From contig NC_091283.1 in the NCBI RefSeq assembly GCF_032444005.1, positions 62,744,001 through 62,808,000 of the forward strand: a stretch of 64,000 nucleotides of DNA, given 5' to 3'. The notes under the pieces were generated by a model. It saw only the letters and a list, made by a program, of their open reading frames with translations, was not told the DNA's origin and ran no database searches. Of the stretch, positions 1 to 64,000 are shown one piece after another. A program made the translations under genes and the position numbers. Source of the stretch: Ranitomeya imitator (taxonomy: Eukaryota). Numbering within the stretch: the stretch's first letter is position 1; each line of letters begins with the position of its first letter.

Positions 1-771
1 ACCCGCTCTATAAAACTATCCCACTAGTTAACCCCTTCAGTGAACACCGCAAAAAAAAAAAAAAAAACAAGGCAAAAAACAACGCTTTATTATCATACAG
101 GCGAACAAAAAGTGGAATAACACGCGATCAAAACGACGGATATAAATAACCATGGTACCGCTGAAAACGTCATCTTGTCCTGCAAAAAAAAAGCCGCCAT
201 ACAGCATCATCAGCAGAAAAATAAAAAAGTTATAGCTCTCAGAATAATGCGATGCAAAAACAATTATTTTTTTATATAAAATAGTTTTTATTGTGTAAAA
301 GCGCCAAAACATAAAAAAAATTACATAAATGAGGTATCGCTGTAATCGTACTGACCCGAAGAATAAAACTGCTTTATCCATTTTACCACACGTGGAACGG
401 TATAAACGCCCCCCCTAAAAGAAATTCAGGAATTGCTGGTTTTTGTTCATTCCGCCTCCCAAAAATCGGAATAAAAAGCGATCAAAAAATGTCATCTGCC
501 CGAAAATGTTACCAATAAAAACGTCAACTCGTCCCGCAAAAAACAAGACCTCATATGACTCTGTGGGCCAAAATATGGATAAATTATAGCTCTCAAAATG
601 TGGTGATGCAAAAACTATTTTTTGCAATAAAAAGCGTCTTTTAGTGTGTGACAGCTGCCAATCATAAAAATCCGCCAAAAAAACGCTATAAAAGTAAATC
701 AAACCCCCCTTCATCACCCCCTTAGTTAGGGAAAAATAATAAATGTAAAAAAATGTATTTATTTCCATTTT

Positions 772-906
772 NNNNNNNNNNNNNNNNNNNNNNNNNNNNN
801 NNNNNNNNNNNNNNNNNNNNNNNNNNNNNNNNNNNNNNNNNNNNNNNNNNNNNNNNNNNNNNNNNNNNNNNNNNNNNNNNNNNNNNNNNNNNNNNNNNNN
901 NNNNNG
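772..906. other. Assembly gap or masked run (135 N)
   Basis: Run of N. The flanks (TATTTCCATTTT / GGGTTTCCACT) match the flanks of the telomere-like tract in copy B. Confidence 0.95.
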
Positions 907-3180
907 GGTTTCCACTGTTTAGGCACATCAGGGGGCGTCCGATCTCAATTCCAGCCAATTCTGCTTTGAAAAAGTAAAACAGTGCTCCTTCCCTTCCGAG
1001 TTCTCCTGTGTGCCCAAACAGTGGTTCCCCCCAACATATGGGGTATCAGCGTTCTCAGGACAAGTTGGACAACAACTTTTCGGGTCCAATTTGTCCTGTT
1101 ACCCTTGGGAAAATAAAAACATAGGGGATAAAATATCATTTTTTATTTTCACGGCTCTGCGTTATAAACTGTAGTGAAACACTTGCTGGATCAAAGCTCT
1201 CACAACACATCTAGATAAGTTCCTTGGGGGGTCTAGTTTCCAATATGGGGTCACTTGTAGGGGTTTTCTACTGTTTAGGTACATCAGGGGCTCTGCAAAT
1301 GCAACATGACGCCTGCAGACCAATCCATCTAAGTCTGCATTTCAAATGGCGCTCCTTCCCTTCCGAGCTCTGCCGTGCACCCAAACAGTGGTTCCCCCCA
1401 ACATATGGGGTATCAGCGTTCTCAGGACAAGTTGGACAACAACTTTTGGGGTCCAATTTGTCCTGTTACCCTTGGGAAAATAAAAACATAGGGGATAAAA
1501 TATCATTTTCGTGGAAAAAAAATATTTTTTTATTTTCACGGCTCTGCGTTATAAACTGTAGTGAAACACTTGTTGGTTCAAAGCTCTCACAACACATCTA
1601 GATAAGTTCCTTGGGGGGTCTAGTTTCCAATATGGGGTCACTTGTGGGGGTTTTCTACTGTTTAGGTACATCAGGAGCTCTGCAAATGCAACATGACGCC
1701 TGCAGACCAATCCATCTAAGTCTGCATTTCAAATGGTGCTTCTTCCCTTCCGAGCTCTGCCGTGCACCCAAACAGTGGTTCCCCCCAACATATGGGGTAT
1801 CAGCGTTCTCAGGACAAGTTGGACAACAACTTTTGGGGTCCAATTTGTCCTGTTACCCTTGGGAAAATAAAAACATAGGGGATAAAATATCATTTTCGTG
1901 GAAAAAAAATATTTTTTTATTTTCACGGCTCTGCGTTATAAACTGTAGTGAAACACTTGTTGGTTCAAAGCTCTCACAACACATCTAGATAAGTTCCTTG
2001 GGGGGGTCTAGTTTCCAATATGGGGTCATTTGTGGTGGGTTTCTACTGTTTAGGTACATCAGGGGCTCTGCAAATGCAACATGACACCTGCAGTCCATTC
2101 CATCTAAGTCTGCATTTCAAACGGTGCTCCTTCCCTTCCGAGCTCTGCCATGCACTCAAACGGTGGTTCCCCCCACATGTGGGGTATCAGCGTACTCAGG
2201 ACAAATTGGACAATAACATTTGTGGTCCAATTTTTCCTGTTACCCTTGGGGAAAAAAAATTGCGGGCTAAAACATCATTTTGTGGAAAGAAAAAATGATT
2301 TTTTAATTTTCACAATGCTACATTCTAAACTTTAGTGAAACAATTGGGGGTTAAAAGTGCTCACCACACATCTAGATAAGTTCCTTAGGGGGTCTTCTTT
2401 CCAAAATGGGGTCACTTGTGGGGGGTTTCCACTGTTAAGGCACGTCAGGGGCTCTCCAAATGCGACATGGCGTCCGATCTCAATTCCAGCCAATTTTGCA
2501 TTGAAAAGTCAAATGGCACTCCTTCCCTTCCGAGCTCTGCCATGCACTCAAACAGTGGTTTATCCCCATATATGAAGTATCGACGTACTCAGGACAAATT
2601 GCACAACAACTTTTGGGGTCCAATTTATCCTTTTACCCTTGGGAAAATAAAAAATTTGGGGCAAAAAGATCATTTTTTGTGAAAATTAATAAAAAAATTT
2701 TTTTTACGGCTCTACATAATGAACTTCTGTGAAGCACTTGGAGGTTCAAAGTGCTCACCACACATCTAGATTAGTTCCTTAGGGGGTCTACTTTCCAAAA
2801 TGGTGTCACTTGTGGGGGTTTCCACTGTTTAGGCACATCAGGGGCTCTCCAATCGTGACATGGGCTCCGATCTCAATTCCAGCAAATCTTGCATTGAAAA
2901 GTCAAATGGCGCTCCTTCCCTTCCGAGCTCTGCCATGTGCCCAAACAGTGGTTTACCCCCACATATGGGGTATCGGCGTACTCAGGACAAATTGTACAAC
3001 GACTTTTGTGGTACAATTTCTCCTGTTACCCTTGGTAAAATGAAACAAATTGGACCTGAAGTAAAAATTTTGTGAAAAAAAAGTTAAATGTTCAATTTTT
3101 TTAAACATTCAAAAAATTCCTGTGAAGCACCTGAAGGGTTAATAAACTTTTTGAATGTGGTTTTGAGTACCTTGAGGGGT
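907..3180 (+). repeat. About 387-bp tandem repeat (roughly 5.5-6 units) inside the DNA element
   Basis: Anchor CTAGATAAGTTCCTT recurs at 1211, 1598, 1985, 2372 and (variant) 2766, giving spacings 387, 387, 387, 394. Units 1211-1597 and 1598-1984 are near-identical. Confidence 0.9.
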
Positions 3181-6100
3181 GCAGTTTTTAGAATGGTGTC
3201 AATTTTGGGCATTTTCTGTCATATAGACCCCTCAAAGTCACTTCAAGTGTGAGGTGGTCCGTAAAAAAATGGTTTTGCAAATTTTGTTGCAAAAATGAGA
3301 AATCGCTGGTCAACTTTTAACCCTTATAATGTCCTAACAAAAAAAAATTATGTTTCCAAAATTGTGCTGATGTAAAGCAGACATGTGGGAAATGTTGTTT
3401 ATTAACTATATTATGTGATATAACTCTCTAATTTAAGGGCATAAAAACTAAGAGTTTGAAAATTGCTAAATTTTCATAATTTCCGACAAATTTTTGTTTT
3501 TTTCACAAATAAATGCAAGTCATATCGAAGAAGTTTTACCACTATCATGAAGTACAATATGTCACGAGAAAACAGTGTCAGAATCACCAGGATCCGTTGA
3601 AGCGTTTCAGAGTTATGACCTCATAAAGTGACAGTGGTCAGAATTTGTGAAAATTGGCTCTGTCACTTAGGTGAAAACAGGCTTTGGGGTGAAGGGGTTA
3701 ACTGCTGATCTGAGCCAGATAGATAATAAACAAGAAGAAGATTGCTGAAGAGAGGATTACCCAGCTGACAAAAATAGATGGTAAAGCAAAACGCCTGAAG
3801 TGCACGTGGAAACCAAATGCAATGTTTACTCAATACTTAGCCAGCACTAGCTGCTTGAGTCAACCTTACAGGGTCTTGTATAGTGATGGGCAAACCCCTG
3901 GCTGTTCGGGTTTGGCGAGTTTGGCCGAACAGTTAAAAAAAAGTTTGGTAAAATTACTAGAACAGTACCCGAACCCTGACCTCATTCACATGACAGTACC
4001 GCAAACACTGCCTCTGATCGGCGGTAAGATCATTAAAGCCAGTCAGAGAGCCGCGGCTCCCATGCTGTCAAATGAAAAGGCCCCCCAAAGCGCTTAACTA
4101 GGGGGACACACGGGGGCACAGGCCCATTCATTACTGTCTATTTCTTGTGCTCATTCCCCTCCCCCGTTTGTTCCTTCATATTGGTCTATCCCACTCCCCC
4201 CTCTTCTCTATTAGGGCTATGATGTGAATGGTACTTACTGAGCTTTGAAGTCCTTTACAGGAAACCAGCAACTGCCAGGAGAAAATGCGAGAAGAAGGGG
4301 CCGTTGGTTTGAGCGGGAAAAAAACGCTGATTTGATTGGCTCAGGACTGAAAAGTGCGGGAAAATCAGAGGTATATTAGGCCCTTCTTCTGCGCAATCCA
4401 GTCAGTCCATGCGCAGCAAGAAAGAAAAGTGCCCCTCGCTCCCTCCCTAATAAATGTAAAAATTCCCGTCGCGATACTTGTTAGAAGGAATAGTCGCCCA
4501 GCTAATGCTGGGTGGACTTGGTTCTTTTTAAAGGTCATATAAATTATTTGATTATTATTTATTTATTTATGTATGAATTCTTAATGGATTTAAGCATTTG
4601 ATTTTAATTGGTTATTAAAGTAGTTGTTATTGGTAACCCTTAATAAATATTGTGGCCTATTTTATGCAATGAATTTGTCTGTGTCTTTTATTTTAGTTTT
4701 TTAAGTTATATATTGGTTCTATAACGAATTGGACCTTGTGCCTCCGTGACATCGTGAGCCCGCAGCTGTGACTGGAGGTAAAAAGTTTACCTATGGTCAC
4801 AGGCGTTGGCTGATGAGACAGCGCAGTTCAGGGGCCTGGTTGGGAGCGCAGCCTCAGTGATCTGTGGTAACCTTGGTGACATCACCACTAGTCACTGATG
4901 CTGCACTCGCAGCAGCTTATCCTTCTGTGGTTTTTAGCCTGAACGGTCATATCTTGGCACAATCCAGGTTGAAAATTGTTTATCCCAGATATGGATTGTG
5001 ACGTGGGACAGTACATTGGACTGGTGAGGAATGTAGTTGTTTTTCATTTTTATTTTTTTTACAGGAGACCATGGCTTCAATCAAATGGGTGTTAGGTGAG
5101 TATTATTATTGTTTATTATTTTCTGTTTTTTTACAAGAGACTAGTGATTCAATGGAATGGGCGTAAGATGAGTATAAATGTGTTTGTTATTTTTAAATAA
5201 AAAAGTAAAAGTGTGTTTTTTAATTTCAAATACAGGACTTTATTTTGGTTGGGTGTTTATACACAATATAACTATAGGCGTCTACACGCCTCTCCATTAC
5301 TAAGTCATGGAATTGATGTCACTAGACAATACAAAGGTGACATTAACCCCACAAATATGAACCTCACTTGCCACAGCCACAGGACAAATGGGAAGAGACT
5401 TGCAAAGCACCTGAATTAATGCATCTAATAGATACGCCTTTTCTGGGGCAGCGTGGCCTGCTATTTTTAGGCTGGGGTGCCAATATCCATGGCCCTTTAC
5501 CAGGCTGACAATTCCAGCCCCCAGCTCTTTGCTTTAGCTTGGCTGTTTGTCAAAAATGGTAGGGACCCCATGCCATTTTTTTTTTATTATTTAGTTAAAT
5601 AATTTTTTTTAAAAAGAGGACCCACTCTATTATTGATAACCAGCCTTGCTAAAACTGACAGCTAAGAGTTACAGCCTGCAGATGTCAGTTTTGCCATGCT
5701 GGTTCTCAAAAATACAGGGAAACCCATGTCATTTTTTTTGTATTAATTATTTATTTATAGCACAAGTGCCGGAATACTCCCATCAGCCGCCACCTGCTCT
5801 CGCTGTTATTAGTGGCAGCAGGCATAGTCTGATAGGAGTAGGAGACCCATCAGTAGATGCCTGTGACCGTAAATAAATTTTTTACCTGTGGTCTTACTCT
5901 GTCATCTGACAGCAAGAGAGCTGCAGCACTCTAATCGACGGTAACAATCTTACCACCTATCAGAGCTGACGGTGTTTCTTGCGCTGTCATGCAGATAACA
6001 ACAAAGGGTAGTGGCCGTGCGAGAAGGAAGCAGGGCCCAGTACTGATGCTTGGACAAGTAACAGCTATTCATTTTGCTAGAGTCACCCAAAAATGATCAC

Positions 6101-8396
6101 CGCCATTTTACACATTTTAGTGAACTACACAGGTAGGGATCACATGATCACATGATCTCAGGCACTTCAGGGCAGGCTTCCCCGTAATGCCTTGCCACTA
6201 TCACATCACATGGTATAGCACAGCAAATCAAAAGGGACTATCATAGCCTGTATAAAAGTAGAAGCAGGATGTATAGCAACCATTTCATGGTGAATCTGGA
6301 TAGTGAACGGACATCACAGCTAACAGCTTTGCCATATAAATAGGGAAAGAAAGCCATAAAACACAAGAAACTGTACAAATAGTGTGTGACAGCATAACAA
6401 TGAAGAAGATTAGTGTATGAAGAAAATAGAAAAATAAAGATTTAATTGTTGGGAAGGAGTGCGAGATAGGCTAGGCCAGAGAGAAACACACAGCTTGAAC
6501 CTGCTGTTTGCTCGATCAGTGTGGTCATAGTGTTCCTGCTATTCAATTGCACATGCACTTCTTTTCAGGGCAATTGGAGGCTTTTGGGTATCCATTCTCT
6601 TCAAATCGAATTCCCTGTTAAAATTTTTCAAAGCTGACAAATTCATATTTCAAATCTCTACTGATTAATGTGAATAATAAAGCAGCGCTCAGACGAGGAG
6701 CAACGAGTGAGTTAAGTAGATTCATTTACTTATCCTGCCTCCTTGTCCTGTCCCTACCCCAATTTATTGTAGATCTTAAAAATTAAGAACTATCAAAGAA
6801 GTACTGAACAATGATGTAATTTCTTCTAGATTATTGATGACCCAAAACTTTTTAGTTACTTGGGAAGGTTTGCATTGTGTCTTCTAACAAACCCATTACA
6901 ATAAGTGCTTATGATAATTAGATTCATCAATTATTTTCCTATTTCCTAAAAAAAATTATAAAAACTTTTGTTTATCCACATTAATGTCCATAATCACACA
7001 ATAATTTATTTTATTATACAATTTTCATTTCAGGTAAGTAACACAAGTATTAAACAATACACTGCCTGGTGATACATTTTTTATTAATTCCTGATATTTT
7101 ACTACGGTTATTGTCCATTACTGGGTCTGGGATGAGCTAAGGTGGGAGATATTTGCTGCACTTAAGGTCATTAATGTAAAATCATAAGAATAAAGGCATA
7201 ATGTAAAACTGAGTGGATTTCCTAGCACATTTACACTGTACAGAAAAATAACAGATTACGAGTGGTTACGCGGTTCTGGATAATACAATAATTGCACAAA
7301 CTCCCAAAACTTTAAAAACATGAACTGAAACTAAAGAAAGTATATATATTTAATTTACAGCAATGAAGTATAGACAGTTTATGAGTAATAGGAATATTTT
7401 TGTGATCTAAGGAAAATATAGGAGGAATCAAAGTGTAGTAAATTTTAAGAACTCTGAAGCTACATCATTGCTGCAGTCCAGTTGGCGTGACTCAAAATAT
7501 TATGGGGTTGTCTACCTCAAAGGGCGGCAAATCCAACTTAGGGAGAGATAGTTTGCATATAATTTCTGAAGGACCATTGTATGTAAGACAACCTATGCCA
7601 GATGGATCTCTCCAAGGGTAGGGATAAGAAATACCCGACAGATAAAAATACAGGAATTTACCCATGACCCAACTCATAGAAAATATAACAATATCACTGT
7701 TTTCCATAGCTATAGATAAAACAGAGATGCTCTTTTGTTTTCTACTGTCTGTAAGGGGTACTTATGACTAGGGATGGGTGGACCAGTGGATATTCGGGTC
7801 CGTTGGGTTCTGTTGAACTTTATAAAAAGTGTGGTTCAGGTACCAGAACAGTACCCAAACTGGATCCCAAACCTGTACCCCATCCAAATAAATTTGGGAG
7901 AACAAACATCAGGTGTTTCCCAAGTTGTCATCTTTGTGACAGCGTGGGAAGCACTGGCTCTGATCGGTGGCAACCTTACTGATGTTACCGCTGATCATAG
8001 AGCAGAACTTCCCACACGGTCACACAGAGGACAGTGCGTGAGTCAGCAGCTGTGACCGGCAGTAAAAAGGTTACCACCAGTAAGGCGTCAACTGATGAGT
8101 ACTACTATCATCAGCATACGCCTGGTCTCACTGATAAAAGTGAGAACGGGGAACGCTGATGAGAGCATTCACCAGCCGGTACCTGTGCATAGTAATAGAA
8201 ATATCAGTGTGATACATAATTAGTGCAGTGCATGTGTTGCTTACTGTGCAGGTATTTTAGAAAATACATAAAAGAAAAAAAGGGGTGTGGAGTCCCCCTT
8301 ATATTTAATAACCAGCTGAGGAAAAACAGACAGCTGGGGGCAGGTGTTATTATTCTGGGAAGGGGAAAATAAATATGGAGCTGCCCAGGCTATTAA

Positions 8397-9865
8397 CCCC
8401 TTCCTGACATGCACCGTACTAGTACTGCTCTGCGGGAACTGAGTTCCTGCAAACCGCAGTACTAGTACGGCAGCACAAGCGCGCAGTCTCACAGTGAGCA
8501 CCGTGGCAATCGAGTGCGGGTGTCAACTGTATGTGTATGCAATCGTGTTGTGCCAGCGTTCTGGGTCCTTCACTGCACAGTGCTATGCAAAGTGTCAGAT
8601 CAGCGATCTGATGTACCATCAGATCCCCAAATAAAGAAACATAAATAAATATTTTCCAATAAATCCATTTATTTATGTAAATAAAAAAAACAATAAAAGT
8701 GCACATATTTGGTATCGCCGCGTCCATAACGACCCGCTCTATAAAACTATCCCACTAGTTAACCCCTTCAGTGAACACCGCAAAAAAATAAATAAAAAAC
8801 GAGGCAAGAAACAAAGCTTTATCATCATACTGCCAAACAAAAGTGCAATAAAATGTGATCAAAAAGACGTAAATAAATAAACATGGTACCGCTGAAAACT
8901 ACATCTTGTCCCGCAAAAAAAAAGCCGCAATACAGCGTCATCAGCAGAAAATTAAAAAAGTTATACCTCTCAGAATAAAGCGATGCATACACAATTATTT
9001 TTATATAAAAGTTTTTATTGTGTAAAAGCTCCAAAGCATAAAAAAATGATATAAATGAGGTATCACTACAATCGCACTGACCCGAAAAATAAAGCTGCTT
9101 TATCAATTTTACCAAACGTGGAACGGTATAAACGCTCCCCCTAAAAGAAATTCAGGAATTGCTGGTTTTTGTTCATTCTGCCTCCCAAAAATCAGAATAA
9201 AAAGCGATCAAAAAATGTCATGTGCCCGAAAATGGTACTAATAAAAACGTCAACTCGTCCCACAAAAAAAAAGACCTCACATGACTCTGTGGGCCAAGAT
9301 ATAGATAAATTATAGCTCTCAAAACGCGGTGATGCAAAAAACTATTTTTTGCAATAAAAAGCGTCTCTTAGCATGTGACAGCTGCCAAACAAAAACCCGC
9401 TATAAAAACCCGCTATAAATAGTAAATCAAACCCCCCTTTATCACCCCCTTAGTTAGGGAAAAATAACAAAATTTAAAAAATGTATTTCCATTTTCCCGT
9501 TATGGTTAGGGTTGGTGCTAGCGTTAGGGTTAGGGCTGGGGCTAAAATTAGAGTTAGGGTTGGGGCTAAAGTTACGGTTGGGGCTAAAGTTAGGGTTTGG
9601 CTTATGTTTACGGTTGGGGTTAGGGTTGGGACTAGGGTTGTGTCAGGGTTAGGGTTGTGGTTAGAGTTATGGTTAGGGTTGAGCTTAGGGCAGGTATTAG
9701 GGTTAGGGGTGTGTTGGGGTTAGGGGTTTGGTCAGGGTTATGGTTAGGGTTGGGATTAGTGTTAGGGGTATGTTCAGGTTAGGGGTGTGGTTAGGGTTTG
9801 GTTGGGATTAGGCTTAGGGGTGCATTGGGGTTAGGGTTGGAGTTAGAATTTGGGGGGTTTCCACT
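8397..9865 (+). mobile_element. Non-autonomous TTAA-flanked DNA transposon, copy B, 3'-truncated
   Basis: Starts TTAA|CCCCTTCC at 8393-8404. 8732-9495 aligns to 1-771. Stops at GGGTTTCCACT (9865), where Gypsy gag sequence begins. Confidence 0.6.
9499..9846 (+). repeat. Degenerate telomere-like (GGGTTA)n tract (interstitial)
   Basis: Many GTTAGGGTT / GTTAGGG units with variants (GGGTTG, GGGCTA, GGATTA) over about 350 bp. Confidence 0.85.
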
Positions 9866-10205
9866 AAAATGGTCTGTGCTCACTAAATGGAATGAGGAGG
9901 CTCTGGCTGCTATTTTCAGAAAAGGACTTTCTGAAGCCCTTAAAGATGTTATGGTGGGCTTTCCTACGCCTGCAGGTTTGAGCGAATCTATGTCTCTAGC
10001 TATTCAGATTGATCGGCGTCTGCGCGAGCGCAAAGCTGTGCACCATATGGCAGTGTCCTCGGAGCAGAGTCCTAAACCTATGCAATGTGATAGGATTTTG
10101 ACTAGAACAGAATGGCAGGAATTCAGACGTCAGAATAGGCTGTGATTTTACTGTGGTGATTCTACTCATGTTATCTCTGATTGCCCTAAGCGTACTAAGA
10201 GAGTC
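9866..10205 (+). pseudogene. Gag fragment of chromovirus A (retrotrans-gag C-terminus plus CCHC knuckle with a premature stop)
   Basis: KWSVLTKWNEEALAAIFRKGLSEALKDVMVG... matches chromovirus C gag. TGA at 10143-10145 replaces the first Cys of CFYCGDSTH. Confidence 0.85.
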
Positions 10206-10426
10206 ATAGTTACATAGTTACATAGTTATTAAGGTTGAAGGAAGACTATATGTCCATCTAGTTCAACCCATAGCCTAACCTAACATGCCCTAACATGTTG
10301 ATCCAGAGGAAGGCAAAAAAAAAACATGTGGCAAAGAGTAAGCTCCACATTGGGGAAAAAAATTCCTTCCCGACTCCACATACGGCAATCAGACTAGTTC
10401 CCTGGATCAACGCCCTATCAAGGAAT

Positions 10427-13374
10427 CTAGTGTATATACCCTGTAACATTATACTTTTCCAGAAAGGTATCCAGTCCCCTCTTAAATTTAAGTAATGAAT
10501 CACTCATTACAACATCATACGGCAGAGAGTTCCATAGTCTCACTGCTCTTACAGTAAAGAATCCGCGTCTGTTATTATGCTTAAACCTTTTTTCCTCCAA
10601 ATGCAGAGGATGCCCCCTTGTCCCTGTTTCAGGTCTATGATTAAAAAGATCATCAGAAAGGTCTTTGTACTGTCCCCTCATATATTTATACATTAAAATA
10701 AGATCACCCCTTAGTCTTCGTTTTTCCAAACTAAATAGCCCCAAGTGTAATAACCTATCTTGGTATTGCAGACCCTCCAGTCCTCTAATAACCTTGGTCG
10801 CTCTTCTCTGCACCCGCTCCAGTTCAGCTATGTCTTTCTTAAACACCGGAGACCAGAACTGTGCACAGTATTCTAAGTGTGGTCAAACTACTGACTTGTA
10901 TAGAGGTAAAATTATATTCTCCTCATGAGCATCTATGCCTCTTTTAATGCATCCCATTATTTTATTTGCCTTTGTAGCAGCTGCCTGACACTGGCCCCTG
11001 AATATGAGTTTGTCATCCATCCATACACCCAGGTTTTTTTCATTGACGGTTTTGCCCAGAGTTTTAGAATTAAGCACATAATTATACATCTTATTACTTC
11101 TACCCAAGTGCATGACCTTACATTTATCCCCATTAAAGCTCATTTGCCATTTATCAGCCCAAGCTTCTAGTTTACATAAATCATCCTGTAATATAAAATT
11201 GTCCTCCTCTGTATTGATTACCCTGCAGAGTTTAGTGTCATCTGCAAATATTGAAATTCTACTCTGAATGCCCCCTACAAGGTCATTAATAAATATGTTA
11301 AAAAGAAGAGGGCCCAATACTGACCCCTGTGGTACCCCACTGCTAACCGCTACCCAGTCCGAGTGTGCTCCATTAATAACCACCCTTTGTTTCCTATCCC
11401 TGAGCCAGCTCTCAACCCACTTGCACATATTTTCCCCTATCCCCATTATTCTCATTTTATATATCAACCTTTTGTGTGGCACCGTATCAAAAGCTTTTGA
11501 AAAGTCCATATACACTACATCCACTGGGTTCCCTTGGTCCAATCCGGAACTTACCTCTTCATAGAAACTGATCAAATTAGTCTGACATGAACGGTCCCTA
11601 GTAAACCCGTGCTGATACTGGGTCATGAGGTTATTCCTCTTCAGATACTCCAGTATAGCGTCCCTTAGAATGCCCTCCAGGATTTTACCCACAGTAGAGG
11701 TTAAGCTTACTGGCCTATAATTTCCGAGTTCAGTTTTTGTTCCCTTTTTGAATATTGGCACCACATTTGCTATACGCCAGTCCTGTGGCACAGACCCTGT
11801 TATTATGGAGTCTTTAAAGATTAAAAATAATGGTCTATCAATGACTGTACTTAATTCCTGCAGTACTCGAGGGTGTATCCCATCCGGGCCCGGAGATTTG
11901 TCAATTTTAGTGATTTTTAGCCGCCGCCGCACTTCCTGCTGGGTTAAGCAGGTGACATTTAATTGGGAATTTTTATCACTAGACATTTTGTCTGCCATGG
12001 GATTTTCTTGTGTAAATACTGATGAAAAAAAGTCATTTAGCATATTGGCTTTTTCCTCATCCTCATCCACCATCTCACCCAGACTATTTTTAAGGGGGCC
12101 AACACTATCATTTTTTAGTTTCTTACTATTTATGTAGTTAAAGAATATTTTAGGATTATTTTACTCTCTCTGGCAATGAGTCTCTCTGTCTCAATCTTTG
12201 CTGCCTTGATTTGCTTTTTACAGAATTTATTTAATTTTCTGTATTTATTTAATGCCTCCTCACTACCTACTTCCTTTAATTCTCTAAATGCTTTCTTTTT
12301 GTCACTTATTGCGCCCCTTACAGCTCTATTTAGCCATATTGGTTTCCTCCTATTTCTAGTATGTTTATTCCCATACGGTATATACTGTGCACAGGTCCTA
12401 TCCAGGATGCTAATAAACGTCTCCCATTTTCTTTGTGTATTTTTGTGTCTCAGGATATCGTCCCAGTTAATTGCACCAAGATCCTCTCTCATCCGTTGGA
12501 AATTTGCCCTCCTGAAGTTTAGTGTCCTTGTAACCCCTCTACTACACATCTTTTTAAAGGATACATGAAAACTTAATATTTTGTGATCGCTATTTCCCAA
12601 GTGACCCCCAACCCTTATATTTGATATGCGGTCTGGCCTGTTGGTTAATATTAGGTCTAGCAGTGCCCCCTTTCTTGTTGGGTCCTGAACCAGTTGTGAA
12701 AGGTAATTGTCTCTCATAGTTGTCAAAAACCGATTACCTTTGCTGGAACTGCAGGTTTCTGTTCCCCAATCTATTTCAGGGTAGTTGAAGTCCCCCATAA
12801 TAATGACTTCTCCTTGAGTCGCAGCTTCATCTATTTGCTTTACGAGGATATTTTCCATTGCTTCCATTATTTTTGGAGATTTATAACAAACCCCTATCAG
12901 TAATTTATTATTTTTTCCCCCTCCCCTTATCTCCACCCACAGGGATTCTACATTTTCATTAAATTCACCTATATTATCGCACAGGATGGGTTTTAAGGAC
13001 GATTTTACATTTAGACACACCCCTCCCCCTCGCTTATCTGTATGGTCATTTCTGAACAGGCTATAGCCCTGCAAGTTAACAGCCCTGTCATGGCTCTCAT
13101 CCAGCCACGTTTCAGATATCCCCACCATGTCATAATTATGCTCCAACAACATTAGTTCTAATTCGTCCACTTTGTTGGTGAGGCTTCTGGCATTAGTATG
13201 CATGAACTTTATGTTCCTCTCTGTACTTCTATTTCTTAAATTATTAACTGTTCTGACCCCACCCCCCATGCCACCGCCACCCCCAACTTCCTTATTTGTG
13301 CCTAGGTCTCTGTCTGCACTATCTTCCCCTCCTATAAAATGAATACCCTCCCCCCCAATTCCTAGTTTAAACAA
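10427..13374 (-). pseudogene. CR1-A ORF2 (APE endonuclease + reverse transcriptase), disrupted
   Basis: NARSLTNK, ISETW, GDFN, SDH (APE); YRPVSLTS, DFSKAFD, GVPQGSVLGP, FADD (RT). One 1-bp frameshift near 12160 and one in-frame TGA at 10883-10885 (SVV*PHLEYC, likely CGA>TGA). Confidence 0.92.
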
Positions 13375-14033
13375 TCCTCCAACCTTCTAGCCATTCTCTC
13401 CCCCAGCACAGCTGCACCCTCCCCATTGAGGTGCAGCCCGTCCCTAGCGTAGAGCCTGTAGCCAACTGAGAAGTCGGCCCAGTTCTGCAGGAACCCAAAC
13501 CCCTCTTTCCTACACCAATTCTTGAGCCACTTATTAACCTCTCTAATCTCCCGTTGCCTCTCTGGCGTGGCACGTGGTACCGGCAGTATTTCGGAAAATA
13601 CCACGTTGGAGGTCCTTGCTTTCAGCTTGCAGCCTAATTCCCTGAAATCATCTTTAAGGACCTTCCACCTACCTCTAACTTTGTCATTAGTGCCAATGTG
13701 CACCATGACCGCTGGGTCCTCACCAGCCCCTCCCAATAATCTGTCCACCCGATCAGCGATGTGTCGGACTCGAGCGCCACGTAGGCAGCACACCATTCGA
13801 TGATCCCTGTCTTTGTGACAGATTGCCCTATCTGTTCCCCTAATAATTGAGTCGCCCACTACCAGCACCTGTCTGGCCTGCCCTGCTCTCCTATTTCCCT
13901 CCTTACTGGAGCAGTCACTCCTCTGGCTTTCAGAGGACATGCCTGGCTGCAGCAGTGCTACCCCTGTACTGGCACCCCCCTCATCTGCCAACTTAGCAAA
14001 CTTATTGGAGTGTGCCAGGTCAGGACTAGCCTC
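13362..14033 (-). CDS. CR1-A ORF1, N-truncated (SGNH/GDSL esterase-like domain)
   Basis: VLVVGDSIIRG, VHIGTND, DGLHLN motifs; ends DCLN*. The N-terminal zinc finger is lost by 5' truncation. Confidence 0.85.
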   Translation of the reverse strand, partial: EASPDLAHSNKFAKLADEGGASTGVALLQPGMSSESQRSDCSSKEGNRRAGQARQVLVVGDSIIRGTDRAICHKDRDHRMVCCLRGARVRHIADRVDRLLGGAGEDPAVMVHIGTNDKVRGRWKVLKDDFRELGCKLKARTSNVVFSEILPVPRATPERQREIREVNKWLKNWCRKEGFGFLQNWADFSVGYRLYARDGLHLNGEGAAVLGERMARRLEDCLN

Positions 14034-17000
14034 GCTAGGTCTGTTACCATTAGTACTATACAGCCTAAATTTCTCTTATCTGTAACCCTGATTTGCTCAT
14101 TGTCGTCCTTTTCTGTCATGGCATTTGTGGATTCAGGCGCTGCCCTGAACTTAATGGACTTAGAATTCGCCAGGCGCTGTGGTTTTTCCTTGCAGCCTTT
14201 GCAGAGCCCTATTCCTTTGAGGGGTATTGATGCTACACCCTTGGCCAAGGATAAACCTCAGTACTGGACGCAGATGACTATGTACATGGCCCCAGCACAT
14301 CAGGAAGATTGCCGTTTTCTGGTGTTGCATAACCTGCATGATGTTGTTGTACTGGGTTTTCCATGGTTACAGGAACATAGTCCGGTGCTGGATTGGAAAA
14401 CTATGACTGTGACTAGTTGGGGTTGTCAAGGGGTACATAGTGACGTTCCTTTGATGTCAATTTCCTCCTCTTCTTCCTCTTCTGAAATTCCAGAGTTTTT
14501 GTCTGATTTTCAGGATGTATTAGATGAGCCCAAGTCCAGTTCCCTTCCACCGCACAGGGACTGTGATTGTGCTATTAACTTGATTCCTGGTTGCAAGTTC
14601 CCTAAGCGCCGACTTTTCAATCTGTCTGTGCCAGAGCATGCCGCCATGCGGAGTTATGTTAAGGAGTCTTTGGAGAAGGGGCATACTCGGCCCTCTTCGT
14701 CACCATTGGGAGCGTGTTTCTTTTTTGTTGCTAAGAATGATGGCTCCTTGAGACCCTGTATTGATTATCGTCTTCTTAATAAGATCACGGTTAAATTCCA
14801 ATACCCCTTGCCTTTGCTTACTGATTTGTTTGCTCAGATTAAGGGGGCTAGTTGGTTTACTAAGATTGACCTCCGAGGGGCATATAATCTTGTTCGTATT
14901 AAACAGGGTGACGATTGGAAAACTGCATTTAATACGCCCGAAGGCCATTTTGAATACCTTGTGATGCCATTTGGGCTCTCTAATGCTCCATCTGTGTTCC
15001 AGTCTTTTATGCATGATATTTTCCACAATTATCTTGATAAATTCATGGTCGTATATTTGGATGATATTTTGATTTTTTCCGATGATTGGGAGTCTCATTT
15101 GAAGCAGGTCAGGATGGTGTTCCAGATCCTTTGTGATAATGCTTTGTTTGTGAAGGGGTCTAAGTGCCTATTCGGAGTTCAGAAGGTCTCTTTTTTGGGT
15201 TTTATTTTTTCTCCCTCATCTATAGAAATGGATCCTGTTAAGGTCCAAGCTATTCATGACTGGATTCAACCCACATCTGTGAAGGGCCTTCAAAAATTTT
15301 TGGGCTTTGCTAATTTCTATCGCCGTTTCATTGCCAACTTTTCCAGTGTGGTTAAGCCCCTTACTGATTTGACGAAGAAAGGCGCTGATGTGACGAATTG
15401 GTCCTTTGCTGCTGTTGAGGCCTTTCAGGAGCTTAAACGCCGATTTACTTCTGCCCCTGTGTTGCGTCAGCCGGATGTTTCTCTTCCTTTTCAGGTTGAG
15501 GTTGACGCTTCTGAGATTGGGGCAGGGGCCGTTTTGTCTCAGAGGGAGTCTGATGGTTCTTTGATGAAATCGTGTGCCTTTTTTTCCAGAAAATTTTCGC
15601 CTGCGGAACACAATTATGATATCGGCAATCGGGAGTTGTTGGCTATGAAGTGGGCGTTTGAGGAGTGGCGACATTGGCTTGAGGGAGCCAAGCACCGCAT
15701 TGTGGTCTTGACCGATCATAAGAATCTGATTTACCTTGAGTCGGCCAAGCGGCTGAACCCTAGACAGGCTCGGTGGTCCCTGTTTTTCTCCCGTTTTGAT
15801 TTTGTGGTCTCATATCTTCCAGGATCTAAGAATGTTAAAGCGGATGCCCTCTCTAGGAGTTTTTTGCCGGATTCTCCTGGAGTCCTTGAGCCGGTTGGCA
15901 TTCTTATGGAAGGGGTGATTCTGTCTGCCATCTCCCCTGATTTGCGGCGGGCGCTTCGGGAGTTTCAGGCTGATAAACCTGACCGCTGTCCTGTGGGGAA
16001 GCTGTTTGTTCCTGATAGATGGACAAGTAAGGTAATTTCTGAGGTCCATTGTTCTGTGTTGGCCGGTCATCCTGGGATTTTTGGTACCAGAGATTTGGTT
16101 GCTAGGTCCTTTTGGTGGCCTTCCTTTTCGCGGGATGTGCGTTATTTTGTGCTGTCCTGTGGGACTTGTGCCCGGGCTAAGCCTTGCTGTTCCCGCGCTA
16201 GTGGGTTGCTTTTGCCTTTGCCCGTCCCGGAGAGGCCTTGGACGCATATTTCCATGGATTTTATTTCGGATCTTCCTGTGTCCCAGAGGATGTCTGTTAT
16301 CTGGGTGGTTTGTGACCGGTTCTCTAAAATGGTCCATTTGGTGCTTTTGCCTAAATTGCCTTCCTCCTCTGATTTGGTTCCATTGTTTTTTCAATATGTG
16401 GATCGTTTTCATGGCATTTCGGAGAATGTTGTGTCTGACAGAGGTTCCCAGTTTGTTTCCAGGTTTTGGCGGGCCTTTTGTGCTAGGATGGGTATTGATT
16501 TGTCTTTTTCTTCGGCGTTCCATCCTCAGACAAATGGTCAAACTGAGCGAACTAATCAAACCTTGGAGACCTATTTGAGATGCTTTGTGTCTGCTGATCA
16601 GGATGATTGGGTGACTTTCTTGCCGTTGGCCGAGTTTGCCCTTAATAATCGGGCCAGTTCGGCTACTTTGGTTTCGCCTTTCTTTTGTAATTTTGGTTTC
16701 CATCCTCGTTTTTCTTCAGGGCAGGTTGAGCCTTCTGATTGTCCTGGTGTAGATTCTGTGATGGACAGGTTACAGCAGATTTGGACTCATGTGGTGGACA
16801 ATTTGACGTTGTCCCAGGAAAAGGCTCAGCGTTTTGCTAACCGCCGTCGGTGTGTTGGTCCTCGGCTTCGTGTGGGGGATTTGGTCTGGTTGTCCTCTCG
16901 TCATGTTCCTATGAAGGTTTCTTCCCCTAAGTTCAAGCCTCAGTTTATTGGTCCTTATAAGATTTCTGAGATTATCAATCCTGTGTCTTTTTGTTTGGCC

Positions 17001-17447
17001 CTTCCAGCCTCTTTTGCCATCCACAATGTTTTCCATAGATCTTTGTTGCGGAGATATGAGGTGCCCGTTGTTCCATCTGTTGATCCTCCTGCCCCGGTGT
17101 TGGTTGAGGGGGAGTTGGAATATGTGGTTGAGAAAAATTTGGATTCTCGTTTTTCGAGGCGGAAGCTTCAGTATCTTGTCAAGTGGAAGGGTTATGGCCA
17201 GGAGGATAATTCTTGGGTTGTTGCCTCCGATGTTCATGCCGCCGATTTGGTTCGTGCTTTTCATTTGGCTTGTCCTGATCGGCCTGGGGGCTCTGGTGAG
17301 GGTTCGGTGACCCCTCCTCAAGGGGGGGGTACTGTTGTGAATTCCGCTCTTGGGCTCCCTCCGGTGGTTGTAAGTGGCACTTTTGTGAGTTCTGCTCTTG
17401 GGCTCCCTCCTGTGGTTTTGAGTGGTATGGCTGCTTCTTGGATTTAG
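14034..17447 (+). CDS. Chromovirus A pol: protease, RT, RNase H, integrase, chromodomain
   Basis: Open frame with FVDSGA, YLDD, EVDASE, HPG...CGTC, SMDF..SDRG..ERTN, GPY and YVVEK...YLVKWKGYG. The first 8 codons of the track ORF (from 14010) belong to CR1-A. Confidence 0.93.
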   Translation, partial: ARSVTISTIQPKFLLSVTLICSLSSFSVMAFVDSGAALNLMDLEFARRCGFSLQPLQSPIPLRGIDATPLAKDKPQYWTQMTMYMAPAHQEDCRFLVLHNLHDVVVLGFPWLQEHSPVLDWKTMTVTSWGCQGVHSDVPLMSISSSSSSSEIPEFLSDFQDVLDEPKSSSLPPHRDCDCAINLIPGCKFPKRRLFNLSVPEHAAMRSYVKESLEKGHTRPSSSPLGACFFFVAKNDGSLRPCIDYRLLNKITVKFQYPLPLLTDLFAQIKGASWFTKIDLRGAYNLVRIKQGDDWKTAFNTPEGHFEYLVMPFGLSNAPSVFQSFMHDIFHNYLDKFMVVYLDDILIFSDDWESHLKQVRMVFQILCDNALFVKGSKCLFGVQKVSFLGFIFSPSSIEMDPVKVQAIHDWIQPTSVKGLQKFLGFANFYRRFIANFSSVVKPLTDLTKKGADVTNWSFAAVEAFQELKRRFTSAPVLRQPDVSLPFQVEVDASEIGAGAVLSQRESDGSLMKSCAFFSRKFSPAEHNYDIGNRELLAMKWAFEEWRHWLEGAKHRIVVLTDHKNLIYLESAKRLNPRQARWSLFFSRFDFVVSYLPGSKNVKADALSRSFLPDSPGVLEPVGILMEGVILSAISPDLRRALREFQADKPDRCPVGKLFVPDRWTSKVISEVHCSVLAGHPGIFGTRDLVARSFWWPSFSRDVRYFVLSCGTCARAKPCCSRASGLLLPLPVPERPWTHISMDFISDLPVSQRMSVIWVVCDRFSKMVHLVLLPKLPSSSDLVPLFFQYVDRFHGISENVVSDRGSQFVSRFWRAFCARMGIDLSFSSAFHPQTNGQTERTNQTLETYLRCFVSADQDDWVTFLPLAEFALNNRASSATLVSPFFCNFGFHPRFSSGQVEPSDCPGVDSVMDRLQQIWTHVVDNLTLSQEKAQRFANRRRCVGPRLRVGDLVWLSSRHVPMKVSSPKFKPQFIGPYKISEIINPVSFCLALPASFAIHNVFHRSLLRRYEVPVVPSVDPPAPVLVEGELEYVVEKNLDSRFSRRKLQYLVKWKGYGQEDNSWVVASDVHAADLVRAFHLACPDRPGGSGEGSVTPPQGGGTVVNSALGLPPVVVSGTFVSSALGLPPVVLSGMAASWI

Positions 17448-18296
17448 CTTCAGCAGCTGTTTTCTCTGATCGTCTTTCTGACTCGGCTATATTAGTCTGG
17501 CCTTATCCCTCATTCAATGCCAGTTGTCAATTGTTCCTGCCTGGAGTCATTGCTCTTAGGATTTTGCTGACACTCTGACCAGTTCAGCAAAAGCTAAGTC
17601 TTTGCTTTTCCTTTTGCAGTTCACTTGTTGTGGACTTGTTGTTCAGCACTTTCTATGTTTTGTTTATTTGTCCAGCTTATCAGTATGGATCTATTCAGCT
17701 AGGCTGGAAGCTCTGGGCAGCAGAGTTTGCCCTCCACACCTTTAGTCAGGTGTGGAGATTTTTGCATTCCTCTGCGGTGGACTTTTTCTAGTTTTTATTA
17801 CTGACCGCACAGCGTTCTGTCCTGTACTTTTTCTATCTAGCTAGAAGTGGCCTCCTGTGCTTTATCTTGTTTCATACTACATATGTCTTTTCCTTCTCCT
17901 CTCACAGTCATTACTTGTGGGGGGCTAATCTATCCTTTGGGGATTTTCTCTGAGGCAAGATAGTTTTCCTGCTTCTATCTTTAGGAGTAGTTAGGCTGTG
18001 ACGAGATGCCTAGGGAGAGTTAGGAGCATTCCACGGCTACTTCTAGTGTTGTGTCGAGCTTAGGGACTGCGGTCAGTATAGTTACCACCTGCTCAGAGCT
18101 AGTTGCATGTCGCTCCTTAATCACCAGACCATAACAGGGTAGTTAGCTCTTAGGCGGTGACGAGGTGCCTAGGAAGAGTTAGGAACATCCCACGGCTACT
18201 TCTAGTGTTGTGTTGAGCTTAGGGACTGCGGTCAGTACAGTTACCACTTCCTTCAGAGCTCTTTCCATGTTGCTCCTAAACCACCGTGTCATAACA
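17333..18296 (+). repeat. 3' LTR of chromovirus A with tandemly repeated U5 end
   Basis: TG...CA LTR 17333-18136 (804 bp), then a second diverged copy of the last ~160 bp ending CATAACA at 18296. Confidence 0.85.
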
Positions 18297-18722
18297 GATA
18301 GGACAGGATAGGACAGAGTTCTGTGCGGTCAGTATAAAAAATCCTTCAAAATATCCACAGCAGAATATACAAAAACTTCCTACATCTTTACTAAAAGATG
18401 CAGGAGCGTAAATCTGCAACTCCAGTGAATCCTACAATCAGAGCAGGAATAAAACTGAAACAAGCACACTGGCAGTGTGCCACAGAAACAAAAACCAAAC
18501 ACTTATCTTTGCTGAAATAGGCAGCGAGCAGGAGAAGCCAGAAAGTGATCCAACACTTCACAAGGAACATTGACTACTGGCAAGGGCTAAAGGATCCTGC
18601 CCACTTAAATATCCCAGTCAGAATTGTAATCATCCGATACACCTGGCCAGGTCTGTGACTCAGAGACAACTGCATTCCCACCTACAACCACTGGAGGGAA
18701 CCCAAGAGCAGAATTCACAACA
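18297..18722 (-). repeat. Inverted partial LTR of a related chromovirus (U3/R portion)
   Basis: Reverse complement starts TGTTGTGAATTCTGC at 18722. It has TATTTAA followed 30 nt later by GCCAGTAGTCAATG, and ACTGACCGCACAG as at 17800-17812. Confidence 0.8.
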
Positions 18723-18950
18723 GGGACCCCACGTCATTTTTTGGAGAGGACCCACATTTTAATAACCAGTGAAGGCTAAGTAGACATCTGTGAGCTGATA
18801 TTAATATCTTGGGAAGCTCTATGTTTATTAGTCTCTTCCCAGGCTATAAACATCTGCCCCCAGCTGTCTGCTTTCCCTCAGCTGGTTATTAAAAATTAGG
18901 GGGATCACACTTTTTTTTACAAATGTATGAGCCAAATACATGTGCAGTAA

Positions 18951-19020
<70 letters not shown>
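18951..19020 (+). repeat. (TATC)n microsatellite, about 17 units
   Basis: Direct reading of the sequence. Confidence 0.97.
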
Positions 19021-19021
<1 letters not shown>

Positions 19022-20466
19022 ATCTGTATCTCAAATTGTTTATTTGTTACTAAATTAGCTTGAAATGACATAGAGAATTCCTGCATGTAAGCTGATATTA
19101 AAAATGCATTGGATACGGATTGCATACACATGTCATATGGATGCTAGGTGAGAAAAGTCGCATTGTACTCGTATGACACTCACATGACACACGTTCTACA
19201 TTTCAGGAACAACATTGGACCAACTTTTTTACTTTGATGAGTGTGAGCCCTAATGCATGCATTGTCTTTAAATCAGCGTAATCGTATCCCATTGACTGGC
19301 ACATACACCTCACTTAATCCCCTTAATCAAGTTCCTGGATAACTGTATTCTAACAGTTATAGTATATTGGTCTATATATCTAATCTCTTTGACTAATGGT
19401 TTGGGCAATTTATCCAAATTTTATTCGACTAATAGCAACTAGTGTGTTTTTAATTGCACCTTATCCTTATTATTAACTATATTATTAAAGGTTATATTTT
19501 AGTAGACTTTAGTTGGTCTTTTTTGCCTTTGTAAATTTGTCATTAATGTTGAGTTACCCTACGCTGACCTCTTGAATAGTTTTGTTGTTTTTTACCTACA
19601 TTCATTACATATTGTTACCAACAATTAGTTGTGCGCCTGGCATTGCCTCCCGGTATGTATTGCATATTTTGCTTGGCTACTATTTATAGAGACCATGATC
19701 CCATAAATGTGTCTATATCGGGGCATAGTTGACCATATTGGGGTATATGATTGTCTTTCCATTATGACTAAATATACCATTGGGTGTGGGTCGCTGTCTC
19801 TGCATTACGAAATTCTTCTTCTGAGGACCATTACCATCATGTCCTCTCCTGGGCTTCTCTGTATACACTAGTTTTATTATTTATGACCTTGTAATATTTT
19901 GATAGCATTTAATAAATATTTTCCACGTATAAATTTGTTTCAATTTTTGCCATTTAATCATTTATATACTTTACCATTGGGCACATTTTTTGGGGTTTTG
20001 TTACTGTACAAAAAATATAAAAAATATAATTCCCTATTCTGAAGAATCCCAACCCTCATACATTGGTTACTTATTTAGAATCCCTCTAAAACCACAATGT
20101 TCAAGCCATATTCTCTTCTAACAGTTTACATACAAATTACTTTCCAAAATATGGGAAAAAGTAAATTAACGCTTCATGTAAAGGGGTCAAAACTAAACAC
20201 CTTTTGTTTCGTAATTGGCAGTTTCCTTATTATTATTTTTTTTGCTTTTGGTTTAGAGAAATTAATAGACTTTGTTAATTATCAAATAATAGATTAAATA
20301 ATTTTCACTGTGTATCTAGGTTAAAGAAAATATAATTTTACCTTATATAATTGAGGTATGCTAAGTGTCTTAAAGGGACATCTACATACATAGACATACG
20401 CGGAAGCCACGCGCCCTCATAAAGTTTCTGAAATTATGTGACAGGCAACTAGTTCACTTTCTCTAG

Positions 20467-20601
20467 GAAAGAATCAGTAACAAAATCAATAACTAACCCT
20501 TCAGAGGAACATGATTTGTCTAAGAGGGTGGAAAAATCTTTGCAGCAGCTGGTTCGCTCGGTACTCAATTATTTATGGCGGAGTTTGCAGGTTGCACAAA
20601 G
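20467..20601 (+). CDS. Candidate internal exon of an unidentified host gene (135 bp, symmetric phase)
   Basis: Acceptor GTTCACTTTCTCTAG, donor AAAG|GTAAGC. Open frame KESVTKSITNPSEEHDLSKRVEKSLQQLVRSVLNYLWRSLQVAQ in non-repeat AT-rich DNA. Confidence 0.5.
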
Positions 20602-21697
20602 GTAAGCACCGAACAAGTGCAAAGGTCAGAATGGTCATCCACATCGGAAAATAGAGCAAGCGCAAAAAGACTTAATATATAGATTGTTAATAAATGGGAC
20701 AATCTTTTTTTTTCTTACAAAATCGTGATTTCAACTTAGAAGTCTTTTTTTTTTTAATCTCTACAAAATTGCTTTCTCCGCGCTCTCAGCTACTTAAGTG
20801 AGAAATGGTGGGAAAAGTAAAGTAATATTTGAGCTTTGGATTTTTGTATTAAATAATAAATGAAATAATGTTTAAAAAAAAAAAATTGGCAAAATTATTT
20901 CAATGTATTTTTTATAATGAAGCTTTTATTAGCATTATCAAACAAGTTTTATACCATCATTTGCAGATACAATTTACGATACTCGATAAAATCAGAGAAT
21001 GTTGTGAAAAGAGTATATAATATTATATATAATATTAACAAAGTACCTACAAATAACAATCTAGATGCTTCTTACAGGGATGGTTCAGCACTTTCGAATT
21101 GATGAACTATCAGTAGGATAGGGAATTGACCAGATAAATGGATGTGCCAATTCGGCACTACTGCTGGTTGCATAGCTCTGTCAACTACATAGTGGTCGTG
21201 GCCGGCGGCTGCTGCACTTGCATTTCTGTTGCCCCTACTCAAATGAATAGGGATCTGCAGTGACCCTCTGCGGCCACTATACAGTTGACAGAGCTGCGCT
21301 TTTCTAGTCGGAAACTGAGCACATCCGGGTGGCACCATGAACTGCTGATCGATGGTGGTGCCGGGAGTTGCCCAACCATCGATCTGATATTGATGACCTA
21401 TCCCAAGAATAGGTCATCGATATAAAAGTACCGGATGATCCCTTTAAGACATCACACAGTATCTATGAATTATTGAGAAAAGAAAAATTATAAAGGAACA
21501 TATAAGGAAAGAATAAAAAAGGAAAGGGATGGGGAAGTAAAGAAGGGAATGGGGAACATTTTATGAATTAGTTCCCAGCCAGAGATGGAGGTCATTGCCA
21601 TCCTTGAACTCTGATTCATCAGATAGGAGATCGTCCTCACTCACTATACATCTAAGGCGAAATCCGACGCCATAAATTGACATTCATTGGTAAACGT

Positions 21698-22653
21698 TGT
21701 TAGGACTGGCGGAACGCACCAAGACAGATGGTATAGATGCGTTCGCAGTCCGGGGTCCACCGTGCAGGTGAAAACCTGCTGCTAGCAATTAGCAGACTAT
21801 ATGGCGGTACACTAGAGTATACACGCGTGGGTTAACCTCACCCAGTGTGAAAGAAGCAATCCTGTTAAGGCACAGGACCGCGGTACCGCACCTAAAGCGC
21901 GAGCAAGTAGTCAGCGAACTCAACCCCAACTGTGATTGAAGTCCGATTAGACCCTTGCTGGCGCAACACCGCAACTGGGTGTGAAATGAAACAGAAGAGC
22001 ATGCAGTGCCGCACTGACGAACGGCACTAACCACCCAGGCTTGGGTAAGGAAAGCACAGAGGAAGTGCACGGCGCCGTACTGGCGGTCACAGCAACTGGA
22101 CGCTATAATGTGTGACTAGTGCTGTAGGATAAGTCGGGCGCTAGGTAGCAGCCATACACCTTCCGCGAACAGTCATACTATAGGGTAGGGGTATCCAAGG
22201 ATGACTTGCACTCACAACATACACACATTAGCAATTGTTTGACAATACTAGCGCATGGCCGTGCGGTCATGCGCAGTTTATATAGCAGCAGCACAGGAAG
22301 TGGCCACAGCACTTTTGCCCTTCTAGGACCTGCCAAGAGGACCAATGGAATGTGCTGCAGAGCCTGAGCACATGACCCTCGATCTCCAACGGAAGACCTT
22401 ACGCTGGGCATGCTCAGTACGTGCAGACAAGGACTTAGTCCCAGAGAAGTCCGCTCGCTGCTGACCAGCACAGACTTTAATAGCAGAGACTGGAGAAGCA
22501 GCAGTAACTCTCAGAACAGAGTGAGAATGAGCAAGACGCTGGGACCGACGTCCTTGCTGAGCAGACTCCACTGCGGCTGGACAAGAATGGGAGACCGCAG
22601 CGGAGGTGGCTCGAGATTCCCCCTGTGCAGAAGTGGGAACTCGACCCCTAACA
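21698..22653 (-). repeat. 3' LTR of chromovirus B
   Basis: TG...CA ends, adjacent to the PPT. About 9 substitutions versus 26810-27765 by manual comparison. Confidence 0.95.
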
Positions 22654-25600
22654 TTACCCCCCCTCCTTGGGCCTCGCTACGTTCGAAGGCAGCAATGAGC
22701 TGCGGAGCCCGAATGTGCTCAGCAGGCTCCCAGGACCTATCCTCAGGGCCGTAACCCTTCCAGTCCACCCAAAAAAAATTTTTGCCACGTACCACCTTGC
22801 ACCCCAAGATAGCGTTCACCTCAAAATCGTCCGTAGACGAACCCGATGTCCCGGCAGATGACTCAGAAAACCGAGACATGTATACGGGCTTAAGGAGGGA
22901 CACATGAAAGGTGTCGGTGATACCAAGGCGTGGAGGAAGGGCCAGACGGTAGACCACAGGATTAACCTGTTCGAGGACCTTGAAGGGACCCAAGTAGCGA
23001 GGAGCAAATTTAGTGGACTCAAGTCGCAGCCTGATGTTACGGGCGGAGAGCCACACCAAGTCGCCAGGAGCAAAGGACGGGGCGGAGCGCCGATGAGCAT
23101 CGGCGGAGGACCTCATTCTCTCCTTAGAGGCCCGAATGGCATCCTGAGTGCGGTCCCAAATATCCCGTGCCTCCACAGTCCAGTCTGCCACCCTGGAGTC
23201 TGCGGAAGACACGGGCATAGGCACAGGTACCCGTGGATGCTGACCATAGTTGAGGAGGAATGGGGTTTGTCCAGTGGAGTCAGCTACGGCGTTGTTCAGC
23301 GCAAACTCTGCCCATGATAGCAAGGATGCCCAGTCATCCTGCCTGGCTGAAACAAAATGTCGCAGGTATGTGACCAAGGTCTGGTTGGCCCTCTCTACCA
23401 ACCCATTCGTCTCGGGATGATAAGCGGAAGAGAGATTCAACTCAATACTGAGAAGACGACACAGCTCTCTCCAGAACCGAGACGCAAACTGGGGACCCCG
23501 GTCACTGACAATTTTGTCAGGCATACCATGTAGGCGGAAGATGTGCTTAATGAACAACGCAGCCAGGGCACGTGCAGAAGGTAACCGTGGTAGCGGCACC
23601 AAATGCACCATTTTCGAGAAATGATCGGTGATGACCCAAATGATGGTATAGCCGCGAGACTTGGGCAAACCCACGACAAAGTCCATCCCGACCATCTCCC
23701 AGGGCCTATCTGCCACCGGCAAGGGATAGAGCAACCCAGCTGGCCTTTGACGCGGAGATTTATTTTTGGCGCAGGAGACACACGCCAGAATATAATCCCT
23801 GACATCCCGGACCATATGCGGCCACCAGTACATCCTCGCCAGTAGCTCAGATGTCCTCTTTGTCCCAAAGTGTCCACCCACTCTGGACGAATGAGCCCAA
23901 GAGAGAACCTCCGGTCGCAAATTAATGGGCACAAAAGTCTTGCCCGGAGGCACAGACTCAAGCGAAACTGGTGCTACGGTTCTCAGGCTCTCAGAGGGAA
24001 CAATAAGCCGAGGCTCCTCTTCCTCCTCTTCAGTTGACATAAGGGAGCGAGAGAGAGCATCAGCACGAATATTCTTCTACCCGGCGAGAAAATGAAGAGA
24101 AAAGTGGAACCGGGAAAAGAACAAGGACCATCTGGTTTGGCGAGAATTTAGCCGCTGGGCTGTCTGTAAGTAGACCAAATTTTTGTGGTCAGTGTAAACC
24201 TGGAAGGGAAACCGCGCACCTTCCAGAAGATGTCTCCACTCTGAAAAGGCCAACTTCATTGCTAGCAGCTCCCTATCCCCGATGGAGTAGTTTCTCTCCG
24301 CTGGCGAGAAAATCTTAGAGAAGAAGAAGCATGGATGCTTCCGACCTTGAGCATCCTTCTGGTAGAGGACTGCTCCAGCACCAACGGACGAGGCATCCAC
24401 CTCCATTAGGAATGGCTTATCCACATCGGGACGATGTAAGATGGGAGCGCTAGCAAAGTGGGACTTAATAGAAGTGAAGGCCTTGGAGACCTCTTCCGAC
24501 CACAATTTAGGATTCGCTCCCTTCTTGGTGAGGGCTACCAAGGGAGCTACCAGAGTTGAGAAGTGGGGAATGAACTGGCGGTAATAGTTAATGAACCCCA
24601 TAAAGCGCTGCACTGCTTTAAGAGAATGGGGCTCTTGCCAGTCCATCACAGCCTGTAGTTTGGCAGGATCCATAGCCAATCCCTGGGCGGAGATGATATA
24701 GCCCAGGAACGGCAAAGACTCCTGCTCAAACATACACTTCTCCAACTTAGCGTAAAGAGAGTTTGCCCGTAGGAGGTCGAAGACTCTGCCAACATCTTTC
24801 CGGTGGGAGTCAATATCTGGAGAAAAGATGAGAATATCATCCAGATAGACTAAAACTGAGGTGGAAAGCATATCCCGGAAGATGTCGTTGACAAAGTCTT
24901 GAAAAACGGCTGGGGCATAACAGAGCCCGAAGGGCATCACCAGATACTCATAGTGCCCATCTCTGGTGTTAAACGCCGTTTTCCATTCGTCCCTCTCACG
25001 GATGCGAATCAGGTTGTAAGCACCCCGCAGATCTAATTTAGTAAATACCCTTGCTCCCCGAAGCCTATCGAAGAGCTCAGATATCAAGGGCAAAGGATAC
25101 TTGTTCTTAACGGTGATTGCGTTAAGACCCCTGTAGTCTATGCATGGACGTAGCTCCCCAATCTTCTTCTGCACGAAGAAGAACCCTGCCCAAGCAGGTG
25201 ACACTGACTTCCTGATAAACCCTCTTGCCAGATTCTCTTGAATGTACTGAGACATGGCCTCCGTCTCCGGGAGAGATAATGGATAAACTCGACCCCGGGG
25301 AGGTTCCGCACCAGGCAAGAGATCGATAGGACAGTCATAGGGGCGATGGGGCGGAAGGGTCTCCGCTGCCTTCTTGGAGAACACGTCTGCGTAAGACCAA
25401 TATTGCTTGGGGAGAGAGGATAGATCTGCGGGTACCTCAGTAGTAGCAACCTGAACGCACTCTCGGTGACACCTACCCCCACATGATTCACCCCATCCCA
25501 GAATTCTGCCTGAGGACCACTCGATGTGAGGAGAGTGGTACCGTAGCCAAGGTATCCCCAACAGGACCTCATCAATACCCTCAGGAATGACGAGCAGAGA

Positions 25601-26779
25601 AATAATCTCCTGATGGGATGGCGACAGGGACAGAGTAACAGGGATAGTCTGATGTGTTATCTGTGCGGGGAGTGTCGACCCATTCACCACTCGTACCGTT
25701 ACTGGTTGAGATAGCATAACCAGGGGTATTGCGTGACGTTGGGCGAAGGCAGAAGACATAAAATTGCCCTCCGCCCCAGAATCCACGCAGAGGTCTACCG
25801 AGTGGGAGGATGAGCCAAAGGTAATTGTCCCCTTAAAGGACAATTTGGAGGCAAACGTCGCAGTGTCTAGTGCACCTCCACCTACTACCACTAGACGCTG
25901 ACGTTTCCTCGACCGCTGATGACATCTGGTGGCAAGATGTCCTGACTGTTGGCAAACATGGCAACCCTGGAGTGCACGAGCGGTCTGGGACTTAGATCCC
26001 GCTCGTGACACCACCTTAGGTTCCTGGAACTCAGGAGCCTGGACTGGAGATTCCAAAGGTTTGGCGAAGGTGGGAGCCAGCCGAAACCTCTGCCTACACT
26101 GGGCTCGCTCTAACCTCCGCTCGTGAAAACGGAGGTCAATGCGAGTAGATACTGCTATTAACTCCTCCAGTGTGGCGGGAATCTCCCTAGTGGCCAGAGC
26201 ATCCTTAACGTGGTCAGCCAGCCCCCTCCAAAATATAGGGATAAGGGCTTTATCCGACCACTCCAGCTCAGATGCCAGAGTGCGGAAATGGACGGCAAAA
26301 AGGCTGACCAAGGACGAGCCCTGAGTCAGTGCCAACAGTTGGAGCGCCGTGTCATGGGTGACACGAGGTCCTAGAAAGACCTGTTTCAGAGTGCTCAGGA
26401 ATAACGGAGCACTCTGCACCACATGATCGCCACGCTCCCACAGCGGCGTAGCCCACTGCAACGCCCTGTCCGACAATAAGGAAATTATAAAGCCCACCTT
26501 AGCCCGCTCTGTAGGGAAACGAGAGGCCAGAAGCTCGAGATGTATTGAGCACTGACTCACGAAACCCCTACAGGACTTACTGTCACCAGAAAATTTCCCT
26601 GGTAGCGGGAGGCAAGATAGCGTCGGTACAGGAGCGGCAGTGGACAAGGTAGCTGCAGCCACACTTGCAGCCTGAACAGCGACAGCAGTAACATCCACAG
26701 CTGAGGTTGAACGCTCAAGAGCCGCCAACCTTCCCTCCAGCTGCTGGATGTACCGCTGTAAACGCTGGTCGTCCGCCAT
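22511..26779 (-). pseudogene. Chromovirus B gag-pol with one in-frame TAG (24077-24079)
   Basis: Gag with CHVCQQSGHLATRC knuckle, VDSGA protease, YLDD RT and RNase H. HFLAG*KNIRADALSRS continues in frame into the HHCC/DDE integrase, GPF motif and chromodomain (WVDWKGYGPEDRSW). Confidence 0.92.
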
Positions 26780-26797
26780 TTTACTAGCCAGACCCTG

Positions 26798-26808
26798 GCG
26801 CTAGTATT
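26798..26808 (-). promoter_or_regulatory. Self-priming-type primer binding site of chromovirus B (AATACTAGCGC)
   Basis: Lies 1 nt after the 5' LTR, lacks the TGG of a tRNA PBS, and is an 11/11 complement of LTR sequence 27356-27366. Confidence 0.8.
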
Positions 26809-26809
26809 A

Positions 26810-27765
26810 TCTTAGGACTGGCGGAACGCACCAAGACAGATGGTATAGATGCGTTCGCAGTCCGGGGTCCACCGTGCAGGTGAAAACCTGCTGCTAGCAA
26901 TTAGCAGACTATATGGCGGTACACTAGAGTATACACGCGTGGGTTAACCTCACCCAGCGTGAAAGAAGCAATCCTGTTAAGGCACAGGACCGCGGTACCG
27001 CACCTAAAGCGCGAGCAAGTAGTCAGCGAACTCAACCCCAACTGGGATTGAAGTCCGATTAGACCCTTGCTGGCGCAACACCGCAACTGGGTGTGAAATG
27101 AAACAGAAGAGCATGCAGTGCCGCACTGACGAACGCCACTAACCACCCAGGCTTGGGTAAGGAAAGCACAGAGGAAGTGCACGGCGCCGTACTGGCGTTC
27201 ACAGCAACTGGACGCTATAATGTGTGACTAGTGCTGTAGGATAAGTCGGGCGCTAGGTAGCAGCCATACACCTTCCGCGAACAGTCATACTATAGGGTAG
27301 GGGTATCCAAGGACGACTTGCACTCACAACATACACACATTAGCAATTGTTTGACAATACTAGCGCATGGCCGTGCGGTCATGCGCAGTTTATATAGCAG
27401 CAGCACAGGAAGTGGCCACAGCACTTTTGCCCTTCTAGGACCTGCCAAGAGGACCAATGGAATGTGCTGCAGAGCCTGAGCACATGACCCTCGATCTCCA
27501 ACGGAAGACCTTACGCTGGGCATGCTCAGTACGTGCAGACAAGGACTTAGTCCCAGAGAAGTCCGCTCGCTGCTGACCAGCACAGACTTTAATAGCAGAG
27601 ACTGGAGAAGCAGCAGTAACTCTCAGAACAGAGTGAGAATGAGCAAGACGCTGGGACCGACGTCCTTGCTGAGCAGACTCCACTGCGGCTGGACAAGAAT
27701 GGGAGACCGCAGCGGAGATGGCTCGAGATTCCCCCTGTGCAGAAGCGGGAACTCGATCCCTAACA
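26810..27765 (-). repeat. 5' LTR of chromovirus B (TATATAAA at 27396-27389)
   Basis: Direct repeat of 21698-22653. The inner terminal CA is mutated to GA (26811). Confidence 0.95.
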
Positions 27766-29942
27766 AACGTCTTGTTACTTTTGTAGCATGAGGATAAGAA
27801 GCCTTGTGGACATTATGTGGGTGAGCATTGTGAGGGGTGTTTGGATATGCTTTGAGAGTTATTAAAAGTGACAATAGCCAACCATTGGGCAGTCGAGTAG
27901 TCAGTAGAAGAGTTCCCTACATTTGTCAATATGAGGTCTATTGGGTTAGTAAGTTAGAGATAAGAATGTCATGCCATTATGGAGAACCTGCAACAGATTC
28001 TAGGGGAAAGCAATATTGCAACGCTAGTACTGTATGGTCCACAAAGCACAACTGAACAATGCAGTCCAGTCTCAGATACAATACTGGACAAAATACCAGG
28101 TACACATTTGAAAAGTATTGAACATTGCCCTTACCATTGATTTGGACCCCAAATTCTAACGATAGGTTCTCCCCCACCCAAGAGGTAAGGGACTGGTGTT
28201 TGTTCCCCCCTCTATTGAAGACTCCCATGTGCCAGCTATAACACAATCACACCTTCAAGTTCCCTAAGGGGACTAAAAAAAGTAAAGTCAAAGAAAAATG
28301 TTTGCAAAAAATGAAAAAAAAACCATAAAAAATCGAATCATCTAAAAAAAAAGATGATTTTGAATGTTTATTGTCATCTGTATGCCAGCTATATGTCCGT
28401 TTGTTACATCTGTTTGACATTCGTACAGCATCCGTTTTTATATATCAGCATTTAATAAAAATTACAAGGCCGGATGCAATCTTCTATGTTTGTCTCATCC
28501 AATATATGGAAGAAACTAGTGCATGCACTGATTTTTTTTCACGAGGGTCATCGTTACGTGTAAAAAAAAATGGCCAATAGAACAGCTATATTAAATAGCA
28601 CTGGTCCAAGTGCTTTCCATGTGATACAAGCATGAGAAGAGAAAAAGAAATGCAGCACTCACCCGTAGTCTTCAAATCATAAGGTGTCCTTTATTTAGCA
28701 TACCAAGCCATTACGGACGTGTCACGGCGTAGGCAGAGATGCAGAGGGGAGCGGGAGTGAGGGGAGACGAAACAGACGACGGCCGTTTTGCGCGAAGGCG
28801 CTTCTACGGGTCCATGCAAAGCACCGCCCAAGCTTCTGTGGAAACGAAGTCCGCCCAGCCTGTTGTGAATTACATGTGCAGTTGATTTCAACATTGACAG
28901 CTATTTTCAGTGCCGGTCATTTCTGTACTTTCCATGTGATATCAGATTTTTCATGGACACCACTCGGACCAAAAATAAAGTTGTGTGAATGTAGCCATAA
29001 AGTTACTGATTGCTTGGATGGAATTTTTACTTCTGAAATTCTGTTTGACCCCACATTATGCTGCCAAGCTGATCTATCTGCACTATATTAGTACCACCTA
29101 ATAAGTTTACCTTGGATATTTAGAGTTCCCTGCTTAATGCTAGAATGTTAGTAGATAAATACTGGTTTTTGGATGGAGGTTTTTCCCAGTTTTTAGGGGA
29201 GTTTCACTAGTGGGTGCAGGGGTTGAAGTCACACATTTGGCCCTGGACCCAGGGGGACTCCAATGGTCTCATAGGCCCTTTTGAAAAGGCTAATACTACT
29301 AAAGACCTGTAATAGTTGGGCCCATGTTTGAGATTTTGCATTGAGGTCCACAAGCTTCAAAGTACACTGGTCCCTTCAGTAACACAATGGTAAAGGAGAT
29401 TGTTGTGCTTCCCTATAAGTATTTATTAGAGATGAGCAGTCTCTGTTCAAGGCCAATTTTTTTGCTTAAATTTCACAAAACTTCTAATTCTCACGTATTT
29501 GTATTTTGACTTTTTGTTGTGATTTGCTGAATTATAGCAAGCAAAATACTGAAAAAAGCCTCACCTCACTTCTTCCGGTGCTGTGCACCTCTTCTTGCAT
29601 CCTAAGATCACGAAGTGTACAGATGCGATCTACTCGGCACCAGAAGCCTGTCACCCAAGGATGATTACAGAAGAAGATGCGAGAGCAGGTACGGAGCACT
29701 GGATGGTGCTTTTTATTTAATTCATATGAACCATTTCAAAGAATGTGGGAGCAAATTTTTTAATTTTTCAAATGGAATGCACCAGAATTCTTGCACAATT
29801 GGCACCAAAGAAGTATCTTTGATGACTTGCACCACTTTTATTACGCGTTTTTGAAGCTTTCTATGCCTTGTCCGACATATGAAGTAGCCTTGATGTAAAG
29901 GGCATAGCTTAGCAAAAAGGACATAATAAAAATAATTTTTGT

Positions 29943-30525
29943 TTCTATAACATATTCCGCAGCACTTTACAATTCAGAGGTAACGTGTGCAAACAAGATA
30001 AAGCATTACATATAGTTCAATGCAAAGAGGAGTGAGGGTCCGGCTCACACGCTTACAATCTACGAGGAAATAAGGGAGACACGAAAAGTTAAAATAAAGT
30101 GCAAGTCATGTAAGGTGCGGCCATTAATATGATAAATATGGCTGAGTTAAATAACGCTCCGTGAGTCGGTTAATAGCCAGTTTCTGTACAAGTAGACATT
30201 TAAAGTGCTACTGAGAGTGTGGAAATTAGAGCAGAGGATAGTTTGCTAGATTAGTTAGGTGAGATGAAAGGCAAGTCCAAAAAAATATATTTTTTGGGGA
30301 TGCTTGAAACTGTGGATACTGGGAATTCCTAGATCATCTGGGGTAGTACATTCCGGAAAACTGGTGCAGCACAAAAGAAGTTCTGCAGATGGGATTGGGA
30401 GGTTGGGATTATAGAGTATTTTAGGTTTAGGTCATTAGCGGAATGGAGAGGATGGGTTGGGTGGTAGACAGAGATGAGGGAGAAGATGTAGGGCAGTGCA
30501 GAAATGTGGAAAACTTTGTGTATAA
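29943..30525 (-). mobile_element. L2-clade LINE 3' fragment, degenerate
   Basis: Tail AACATATTCCGCAGCACTTTAC as in the L2 at 61243. Minus frame reads IHKVFHISALPYIFSLISVYHPTHPLHSANDL (L2 ORF2 C-terminus). Confidence 0.7.
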
Positions 30526-30723
30526 GGGCAGAGACAGACTGCCGTATTTCTCGTACGAGAATCGCATCGTAAACCTCGAACTGGCTGTCGGCTCTCCTTA
30601 TCTGAGCTCGAAAGCTACATAGAAATACATCATACTGTCTTGCTCAGGTCAGGAGAGGTGCCAGGCCAGTCCTTGCAGTGCGATGTGATTTTTGCACGAG
30701 AAATACAGCAGTCTGTCTCTGCC
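30526..30723. mobile_element. Harbinger-like MITE (about 200 bp)
   Basis: Terminal inverted repeats GGCAGAGACAGACTGCCGTATTTCTCG / CGAGAAATACAGCAGTCTGTCTCTGCC, with TAA/TTA flanks. Confidence 0.7.
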
Positions 30724-31830
30724 TTAAGAGTTATGCTACACAATGTGCCCAAAATACATTTGTGGCCTAGGTTTCTAGCGCAAAGTACACTAAAGGCAAG
30801 TTATATTTGAATGGTGTATATATTTTAATTTATTGTAATTCCACCAGTCGAAATAATTACCATATTACTAAAAAATAATAAATTCGCTAAATTTCACATG
30901 TGATTTTAAGGACTGGTTGCAAACTATGAGACAATAACTGAGACATTCAGGACAGCGGTTGTCACTGTTAATGCTCTTGCATGGCTGAACTACATTTACT
31001 ACAAGCATTCCCATAGTGCATGTTTGCCTTGTGCTTATTATTGATCTTCATCTCTAATAAAATTAGGTGTTTGTGTTTTCCACTATCTTTATTTGCCGCC
31101 TAAATGGAATTGCACCAGTAAGTAAACTTCAGACATCACAGCGAGCAGCTTCAAGAAAAGAAAAATCATTGTTGAACATACCCAGAGGGGGTGCTGCATG
31201 GAGGCCCGGGATCTCTTAACATTACACTTTCACATGTAACTCCCTCTGGTGTCAGCGGACACTTAAGATTTATTTTACCTTTCTGAAACCTCCATACTTT
31301 TGTAGCTGGGGCTGTGCCAGTTATCTGATACTTTTATAAGTTCGACTTTTTTTACTATGTTTAGACATTATTTCTTTTTTTTTTGTCTATAGAAAATTTA
31401 CCCCCAGTCATACAAATATTTACCATCATGAGGTTCTATCAATCAAATAATCTACATTTATGCCAAAAAAAAGCTTAGTGAGAATTTTCTTGTTTTTTTT
31501 TATATTTATTTTATTTTATCGTTCTTCTTTAAAATTATGTACAGAATTGCTTAGTTCTATTAAAAAAATTGGAAACATATTTTAGGGGAAAATATTATGG
31601 CCTGAAAGTAATTCTAATTAAAGTAAAAATACGGTACTCATTTCACGATCATTGTTGAATAAAATTGAGACTTTTTTTCATGTAAAATGGAGCGGTTTAT
31701 GGTGGACGAACTTGTCTAACCTGTCAATACTCGGAGGTAGGATCTTATAAGGAAGCCGTAACCCCTTATTCCTGGTATTGGCATCTGACTTGCCTTCCTG
31801 TCTGGTGATGATGAGGACCATGTCTTCCTT

Positions 31831-32109
31831 TCTTCTTCTTCTTTTATTTTTTTATATAGCGCTAACATATTCCGCAGCGCTTTACAGGTTGCACACATTA
31901 TCATCGCTGTCCCCGATGGGGCTCACAATCTAAATTCCCTATCAGTATGTCTTTGGAATGTGGGAGGAAACCGGAGTACCCGGAGGAAACCCACGCAAAC
32001 ACGGAGAGAACATACAAACTCTTTGCAGATGTTGTCCAGGGTGGGATTAGAACCCAGGACTCCAGCGCTGCAAGGCTGCTGTGCTAACCACTGCGCCACC
32101 GTGCTGCCC
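31831..32109 (-). mobile_element. tRNA-derived V-SINE with L2-type 3' tail
   Basis: A box TGGCGCAGTGG and B box GGTTCTAATCC; V-domain GTTCTCTCCGTGTTTGCGTGGGTTTCCTCCGGGTACTCCGGTTTCCTCCCAC; tail TGTAAAGCGCTGCGGAATATGTTAGCGCTATATAAA plus (GAA)n. Confidence 0.85.
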
Positions 32110-32597
32110 ATGTGGTCCCTTTTGCTTCTACTTCCTTTTTGCTATATGGGAATTAATGTGGATTAGAATGATGAGGGAGCCCACTCTTTGATGGGGAAGC
32201 CGACCACCAATAGTCAGAGAAGACTGAACATATCCCACTGACCAGCGTACCATCAGAATGCCTAACACGGTGATTCCTCAACGTGTCTACAACCTTTTGT
32301 AATGCATTACAGATGAGTATCAAGATTTAAAATTCCAAATGTAGGCATGATAATTTTTTTTTGTAAGAAATCCATAAATGTTGCCACTAATGATCCAATA
32401 CTGAGGCTACAACGTAAAGTGGAAACTCGCTTAATTCCCTTGGACTGAGAGTATTGGTAAACCGCTTTTAGTACAAATTTTCCCTGGAAGTCCTGTTTGC
32501 TAAAAGCTGAGCAAAGAATGTCCTCTATTAATCTGGTCACTGTCTATTATGCACCTGTTTTCACTCCAGTACCAGGCTCTGCTCTCTTCCTCTACAG

Positions 32598-32685
32598 CCG
32601 CTGCCCTTTGCTGTGCTCCACGCTGCCTTTCACAAGTTGCCCGACGAACTACAGTGACATCATCACCAAAGACCTTGAAACGTAT
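32598..32685 (+). CDS. Candidate exon of an unidentified host gene (88 bp)
   Basis: Acceptor GCTCTCTTCCTCTACAG, donor TAT|GTGAGT. Two frames are open; RCPLLCSTLPFTSCPTNYSDIITKDLETY is phase-compatible with exon 20467-20601. Confidence 0.4.
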
Positions 32686-33428
32686 GTGAGTCTTAATATT
32701 AAGTATCTTTTTGCTAAATTACCTTGTGCTTTGAAGATTACCTTCCCTCTTATTTTAGGTGGCAATCATCTCAGCAATGTCTGGTTTGTTTTTACAATCT
32801 GGATTTACTTCCCGGTTTAGATCTGCAACTAATTATTCATCTGTTGTAAGCATAACAAATTTATCTCTGGACTTGTTCACACTACAGGACTGCTCTATCA
32901 GAGCACATCGTTTCCATAAACACGTTTTTCTGTTCACCTTGGCTTTTAGTGACCACTTATCCACTTATTTGTTTGCTGATTAACCCTTTGCCTGCACTAG
33001 GAATAACAAACAGTTCCTGTGTGTGTCACTCCTGCCTCATCTCTTCTGATGTTCACTGCTCTGCTTGTCTGTGGCCATCCAGTATACCCCGCTGTCATGG
33101 TTTTTGCATTTCCACATGCCAACCGGCAAGCCCTGCCACTGTGATGTCACCTTTGGTCCATATTGTCCTGACCTGTGGCTTGGAGAATCCACCTCTCCAG
33201 GTAAGCCGCCTTGTTGACTGTTAGGTCGGAGTCACACCACAGCGAGATACGGCCGAGTCTCGTAGGTTAAAAACAAGCTCTGGCGCCGGCATTCCGGAGC
33301 GGAGCGTGCAGCTCCATGTATTGCTGTGCGGCCGCACGGTCCGCTCTGGAGTGCCGGTGCCAGAGCTTGGCTGAGTAGATTACACAAGAAGGAAAACACA
33401 CAGCAAGTCAGCAGGATCTAGGAGCAAC

Positions 33429-34382
33429 ATGGCAGATGTGACAACCTACATGGTGAGCTGCAGCATGTGCTACATGTTCACAGATCGACCAGAAGAAGAA
33501 TTAAATTTCACCTGTCAGAAGTGTAGACTAGTGGCCCTTTTAGAAGAAAAGGTGCGGGGTCTGGAAGAAAGAATAGCAACTTTGAAACTCATCAAAGAGA
33601 ATGAAGACTTTCTAGACAGAACAGAAGCATCTCTACTGGTCACAGAAGGTGCAAAAAGTGTCAGAGAACCTCCAAAAGCAGATGAGTGGAAGCATGTGAC
33701 CAAAAGAAGCAAGAAGACCATGGAGAAATCACCAACCACACAACTGAAGAACCGATATCAAATCTTTGTAGAGGATGAAGATGGCACACCTAAGAATGAA
33801 GCAATACCAGCAAGCAAAAAAGAAAAGGGCACACAGCAACAAGTGACAGCAAAAAGTACAGCCAAGAAGCAACGAAGAGTGGTGGTGGTGGGAGACTCAC
33901 TACTGAGAGGCACCGAAGCAGCCATCTGCAGACCGGACATAACTGCAAGAGAAGTATGCTGCCTTCCAGGTGCGATGATCAAGGATGTGACCGATAGGAT
34001 ACCAAAGCTCTTCAGCTCCAAGGACGTCCACCCATTTCTTCTGATACATGTTGGCACCAATGACACGGCAAGGAAGGACCTACCGACAATCTGCAAGGAC
34101 TTTGAAGAGTTGGGGAAGAAAGTAAAGGAACTGGATGCACAGGTAGTTTTTTCTTCTATCCTTCCAGTAGACGGGCATGGCACCAGGAGATGGAACAGGA
34201 TCCTTGATGCAAACAACTGGCTAAGACGATGGTGCAGACAACAAGGATTTGGATTCCTGGACCACGGTGTGAATTACTGGTATGATGGACTCCTCGCCAG
34301 AGACGGACTACACCTCAACAAACCTGGGAAACACACATTCGCCAGAAGACTCGCTACACTCATCAGGAGGGCGTTAAACTAG
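33429..34382 (+). CDS. CR1-B ORF1p: N-terminal CxxC...CxxC zinc finger, coiled coil, SGNH esterase-like domain
   Basis: CSMC...CQKC; LEEKVRGLEERIATL; VVVVGDSLLRG, HVGTND, DGLHLN; ends RRALN*. Confidence 0.92.
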   Translation: MADVTTYMVSCSMCYMFTDRPEEELNFTCQKCRLVALLEEKVRGLEERIATLKLIKENEDFLDRTEASLLVTEGAKSVREPPKADEWKHVTKRSKKTMEKSPTTQLKNRYQIFVEDEDGTPKNEAIPASKKEKGTQQQVTAKSTAKKQRRVVVVGDSLLRGTEAAICRPDITAREVCCLPGAMIKDVTDRIPKLFSSKDVHPFLLIHVGTNDTARKDLPTICKDFEELGKKVKELDAQVVFSSILPVDGHGTRRWNRILDANNWLRRWCRQQGFGFLDHGVNYWYDGLLARDGLHLNKPGKHTFARRLATLIRRALN

Positions 34383-37300
34383 AAGAAGAGGGGACGGGAA
34401 GAAAAACATTAGACTCGAACAAAGACGACCCAGGAAAACATACTCAGAAGGGAGGTAAGAACATTTCTAAAACAATCCACAGTGAGGAGATTGGAACAAA
34501 ACAAAATCCTCTAAACTGCATGCTCGCAAACGCCAGAAGCCTGACAAACAAGATGGAAGAACTAGAAGCAGAAATATCTACAGGTAACTTTGACATAGTG
34601 GGAATAACCGAGACATGGTTAGATGAAAGCTATGACTGGGCAGTTAACTTACAGGGTTACAGTCTGTTTAGAAAGGATCGTAAAAATCGGAGAGGAGGAG
34701 GGGTTTGTCTCTATGTAAAGTCTTGTCTAAAGTCCACTTTAAGGGAGGATATTAGCGAAGGGAATGAGGATGTCGAGTCCATATGGGTTGAAATTCATGG
34801 AGGGAAAAATGGTAACAAAATTCTCATTGGGGTCTGTTACAAACCCCCAAATATAACAGAAAGCATGGAAAGTCTACTTCTAAAGCAGATAGATGAAGCT
34901 GCAACCCATAATGAGGTCCTGGTTATGGGGGACTTTAACTACCCGGATATTAACTGGGAAACAGAAACCTGTGAAACCCATAAAGGCAACAGGTTTCTGC
35001 TAATAACCAAGAAAAATTATCTTTCACAATTGGTGCAGAATCCAACCAGAGGAGCAGCACTTTTAGACCTAATACTATCTAATAGACCTGACAGAATAAC
35101 AAATCTGCAGGTGGTTGGGCATTTAGGAAATAGCGACCACAATATTGTGCAGTTTCACCTGTCTTTCACTAGGGGGACTTGTCAGGGAGTCACAAAAACA
35201 CTGAACTTTAGGAAGGCAAAGTTTGAACAGCTTAGAGATGCCCTTAATCTGGTAGACTGGGACAATATCCTCAGAAATGAGAATACAGATAATAAATGGG
35301 AAATGTTTAAGAACATCCTAAATAGGCAGTGTAAGCGGTTTATACCTTGTGGGAATAAAAGGACTAGAAATAGGAAAAACCCAATGTGGCTAAACAAAGA
35401 AGTAAGACAGGCAATTAACAGTAAAAAGAAAGCATTTGCACTACTAAAGCAGGATGGCACCATTGAAGCTCTAAAAAACTATAGGGAGAAAAATACTTTA
35501 TCTAAAAAACTAATTAAAGCTGCCAAAAAGGAAACAGAGAAGCACATTGCTAAGGAGAGTAAAACTAATCCCAAACTGTTCTTCAACTATATCAATAGTA
35601 AAAGAATAAAAACTGAAAATGTAGGCCCCTTAAAAAATAGTGAGGAAAGAATGGTTGTAGATGACGAGGAAAAAGCTAACATATTAAACACCTTCTTCTC
35701 CACGGTATTCACGGTGGAAAATGAAATGCTAGGTGAAATCCCAAGAAACAATGAAAACCCTATATTAAGGGTCACCAATCTAACCCAAGAAGAGGTGCGA
35801 AACCGGCTAAATAAGATTAAAATAGATAAATCTCCGGGTCCGGATGGCATACACCCACGAGTACTAAGAGAACTAAGTAATGTAATAGATAAACCATTAT
35901 TTCTTATTTTTAGGGACTCTATAGAGACAGGGTCTGTTCCGCAGGATTGGCGCATAGCAAATGTGGTGCCAATATTCAAAAAGGGCTCTAAAAGTGAACC
36001 TGGAAATTATAGGCCAGTAAGTCTAACCTCTATTGTTGGTAAAATATTTGAAGGGTTTCTGAGGGATGTTATTCTGGATTATCTCAATGAGAATAACTGT
36101 TTAACTCCATATCAGCATGGGTTTATGAGAAATCGCTCCTGTCAAACCAATCTAATCAGTTTTTATGAAGAGGTAAGCTATAGGCTGGACCACGGTGAGT
36201 CATTGGACGTGGTATATCTCGATTTTTCCAAAGCGTTTGATACCGTGCCGCACAAGAGGTTGGTACACAAAATGAGAATGCTTGGTCTGGGGGAAAATGT
36301 GTGTAAATGGGTTAGTAACTGGCTTAGTGATAGAAAGCAGAGGGTGGTTATAAATGGTATAGTCTCTAACTGGGTCGCTGTGACCAGTGGGGTACCGCAG
36401 GGGTCAGTATTGGGACCTGTTCTCTTCAACATATTCATTAATGATCTGGTAGAAGGTTTACACAGTAAAATAACGATATTTGCAGATGATACAAAACTAT
36501 GTAAAGCAGTTAATACAAGAGAAGATAGTATTCTGCTACAGATGGATCTGGATAAGTTGGAAACTTGGGCTGAAAGGTGGCAGATGAGGTTTAACAATGA
36601 TAAATGTAAGGTTATACACATGGGAAGAGGGAATCAATATCACCATTACACACTGAACGGGAAACCACTGGGTAAATCTGACAGGGAGAAGGACTTGGGG
36701 ATCCTAGTTAATGATAAACTTACCTGGAGCAGCCAGTGCCAGGCAGCAGCTGCCAAGGCAAACAGGATCATGGGGTGCATTAAAAGAGGTCTGGATACAC
36801 ATGATGAGAGCATTATACTGCCTCTGTACAAATCCCTAGTTAGACCGCACATGGAGTACTGTGTCCAGTTTTGGGCACCGGTGCTCAGGAAGGATATAAT
36901 GGAACTAGAGAGAGTACAAAGGAGGGCAACAAAATTAATAAAGGGGATGGGAGAACTACAATACCCAGATAGATTAGCGAAATTAGGATTATTTAGTCTA
37001 GAAAAAAGACGACTGAGGGGCGATCTAATAACCATGTATAAGTATATAAGGGGACAATACAAATATCTCGCTGAGGATCTGTTTATACCAAGGAAGGTGA
37101 CGGGCACAAGGGGGCATTCTTTGCGTCTGGAGGAGAGAAGGTTTTTCCACCAACATAGAAGAGGATTCTTTACTGTTAGGGCAGTGAGAATCTGGAATTG
37201 CTTGCCTGAGGAGGTGGTGATGGCGAACTCAGTCGAGGGGTTCAAGAGAGGCCTGGATGTCTTCCTGGAGCAGAACAATATTGTATCATACAATTATTAG
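34376..37300 (+). CDS. CR1-B ORF2p (APE endonuclease + RT). The frame is open upstream across the ORF1 stop (shown from 34376); first ATG at 34520
   Basis: 926 aa from the ATG with no stops: NARSLTNK, ITETW, GDFN, SDH, YRPVSLTS, DFSKAFD, QGSVLGP, FADD. Manual translation of 34370-34519 is stop-free. Confidence 0.95.
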   Translation, partial: KLEEEGTGRKTLDSNKDDPGKHTQKGGKNISKTIHSEEIGTKQNPLNCMLANARSLTNKMEELEAEISTGNFDIVGITETWLDESYDWAVNLQGYSLFRKDRKNRRGGGVCLYVKSCLKSTLREDISEGNEDVESIWVEIHGGKNGNKILIGVCYKPPNITESMESLLLKQIDEAATHNEVLVMGDFNYPDINWETETCETHKGNRFLLITKKNYLSQLVQNPTRGAALLDLILSNRPDRITNLQVVGHLGNSDHNIVQFHLSFTRGTCQGVTKTLNFRKAKFEQLRDALNLVDWDNILRNENTDNKWEMFKNILNRQCKRFIPCGNKRTRNRKNPMWLNKEVRQAINSKKKAFALLKQDGTIEALKNYREKNTLSKKLIKAAKKETEKHIAKESKTNPKLFFNYINSKRIKTENVGPLKNSEERMVVDDEEKANILNTFFSTVFTVENEMLGEIPRNNENPILRVTNLTQEEVRNRLNKIKIDKSPGPDGIHPRVLRELSNVIDKPLFLIFRDSIETGSVPQDWRIANVVPIFKKGSKSEPGNYRPVSLTSIVGKIFEGFLRDVILDYLNENNCLTPYQHGFMRNRSCQTNLISFYEEVSYRLDHGESLDVVYLDFSKAFDTVPHKRLVHKMRMLGLGENVCKWVSNWLSDRKQRVVINGIVSNWVAVTSGVPQGSVLGPVLFNIFINDLVEGLHSKITIFADDTKLCKAVNTREDSILLQMDLDKLETWAERWQMRFNNDKCKVIHMGRGNQYHHYTLNGKPLGKSDREKDLGILVNDKLTWSSQCQAAAAKANRIMGCIKRGLDTHDESIILPLYKSLVRPHMEYCVQFWAPVLRKDIMELERVQRRATKLIKGMGELQYPDRLAKLGLFSLEKRRLRGDLITMYKYIRGQYKYLAEDLFIPRKVTGTRGHSLRLEERRFFHQHRRGFFTVRAVRIWNCLPEEVVMANSVEGFKRGLDVFLEQNNIVSYNY

Positions 37301-37889
37301 GTTCTGTAGAAGGACGTAGATCTGGGTATTTATTATGATGGAATATAGGCTGAACTGGATGGACAAATGTCTTTTTTCGGCCTTACTTACTAACTAACTA
37401 ACTAACTAACTAACCTGCGAGACTCGGCCGTATCTCGCTGTGTGTGATCCCGGCCTTACTGTTTTCATCCATCTTACACTTAAATGTCGCAAACAGGAAA
37501 AAACTCCACATAGCATATCCTGAAGAAAGCATCCACTGGCCCCATGGTGATCTAGATGGCTACCCTCTAGATATGTGCTAATCTTTAGAATTCAGATTTT
37601 CCAGCTACAAAAACAAAAATTCAATTTGCAGCTAATTAATTTTCCTCAAATCTCAAGTACTGCGAAGTCTCCAATTGCCCTGAAAGCACATGTATAAGAC
37701 TTTGAGGTCTCCTAGGACTGTATTGAACATTTTTCAAACTATATAATACAAACACAGCCAAGTGACCTCAACATTAATGACTATGGGTAAATGGAAAGTA
37801 GCTGTTTTTCACTGCTATCTGTAATGTTTATTCAGTGTTTTATCACTTTCTCTCCTTATCTACATGGCAAATCTGTGAGCTGTGACTAA

Positions 37890-38470
37890 AGGTACCTTCA
37901 CACTGGCCAACTTAACAACGATATCGCTAGCGATCCGTGACGTTGCAGAATCCTGGATAGCGATAGCGATCTGGATCCTGCTGTGACATCGCTGGTCGGA
38001 GCAGAAAGTCCAGAACTTTATTTCGTCGCTGGATCTCCCGCAGACATCGCTGAATCGGCGTGTGTGACGCCGATTCAGCGATGTCTTCACTGGTAACCAG
38101 GGTAACCATTGGGTTACTAAGCGCAGGCCCGCGCTTAGTAACCCGATGTTTACCCTGGTTACCAGTGTAAATGTAAAAAAAAAAAACACTACATACTTAC
38201 ATTCCGGTGTCTGTCCTCCGGCGCTCTGCTTCTCTGGACTAGCGCCGGCCGGCCGTAAAGCAGAGCACAGCGGTGACGTCACCGCTGTGCTTTCCGGCCG
38301 GCGCTTACACAGTGCAGAGAAGCACAGCGCCGGAGGACAGACACTGGAATGTAAGTATGTACTGTTTTTTTTTTTTATGTTTACGCTGGTAACCAGGGTA
38401 AACATCGGGTTACTAAGCGCGGCCCTGTGTTGTCTAGATCGCTGCAGCGTCGCTAAATGTGACGGTACCT
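37890..38470. mobile_element. Harbinger-like MITE (AGGTACC termini), internally palindromic
   Basis: TAA|AGGTACCTTCACACT ... AATGTGACGGTACCT|TTA. Same family as 57771-58483. Confidence 0.8.
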
Positions 38471-39509
38471 TTACTCTCACTATCCAGATTTTGTACAAAG
38501 TAGCTGCTGCATTCCCTGCATCTGCTTTTATACAGGCTATGATAGTCCTTCCTGTGGTGCCAAATCCTAGGTCATATGCCTTCTCTGGCTTATTTTTTGC
38601 TTTGTGTAAAATGGTGTAGGGCTTTTTTTATATGAAGATTTGCGTCACACAAATTCAACACGAACTATTCGTCTTCTCATCTCCAGTGCCATCATGATCA
38701 ATGTGCCTATTTAGGTTTATTGGACAAAATGTGATATTATAGATTGGATTGACCAGCTGCTGGCTGCTACTCACCGCTACCAAATCCATTCAGCACACCA
38801 GGTATAATAATCAGCTCTTAATTAAACAAAGATACCAAACAAACTCATTTCAGGGCAACTTTGGTGCCATTCACCCACTAGGGTTTTATGGGTTACTTTA
38901 AAAAATGACCTATTACCCCTGATAAAGGAGCCATAGAGCACCAACCTACTGCCAAATACTCGATTGGGTCCCGTATATCTGGACTGGACATTACTTCTAG
39001 GAAGAATACCTCAATACAAACAGCATTCATGTAAGTGTTTTATGTGACATTTATTCACAATGTAAAAAATTAGAGACATTGCATTTTGTTGGTGCAAAAT
39101 AGACCCCTACTCACGATATTGTATTAGAACACTGTACAACTCAAAGGCTGTATAGTATAACGCTGTAACATACCCATGTATGCAACTCTTTACAACTCCT
39201 TACATGACAAGCAGAGGCACGCTTGCTTCACTGCCTGCTGTATAGCCTGGTGTAGGTGAAGATAGCCTTATATTTTTCCATTTTTTGTAATTAGAAAGCA
39301 TGTCAAGAAAGAGACATCCATGAATTAAAAACTCTGACCTGTTCGGTTGATATTCACCCTTTTCTCTTATTCTTTGTGCAATATAGCAAACAACAATATT
39401 GCAACTATATTCAACTTGGTTTCTATCCCATATTATGTCATATTGGCAGCATTTAACCTTCATGTAATGTTATTGAATGTCAGCCATAGATGGCTTCACT
39501 GTAGATTAA

Positions 39510-39928
39510 CGGGGTTGTCCCATCTTTATTATTCAGGAGTATACCAAACCCCTGCTTCCAAGCTTCCTGATGCTGGAGGGGTGAGTGTTCCATATTGATT
39601 GACATTTCAGACTAGTAGCATAGTTGCACAGCTGTTGTGAACTGTGATTTCACTGACAATGCGATATGAGACAGCGTTGTCTCTGCATCATGGAGGCGTG
39701 ATAGTGCACTGAGGTTGGCCATCAATTGGAGCTAATCGTGCGCTCCAGCAATCCTGTCCATCTTCAGAGCAATGCTTACAAGTTCTATTGGAAGGAGCTT
39801 GAAAGCACTGCTCATGTTCACCTACTGGTCCTCTAGTATAGCATGGGAACAGTAGATGAATATATTCTTTTTATTTTTAGACCGTGGGGGATTGTTTTTA
39901 AACAAAGAAAAAGGAGTGGATCATCTCT
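39510..39928. mobile_element. Degenerate T2/Kolobok-like MITE
   Basis: TTAA|CGGGGTTGTCC ... GGATCATCTCT|TTAA. Imperfect termini. Confidence 0.4.
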
Positions 39929-42900
39929 TTAACTTGGGCATCTGCCAAACCAGAGTTACCTACCTGTAGTCAGTACTGGTGTCATTGTTCCGTTCGGAGA
40001 TTTGATCCGATGACCTGTTGCTTCATGGTTGGTTCTTCTCTACGCAGAGCTATTGCCCTTTTCTTCCCTGTCCAAGTGTAGATTGTTCCTATTGTCTTTA
40101 TTCTCCTTTGTTGGTTTACTCCTCTCCAGGTGTTGTTCATTTTTCCATTTTGGTTTGCCCTATCACATTCTGGGTTGGGCTTTATATATCATCCCTTCAC
40201 TGTACTTCCTTGCTGGCTATACTTCTAGGTAGATTTGTGCTAAGGAGTTCCAGCACTTCAGTTATAGGATTTTCCTTGCTAGACAAAAAATTTCATAATC
40301 TTGCTGAGTGTCTGTTGGTCTACCTTCCCAGTACCTTTTCCTTTTACCACAGCTAGGATCCTGGGAGGCTATTCTTGTTTAATTTATTTTTGGTTCTCTT
40401 TAGTTTTCCATCTCTCCCCTTTAAGAATGTGTTTTAAGTTTTATCACCCTAGGTCTTAGTGTCCAACTGCACACTTTCCTCTGCCCTTTGTTAGGTGTGT
40501 TTAGCGGCCTCCCTTCTGATTCCTCAGGAGGTACAAGGAACCCCTTGACGGCCCATTAGGGAATCATATCCAAGGTGGTGTTTTTAGTTGTGCAGGTAGG
40601 GATTGTCCAGTCTGTACAGGTGCCAGTAGAGTGTGGGTGCGGCTTCTCTCTGTAATAGGTCTTTCTTATTCCTTTTACCCGTGTGTGAGTGTGTCACGTT
40701 CATAACAATTGGTCTTAAAATTGGTGTTTCTCATCAGTACAGAGCAGATTTGTGAGAATATTAATTTGTCCTGACAAGAAAAAAGAAATTAGAAATTGTG
40801 CCGTCTACAGATTGGTATCCCTAGTATCAGGTTATGTTTCCAGACTGGGACATTATCAAAAATAGATGTCTCTGGATTTGGTGGGACCTTACTTTCACTT
40901 CAAGACTTTTGAAAAAATCAGTTGAAAATCTGTACAAGTGAAGTTTCCTTCCTTTAGCATGGGAACCCCATATTCTTGTCGCAACCTTGTGGAGTAAGGG
41001 CATGCTAGAAGCCACATAAGGTGGAGTTATGGCTCTAATCCTATGAATATTTGATAGTGGTCACTTAAAAATGTGACCTTAACTTGCATAATGAAAGTAT
41101 AGGATGAAATGAGATTGATGGTTTGTTATGACAGATCATGGAACACTATTGGCAGGTTAAATATTTAGAACTGTTCATGTACAACTAAGGCTCTGTAATA
41201 GCAGATGTCAATAAGATGCATTCGGGAATGAGTTTAGGAATTTGTTTGACATAGTCATGTATTGTTGGAGAGCATAAAATCACTTTAAGTACAAAGATCA
41301 GATAGTAATTGTAAAATGCTGCAAAAAAAAGCTGATTTTTGTAGCGTTTATTAAGCATTTTTGGACCTGCAGAGCACTGCGACCACATGCTTGATGGTAA
41401 CCAATAGAATATGTGTTTTATTTATGGCTTTTGCAGCATTGTTGGTAAAGGTGCCATTTTTCACTCATGTTCGGGGTGTGGTGTTTTGCTGGTGTTTCTC
41501 AACTACAGATCAGTTTAAAGAAAAAAAATACATTTTGGACAAGTTTTTGTGTGCTTTTTTTGTGTGCCATTTTTGTGTGCCTTTTTTAACACACAAAATA
41601 ACACACAGTGCTATATACGAAAGAGGTCTAAACATTTTTTTTTCCACAATTAAACTTTTTGTCATACTAGTTTGATGTTAATCCACAGCTAGGTGCTACC
41701 ATAACTGCCTGTAAGGTTGAATACACACATGGCCGATGTGTCGCTGAACTTTTTGTATGTCTCCCATTTATCTCAAAATTCAAATTCTATATTCTTTAAC
41801 AATTGTTCTAGTCATTGTACATATCTCATGGAAGGCACTCTCCTCCAGTGTTCTCTATGCCATGGTATCAGGTTTGAATGGATACTCTGACCCGATGTCT
41901 AAATGCATATTTAGGGGTTGGGAATGGGACATGGATGGGAATAACCTGCTAGAAAAGGGGATTTGCATATCCAAATAAAAATTTGCAAGCACACAGTGCA
42001 TCTGGAACTCCTTAATGTCCCAAAAAAGCATTGGCAAGTGTGCAATTACTCATACAAAGAGTAAATCAGTATACACTGGGTCTCAAAAACAGTCAGGATC
42101 CTTAATGTCAAGACATACTTCCATCTTATCACCTATTAGTAGGTGGTAAGTTGCTTATTGGTGGGGTGTGACCATTAGGATCATTGAGATCATCACTAAT
42201 CCCAAAAACAGGGCTCCCAATCTAGATGGAGCCATGGTCCAATGGTCAGAGTCATACGCACCACTGCTTTCTTCATTTTCTATGAGACTGATGGAAAAAG
42301 CCAAGCCTTGTATTTGGCTATCTCAGGCATTTTGGTCTGGCCATTGCTTAATTGAGGCAGTACATGGTAGAGTCCCTATTTTCAGGATCACTGCTCAATT
42401 GGGCTCCAATATGTCCTATCTGAATGTAGGGGTGAGTTTTAACCAACATATACAATTCATAAATAATACAATTCACAGATAACACATTGATTTCTATGGG
42501 AGTTGTCAAATGCTTCATTTCTCCTATAATGGCGCTGTAGGAAAATTACGGTACACAATTTCAGCTGGCTTCCTACTAAATTACAGCAGATTGCTAGGGT
42601 TCCCAGCAACAGTACATATTGCAAATTGGTTTATTGTTGCAGATCTCTGCAAGTAAAAGAAATTGTCCTAAGTGAAACTCTCAAAAATTGCGGCTTTAGA
42701 TGTCACGTACCAATTAAAGATTTATCATATTTTGATTAGTAAAAATCACTATGATTTATTTGTCCAGATCTCACCTCCGAATTATCATTGAAGTGCTTCA
42801 TTTAGGCTAAAGCTTCACATAATTGAATTTTAGACAGAAAATGACAGCTGTTGATGTGCTGGAACACCTACATTCTTTTTTCTGAACTGTCTCACACCGA

Positions 42901-45189
42901 GTGTTAAGTGGAAGACCATGCATCGCTCCGAGCTTTTATTTCTCTATCATACTTTGTATGTTATGTTGTGTTAACAGAGCATCTAATGTGACTAAATAGG
43001 ACAACCAGCTTTCCCATAACCATGAAAAATAAATGATTTGTTTCATTCACTCAAGTCAAACTCCCCTCCCCCTTTCCTAAAGATCACTCAGCCCTCCCCC
43101 GTCATAGACACACGCATACACCAACATCCTCTCAAGAGGGCAAATGCCCAAATTCACAAGGTGTAATTAATGCAAGCTTAAGTAAAATTTAGTGGATGAG
43201 GTTGAAACTTGCATTGAAGGGATAGAAAGAGAGGAGGAGATCATTCATGTGCAGAAACTGACCAAGCGGCAGATTACTGTGTTAAATATTAATCATCCCT
43301 GCTTCTGCAATTTCGGCAATGCGTCTGGGTCCACCACTGTTAAATTTTTCATTAACACAATTCACTTCCAACTATACTTCACCTACTCTTCCTTCTTTAT
43401 TCCACATTCCTACTTCAGTCCTGCTCTCTTTTCTGTTCATGTATCGTCAGAGTGTGAATACGAAAACCACATATTCCTTCTTTAAATAACTAAAGCTTTT
43501 ACCCAAGACCTCCGAAAGCTTTATTGCTTTAATAGGATAGGCAAAACACAAGAATGTTGGCCGACTTGAAAACGACATTTCACCTCAATGTTCTACACAA
43601 GGCGTGACTAATGATAGAAAATGTTCTTCTATAAATAGTGTTTCCTTAAAACTCCTTCCGACATGCTGACAACTCTATATACTAAATGTTTCATAAACAA
43701 GATGCAAGCAAAAAGATAGACAATTAATCGGCATTACGCATCTTTTGATTTTGCTCCGTAAGCAGTGTCAGACCAGGTTTACTTGGGTCACCAGAAGAAA
43801 TTATTCTGAGCCCACTGTGTGAGTATCTACTTTTAATATTTGCCAAGCATCATAGAGTATCAATTTCTAACGAGGCATACAATAAGAAATAAACCCCAGG
43901 GGCAAACAATGGGTTTGAAGAGCACCTCGAAATAGGTTTGTCTAGGACTGGACCTTCAGGACCATATGGTATTAAGTTGCCATTCGTTAATGAAGTGGGG
44001 GCAATTTTGAATCAGGCAAATGTAAGGTAAAAATTTCAGGACGGGTTTTTAACTTTTATGTAAAGTCCAAAGGAAAATACTGAGTCTTGGGCACTATTGG
44101 GCAGCACACCAAAACACGTGTCTGCAAATTGAGATTCTTATTTGCTACATCCAATAGGTGGCAACAGAGTTTGAGTCCTCTTCTTTTCTGAAGAGACAAT
44201 TTGCTTATTCACAAGTTTAAAAAGCAAAAAACAAACATACATAAAATTAAAGTTATAAATTTGATTCAGCACCTTTCAACATTAGGCCGATGTCTTTCTC
44301 TATTTTCTTATCTTTTTTCTTTCCCGGCGCAAATTTTTAAAATATACAGACTTGAAAGAAACAGTAGTGAATATCCCTAAAATGCTTTAAAAATGCTTTT
44401 TAAAAACAGTGGCACCATTTTCTGAGGATTAAGAAAATAAAGGACCTTTCTCAGTAGTGCTGCTTGAGAAAAATTCCACTGGATCAGAGATTGAAGTATG
44501 TATGTTGGGTGCAAATTACATCTACTCGTTAGAAGAGACAGGACACTTCGCCGTTGGTCATGTAACACGTAAATGTAATTACACCCACAAAAAGTATCTC
44601 AATGTCCTCTTGGATCTACTGAAGTTTTTTTCCTCAAACTGTGTTTGCCAAGAAAGATCAATTTTTTTCTTAGAAGATTGAAAATTGCTCTTGAATACAC
44701 CCTGATTCATGAAAAGGGCAGGCGGCCACAGACGGAGTGTGTGGGGTATCTAGATAAAGGTAGCACCTCTGGTGGAGGGCTTGCCGTGTCCTTTCTTGAC
44801 AGCTCTTCCTTCTTTGGTACTCATCTGATGCTCAACTCTCACTGGGCCTCTCTGACCTTTCCTGGCGCCTGCGCACTGCAGTACTTTGCTTTGCCCTCAA
44901 CAGGGCAGACAAAGTACGCCTGCACACGAGCCGCAGCAGGAAGAAAGGAAGAGGATATCATCGCATGAAGATGGGAGACGAAGAACCCGGACAGCGTCAC
45001 CCATCGGACCCGAACTGAACGGGACCACCCCTGGGTGAGTATAACATAACCTGGTTTTCTTATCTTTCAGGGTACATCGGGGGCTTATTTACAGCATTAC
45101 AGAATGCTGTAGATAAGCCCCTGATGCCGGTGGCCGCAGCTCATACTCGAATTTTGGGGTGACAGGTTCCCTTTAAATATACTGCAGGC

Positions 45190-45547
45190 AGAGGAGACCG
45201 GAGTTGAGGAACAGTGGACAATTCTGAGAGATGCTGTTTATAATACTGCTCTGGGGCATCTCGGATCAGTATCCAGAAATAATCAAGATTGGTTCGATGA
45301 AAATGACGAGGAAATAAAGACACTCCTAGAAGAGAAACATGAGCAGTACAAGGTGTATCAAAATGACCCCACATCGCTAGCTAAGAAAGATGCCTTTACC
45401 AACATGAAGAGAAAGGTACAGATCAAGCTACGTGAGATGCAGGATAACTGGTTTAGCAGGAAGGCTGATGAAATTCTTGGCTATGCAGATATCCTTGACC
45501 AGAAACTCGTCTATGATGCACTCAAAGCTGTATATGGATCCCAGTCC
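45190..45547 (+). pseudogene. RTE-clade LINE ORF2 internal fragment
   Basis: EEQWTILRDAVY...NQDWFDENDEEIKTLLEEKH...KLREMQDNWFSRKADEILGYAD...YDALKAVYGSQS, which resembles the RTE endonuclease-RT linker. Confidence 0.7.
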
Positions 45548-46035
45548 CTATTAGGTATATACTCACCCTCGGACGCGCCCTTCTTCTTTCCGGCAGCCTT
45601 CCTTCCTAAGAATCAGCGCTTGCAGGACCTTGCAAGACGTCGCGGTGACGTCGCGGCTTGTGATTGGTCGCGCGAGCGGTCACATGGGCGGCCGCGTGAC
45701 CAATCACAAGCCGCGACGTCACCGCGACGTCACCGCAAAGGTCCTGCAAGCGCTGATTCGAAGGAAGGAAGGTTCCCGGTTAGTACCAGGGCGCGTCAGA
45801 GGGGAAGTATAGCGATATTTTTTATTTTAATTCTTTATTTTACATTAAATATGGATTCCGATACCGATTTCCGATATTGCAAACATATCGGAACTCGGGA
45901 TCGGAATTCCGATACCACATTCAGAAGATCGCCGACTTCATGGCCGACCCCACACAGGGGTCGGGTTTCATGAAACCCGACTTTGCCAAAAGTCGGCGAC
46001 TTCTGAAAGTGGCCGACCCGTTTCGCTCAACCCTA
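45548..46035. mobile_element. Truncated hAT-like non-autonomous element (right end)
   Basis: Ends TTTCGCTCAACCCTA (inverse TAGGGTTGAGCG); internal hairpin 45600-45770. No left end or TSD found. Confidence 0.35.
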
Positions 46036-47057
46036 CTGGCTATATCTGTTTCCTTATGTCAAGTATGTGGGCGAACCTTCAGGGCCTGAATTGGACTCAT
46101 CAGCCACCTCTGGACCCATAACTACTAATTCGCTTCTAACACTGAAGTCATGGTCATCTTCGACTATGAAGGACGAACATGAATTGAGAGTAAAGCTAAG
46201 AGTTTAGCTCGATCTAGGCTTGGCTACCATGTCAGAAGTTACCCTATCCTTTTAATATGTTATAACCTTACTGATCGCTGGGGTCCGACCGTTAGGACAC
46301 CCCACAATGCTGATATAGGAGCTCTGGGATCTATAAACCTATCGAGCCATATCTTCAATGCTTGACCTCTACTCCATTTATTGCCAATGCCCCCATCAAA
46401 AAAATATTACTGAATGTGGCATCTGTACCAAAGCTTCTATGCATCCCTTCATATATATGGCACATACTGAGGCTGCTTCCAACAGGCAAACCTATAGAAT
46501 GCTTTATAGTTTGCAAGATTTTTAGTTTTATATCTAGTTTTTATCTTTTTTTTGTTTGCTTTTTTGTTATTGATATGTAATACAATGTGTTTCACCATTC
46601 AATACACAGAACATATGCTTATTAGTCATTTTTGATAGAGAAATCGTATGAAGCAATGGTTGTATGAAAGGAACGTTATCTTCACTCCCCCCTTAATTCA
46701 ATTTACATCTAGGCTGGTGGTGAGTGTTCATGTAATGTGTAATTTATGTGACTCTAATGTAAAACACTATGTGACTCCCTGTTATATATTATTTATTCAT
46801 CAGTTAGAATGGGGAAAGCTCCAATTAATATAGAATTCTGAATTCTATTTCATTACATGCCATAACTGCCTCAATGAATATTTTGTGTGAGTGATTGCAG
46901 AGATCTGTATGGCTACAGCCATGCTTTATGATATTATAGTCTCCATGGAAAAGATTAAAAATTACATTTTAAATTGTAATGTATATAATAAAATAAGAGA
47001 AAGACAGAAGTAAAGCATATTTCTAATCTCCTGTAAACCTTCCAAAAACAAACTTAA

Positions 47058-47453
47058 AGAAGCACTCAAGTCAAAATTTGTATCCTCTTAATATATTGCA
47101 GTCATCATATCATACAGCACTGTGTACTTACAATTTCTCCTTTTGCCCTTCTATCAAGTTAATTCTTCTCTTTTCCATTAAGTCAATGACATCATGTGAT
47201 TAAAAACTGACAAGATGAATCCTTCTAAGTTCTATGTAGAAACAGGAGGTCAATTTTCCTTGTATTACTCATGGGTCACTCCAAAAGGGAGGAGAGGAGG
47301 GACTGGGGAAAAGAGACTTTCTACATAGAGAAAAGAGAAGAATTAGCTGGGTAGAAAGGCAAAATGAGCAATTGTAAGTACACAGTGCTATATAATATGA
47401 TGACTGCAATAAAGTAAGAGGATAAAAACTTTGATGAGAGTAGGAAGGCTTCT
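47058..47453. mobile_element. T2/Kolobok-like MITE with long TIRs
   Basis: TTAA|AGAAGC start. TTGCAGTCATCAT...CAGCACTGTGTACTTACAATT is inverted at about 47365-47410; right terminus degenerate. Confidence 0.65.
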
Positions 47454-47757
47454 ATGAAGTTTAAAAAAATTTACTTCACTCAACCGAATTCAATGATCAC
47501 GACAAATTTTTAAATAGTTCTGAATCCAAAAAGTTGACTATTCAGCTATGATTTAGAGTGGACACATTCAAAACACATAGGTTCTGCTCATTACATGACT
47601 ACATGTGCTTTTAACTATAATTCAATAAAGTATATACATTTTTACTCCAGGTGCTGTAATTTAATCAACGTTTTGGATCTATTACATTTACTCCATGGTC
47701 CAGGAGCTTCTGTGCACCTGATACTGAGATCATTACTCCAGACCCTTCAATACTTAA

Positions 47758-48692
47758 AGGGCCACTGTCACCCCCCTCCAGCCGTTATAGACTAAAAGAG
47801 CCACCTTGTGCAGCTGTAATGCTGCATTCTAACAAGGTGGCTCTTTTAGTTTTGTGTTCATGTATTACTAAAATAAAGCGCTTTGAAACTTTTCAAAAGT
47901 ACCTATCTTTGTCCACGGAGGCGGGTCTGAAGCCTCCTCTGTGAAGCGCCCAAATGCCGTCACTCATCTCTTCTGGGGCGATGGTCGCCGCCCCCTGCGC
48001 TGTTCTTCTTAAATCCGGTGCCTGCGCTGTGCGTGCCTGCCTGGGGCAGGCGCATTGAGAATTGGCAGTTAGCTCAGATGCCAGGTTCCTGACTGCGCCT
48101 GTGCGGGCAGTGCGGCCACCCTGTTACTGAATCCCCGCCCCGCACTGTGTTATGCATTATGCACAGTGCGGGGCTGGGATTCCTGGGCATGCGCACTGCA
48201 CTTGTCAGACGCTCCCCCAGGTTCCCCGCCTTCCAGCGTCGGTCTGTGCAGGAATCTGTCCAGGAATCCCAGCCCCGCACTGTGCATAATGCATAACACA
48301 GTGCGGGGCGGGGATTCAGTAAAAGGGTGACCGCACTGCCCGCACAGGCGCAGTCAGGAACCCGGCATCTGAGCTATGACTGCCAATTCTCAATGCGCCT
48401 GCCCCAGGCAGGCACGCACAGTGCAGGCGCCGGATTTAAGAAGAACAGCGCGCAGGGGGTGGCGACCATCGCCCCAAAAGAGATGAGTGACGGCAGTTGG
48501 GCGCTTCACAGAGGAGGCTTCAGACCCGCCTCCGTGGACAAAGATAGGTATTTTTGAAAAGTTTCAAAGCGCTTTATTTTAGTAATACATGAACACAAAA
48601 CTAAAAGAGCCACGTTGTTAGAATGCAGCATTACAGCTGCACAAGGTGGCTCTTTTAGTCTATAACGGCTGGAGGGGGGTGACAGTGGCCCT
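47758..48692. mobile_element. 935-bp foldback T2/Kolobok-like MITE
   Basis: TTAA|AGGGCCACTGTCACCCCCCTCCAGCCG ... CGGCTGGAGGGGGGTGACAGTGGCCCT|TTAA. The arms remain inverted for about 430 bp. Confidence 0.9.
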
Positions 48693-48797
48693 TTAAGCCG
48701 CTAGACTGGAGAGCTGTATCTCCCTATTTTTGTCTTTCTAAAATGTTCCCTATATGGTCAGTTTAAGTGAGAGTTCATCTTTTTATCCTATTACACT

Positions 48798-49298
48798 TGC
48801 AGACGTTTGTACTCACTCATCTGCAGTTGAGGTAGGCACAGGAAGCGGTATTGCTGCAATGTCCAGGCAATTTTATTTAAACTTCATAAACCACTCAGGA
48901 TAGCAAAACAAAAGCACAGCCTTTTCCGGCACAAAGTGAAAATGTAAAATAAAAAGTCCATACAACATATAGTGGACGCGCCCACTCATGATAGTGTCCA
49001 GTTCTCTAGGTCCTTGCAAAGACACACACAGGAGATCCACACATCTCCAGCTTCAGAGACTAAATGAGACACTCGGCCTTAATTATATCTGCCAAATTAC
49101 GCCCCTGGGGCTATGATATGTGAGCAGTCATTCCCACTCATTCTTATGACTGCTTGAAAAATTCAGCCCTGGAATGGCCTGATAACTCTCTCAGCACTAT
49201 GTGTGCTGGAGCATGCTTCTCATCACCGCAGCTAACAGCCGCAATAACACATATTTCCCCTCAATCCCCTCAAGGACTTGTCCGGTGGCCGTCTTACA
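48798..49298 (-). repeat. 3' LTR of the Gmr1-like element
   Basis: Direct repeat of 56942-57442 with many substitutions; abuts the PPT. Confidence 0.85.
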
Positions 49299-49309
49299 TA
49301 CCCCCCTCT

Positions 49310-50625
49310 GCCCAAAGCCGAGAGGCTTGGCATCTTCTGCTAACAAACAGTGGACTCTCGACAAAGTGTAAGCATTATTATGTAGTTTCCCTCGCCAAAG
49401 CTCCACATGCAAGTTACAATCCTGAAGTGCTAGGAACCACCTGGTCACTCGTGCATTGTTCACTTTCTTCTCCCTCATCCACTTCAGTGCAGCATGGTCT
49501 AACACTAGTTTGAGCTTCCTGCCTAAGAGGTAGTACCTTAGAGTGTCCAATGCCCACCTGATGGCTAAACATTCCTTCTCCACTAAAGAATCATTTTTCT
49601 CGCAGGATGACAACTTCCGGCTAAGATAAATTATGGGGTGCTCTTCCCCTTTCACCTCTTGAGATAACACAGCGCTCAGTCTGACATCCGACGCATCCGT
49701 CTGGACCATAAACTCCTTGGAGAAATAGGGTGCTACCAGCACTGGGTGTTTACACAGGGCCAGCTTCAGTTCCTAGAAGGTTGTCTCAGCTTCTGGAAAC
49801 CACTTAGCCATAGCTGACTTTGTCAATTTAAAAAGGTTTGTCAGAGAGGCAGCAACCATGATGAAGTTTGGGATAAACCGGTGGTAATAGCCCACAATGC
49901 CCAGGAACGCCCTGACCTGCTTCTTTGAGAAGAGTTGTGATCAACCCTGGATTGCTTCAACTTTATTTATCTGGGGCTTTATTTCGCCTCTGCCTACAGC
50001 ATAGCCCAAGTATTTAGTTTCCTTCATTCCCAAGGAACATTTCTTTGGGTTTATGGAAAACCTCGCCTTCCGTAGAGCATTAAATATCGCATGGACCTTG
50101 CTCAGATGGCTTCCCCAATTCTGGCTGAAGATCACAATGTCGTCAAGGTAGGCCACTGTGTACCTCTTGTGGGAAGCTAGGATCCGGTACATGACTCTCT
50201 GGAAAGTGGCTGAAGCGCCTTTTAACCCAAACGGCATCCTAGTGTATTGGAAGCATCCATCTGACTTTGAAAAGGCAGTCTTCTCTTTGGCATCTTGGGA
50301 CATGAATATTTGACAATACCCTTTTGTGAGGTCAAGGGTAGTAATGTACCGAGCCGGCCCTAGCCTCTCAATCAGTTCATCAACCATCAGGCATCGGGTA
50401 TACATCGAACTTAGAAACTTTGTTCAGCTTCCTATAGTCATTGCAAAAAAACCATTCCCCATCCAGCTTTGGCACGAAGACTATTGGACTGGACCAGTCT
50501 CTCTTGGATTCCTCAATGACTCCCAGGCTCAGCATCCACTTCACCTCCTTTGAAATCACCTCTCGGTGGGCTTCGGGAATCCGATATCGCTTCAAGTTAT
50601 CCCGGACATGAGGCTCTGTCACAAC
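49310..50625 (-). pseudogene. Degenerate RT and RNase H of the Gmr1-like element
   Basis: WSSPIVFVPK..CNDYRKLN, TLDLTKGY, MPFGL, AYLDD, QTDASD..EKECLAIRWAL..DH; several stops and frameshifts. Confidence 0.88.
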
Positions 50626-50631
50626 CTCATG

Positions 50632-51437
50632 TGTTGTGAATTCTGTTGTCGGGCTTCCTCCTGTGGCCATGAATGGTACTTCGGCTGGTTCTGTCCATGG
50701 ACTTCCTCTGGTGGGTGTTTCTGAGTTTCCTTCCACAGGTGACGAGGTTAATTCGTTAGCTGCTGCTCTATTTAACTCCACTTAGATCTTTGCTCCATGC
50801 CACCTGTCAATGTTCCAGTATTGGTTTAGTTCACTCCTGGATCGTTCTTGTGACCTGTCTTCCCAACAGAAGCTAAGTTCCAGCTTGTATTTCTTTGGTT
50901 TGCTATTTTTCTGTCCAGCTTGCAATTTTTATTGTTGTCTTGCTTGCTGGAAGCTCTGGGACGCAGAGGGAGCGCCTCCGCACCGTGAGTCGGTGCGGAG
51001 GGTCTTTTTGTGCCCTCTGCGTGGTCTTTTTGTAGGTTTTTGTGCTGATCGCAAAGTAACCTTTCCTATCCTCGGTCTGTTCAGTAAGTCGGGCCTCACT
51101 TTGCTAAATCTATTTCATCTCTGTGTTTGTATTTTCATCTTATTCACAGTCATTATATGTGGGGGGCTGCCTTTTCCTTTGGGGAATTTCTCTGAGGCAA
51201 GGAAGGCTTTATTTTTCTATCTTCAGGGCTAGCTAGTTTCTTAGGCTGTGCCGAGTTGCATAGGGAGCATTGGGCGCAATCCACGGCTATTTCTAGTGTG
51301 TTTGATAGGATTAGGGATTGCGGTCAGCAGAGTTCCCACGTCCCAGAGCTCGTCCTTTTTTTATCAGTAACTATCAGGTCTTTCCGTGTGCTCTTAACCA
51401 CCAGGTCCATTATTGTCCTGACCACCAGGTCATAACA
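50632..51437 (+). repeat. 5' LTR of chromovirus C (TATTTAA at 50769)
   Basis: TGTTGTGA...CATAACA; repeated at 55635-56437. Confidence 0.95.
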
Positions 51438-51439
51438 GT

Positions 51440-51448
51440 ACAGGTGGC
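51440..51448 (+). promoter_or_regulatory. Self-priming-type PBS of chromovirus C (ACAGGTGGC)
   Basis: Lies 2 nt after the 5' LTR; 9/9 complement of GCCACCTGT at 50799-50807. Confidence 0.7.
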
Positions 51449-51573
51449 CCAAAGTACTAATGCATCTCAATAGAGGGATAAGAGAAATTCTGAGACCATT
51501 TTTTTTTTTTTGCAGTGTGTTTTGTCTCTTTTTTCCCCTTTACCTCTGGGTGGTTCAGGACACTGGTGTAAAC

Positions 51574-54500
51574 ATGGACATTCAAGGTCTGTCCTCTTGG
51601 ATGGATAATCTCACTACAAGGGTACAAAACATTCAAGATTTTGTGGTTCAGAATCCGATGTCTGAGCCTAGGATTCCAATTCCTGATTTGTTTTTTGGTG
51701 ATAGATCTAAGTTCTTGAATTTCAAAAATAATTGTAAATTATTTCTTGCCTGGAAACCTCGCTCCTCAGGTGACCCTGTTCAACAAGTAAAGATCATTAT
51801 TTCTTTGCTACGTGGTGACCCTCAAGACTGGGCATTTTCCCTTGCGCCAGGAGATCCGGCATTGCGTGATGTTGATGCATTTTTCCTGACGCTTGGATTG
51901 CTTTATGACGAACCTAATTCAGTGGATCAGGCAGAGAAAATCATGCTGGCTCTTTGTCAGGGTCAGGATGAAGTGGAGATATATTGTCAGAAGTTTAGAA
52001 AGTGGTCTGTGCTCACTCAGTGGAATGAATGTGCCCTGGCAGCAATCTTCAGAAAGGGTCTCTCTGAAGCCCTTAAGGATGTCATGGTGGGGTTTCCCAT
52101 GCCTGCTGGTCTGAATGAGTCTATGTCCTTGGCCATTCAGATCGATCGATGCTTGCGTGAGCGTAAAGCTGTGCACCATTTGGCGGTACTATCTGAGCAT
52201 GGGCCTGAGCCTATGCAATGTGATAGGACTTTGACCAGAGCTGAACGGCAAGAACACAGACATCGGAATGGGCTATGTTTTTACTGTGGTGACTCCACTC
52301 ATGCTATCTCCGTTTGTCCTAAGCGCACTAAGCGGTTCGCTAGGTCTGCCACCATTGGTACGGTACAGTCTACATTTCTATTGTCTGTTACTCTGATTTG
52401 CTCTTTGTCATCCTATTCTGTTATGGCATTTGTGGATTCAGGCGCTGCCCTGAATTTGATGGACTTGGAGTATGCTAGGCGCTGTGTTTTTTTCTTGGAG
52501 CCCTTGCAGTATCCTATTCCATTGAGAAGAATTGATGCTACGCCTTTGGCCAAGAATAAGCCTCAGTACTGGACCCAATTGACCATGTGCATGGCTCCTG
52601 CACATCAGGAGGATATCCGCTTTCTGGTGTTGCATAATCTGCATGATGTGGTCGTTTTGGGGTTGCCATGGCTACAGGTTCATAATCCAGTATTGGACTG
52701 GAAATCTATGTATGTGTCCAGCTGGGGTTGCCAGGGGGTACATGGTGATGTTCCATTTTTGTCTATTTCGTCATCCACCCCTTCTGAAGTTCCAGAGTTT
52801 TTGTCGGATTATCGGGATGTATTTGATGAGCCCAAAGCCAGTGCCCTACCTCCTCATAGGGATTGCGATTGTGCTATTAATTTGATTCCTGGTAGTAAGT
52901 TTCCTAAGGGCCGATTGTTCAATTTATCTGTGCCAGAACACGCCGCTATGCGGAGTTATATAAAGGAATCCTTGGAGAAAGGCCATATTCGCCCGTCGTC
53001 ATCACCGTTAGGAGCAGGGTTATTTTTTGTGGCCAAGAAGGATGGTTCTTTGAGACCTTGTATTGATTACCGCCTTCTTAATAAAATTACAGTCAAATTT
53101 CAGTATCCTTTGCCGTTGCTATCTGATTTGTTTGCTCGTATTAAAGGGGTTGGTTGGTTCACCAAGATAGATCTTCGAGGGGCGTATAATCTTGTGCGTA
53201 TTAAACAAGGCGATGAATGGAAAACAGCATTTAATACGCCCGAGGGCCATTTTGAGTACCTGGTTATGCCATTCGGGCTTTCCAATGCTCCATCAGTAGT
53301 TCAGTCCTTTATGCATGACATCTTCCGAGAGTACCTGGATAAATTCCTGATTGTGTATTTGGATGATATTTTGGTCTTCTCGGATGATTGGGAGTCTCAT
53401 GTGAAGCAGGTCAGAATGGTGTTCCAGGTCCTTCGTGCGAATTTCTTGTTTGTGAAGGGGTCAAAGTGTCTCTTTGGAGTTCAGAAGGTTTCATTTTTGG
53501 GGTTCATTTTTTCCCCTTCTACTATCGAGATGGACCCTGTTAAAGTCCAGGCCATTTACGATTGGACTCAGCCGACATCTGTGAAGAGCCTGCAGAAGTT
53601 CCTGGGCTTTGCTAATTTTTATCGGCGCTTCATCGCTAATTTTTCTACTGTTGCTAAACCGTTGACTGATTTGACCAGGAAGGGTGCTGATGTGGTCAAT
53701 TGGTCTTCTGCAGCTGTAGAGGCTTTTCAGGAATTGAAGCGTCGTTTTTCTTCTGCCCCTGTGTTGTGCCAGCCAGATGTTTCGCTCCCGTTTCAGGTTG
53801 AGGTTGATGCTCCTGAGATTGGAGCAGGGGCTGTTTTGTCGCAAAGAAGTTCTGATGGCTCGGTGATGAAGCCATGTGCTTTCTTTTCTAGAAAGTTTTC
53901 GCCTGCTGAGCGTAACTATGATGTTGGTAATCGTGAGTTGTTGGCCATGAAGTAGGCATTCGAGGAGTGGCGTCATTGGCTTGAAGGAGCCAAGCATCGC
54001 GTGGTGGTCTTGACAGATCACAAGAATTTGACTTATCTTGAGTCTGCCAAACGGTTGAATCCGAGACAGGCTCGATGGTCGTTATTTTTCTCCCGTTTTG
54101 ATTTTGTGGTTTCGTACCTTCCGGGCTCTAAGAATGTGAAGGCTGATGCCCTGTCAAGGAGTTTTGTGCCTGACTCTCCGGGTGTTCCTGAGCCGGCAGG
54201 TATTCTCAAAGAGGAGGTAATTTTGTCTGCCATCCCCCCTGATTTGCGGCGGGTGCTGCAAAAATTTCAGGCTGATAGACCTGACCGTTGCCCAGCGGAG
54301 AAACTGTTTGTCCCTGATAGATGGACTAGTAGAGTTATCTCTGAGATTCATTGTTCAGTGTTGGCTGGGCATCCTGGAATCTTTGGTACCAGAGATTTGG
54401 TGGCTAGATCCTTCTGGTGGCCGTCTTTGTCACGGGATGTGCGTTCTTTTGTGCAGTCCTGTGGGACTTGTGCTCGGGCTAAGCCCTGCTGTTCTCGTGC

Positions 54501-55788
54501 CAGTGGGTTGCTTTTGCCCTTGCCGGTCCCGAAGAGGCCCTGGACGCATATGTCTATGGATTTTATTTCGGATCTCCCCGTCTCTCAAAAGATGTCGGTC
54601 ATTTGGGTGGTTTGTGATCGCTTTTCTAAGATGGTCCATTTGGTACCTTTGTCTAAATTGCCTTCCTCCTCTGATTTGGTGCCATTATTTTTCCAGCATG
54701 TGGTTCGTTTACATGGTATCCCAGAGAACATCGTTTCTGACAGAGGTTCCCAGTTTGTTTCGAGGTTTTGGCGATCCTTTTGTGCTTGGATGGGCATTGA
54801 TTTGTCTTTTTCCTCGGCTTTCCATCCTCAGACAAATGGCCAAACCGAACGAACTAATCAAACTTTGGAGACATATCTGAGATGCTTTGTTTCTGCTGAT
54901 CAGGATGATTGGGTGTCTTTTTTGCCGTTGGCTGAGTTCGCCCTTAATAATCGGGCCAGCTCGGCTACTTTGGTTTCGCCGTTTTTCTGCAATTCTGGTT
55001 TCCATCCTCGTTTCTCTTCAGGGCAGGTTGAGTCTTCGGACTGTCCTGGTGTAGATACTGTGGTGGATAGGTTGCAGCAGATTTGGACTCATGTGGTGGA
55101 CATTTTGACATTGTCCCAGGAGAAGGCTCAACGTTTCGCTAACCGCCGGTGCTGTGTGGGTTCCCGACTTCGTGTTGGGGATTTGGTTTGGTTGTCGTCT
55201 CGTTATGTTCCTATGAAGGTTTCCTCTCCTAAGTTTAAACCTCGTTTCATTGGTCCGTATAAGATTTCTGAGGTTATCAATCCTGTGTCATTTCGTTTGG
55301 CCCTTCCTGCTTCTTTTGCCATCCATAATGTGTTCCATAGGTCGTTATTGCGGAGATCCGTGGCGCCTGTGGTTCCATCCGTTGATCCTCCTGCCCCGGT
55401 GTTGGTTGAGGGGGAGTTGGAGTATGTGGTGGAGAAGATTTTGGATTTTCGTGTTTCGAGACGGAAACTCAAGTACCTGGTCAAGTGGAAGGGTTATGGT
55501 CAGGAAGATAATTCCTGGGTTTTTGCCTCTGATGTTCATGCTGCCGATCTGGTTTGTGCCTTTCATTTGGCTCATCCTGGTCGGCCTGGGGGCTCTGGTG
55601 AGGGTTCGGTGACCCCTCCTCAAGGGGGGGGTACTGTTGTGAATTCTGTTGTCGGGCTCCCTCCTGTGGTCATGAATGGTACTTCGGCTGGTTCTGTCCA
55701 TGGACTTCCTCTGGTGGGTGTTTCTGAGTTTCCTTCCACAGGTGACGAGGTTAATTCGTTAGCTGCTGCTCTATTTAACTCCACTTAG
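51574..55788 (+). pseudogene. Chromovirus C gag-pol with one in-frame TAG (53953-53955)
   Basis: Gag with CFYCGDSTHAISVC knuckle, FVDSGA, YLDD and RNase H with ELLAMK*AFEEW (TGG>TAG), continuing in frame to integrase and chromodomain. The start Met is uncertain (51574 or 51658). Confidence 0.92.
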
Positions 55789-56437
55789 ATCTTTGCTCCA
55801 TGTCACCTGTCAATGTTCCAGTATTGGTTTAGTTCACTCCTGGATCGTTCTTGTGACCTGTCTTCCCAACAGAAGCTAAGTTCCAGCTTGTATTTCTTTG
55901 GTTTGCTATTTTTCTGTCCAGCTTGCAATTTTTATTGTTGTCTTGCTTGCTGGAAGCTCTGGGACGCAGAGGGAGCGCCTCCGCACCGTGAGTCGGTGCG
56001 GAGGGTCTTTTTGCGCCCTCTGCGTGGTCTTTTTGTAGGTTGTGCTGATCGCAAAGTAACCTTTCTTATCCTCGGTCTGTTCAGTAAGTCGGGCCTCACT
56101 TTGCTAAATCTATTTCATCTCTGTGTTTGTATTTTCATCTTATTCACAGTCATTATATGTGGGGGGCTGCCTTTTCCTTTGGGGAATTTCTCTGAGGCAA
56201 GGTAGGCTTTATTTTTCTATCTTCAGGGCTAGCTAGTTTCTTAGGCTGTGCCGAGTTGCATAGGGAGCATTGGGCGCAATCCACGGCTATTTCTAGTGTG
56301 TTTGATAGGATTATGGATTGTGGTCAGGAGAGTTCCCACGTCCCAGAGCTCGTCCTTTCTTTATCAGTAACTATCATGTCTTTCAGTGTGCTCTTAACCA
56401 CCAGGTCCATTATTGTCCTGACCACCAGGTCATAACA
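55635..56437 (+). repeat. 3' LTR of chromovirus C
   Basis: Follows PPT + TAC; direct repeat of 50632-51437. Confidence 0.95.
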
Positions 56438-56443
56438 CTCATG

Positions 56444-56815
56444 CTCTATGACATTCGTACAACCTGGCAGCTCCAATAACAGGTCTCTGTTCTACAGTAG
56501 CAACTCTTGGCACTGTTGCTTTTGGGCACATCACAGCGTTTCTGCCACCTTAACTCCTTCCATGTCCGCTTCAGGCTTGGCCACCAAACACAGAGCTTCC
56601 ATAAGCTCACTATTTCGCCATGGCTTAATCAGGTTGGCATGGTATACCTGGTAAGGCTTCCTTCTCCCTGGTTGGTGGACTTTATAGTTGACATCTCCAA
56701 CATTTTCAACTATTTCGTAGGGGCCCTGCCACTTGGCCAGGAATTTGCTCTCCACTGTAGATACCAGCAGCAGTACTCGATCCCCAGGGTCAAAGCGTCT
56801 CACCCTCACCGACAA
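56444..56815 (-). pseudogene. Integrase C-terminal (GPY/F) region and linker of the Gmr1-like element
   Basis: RRFDPGDRVLLL...KFLAKWQGPYEIVE..GDVNYKV...QVYHANLIKPW, then LPGCTNVIEHE, which rejoins VVTEPHVR across the TSD. Confidence 0.85.
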
Positions 56816-56927
56816 GTTGCTTTTTCAACTCCTCCATGTTGTCAGATTTTGCTCCTGCATCCGCTTTCACCAAATACATGCTATAGCTGTGCGGCAGTTA
56901 CAGTGCCCCTTGGGATTCATGCACATG

Positions 56928-56939
56928 CTTCTAGCACCA
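56928..56939 (-). promoter_or_regulatory. Degenerate tRNA-type PBS of the Gmr1-like element (TGGTGCTAGAAG)
   Basis: Starts TGG 2 nt after the 5' LTR; resembles the complement of a tRNA-Leu 3' end (TGGTGTCAGAAG). Confidence 0.5.
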
Positions 56940-56941
56940 AT

Positions 56942-57442
56942 TATAGACGTTTGTACTCACTCAGCTGTAGTTGAGGTAGGCACAAGAAGCGGTATTGCTG
57001 CAATGTCCAGGCAACTTTATTCAAAGTTCCTAAACCGCTCAGGATAGCAAAACAAAAGCACAGCCTTTTCCGGCACAAAGTGAAAACGTAAAGTAAAAAA
57101 GTCCATACAACATATAGTGGATGTGCCCGCTCAGGATATTGTCCGGTTCTGTAGGTCCTTGCAAAGACACACACAGGAGATCCACTCATCTCCAGCTCCA
57201 GACACTAAATGAGACACTCACTCTCCATTTTATCTGCCAAACCATGCCCCTGGGGTTGAGATATGTGAGCAGTCATTCCCACCAATCTCTTATGACTCCT
57301 TGTAAATCCTGGCCCTGGAACGGCCTGATAACTCTCTCAGCACTATGTGTGCTGAAGCATGCATCAGAGCTCACATCACCGCAGCTAATAACCATGCTAA
57401 CATATATCTCCCTTCAAGAACTCGTCCAGTGGCCTTTTTGCA
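56942..57442 (-). repeat. 5' LTR of the Gmr1-like element
   Basis: Direct repeat of 48798-49298; followed by TSD CACT (57443-57446). Confidence 0.82.
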
Positions 57443-57770
57443 CACTAATAAACCAAAGAAGATTGTAGCTTACAATTAAACTTAGATAACAATAACGAGC
57501 AAATCTGCCAAAATTCAAATATGTCCAGTCACTTGAATTTATCAAGGAAATTTAATTCTCACAAAATTTCTTAATTGTGCCCAAATATTTTCTAGGGTCT
57601 TTCCAAACTCCAGAGCATTACAAACGTAGAGTGAAAAAAATATATATAGTCACCATGCCGCTCACCTGTCCCGCCATCGCAGCTCTCTATCCTGCCCTAA
57701 GCATAGCATCCTCCGGCATCCTCTTTACTTCTTCACAGCATGCAAGGTCCTGTCTCTCTATCTTCCCTTA

Positions 57771-58483
57771 AGGTACCTTCACACATAACGATATCGTTAA
57801 CGATATCGTTGCTTTTTGTGACGTAGCAACGATATCGTTAAAGAAATCGTTATGTGTGACAGCGACCAACGATCAGGCCCCTGCTGGGAGATCGTTGGTC
57901 GCTGAACAAAGTCCAGAACTTTATTTAATCGCTGGATCTCCCGTGGACATCGCTGGATCGGCGTGTGTGACACCGATCCAGCGATGTCTTCACTGGTAAC
58001 CAGGGTAAACATCGGGTTACTAAGCGCAGGGCCGCGCTTAGTAACCCGATGTTTACCCTGGTTACCAGCGTAAAAGTAAAAAAAAACAAACACTACATAC
58101 TTACCTACCGCTGTCTGTCCCCGGCGCTCTGCTCTGCACTCCTCCTGTACTGGCTGTGAGCGTCGGTCAGCCGGAAAGCAGAGCGGTGACGTCACCGCTC
58201 TGCTTTCCGGCCGCTGTGCTCACAGCCAGTGCAGGAGGAGTGCAGAGAAGCTGAGCGCCGGGGACAGACAGCGGTAGGTAAGTATGTAGTGTTTGTTTTT
58301 TTTTACTTTTACGCTGGTAACCAGGGCCCTGCGCTTAGTAACCCGATGTTTACCCTGGTTACCGGCATCGTTGGTCGCTGGAGAGCGGTCTGTGTGACAG
58401 CTCTCCAGCGACCAAACAGCGACGCTGCAGCGATCCGGATCGTTGTCGGTATCGCTGCAGCATCGCTTAATGTGAAGGGGCCT
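57771..58483. mobile_element. Harbinger-like MITE (AGGTACC family)
   Basis: TTA|AGGTACCTTCACACAT ... ATGTGAAGGGGCCT|TTA; nested internal palindromes; homologous to 37890-38470. Confidence 0.82.
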
Positions 58484-61052
58484 TTAGCGTTGGGGTTTGC
58501 AACACTAATAGGTCTCCGACACCACAATGCAGAGCTGATTAGTTCTCAGGCAACGCATGTCGTCACATGTGTCATGATGTCATAGGCCTACTTATCGAAA
58601 GAGGAGGAAGAGGATTATCTATTGCCGTGGAGAAGTAAAGAAGAGGTTGGAGGGAGCTGCACACAGGATATGGTTGATGGCTCCATCGGCGAGATAGGTG
58701 AGCGGAGAAATATTTTTATTATTTTTCTTTTTTTAGACCTGTCCCAGAACACTACAAAAAGGGATAATGGATTTGCACCATGCTATTCACAAAAAATTGA
58801 GATTCGGGAGAATTTGTATTTTTTGTAACATTAATAGCAAATTCAGATAACAACAGGCAAATGTGGTCATCTCTAATCATGGTTTTCTTACCTAAGATTT
58901 TCAGTATATGCACATTGTTTAATTAAGCATGCTTACCCTTCATACCCTCTACAACACTCGACCTCTGGAAACGAAAGTAGGAGTAAAAATTAATCAGAAG
59001 AGAAATTGCTTTCAACATAACAAGATTTGAAATTCTTGGTTTAGGGAATATTCTATCATTCTTGCTACAGTTTTGATTAAGGCTTAACAAATCCAGACTA
59101 ACGGAAGTATAAATATTAGTAGAGATTTCCACCACCTTTTCCAAAATTTAGTATGAGCAGCACAGACCTAGGTTTTGAAGAATGCCAATGAGAAGGAAAG
59201 TAAACAACAATTTTCCTATACAATTTGCATTTCCTCTCTATACAATGATGGTGGCCTTCATTGATTTACTAGTCTGTAAAATACAAAACGAGAATCAATT
59301 TACCTATCATTCTCTTGAATTTATGAAAAAGGAATATCGACCTGGACACTTGTCTTACCAATGCATCCTAATGATCATCAAATAGGCAAAGCTGAAGTAG
59401 CTCATGGTCACTAAGTATATCTCATCTGATAGATGTCACCCACCTTGACTGTGTTACCCCTAATAAAAAGCTGCTACAGAGTGCGTCTCCCACCCCGGAG
59501 GACCAGGAAAGTTCTTTGATTGCTATGTGTACTGTCCTCAGTGGTTGATACCTTTTAATGGATAACTGAAAAGATGGTAATAAATTACGAGCTTTCGAGA
59601 CTCCATCCTTCATTGCAATTTGTTACCATTAGCCATTAAGCCATTAAAAGGTATCAACCACTGAGGACTCTCAAATCTAAATATTTTTCTATCTACTGGC
59701 TAACATGGTACAAAGATATATATCTTTCCTTTATGTGTACTGTGTAATCCATTATTTCCTCAAAAGTAGTGCTGTAGAAAAATTGGACATATGCTCCTAG
59801 GTTCTTCTACAGTTCCTACTGTAGAATAGTAGGACATCACAGGAGCATTTTAGTTTATTTTTAGGGGACTGTCATAAAAAAAAAAAAAGAAAGGTGGCAC
59901 CCTCAAAATAAATGAGTGTATTTTACCACCACCATCTAAAAATTTCCTTTTACAGACATTTTTAGTGAAGCTCTGTCATTTTTCTGTAATTCTTACAAAT
60001 ATTACAAAGTAATAATTTGCTTACAAGATTTACAATTCAAAGCATAGTTTTTTTTTTATTCCAACTTTCAATGGTCCCTATAAAAGTATGTAAAGAGTTT
60101 CTTCAAAGAAGTGGAACTTTTCATACGTGTTACCCTTTGGTTATTGCTATGTAGCCAGAGTACGATATTTGGTGGTAAATGTAGCGTTGGTGCCTCTATA
60201 CTTAAAATACAATCAGACACAAGGGGCCTAACTTATGTTTCCTTCAGATGCATCAATAATCTTGCCAATCATATTGAGTTTGGAAAGCGGGTCACATGGG
60301 AAACCAGGAGAGATGAAACTCTAGCATGTTCTCTTAAACAAAAATAAGAACCTCACATTGAAAATTCTTATTTGTCTGAAGGCTGAATTCAGTTAAGGCT
60401 ACACGACTGTTTAAAATGCTGCCCAGCAAGTTTTTGAGTACAATCTTCTTTCAAGTCCCTGGCTTCAGCTGTACAGCCTTCAAATTTTGACATGCAGTAG
60501 AGTAAGCCTATTCCCTGACCAGAATTTGGAGCATCGAGGTTCTGACCTGACATCCATTTCAAATGTGCCTCTGATTCAGAGAATCTCATATGAGAAGGAA
60601 AGTGAGGATATGCCATAGATTTTGGGAATATTATCCTCCCAATTTACTGAACGAGCTATGGGCCTAACTGGTATTCCACGTGAACCATGTAGAATTGCAT
60701 CATTTTCACTCTTAATTTCAATTAAACAAAAAAATTTGAAGCTAAAAATAATTGAATTAGAAAAATGGAAAAAAAAATGATTCTACAAAACGGAATTAAG
60801 TTAATTTGCTTCCAATAAAAACTGGCTCTAGACCAGGTACTTTGTGGGAGCTTGGTATGGGTAACTTAGTTTCAAAGGTAAGCTACGCAACAATCCTGAG
60901 CGTCTTTATTGGCATGTAGCTCATGTAAATGAGCTGTTAAGATCTATTGTTGGCCCATAGATCTCCCTGAGAATCTGCCTTGAGAGCTTATTTTAAATGA
61001 TTGGGGGCAAAACCAGTGTGATGACTGAAAGTCTGCTCTTCTGTTTTAAATA

Positions 61053-63031
61053 CCGTATATACTCGAGTATAAGCTCACCCGAGTATAAGCAGAGACCCCT
61101 AATTTTGCCACAAAAAAACTGGGAAAACGTATTGACTCAAGTATAAGCCTAGGATGGGAAAAGCAGCAGCTACCGGTAAATTTCAAAAATAAAAATAGAT
61201 ACCAATAAAAGTAATATTAATTGAGACATCAGTAGGTGAACTAATAATAAAAATAATCTTTATTTATATAGCGCCAACATATTCCGCAGCGCTTTACAGT
61301 TTACCAGTTTCAAACGCAAGTCATAAGTAACAACGTTAACAATACAATAATTAAAGCACAATAAGACGACCCTGCTCGTGAGAGCTTACAATCTACAATG
61401 AGGTGGGGGAGATACAAAGTACAGGAGCTTATTTACAATGATGTATTTACAGTGATGGTCCAGCCATCTTCAGGGGGTGGGGGATAGATGGAAATAGTGA
61501 ATGGGCTACACACGTGCTCTTACACATAAAATGACTTTTATTAGGGAACGTGATAGGCCACGCTGAACAAATATGTTTTGAGGGCGCCCCTAAAACTATG
61601 CAAATTGTGACTGGTCCTAATTTCTTGGGGTAGAGCATTCCAGAGGATTGGCGCAGCGTGGGAGAAGTCTTGAAGATGAGAGTGGGAGGTACGGATTAGT
61701 GCAGAGGTTAGTCGAAAGTCATTTGCAGAGCGCAGAGGTCAGCTAGGCCGATAGACAGAAATAAGGGAGGAGACGTAAGGAGGTGCTGCACTATGAAGAG
61801 CTTTGTGGGTGAGAACAAGTACTTTGAATTGAATCCTATAATGAATGGGCAGCCAGTGTAACAACTGGCGAAGAGTGGCTGCATCTGAATACAGATTAGC
61901 CAGGTAGATGACCTTGGCTGCTGCATTAAGGATAGACTCGAGAGGGGAAAGTTGTGAGGGGAGTCCAATTAATAGAGCATTACAGTAGTCCAGGCGGGAG
62001 AGTATCAGGGTAACAGTGAGAGTTTTTGTTGTTTCCATGGTGAGAAAAGGGCGGATTATAGAGATGTTCTTTAGGTGTAAGGGAAGTGAAGTAGAGTTAA
62101 GTGTTTTTGAATATCCATATTAAATCCGGAGCCCCATATAATGCTCCATAAAGTTCATGATGAGCCCCATAAGATGCTCCATATTAAAATATGCCCCATA
62201 TAATGCTGCATAAAAGGTTAATGATGGCCGCATAAGATGCTCCATAGAATATTATGCCCCATAGAATGCTGCACAAAGGTTGATGGCCCCACAAAATGCT
62301 CCATAGAATAATATGGCCCGCATGCTGCTGCTGCTGCTGTGCTTAAAAAAAATGACATACACACCTCTCGTCGCTGGGAGCCAGGTGCCGTATCACCGCT
62401 GGCTCATTACTTGACACTTGCAATATTCACCTGTCCCCGTTCCACCGCCAGGCACCACTGTGTCTTCCGGGTTTCTGCAGTGACTGTTCAGGCATAGGTC
62501 CCACACTAACCACGTCATCGCGCCCTCTGACCTGAACGTCACAGCAAGAGGACGCGGAAGACAGAGCCCGGCAGTGGAACGGGGACAGGTGAATATCACA
62601 TGGCTCACCCTCCCCTGTCATACTCACTCCCTCCTAGACCAGTCTCTCTGTATGTCCCTGATTCTTCGATGGACTCCGGCACGCGCCGGCAGCTCCTTCA
62701 AATGCTGAGCAGTCACAGGGTACCGCTCATTAAAGTAATGAATATGCGCGCCACGCCTTTGTGAGTGGAGTCGTATCCATATTCATTACTTTAATGAGCG
62801 GTACCATGTGATCGTTTAACACAGGAAGAGCTGTGGGCGCCGGAGACCATCACAGAAGCAGAGAAGTGCAGAGACCATGCCGGGAGCAGGTATGATGTGA
62901 CAGCCGCCACTCCTGCCGCTCCCCCTCCCCCACCGAACCCCTGGGACTATGACTCGAGTATAAGCCGAGAGGGGCATTTTTAGCCTAAAAAAATGGGCTG
63001 AAAATCTCAGCTTATACTCGAGTATATAAGA
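61053..63031. mobile_element. Non-autonomous Tc1/mariner-superfamily (pogo-like) element carrying an L2 insertion
   Basis: TA|CCGTATATACTCGAGTATAAGC ... GCTTATACTCGAGTATATA, with inner CGAGTATAAGC repeats at both ends. Confidence 0.65.
61243..62080 (-). mobile_element. L2-clade LINE 3' fragment
   Basis: Minus ORF LILSRLDYCNALLIGLP...LHWLPIHYRIQFK (L2 ORF2 C-terminus); tail TGTAAAGCGCTGCGGAATATGTTGGCGCTATATAAATAAA. Confidence 0.85.
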
Positions 63032-63815
63032 TAACTCAAACTTGTAACGTTCCATTTTATTTACAATGAGCTCTGGAGACAGATTCGCAAGGAGATCTAT
63101 GTCTGGCCCATAGATCTTAACAGCTCATTTACATATTAAGAAATATGACCTACATGCCCATATACAGTAGACGGCTTAGGAGGGTTGATCCTATTGACAG
63201 ATTCCTTTTAAGCCTTATTGAAATGAGCGCTAGTGTGCCTGTAAATTATATTGATTATGGAAAATGAAATATTGAATTATTATTTTTATCATTATAAGTC
63301 ATCAGACTTAAAACATTATTGGAAATTAATATATGAGTTATTAAAGGGGCTATTCCATGAGCAACATGTATTATTTATCCACAGGATAGATGATAAATAT
63401 ACTGTACTATCACTAGAGGCCAGTCCGACCCCAGGGGATCCCCACTAGAAATGAGTGAACTTGTTTGGAAAACTTTCACCACTCTCAAATTCAGCACAGA
63501 CGTTGCACATTTGGATTTGTGTTCGGATTCCCGAGCATTTTCCTCAAAATAGGCAAAATTCTGCCAAAGTTCGGTAAATGCTAATGCTTTTGTTAGGACT
63601 TTGGCTAGGATAGTGGTGCTGTATGATGAGCAGGGGGGACGTCTTTGATGAGGGGAGGGGGTGAGGAGCGGTCAGAGGAGCGGCAGACTGTTATTCTTTT
63701 CTTTTTTTTCTTTTATTAATTCAATGTGTGGATATTCCAGCAGCCAATCAGGGACCAGAAATCATCCCCAATGTCCAGGCACAAGGGCTTCTGTCATTGG
63801 CTGACAAAGTTACAT

Positions 63816-64000
63816 AGTGTGGGCCATACACCTGGCCACATTTCCGAATCTAAATCATTTGTGGTAAAAGTGTGGGCCAGAGATCTGGCCACATTTCAGA
63901 ATTTAAATCATTTGTGCTAATAGTGTGAACCAGACACCAGGCCACATTTCAGAATCTAAATTGTTTGCGCTAAAAGTGTGGGCCAGACACCAGGCCACAT
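63816..64000 (+). repeat. 53-bp minisatellite running off the window end
   Basis: GGCCACATTT anchor at 63834, 63887, 63940 and 63993. Confidence 0.9.

What the first reader, a model, noticed from the sequence alone, without database searches (positions are those of the whole stretch)
34370..34522. CR1-B independently shows the same ORF1/ORF2 junction (G_UUA_AAC-UAG, -1 frame open)
Seen: GCG TTA AAC TAG (heptamer 34373-34379). The -1 frame runs VKLEEEGTGRKTL... for 48 stop-free codons to the first ATG (34520), which sits within the first endonuclease motif. The linker sequence is unlike CR1-A's, yet heptamer position and frame are kept; a stop-free run this long is only about 10% likely by chance per element. 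Established: G_UUA_AAC is the equine arteritis virus shift site. Inference: a conserved recoding mechanism in CR1 LINEs. I cannot check whether it has been reported. Initiation at the Met before NARS remains an alternative, as both families have one.
Basis: partly seen in the sequence, partly recalled or inferred. Interest (0 to 1): 0.75.

Follow-up and report, generated by a model that had tools for sequence, protein, structure and literature searches.

The report
Conserved frameshift signal joining CR1 genes
The two genes of this frog CR1 jumping element meet at a slippery seven-letter signal, kept letter for letter in CR1 elements from rays to birds, which most likely makes ribosomes slip back one base so that the enzyme gene is made as a fusion with the first gene.

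Summary
CR1-B (about 33362-37412, + strand) is an intact CR1 LINE. ORF1, an SGNH esterase, ends GCG TTA AAC TAG. ORF2 (EN-RT) lies in the -1 frame and is open from 34286.

I fetched 19 ORF1/ORF2 junctions from two frog families, turtles, lizards, a snake, an alligator, bird-like host DNA, a ray and an eel (esterase identity 24-78%).
- All 19 end ORF1 with TTA AAC plus a stop, while 15 other invariant residues use 2-6 synonymous codons each.
- The base before TTA is T in 18 of 19, whatever the amino acid. CR1-B has G, giving the equine arteritis virus heptamer.
- In the 16 intact junctions, 914 linker codons hold 0 stops in the -1 frame against 53 and 62 in the other two frames.
- Five families have no ATG before the endonuclease, so AUG initiation cannot be the general mechanism.
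- A G-run follows the stop in 19 of 19.

No downstream RNA structure is predicted for CR1-B, so efficiency is unknown. No report of this signal turned up in the papers searched, but the key older CR1 papers were not held.

First readers noted the same junction elsewhere in this genome (s1-294761, s1-294981, s1-307490, s1-279779, s1-294905). None had been followed up.

The parts
33362..37412 (+). CR1-B element, full length with intact ORFs
   Evidence: ORFs. 5' limit: contigs of other copies diverge upstream of 33362 (table 7). 3' end: (CTAA)n tail at about 37388-37412.
33429..34382 (+). ORF1, 317 aa, SGNH/GDSL esterase type, ending ...RRALN plus TAG
   Evidence: Pfam Lipase_GDSL_2 E 3.4e-9. 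94-99% identical to Ranitomeya imitator proteins.
34373..34379 (+). Slippery heptamer G_UUA_AAC in the ORF1 phase
   Evidence: TTA and AAC are invariant at the nucleotide level in 19 of 19 junctions. The G at 34373 is shared by contigs of 4 runs.
34380..34382 (+). ORF1 stop codon TAG, directly 3' of the heptamer
   Evidence: A stop (TAG, TGA or TAA) is in this position in 19 of 19 representative junctions and 67 of 73 metagenome copies.
34390..34398 (+). G-run GGGGACGGG, starting 10 nt after the heptamer. In the -1 frame it encodes Gly-Thr-Gly.
   Evidence: GGGG lies within 22 nt after the stop in 19 of 19 junctions against 10% of control windows.
34286..34519 (+). Stretch of the -1 (ORF2) frame that is open upstream of the first ATG. 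It comprises the 97-nt overlap with ORF1 and the 46-codon linker.
   Evidence: The linker has 0 stops in the -1 frame and 2 and 3 in the other frames.
34520..34522 (+). First ATG of the ORF2 frame, three codons before the catalytic Asn of the endonuclease (34529-34531). This is the alternative start.
   Evidence: The position is Leu or Val in amniote families.
34379..37300 (+). ORF2 frame as read after a -1 slip: 973 codons covering linker, AP endonuclease and reverse transcriptase. The predicted ORF1p-ORF2p fusion is 1290 aa.
   Evidence: Pfam Exo_endo_phos E 5e-16 and RVT_1 E 5e-34.
13365..13371 (-). CR1-A slippery heptamer U_UUA_AAC. It is followed by TAG (13364-13362) and the G-run GGGGGGGAGGG (13356-13346).
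10436..14075 (-). CR1-A element, a second CR1 family. ORF1 is 5'-truncated. ORF2 is in the -1 frame and open from the heptamer to the EN motif (Met at 13203), but is broken by a frame change near 12160-12190.

Best explanation
The CR1-B junction is one copy of a deeply conserved programmed -1 ribosomal frameshift cassette found in CR1 LINEs with an esterase-type ORF1. The cassette consists of N_UUA_AAC (U_UUA_AAC in nearly all families, G_UUA_AAC in CR1-B), a 0-frame stop codon directly after it, and a G-run 6-11 nt further on.

Most ribosomes translating ORF1 terminate at UAG and release ORF1p. A minority slip back one base while the Leu and Asn tRNAs sit on UUA and AAC, re-pairing on GUU/UUU and AAA. 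They then read CUA and continue through a family-specific linker into the endonuclease and reverse transcriptase. In CR1-B this gives an ORF1p-ORF2p fusion of 1290 aa.

Shown here:
- the anatomy of the junction;
- nucleotide-level conservation of the heptamer;
- the constant -1 frame relationship;
- selection keeping the linker open;
- the absence of any AUG in several families.

Inferred:
- that slippage actually occurs;
- its efficiency;
- that the fusion sets the ORF2p:ORF1p ratio and ties ORF2p to the ORF1p-RNA particle in cis, as Gag-Pol does in retroviruses;
- what the G-run does. It may be the 5' arm of family-specific hairpins, a binding site for a factor, or only a by-product of a conserved Gly-x-Gly peptide.
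For: 1. Phase and frame in the window.

2. C-termini. 95 of 120 ORF1 homologues from frogs, turtles, squamates, crocodilians and birds end in LN. So do 37 further representatives, including a sawshark, an electric ray and an eel.

3. DNA of 19 junctions.
- The last two codons are TTA and AAC in 19 of 19. The 15 other invariant residues use 2-6 synonymous codons (for example, Asn is 9 AAC and 9 AAT). TTA is only 7.9% of Leu codons in these ORF1s.
- The preceding codon varies (GCT, ACT, TGT, TAT, CAT, GGT, TCT, GAT), but its third base is T in 18 of 19 against a background of 0.225.

4. ORF2 is in the -1 frame in 47 of 55 metagenome copies, and in 39 of 44 with an intact heptamer. It is also -1 in turtle, lizard, snake and Varanus loci and in three loci of unknown species.

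5. Linkers are 39-97 codons long and unrelated in sequence. They hold 0 stops in the -1 frame against 53 and 62 in the other two frames, over 914 codons.

6. In bird-like families the -1 frame is closed by stops 3-6 nt before the heptamer. The only window for changing frame is therefore about 10-13 nt, and it contains the heptamer.

7. Five of 16 families have no ATG in the ORF2 frame between its upstream stop and the catalytic Asn of the endonuclease.

8. GUUAAAC and UUUAAAC are proven shift sites in arteriviruses and coronaviruses (PMC3835772).

9. Contigs of 4 runs show no inserted or deleted base at the heptamer.
Against: - There is no experimental evidence of a trans-frame protein from any CR1.
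- For CR1-B and CR1-A no stable structure is predicted downstream (z +0.78 and +1.18). The same is true of a common bird-like family (z +0.28). A classical stimulator is therefore missing in these elements and efficiency may be low.
- GUU is not a homopolymeric triplet, so P-site re-pairing in CR1-B is imperfect.
- CR1-B does have an ATG just before the endonuclease, so a second route to ORF2p cannot be excluded for this element.
- The 19 junctions share ancestry and are not statistically independent. The internal control of other invariant residues answers this only in part.
- The ray and eel copies have a decayed ORF2, so the frame relationship outside tetrapods rests on one partial case and on loci of unknown species.
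Confidence: 0.75

Rival explanations
1. ORF2 of CR1-B is translated on its own from AUG 34520, by reinitiation after ORF1, leaky scanning or internal entry, as proposed for L1 and other LINEs. On this view the open -1 frame upstream is untranslated.
For: An ATG sits three codons before the catalytic Asn in both frog families. L1 and SART1 ORF2 are known to depend on unconventional initiation after ORF1 translation (PMC2881922; PMC10275272). No stimulatory structure is predicted in CR1-B.
Against: The Met is not conserved. It is Leu or Val in amniote families, and 5 of 16 families have no ATG at all. This model does not explain the invariant TTA AAC codons, the T before them, the constant -1 offset, or the 0 of 914 stops in linkers. 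The 137-nt linker after a 317-codon ORF is a poor context for reinitiation, as argued in PMC3894237.
Confidence: 0.12
2. The conserved block is a termination-reinitiation signal. Ribosomes stop at the ORF1 stop, the 40S subunit is held (for example by the G-run pairing with rRNA or binding a factor), and translation restarts at a nearby non-AUG codon in the -1 frame.
For: The stop codon is always directly next to the motif, and a G-rich element is always nearby. The SART1 LINE uses stop-start coupling with a downstream structure.
Against: There is no overlapping AUG of the UAAUG or AUGA type, and no conserved near-cognate start codon, at or after the stop in any family. Reinitiation does not require the -1 frame to be open across the heptamer, nor the T before UUA in phase with ORF1. 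The conserved letters match exactly a proven tandem-slippage heptamer.
Confidence: 0.07
3. The TTAAAC-stop-G-run block is conserved for a reason unrelated to translation, such as an internal promoter, an RNA packaging site or a DNA-level signal. The -1 arrangement would then be historical accident.
For: TTTAAA followed by G-rich boxes resembles promoter elements. No experiment ties the motif to translation.
Against: A DNA or RNA signal would not need to be in codon phase, would not need ORF2 to be at -1, and would not keep linkers of unrelated sequence free of stops in exactly that frame. Families without an ATG would have no way to express a complete endonuclease.
Confidence: 0.04

Closest known systems
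Nidovirus ORF1a/1b -1 frameshift signals (coronavirus U_UUA_AAC, equine arteritis virus G_UUA_AAC)
   Same: The heptamers are identical and lie in the same phase. The downstream ORF is in the -1 frame and encodes the polymerase.
   Different: Nidoviruses rely on an H-type pseudoknot 3-7 nt downstream and have no stop next to the heptamer. CR1 has a stop directly after the heptamer and a G-run. It has a predicted hairpin only in some families and none in this window's elements.
Gag-Pol -1 frameshifting of retroviruses and LTR retrotransposons, including PEG10
   Same: The logic is the same. An abundant first protein and a rare fusion carrying the reverse transcriptase are made from one RNA at a fixed ratio (Atkins et al. 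2016, PMC5009743).
   Different: CR1 is a non-LTR element. Its first protein is an esterase with a coiled coil or zinc-finger-like N-terminus, not Gag, and there is no protease to separate the fusion.
Luteovirus and dianthovirus frameshift sites (for example barley yellow dwarf virus, G_GGU_UUU followed by UAG), cited from my own knowledge
   Same: The 0-frame stop codon lies directly 3' of the slippery heptamer.
   Different: The heptamer is different. The plant viruses use a bulged hairpin plus a long-range interaction.
ORF2 translation in other LINEs: SART1 UAAUG stop-start coupling and human L1 unconventional reinitiation
   Same: These are bicistronic LINE RNAs in which ORF2 expression depends on ribosomes that translated ORF1.
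   Different: Those elements make a separate ORF2p by reinitiation. CR1 has no stop-start overlap, often has no AUG, and has a canonical slippage heptamer, which points to a fusion protein.
PRRSV nsp2 -2/-1 frameshifting stimulated by a protein bound to a C-rich motif about 11 nt downstream, cited from my own knowledge
   Same: A short, unstructured, homopolymer-rich motif lies at a similar distance downstream of the shift site.
   Different: The CR1 motif is G-rich, and no binding protein is known. This is an analogy only and is untested.

Membership tests
Programmed -1 ribosomal frameshift signal | Slippery heptamer X_XXY_YYZ (or a documented variant) in phase with the upstream ORF | tested here: met
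   G_UUA_AAC lies at 34373-34379 in the ORF1 phase. It is identical to the EAV site. 18 of 19 related junctions have the canonical U_UUA_AAC.
Programmed -1 ribosomal frameshift signal | Downstream ORF in the -1 frame, open across the shift site | tested here: met
   The ORF2 frame is open from 34286. It is at -1 in 47 of 55 copies and has 0 stops in 914 linker codons.
Programmed -1 ribosomal frameshift signal | Stimulatory RNA structure (pseudoknot or hairpin) 5-9 nt downstream | tested here: not met
   The fold of 34380-34480 gives -7.7 kcal/mol, z +0.78. CR1-A gives z +1.18. Hairpins that use the G-run as 5' arm exist in L091, L092 and L013 (z -3.6, -2.9, -3.3), but not universally. Pseudoknots were not searched for with a dedicated tool.
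Programmed -1 ribosomal frameshift signal | Conservation of the site at the nucleotide level beyond what coding needs | tested here: met
   TTA is present in 19 of 19 and AAC in 19 of 19, while 15 control invariant residues show 2-6 synonymous codons. T precedes in 18 of 19.
Programmed -1 ribosomal frameshift signal | Demonstrated trans-frame protein product | not testable with these tools
   This needs a reporter assay, mass spectrometry or ribosome profiling.
CR1 LINE with esterase-type ORF1 | ORF1 with an SGNH esterase domain; ORF2 with an AP endonuclease and a reverse transcriptase; a short repeat tail instead of poly(A) | tested here: met
   Pfam hits to Lipase_GDSL_2, Exo_endo_phos and RVT_1. 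(CTAA)n tail. The closest proteins are vertebrate CR1 ORF1s.
Termination-reinitiation (stop-start coupling, TURBS type) | Restart AUG overlapping or next to the stop (UAAUG, AUGA) | tested here: not met
   AAC TAG AAG in CR1-B. No family has an AUG at or next to the stop, and 5 of 16 have none before the endonuclease.

The most novel reading that the evidence does not exclude
The cassette of U_UUA_AAC, adjacent stop and G-run may be the ancestral and general way in which esterase-type CR1 LINEs, the dominant retrotransposons of most non-mammalian vertebrates, express their endonuclease and reverse transcriptase. ORF2p would then be made only as an ORF1p-ORF2p fusion by -1 frameshifting, retrovirus-style, and the signal would have been kept for more than 400 million years, from cartilaginous fish to birds. 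In many families it would work without a classical RNA structure, with the G-run acting as a new kind of stimulator that binds a factor or rRNA.
Probability: 0.35. Interest if true: 0.88.

Novelty: new member of a known kind. Interest (0 to 1): 0.78.

Why it matters
How LINE ORF2 is translated is an acknowledged open question. PMC3894237 says so in as many words. The two cases studied, L1 and SART1, use reinitiation.

A conserved, canonical -1 frameshift signal in CR1 would have several consequences.
- A major LINE lineage would solve the problem the way retroviruses do, with a fixed ratio of structural protein to enzyme and a physical link that could explain cis-preference.
- It would correct ORF2 annotation. 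Many CR1 ORF2s have no start codon, so ORF finders and consensus libraries truncate or mis-start them.
- It gives a simple marker for potentially active copies.
- It offers a natural set of frameshift sites with and without a downstream structure for mechanistic work.
- It is directly testable with a short reporter construct.

Tried and rejected
- **Chance.** The 9-mer count in the window is at expectation, so I did not rely on it. The two non-CR1 copies lack every accompanying feature.
- **A universal downstream hairpin.** Folds of 19 junctions show strong hairpins in only some families. I therefore built no covariance model.
- **G-quadruplex.** By eye, CR1-B has only two nearby G-tracts and most families lack four suitably spaced tracts. 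I rejected it as a general explanation without a formal computation.
- **Transcriptional slippage or editing.** Contigs of 4 runs show no indel at the heptamer. However, they are contigs and their RNA status is only guessed, so this is weak evidence.
- **Known RNA families.** Rfam gave nothing at the junction.
- **Distant esterase families ending QGN or SKN.** These could carry G_GGA_AAC or A_AAA_AAC. I could not obtain their DNA.
- **Literature.** Ten full-text searches and eleven papers read gave no report of CR1 frameshifting. Kapitonov & Jurka 2003 and Kojima et al. 2005 were not held. I did not request Haas et al. 1997 or Kajikawa et al. 1997, and neither surfaced in the searches. An earlier mention therefore cannot be excluded.
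Full report
**What is in the window**

Positions about 33362-37412 (+) hold a full-length CR1-type LINE, here called CR1-B.
- ORF1 (33429-34382, 317 aa) has an SGNH/GDSL esterase domain.
- An ATG-initiated ORF2 (34520-37300, 926 aa) has an AP endonuclease and a reverse transcriptase.
- The closest proteins are from the poison frog Ranitomeya imitator, at 94-99% identity.
- ORF1 ends GCG TTA AAC TAG, which places G_TTA_AAC at 34373-34379 in the ORF1 phase.
- The ORF2 frame is -1 relative to ORF1. It is open from 34286, which is 78 codons before the ATG, and it overlaps ORF1 by 97 nt.

A second, decayed element of another CR1 family, CR1-A, lies on the minus strand at about 14075-10436.
- Its ORF1 is only about 36% identical to that of CR1-B.
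- Its ORF1 ends TGT TTA AAC TAG (heptamer 13371-13365).
- Its ORF2 is again at -1 and open from the heptamer to the endonuclease, through a linker unrelated in sequence to that of CR1-B.

**Is it more than chance?**

For one element, no. A 49-codon open stretch has a chance of roughly 6-10%, and the 9-mer TTAAACTRR occurs four times in the window against 3.8 expected. The two occurrences outside CR1 have no ORF1 context, no G-run and a closed -1 frame. The question had to be settled by comparison.

**Comparative test at the protein level**

A word-indexed search with ORF1 returned 120 homologues from frogs, turtles, lizards, snakes, crocodilians and birds. Of these, 95 end in Leu-Asn, and the exceptions are mostly truncated or mis-spliced gene models. 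A profile search of 1.8 billion cluster representatives added 37 more proteins ending in LN. They include a sawshark, an electric ray and a deep-sea eel. The residue before Leu varies (A, T, C, Y, H, G, S, V, F, E, D).

**Comparative test at the DNA level**

A metagenome scan with an ORF1 profile used search patterns inside the esterase domain, so it was blind to the junction. It returned 80 loci, mostly bird-like host DNA from one JGI sample. Twelve contig look-ups added:
- Chelydra, Chrysemys, Zootoca, Varanus, Erythrolamprus and Alligator;
- Narcine (ray) and Synaphobranchus (eel);
- three runs of unknown species.

Among 73 metagenome loci that carry the ORF1 end:
- 58 have exactly TTTAAAC at the expected place, and 10 more differ by one base;
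- 67 have a stop as the next codon;
- the endonuclease is in the -1 frame in 47 of 55, and in 39 of 44 with an intact heptamer, of which 31 are still open.

I chose 19 representative junctions whose esterase parts are 24-78% identical (median 42%). All 19 have TTA AAC followed by TAG, TGA or TAA.

**Internal control for shared ancestry**

In the same 19 sequences, the 15 other invariant or nearly invariant residues with degenerate codons use 2-6 synonymous codons each. Three invariant Leu columns use 4-6 codons, and an invariant Asn is 9 AAC and 9 AAT. Only the last two codons are fixed, with TTA in 19 of 19 and AAC in 19 of 19. TTA is only 7.9% of the Leu codons in these ORF1s.

The codon before TTA encodes eight different amino acids across the loci examined (GCT, ACT, TGT, TAT, CAT, GGT, TCT, GAT). 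Its third base is nevertheless T in 18 of 19 representative junctions, against a background of 0.225. The one exception is CR1-B (GCG), and that gives the heptamer of equine arteritis virus. Selection is therefore acting on the letters U_UUA_AAC and not on the protein.

**Evidence that the -1 frame is entered at the heptamer**

- Linkers between the heptamer and the endonuclease are 39-97 codons long and differ completely between families. In the 16 intact junctions they contain 0 stops in the -1 frame, against 53 and 62 in the other two frames, over 914 codons.
- In several bird-like families the -1 frame is closed by stop codons only 3-6 nt before the heptamer. The window between the last -1 stop and the ORF1 stop is then 10-13 nt and consists essentially of the heptamer.
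- Five of 16 families have no ATG in the ORF2 frame before the catalytic Asn. These are a turtle, a snake, two bird-like families and one locus of unknown species.
- The Met that CR1-B and CR1-A carry there is Leu or Val in amniotes. The next Met lies after the catalytic Asn.
No family has a stop-start overlap of the SART1 or calicivirus kind.

**Downstream elements**

A run of at least four G lies within 22 nt after the stop in 19 of 19 junctions, against 10% of control windows. It starts 4-17 nt after the heptamer, and 6-11 nt in most. In the -1 frame this stretch reads F/V-K-L-x3-G-x-G, which is GEGD in most amniotes.

In three families the G-run is the 5' arm of a stable hairpin (z -3.6, -2.9 and -3.3). 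In CR1-B, CR1-A and the commonest bird-like family, nothing folds better than shuffled sequence (z +0.78, +1.18 and +0.28). Rfam has no match at the junction.

I cannot tell which of three readings of the G-run is right. It may be a stimulator in its own right, it may be a stem arm that some families complete, or it may be a by-product of a conserved Gly-x-Gly peptide. This is the weakest part of the model. It means that the efficiency in CR1-B may be low, although a LINE needs very little ORF2p.

**Reads**

Contigs of four public runs from four studies cover the element and show no inserted or deleted base at the heptamer. The G at 34373 is shared. Whether these runs are RNA is only guessed, and contigs cannot show rare forms. 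This evidence is therefore weak against transcriptional slippage and says nothing firm about expression. The contigs diverge from the window upstream of 33362, which I take as the 5' end of the element.

**Mechanism proposed**

The proposal is tandem -1 slippage on UUA_AAC, with P-site tRNA-Leu moving to GUU or UUU and A-site tRNA-Asn moving to AAA. The next codon read is CUA. In CR1-B the product is ORF1p (317 aa) joined to 973 further residues, 1290 aa in all, consisting of esterase, linker, endonuclease and reverse transcriptase.
- Shown: the anatomy and the evolutionary constraint.
- Inferred: the slippage itself, its rate, and the idea that the fusion fixes the ORF2p:ORF1p ratio and couples ORF2p to its own RNA particle.

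I put 0.75 on this, 0.12 on separate initiation at the ATG in the frog families, 0.07 on non-AUG termination-reinitiation, and 0.04 on an unrelated function of the motif.

**Comparison with what is known**

The heptamers are those of coronaviruses and arteriviruses (PMC3835772), and the logic is that of retroviral Gag-Pol (PMC5009743). The adjacent stop recalls luteovirus sites; that comparison rests on my own knowledge.

For LINEs, the reviews held describe ORF2 translation as unconventional initiation or reinitiation (L1, SART1), call it an open question, and do not mention frameshifting in CR1 (PMC2881922, PMC3894237 and PMC10275272). Several other papers also do not mention it:
- the 2016 recoding review;
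- the 2014 ORF1 survey of the Jockey superfamily;
- the 2013 esterase structure paper;
- the 2014, 2024 and 2026 CR1 evolution papers.

The older primary CR1 papers were not available. Prior mention cannot be excluded, and I estimate that risk at roughly one in three. I file the finding as a new member of a known kind: a canonical -1 frameshift signal in a class of elements not known to use it.

**Relation to other notes of this scan**

First readers flagged the same junction in at least four other places of this genome, and CR1-A in this window. None had been followed up. Those notes are not independent evidence. The cross-species data above are.

Noticed in passing
window 33238-33269 and 37411-37442; 33274-33369: CR1-B is bracketed by a 32-nt inverted repeat that is 97% complementary. 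Just upstream of ORF1 lies a 39-nt-arm hairpin, which gives a sub-threshold Rfam mir-960 match (31.7 bits against a gathering score of 100). The element may have landed inside a fold-back or palindromic repeat, or the hairpin may belong to its 5' UTR.
   Followed up: partly
window 14010-17447 (+): A 1145-aa ORF encodes a Ty3/gypsy-type pol with protease, RT, RNase H, integrase and chromodomain. It abuts the 5'-truncated ORF1 of CR1-A and probably interrupts it.
   Followed up: partly
proteins P0209, P0233 (end ...QGN) and P0238 (ends ...SKN): Distant esterase-ORF1 families do not end in LN. They end in GN or KN at the same alignment position. This would fit other canonical heptamers (G_GGA_AAC, A_AAA_AAC) before the stop. 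Their DNA could not be fetched.
   Followed up: partly
L091:1048-1087, L092:1467-1508, L013:4014-4050: In these CR1 families the G-run after the stop pairs with a C-run 20-30 nt downstream, giving a stable hairpin that starts 8-12 nt after the heptamer (z about -3). The families in this window lack it.
   Followed up: yes
window 12160-12190 (-): CR1-A ORF2 changes frame here, shown by a tblastn switch from frame -2 to frame -1. This copy is therefore dead even though its junction is intact.
   Followed up: no
L089 (Narcine bancroftii) around 3370-3560: The ray copy keeps T_TTA_AAC TAA and a G-run. Its -1 frame stays open for 62 codons, up to a motif resembling the start of the endonuclease (NLKALY), and then the copy is disrupted. 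This is a partial hint that the -1 arrangement predates bony vertebrates.
   Followed up: partly
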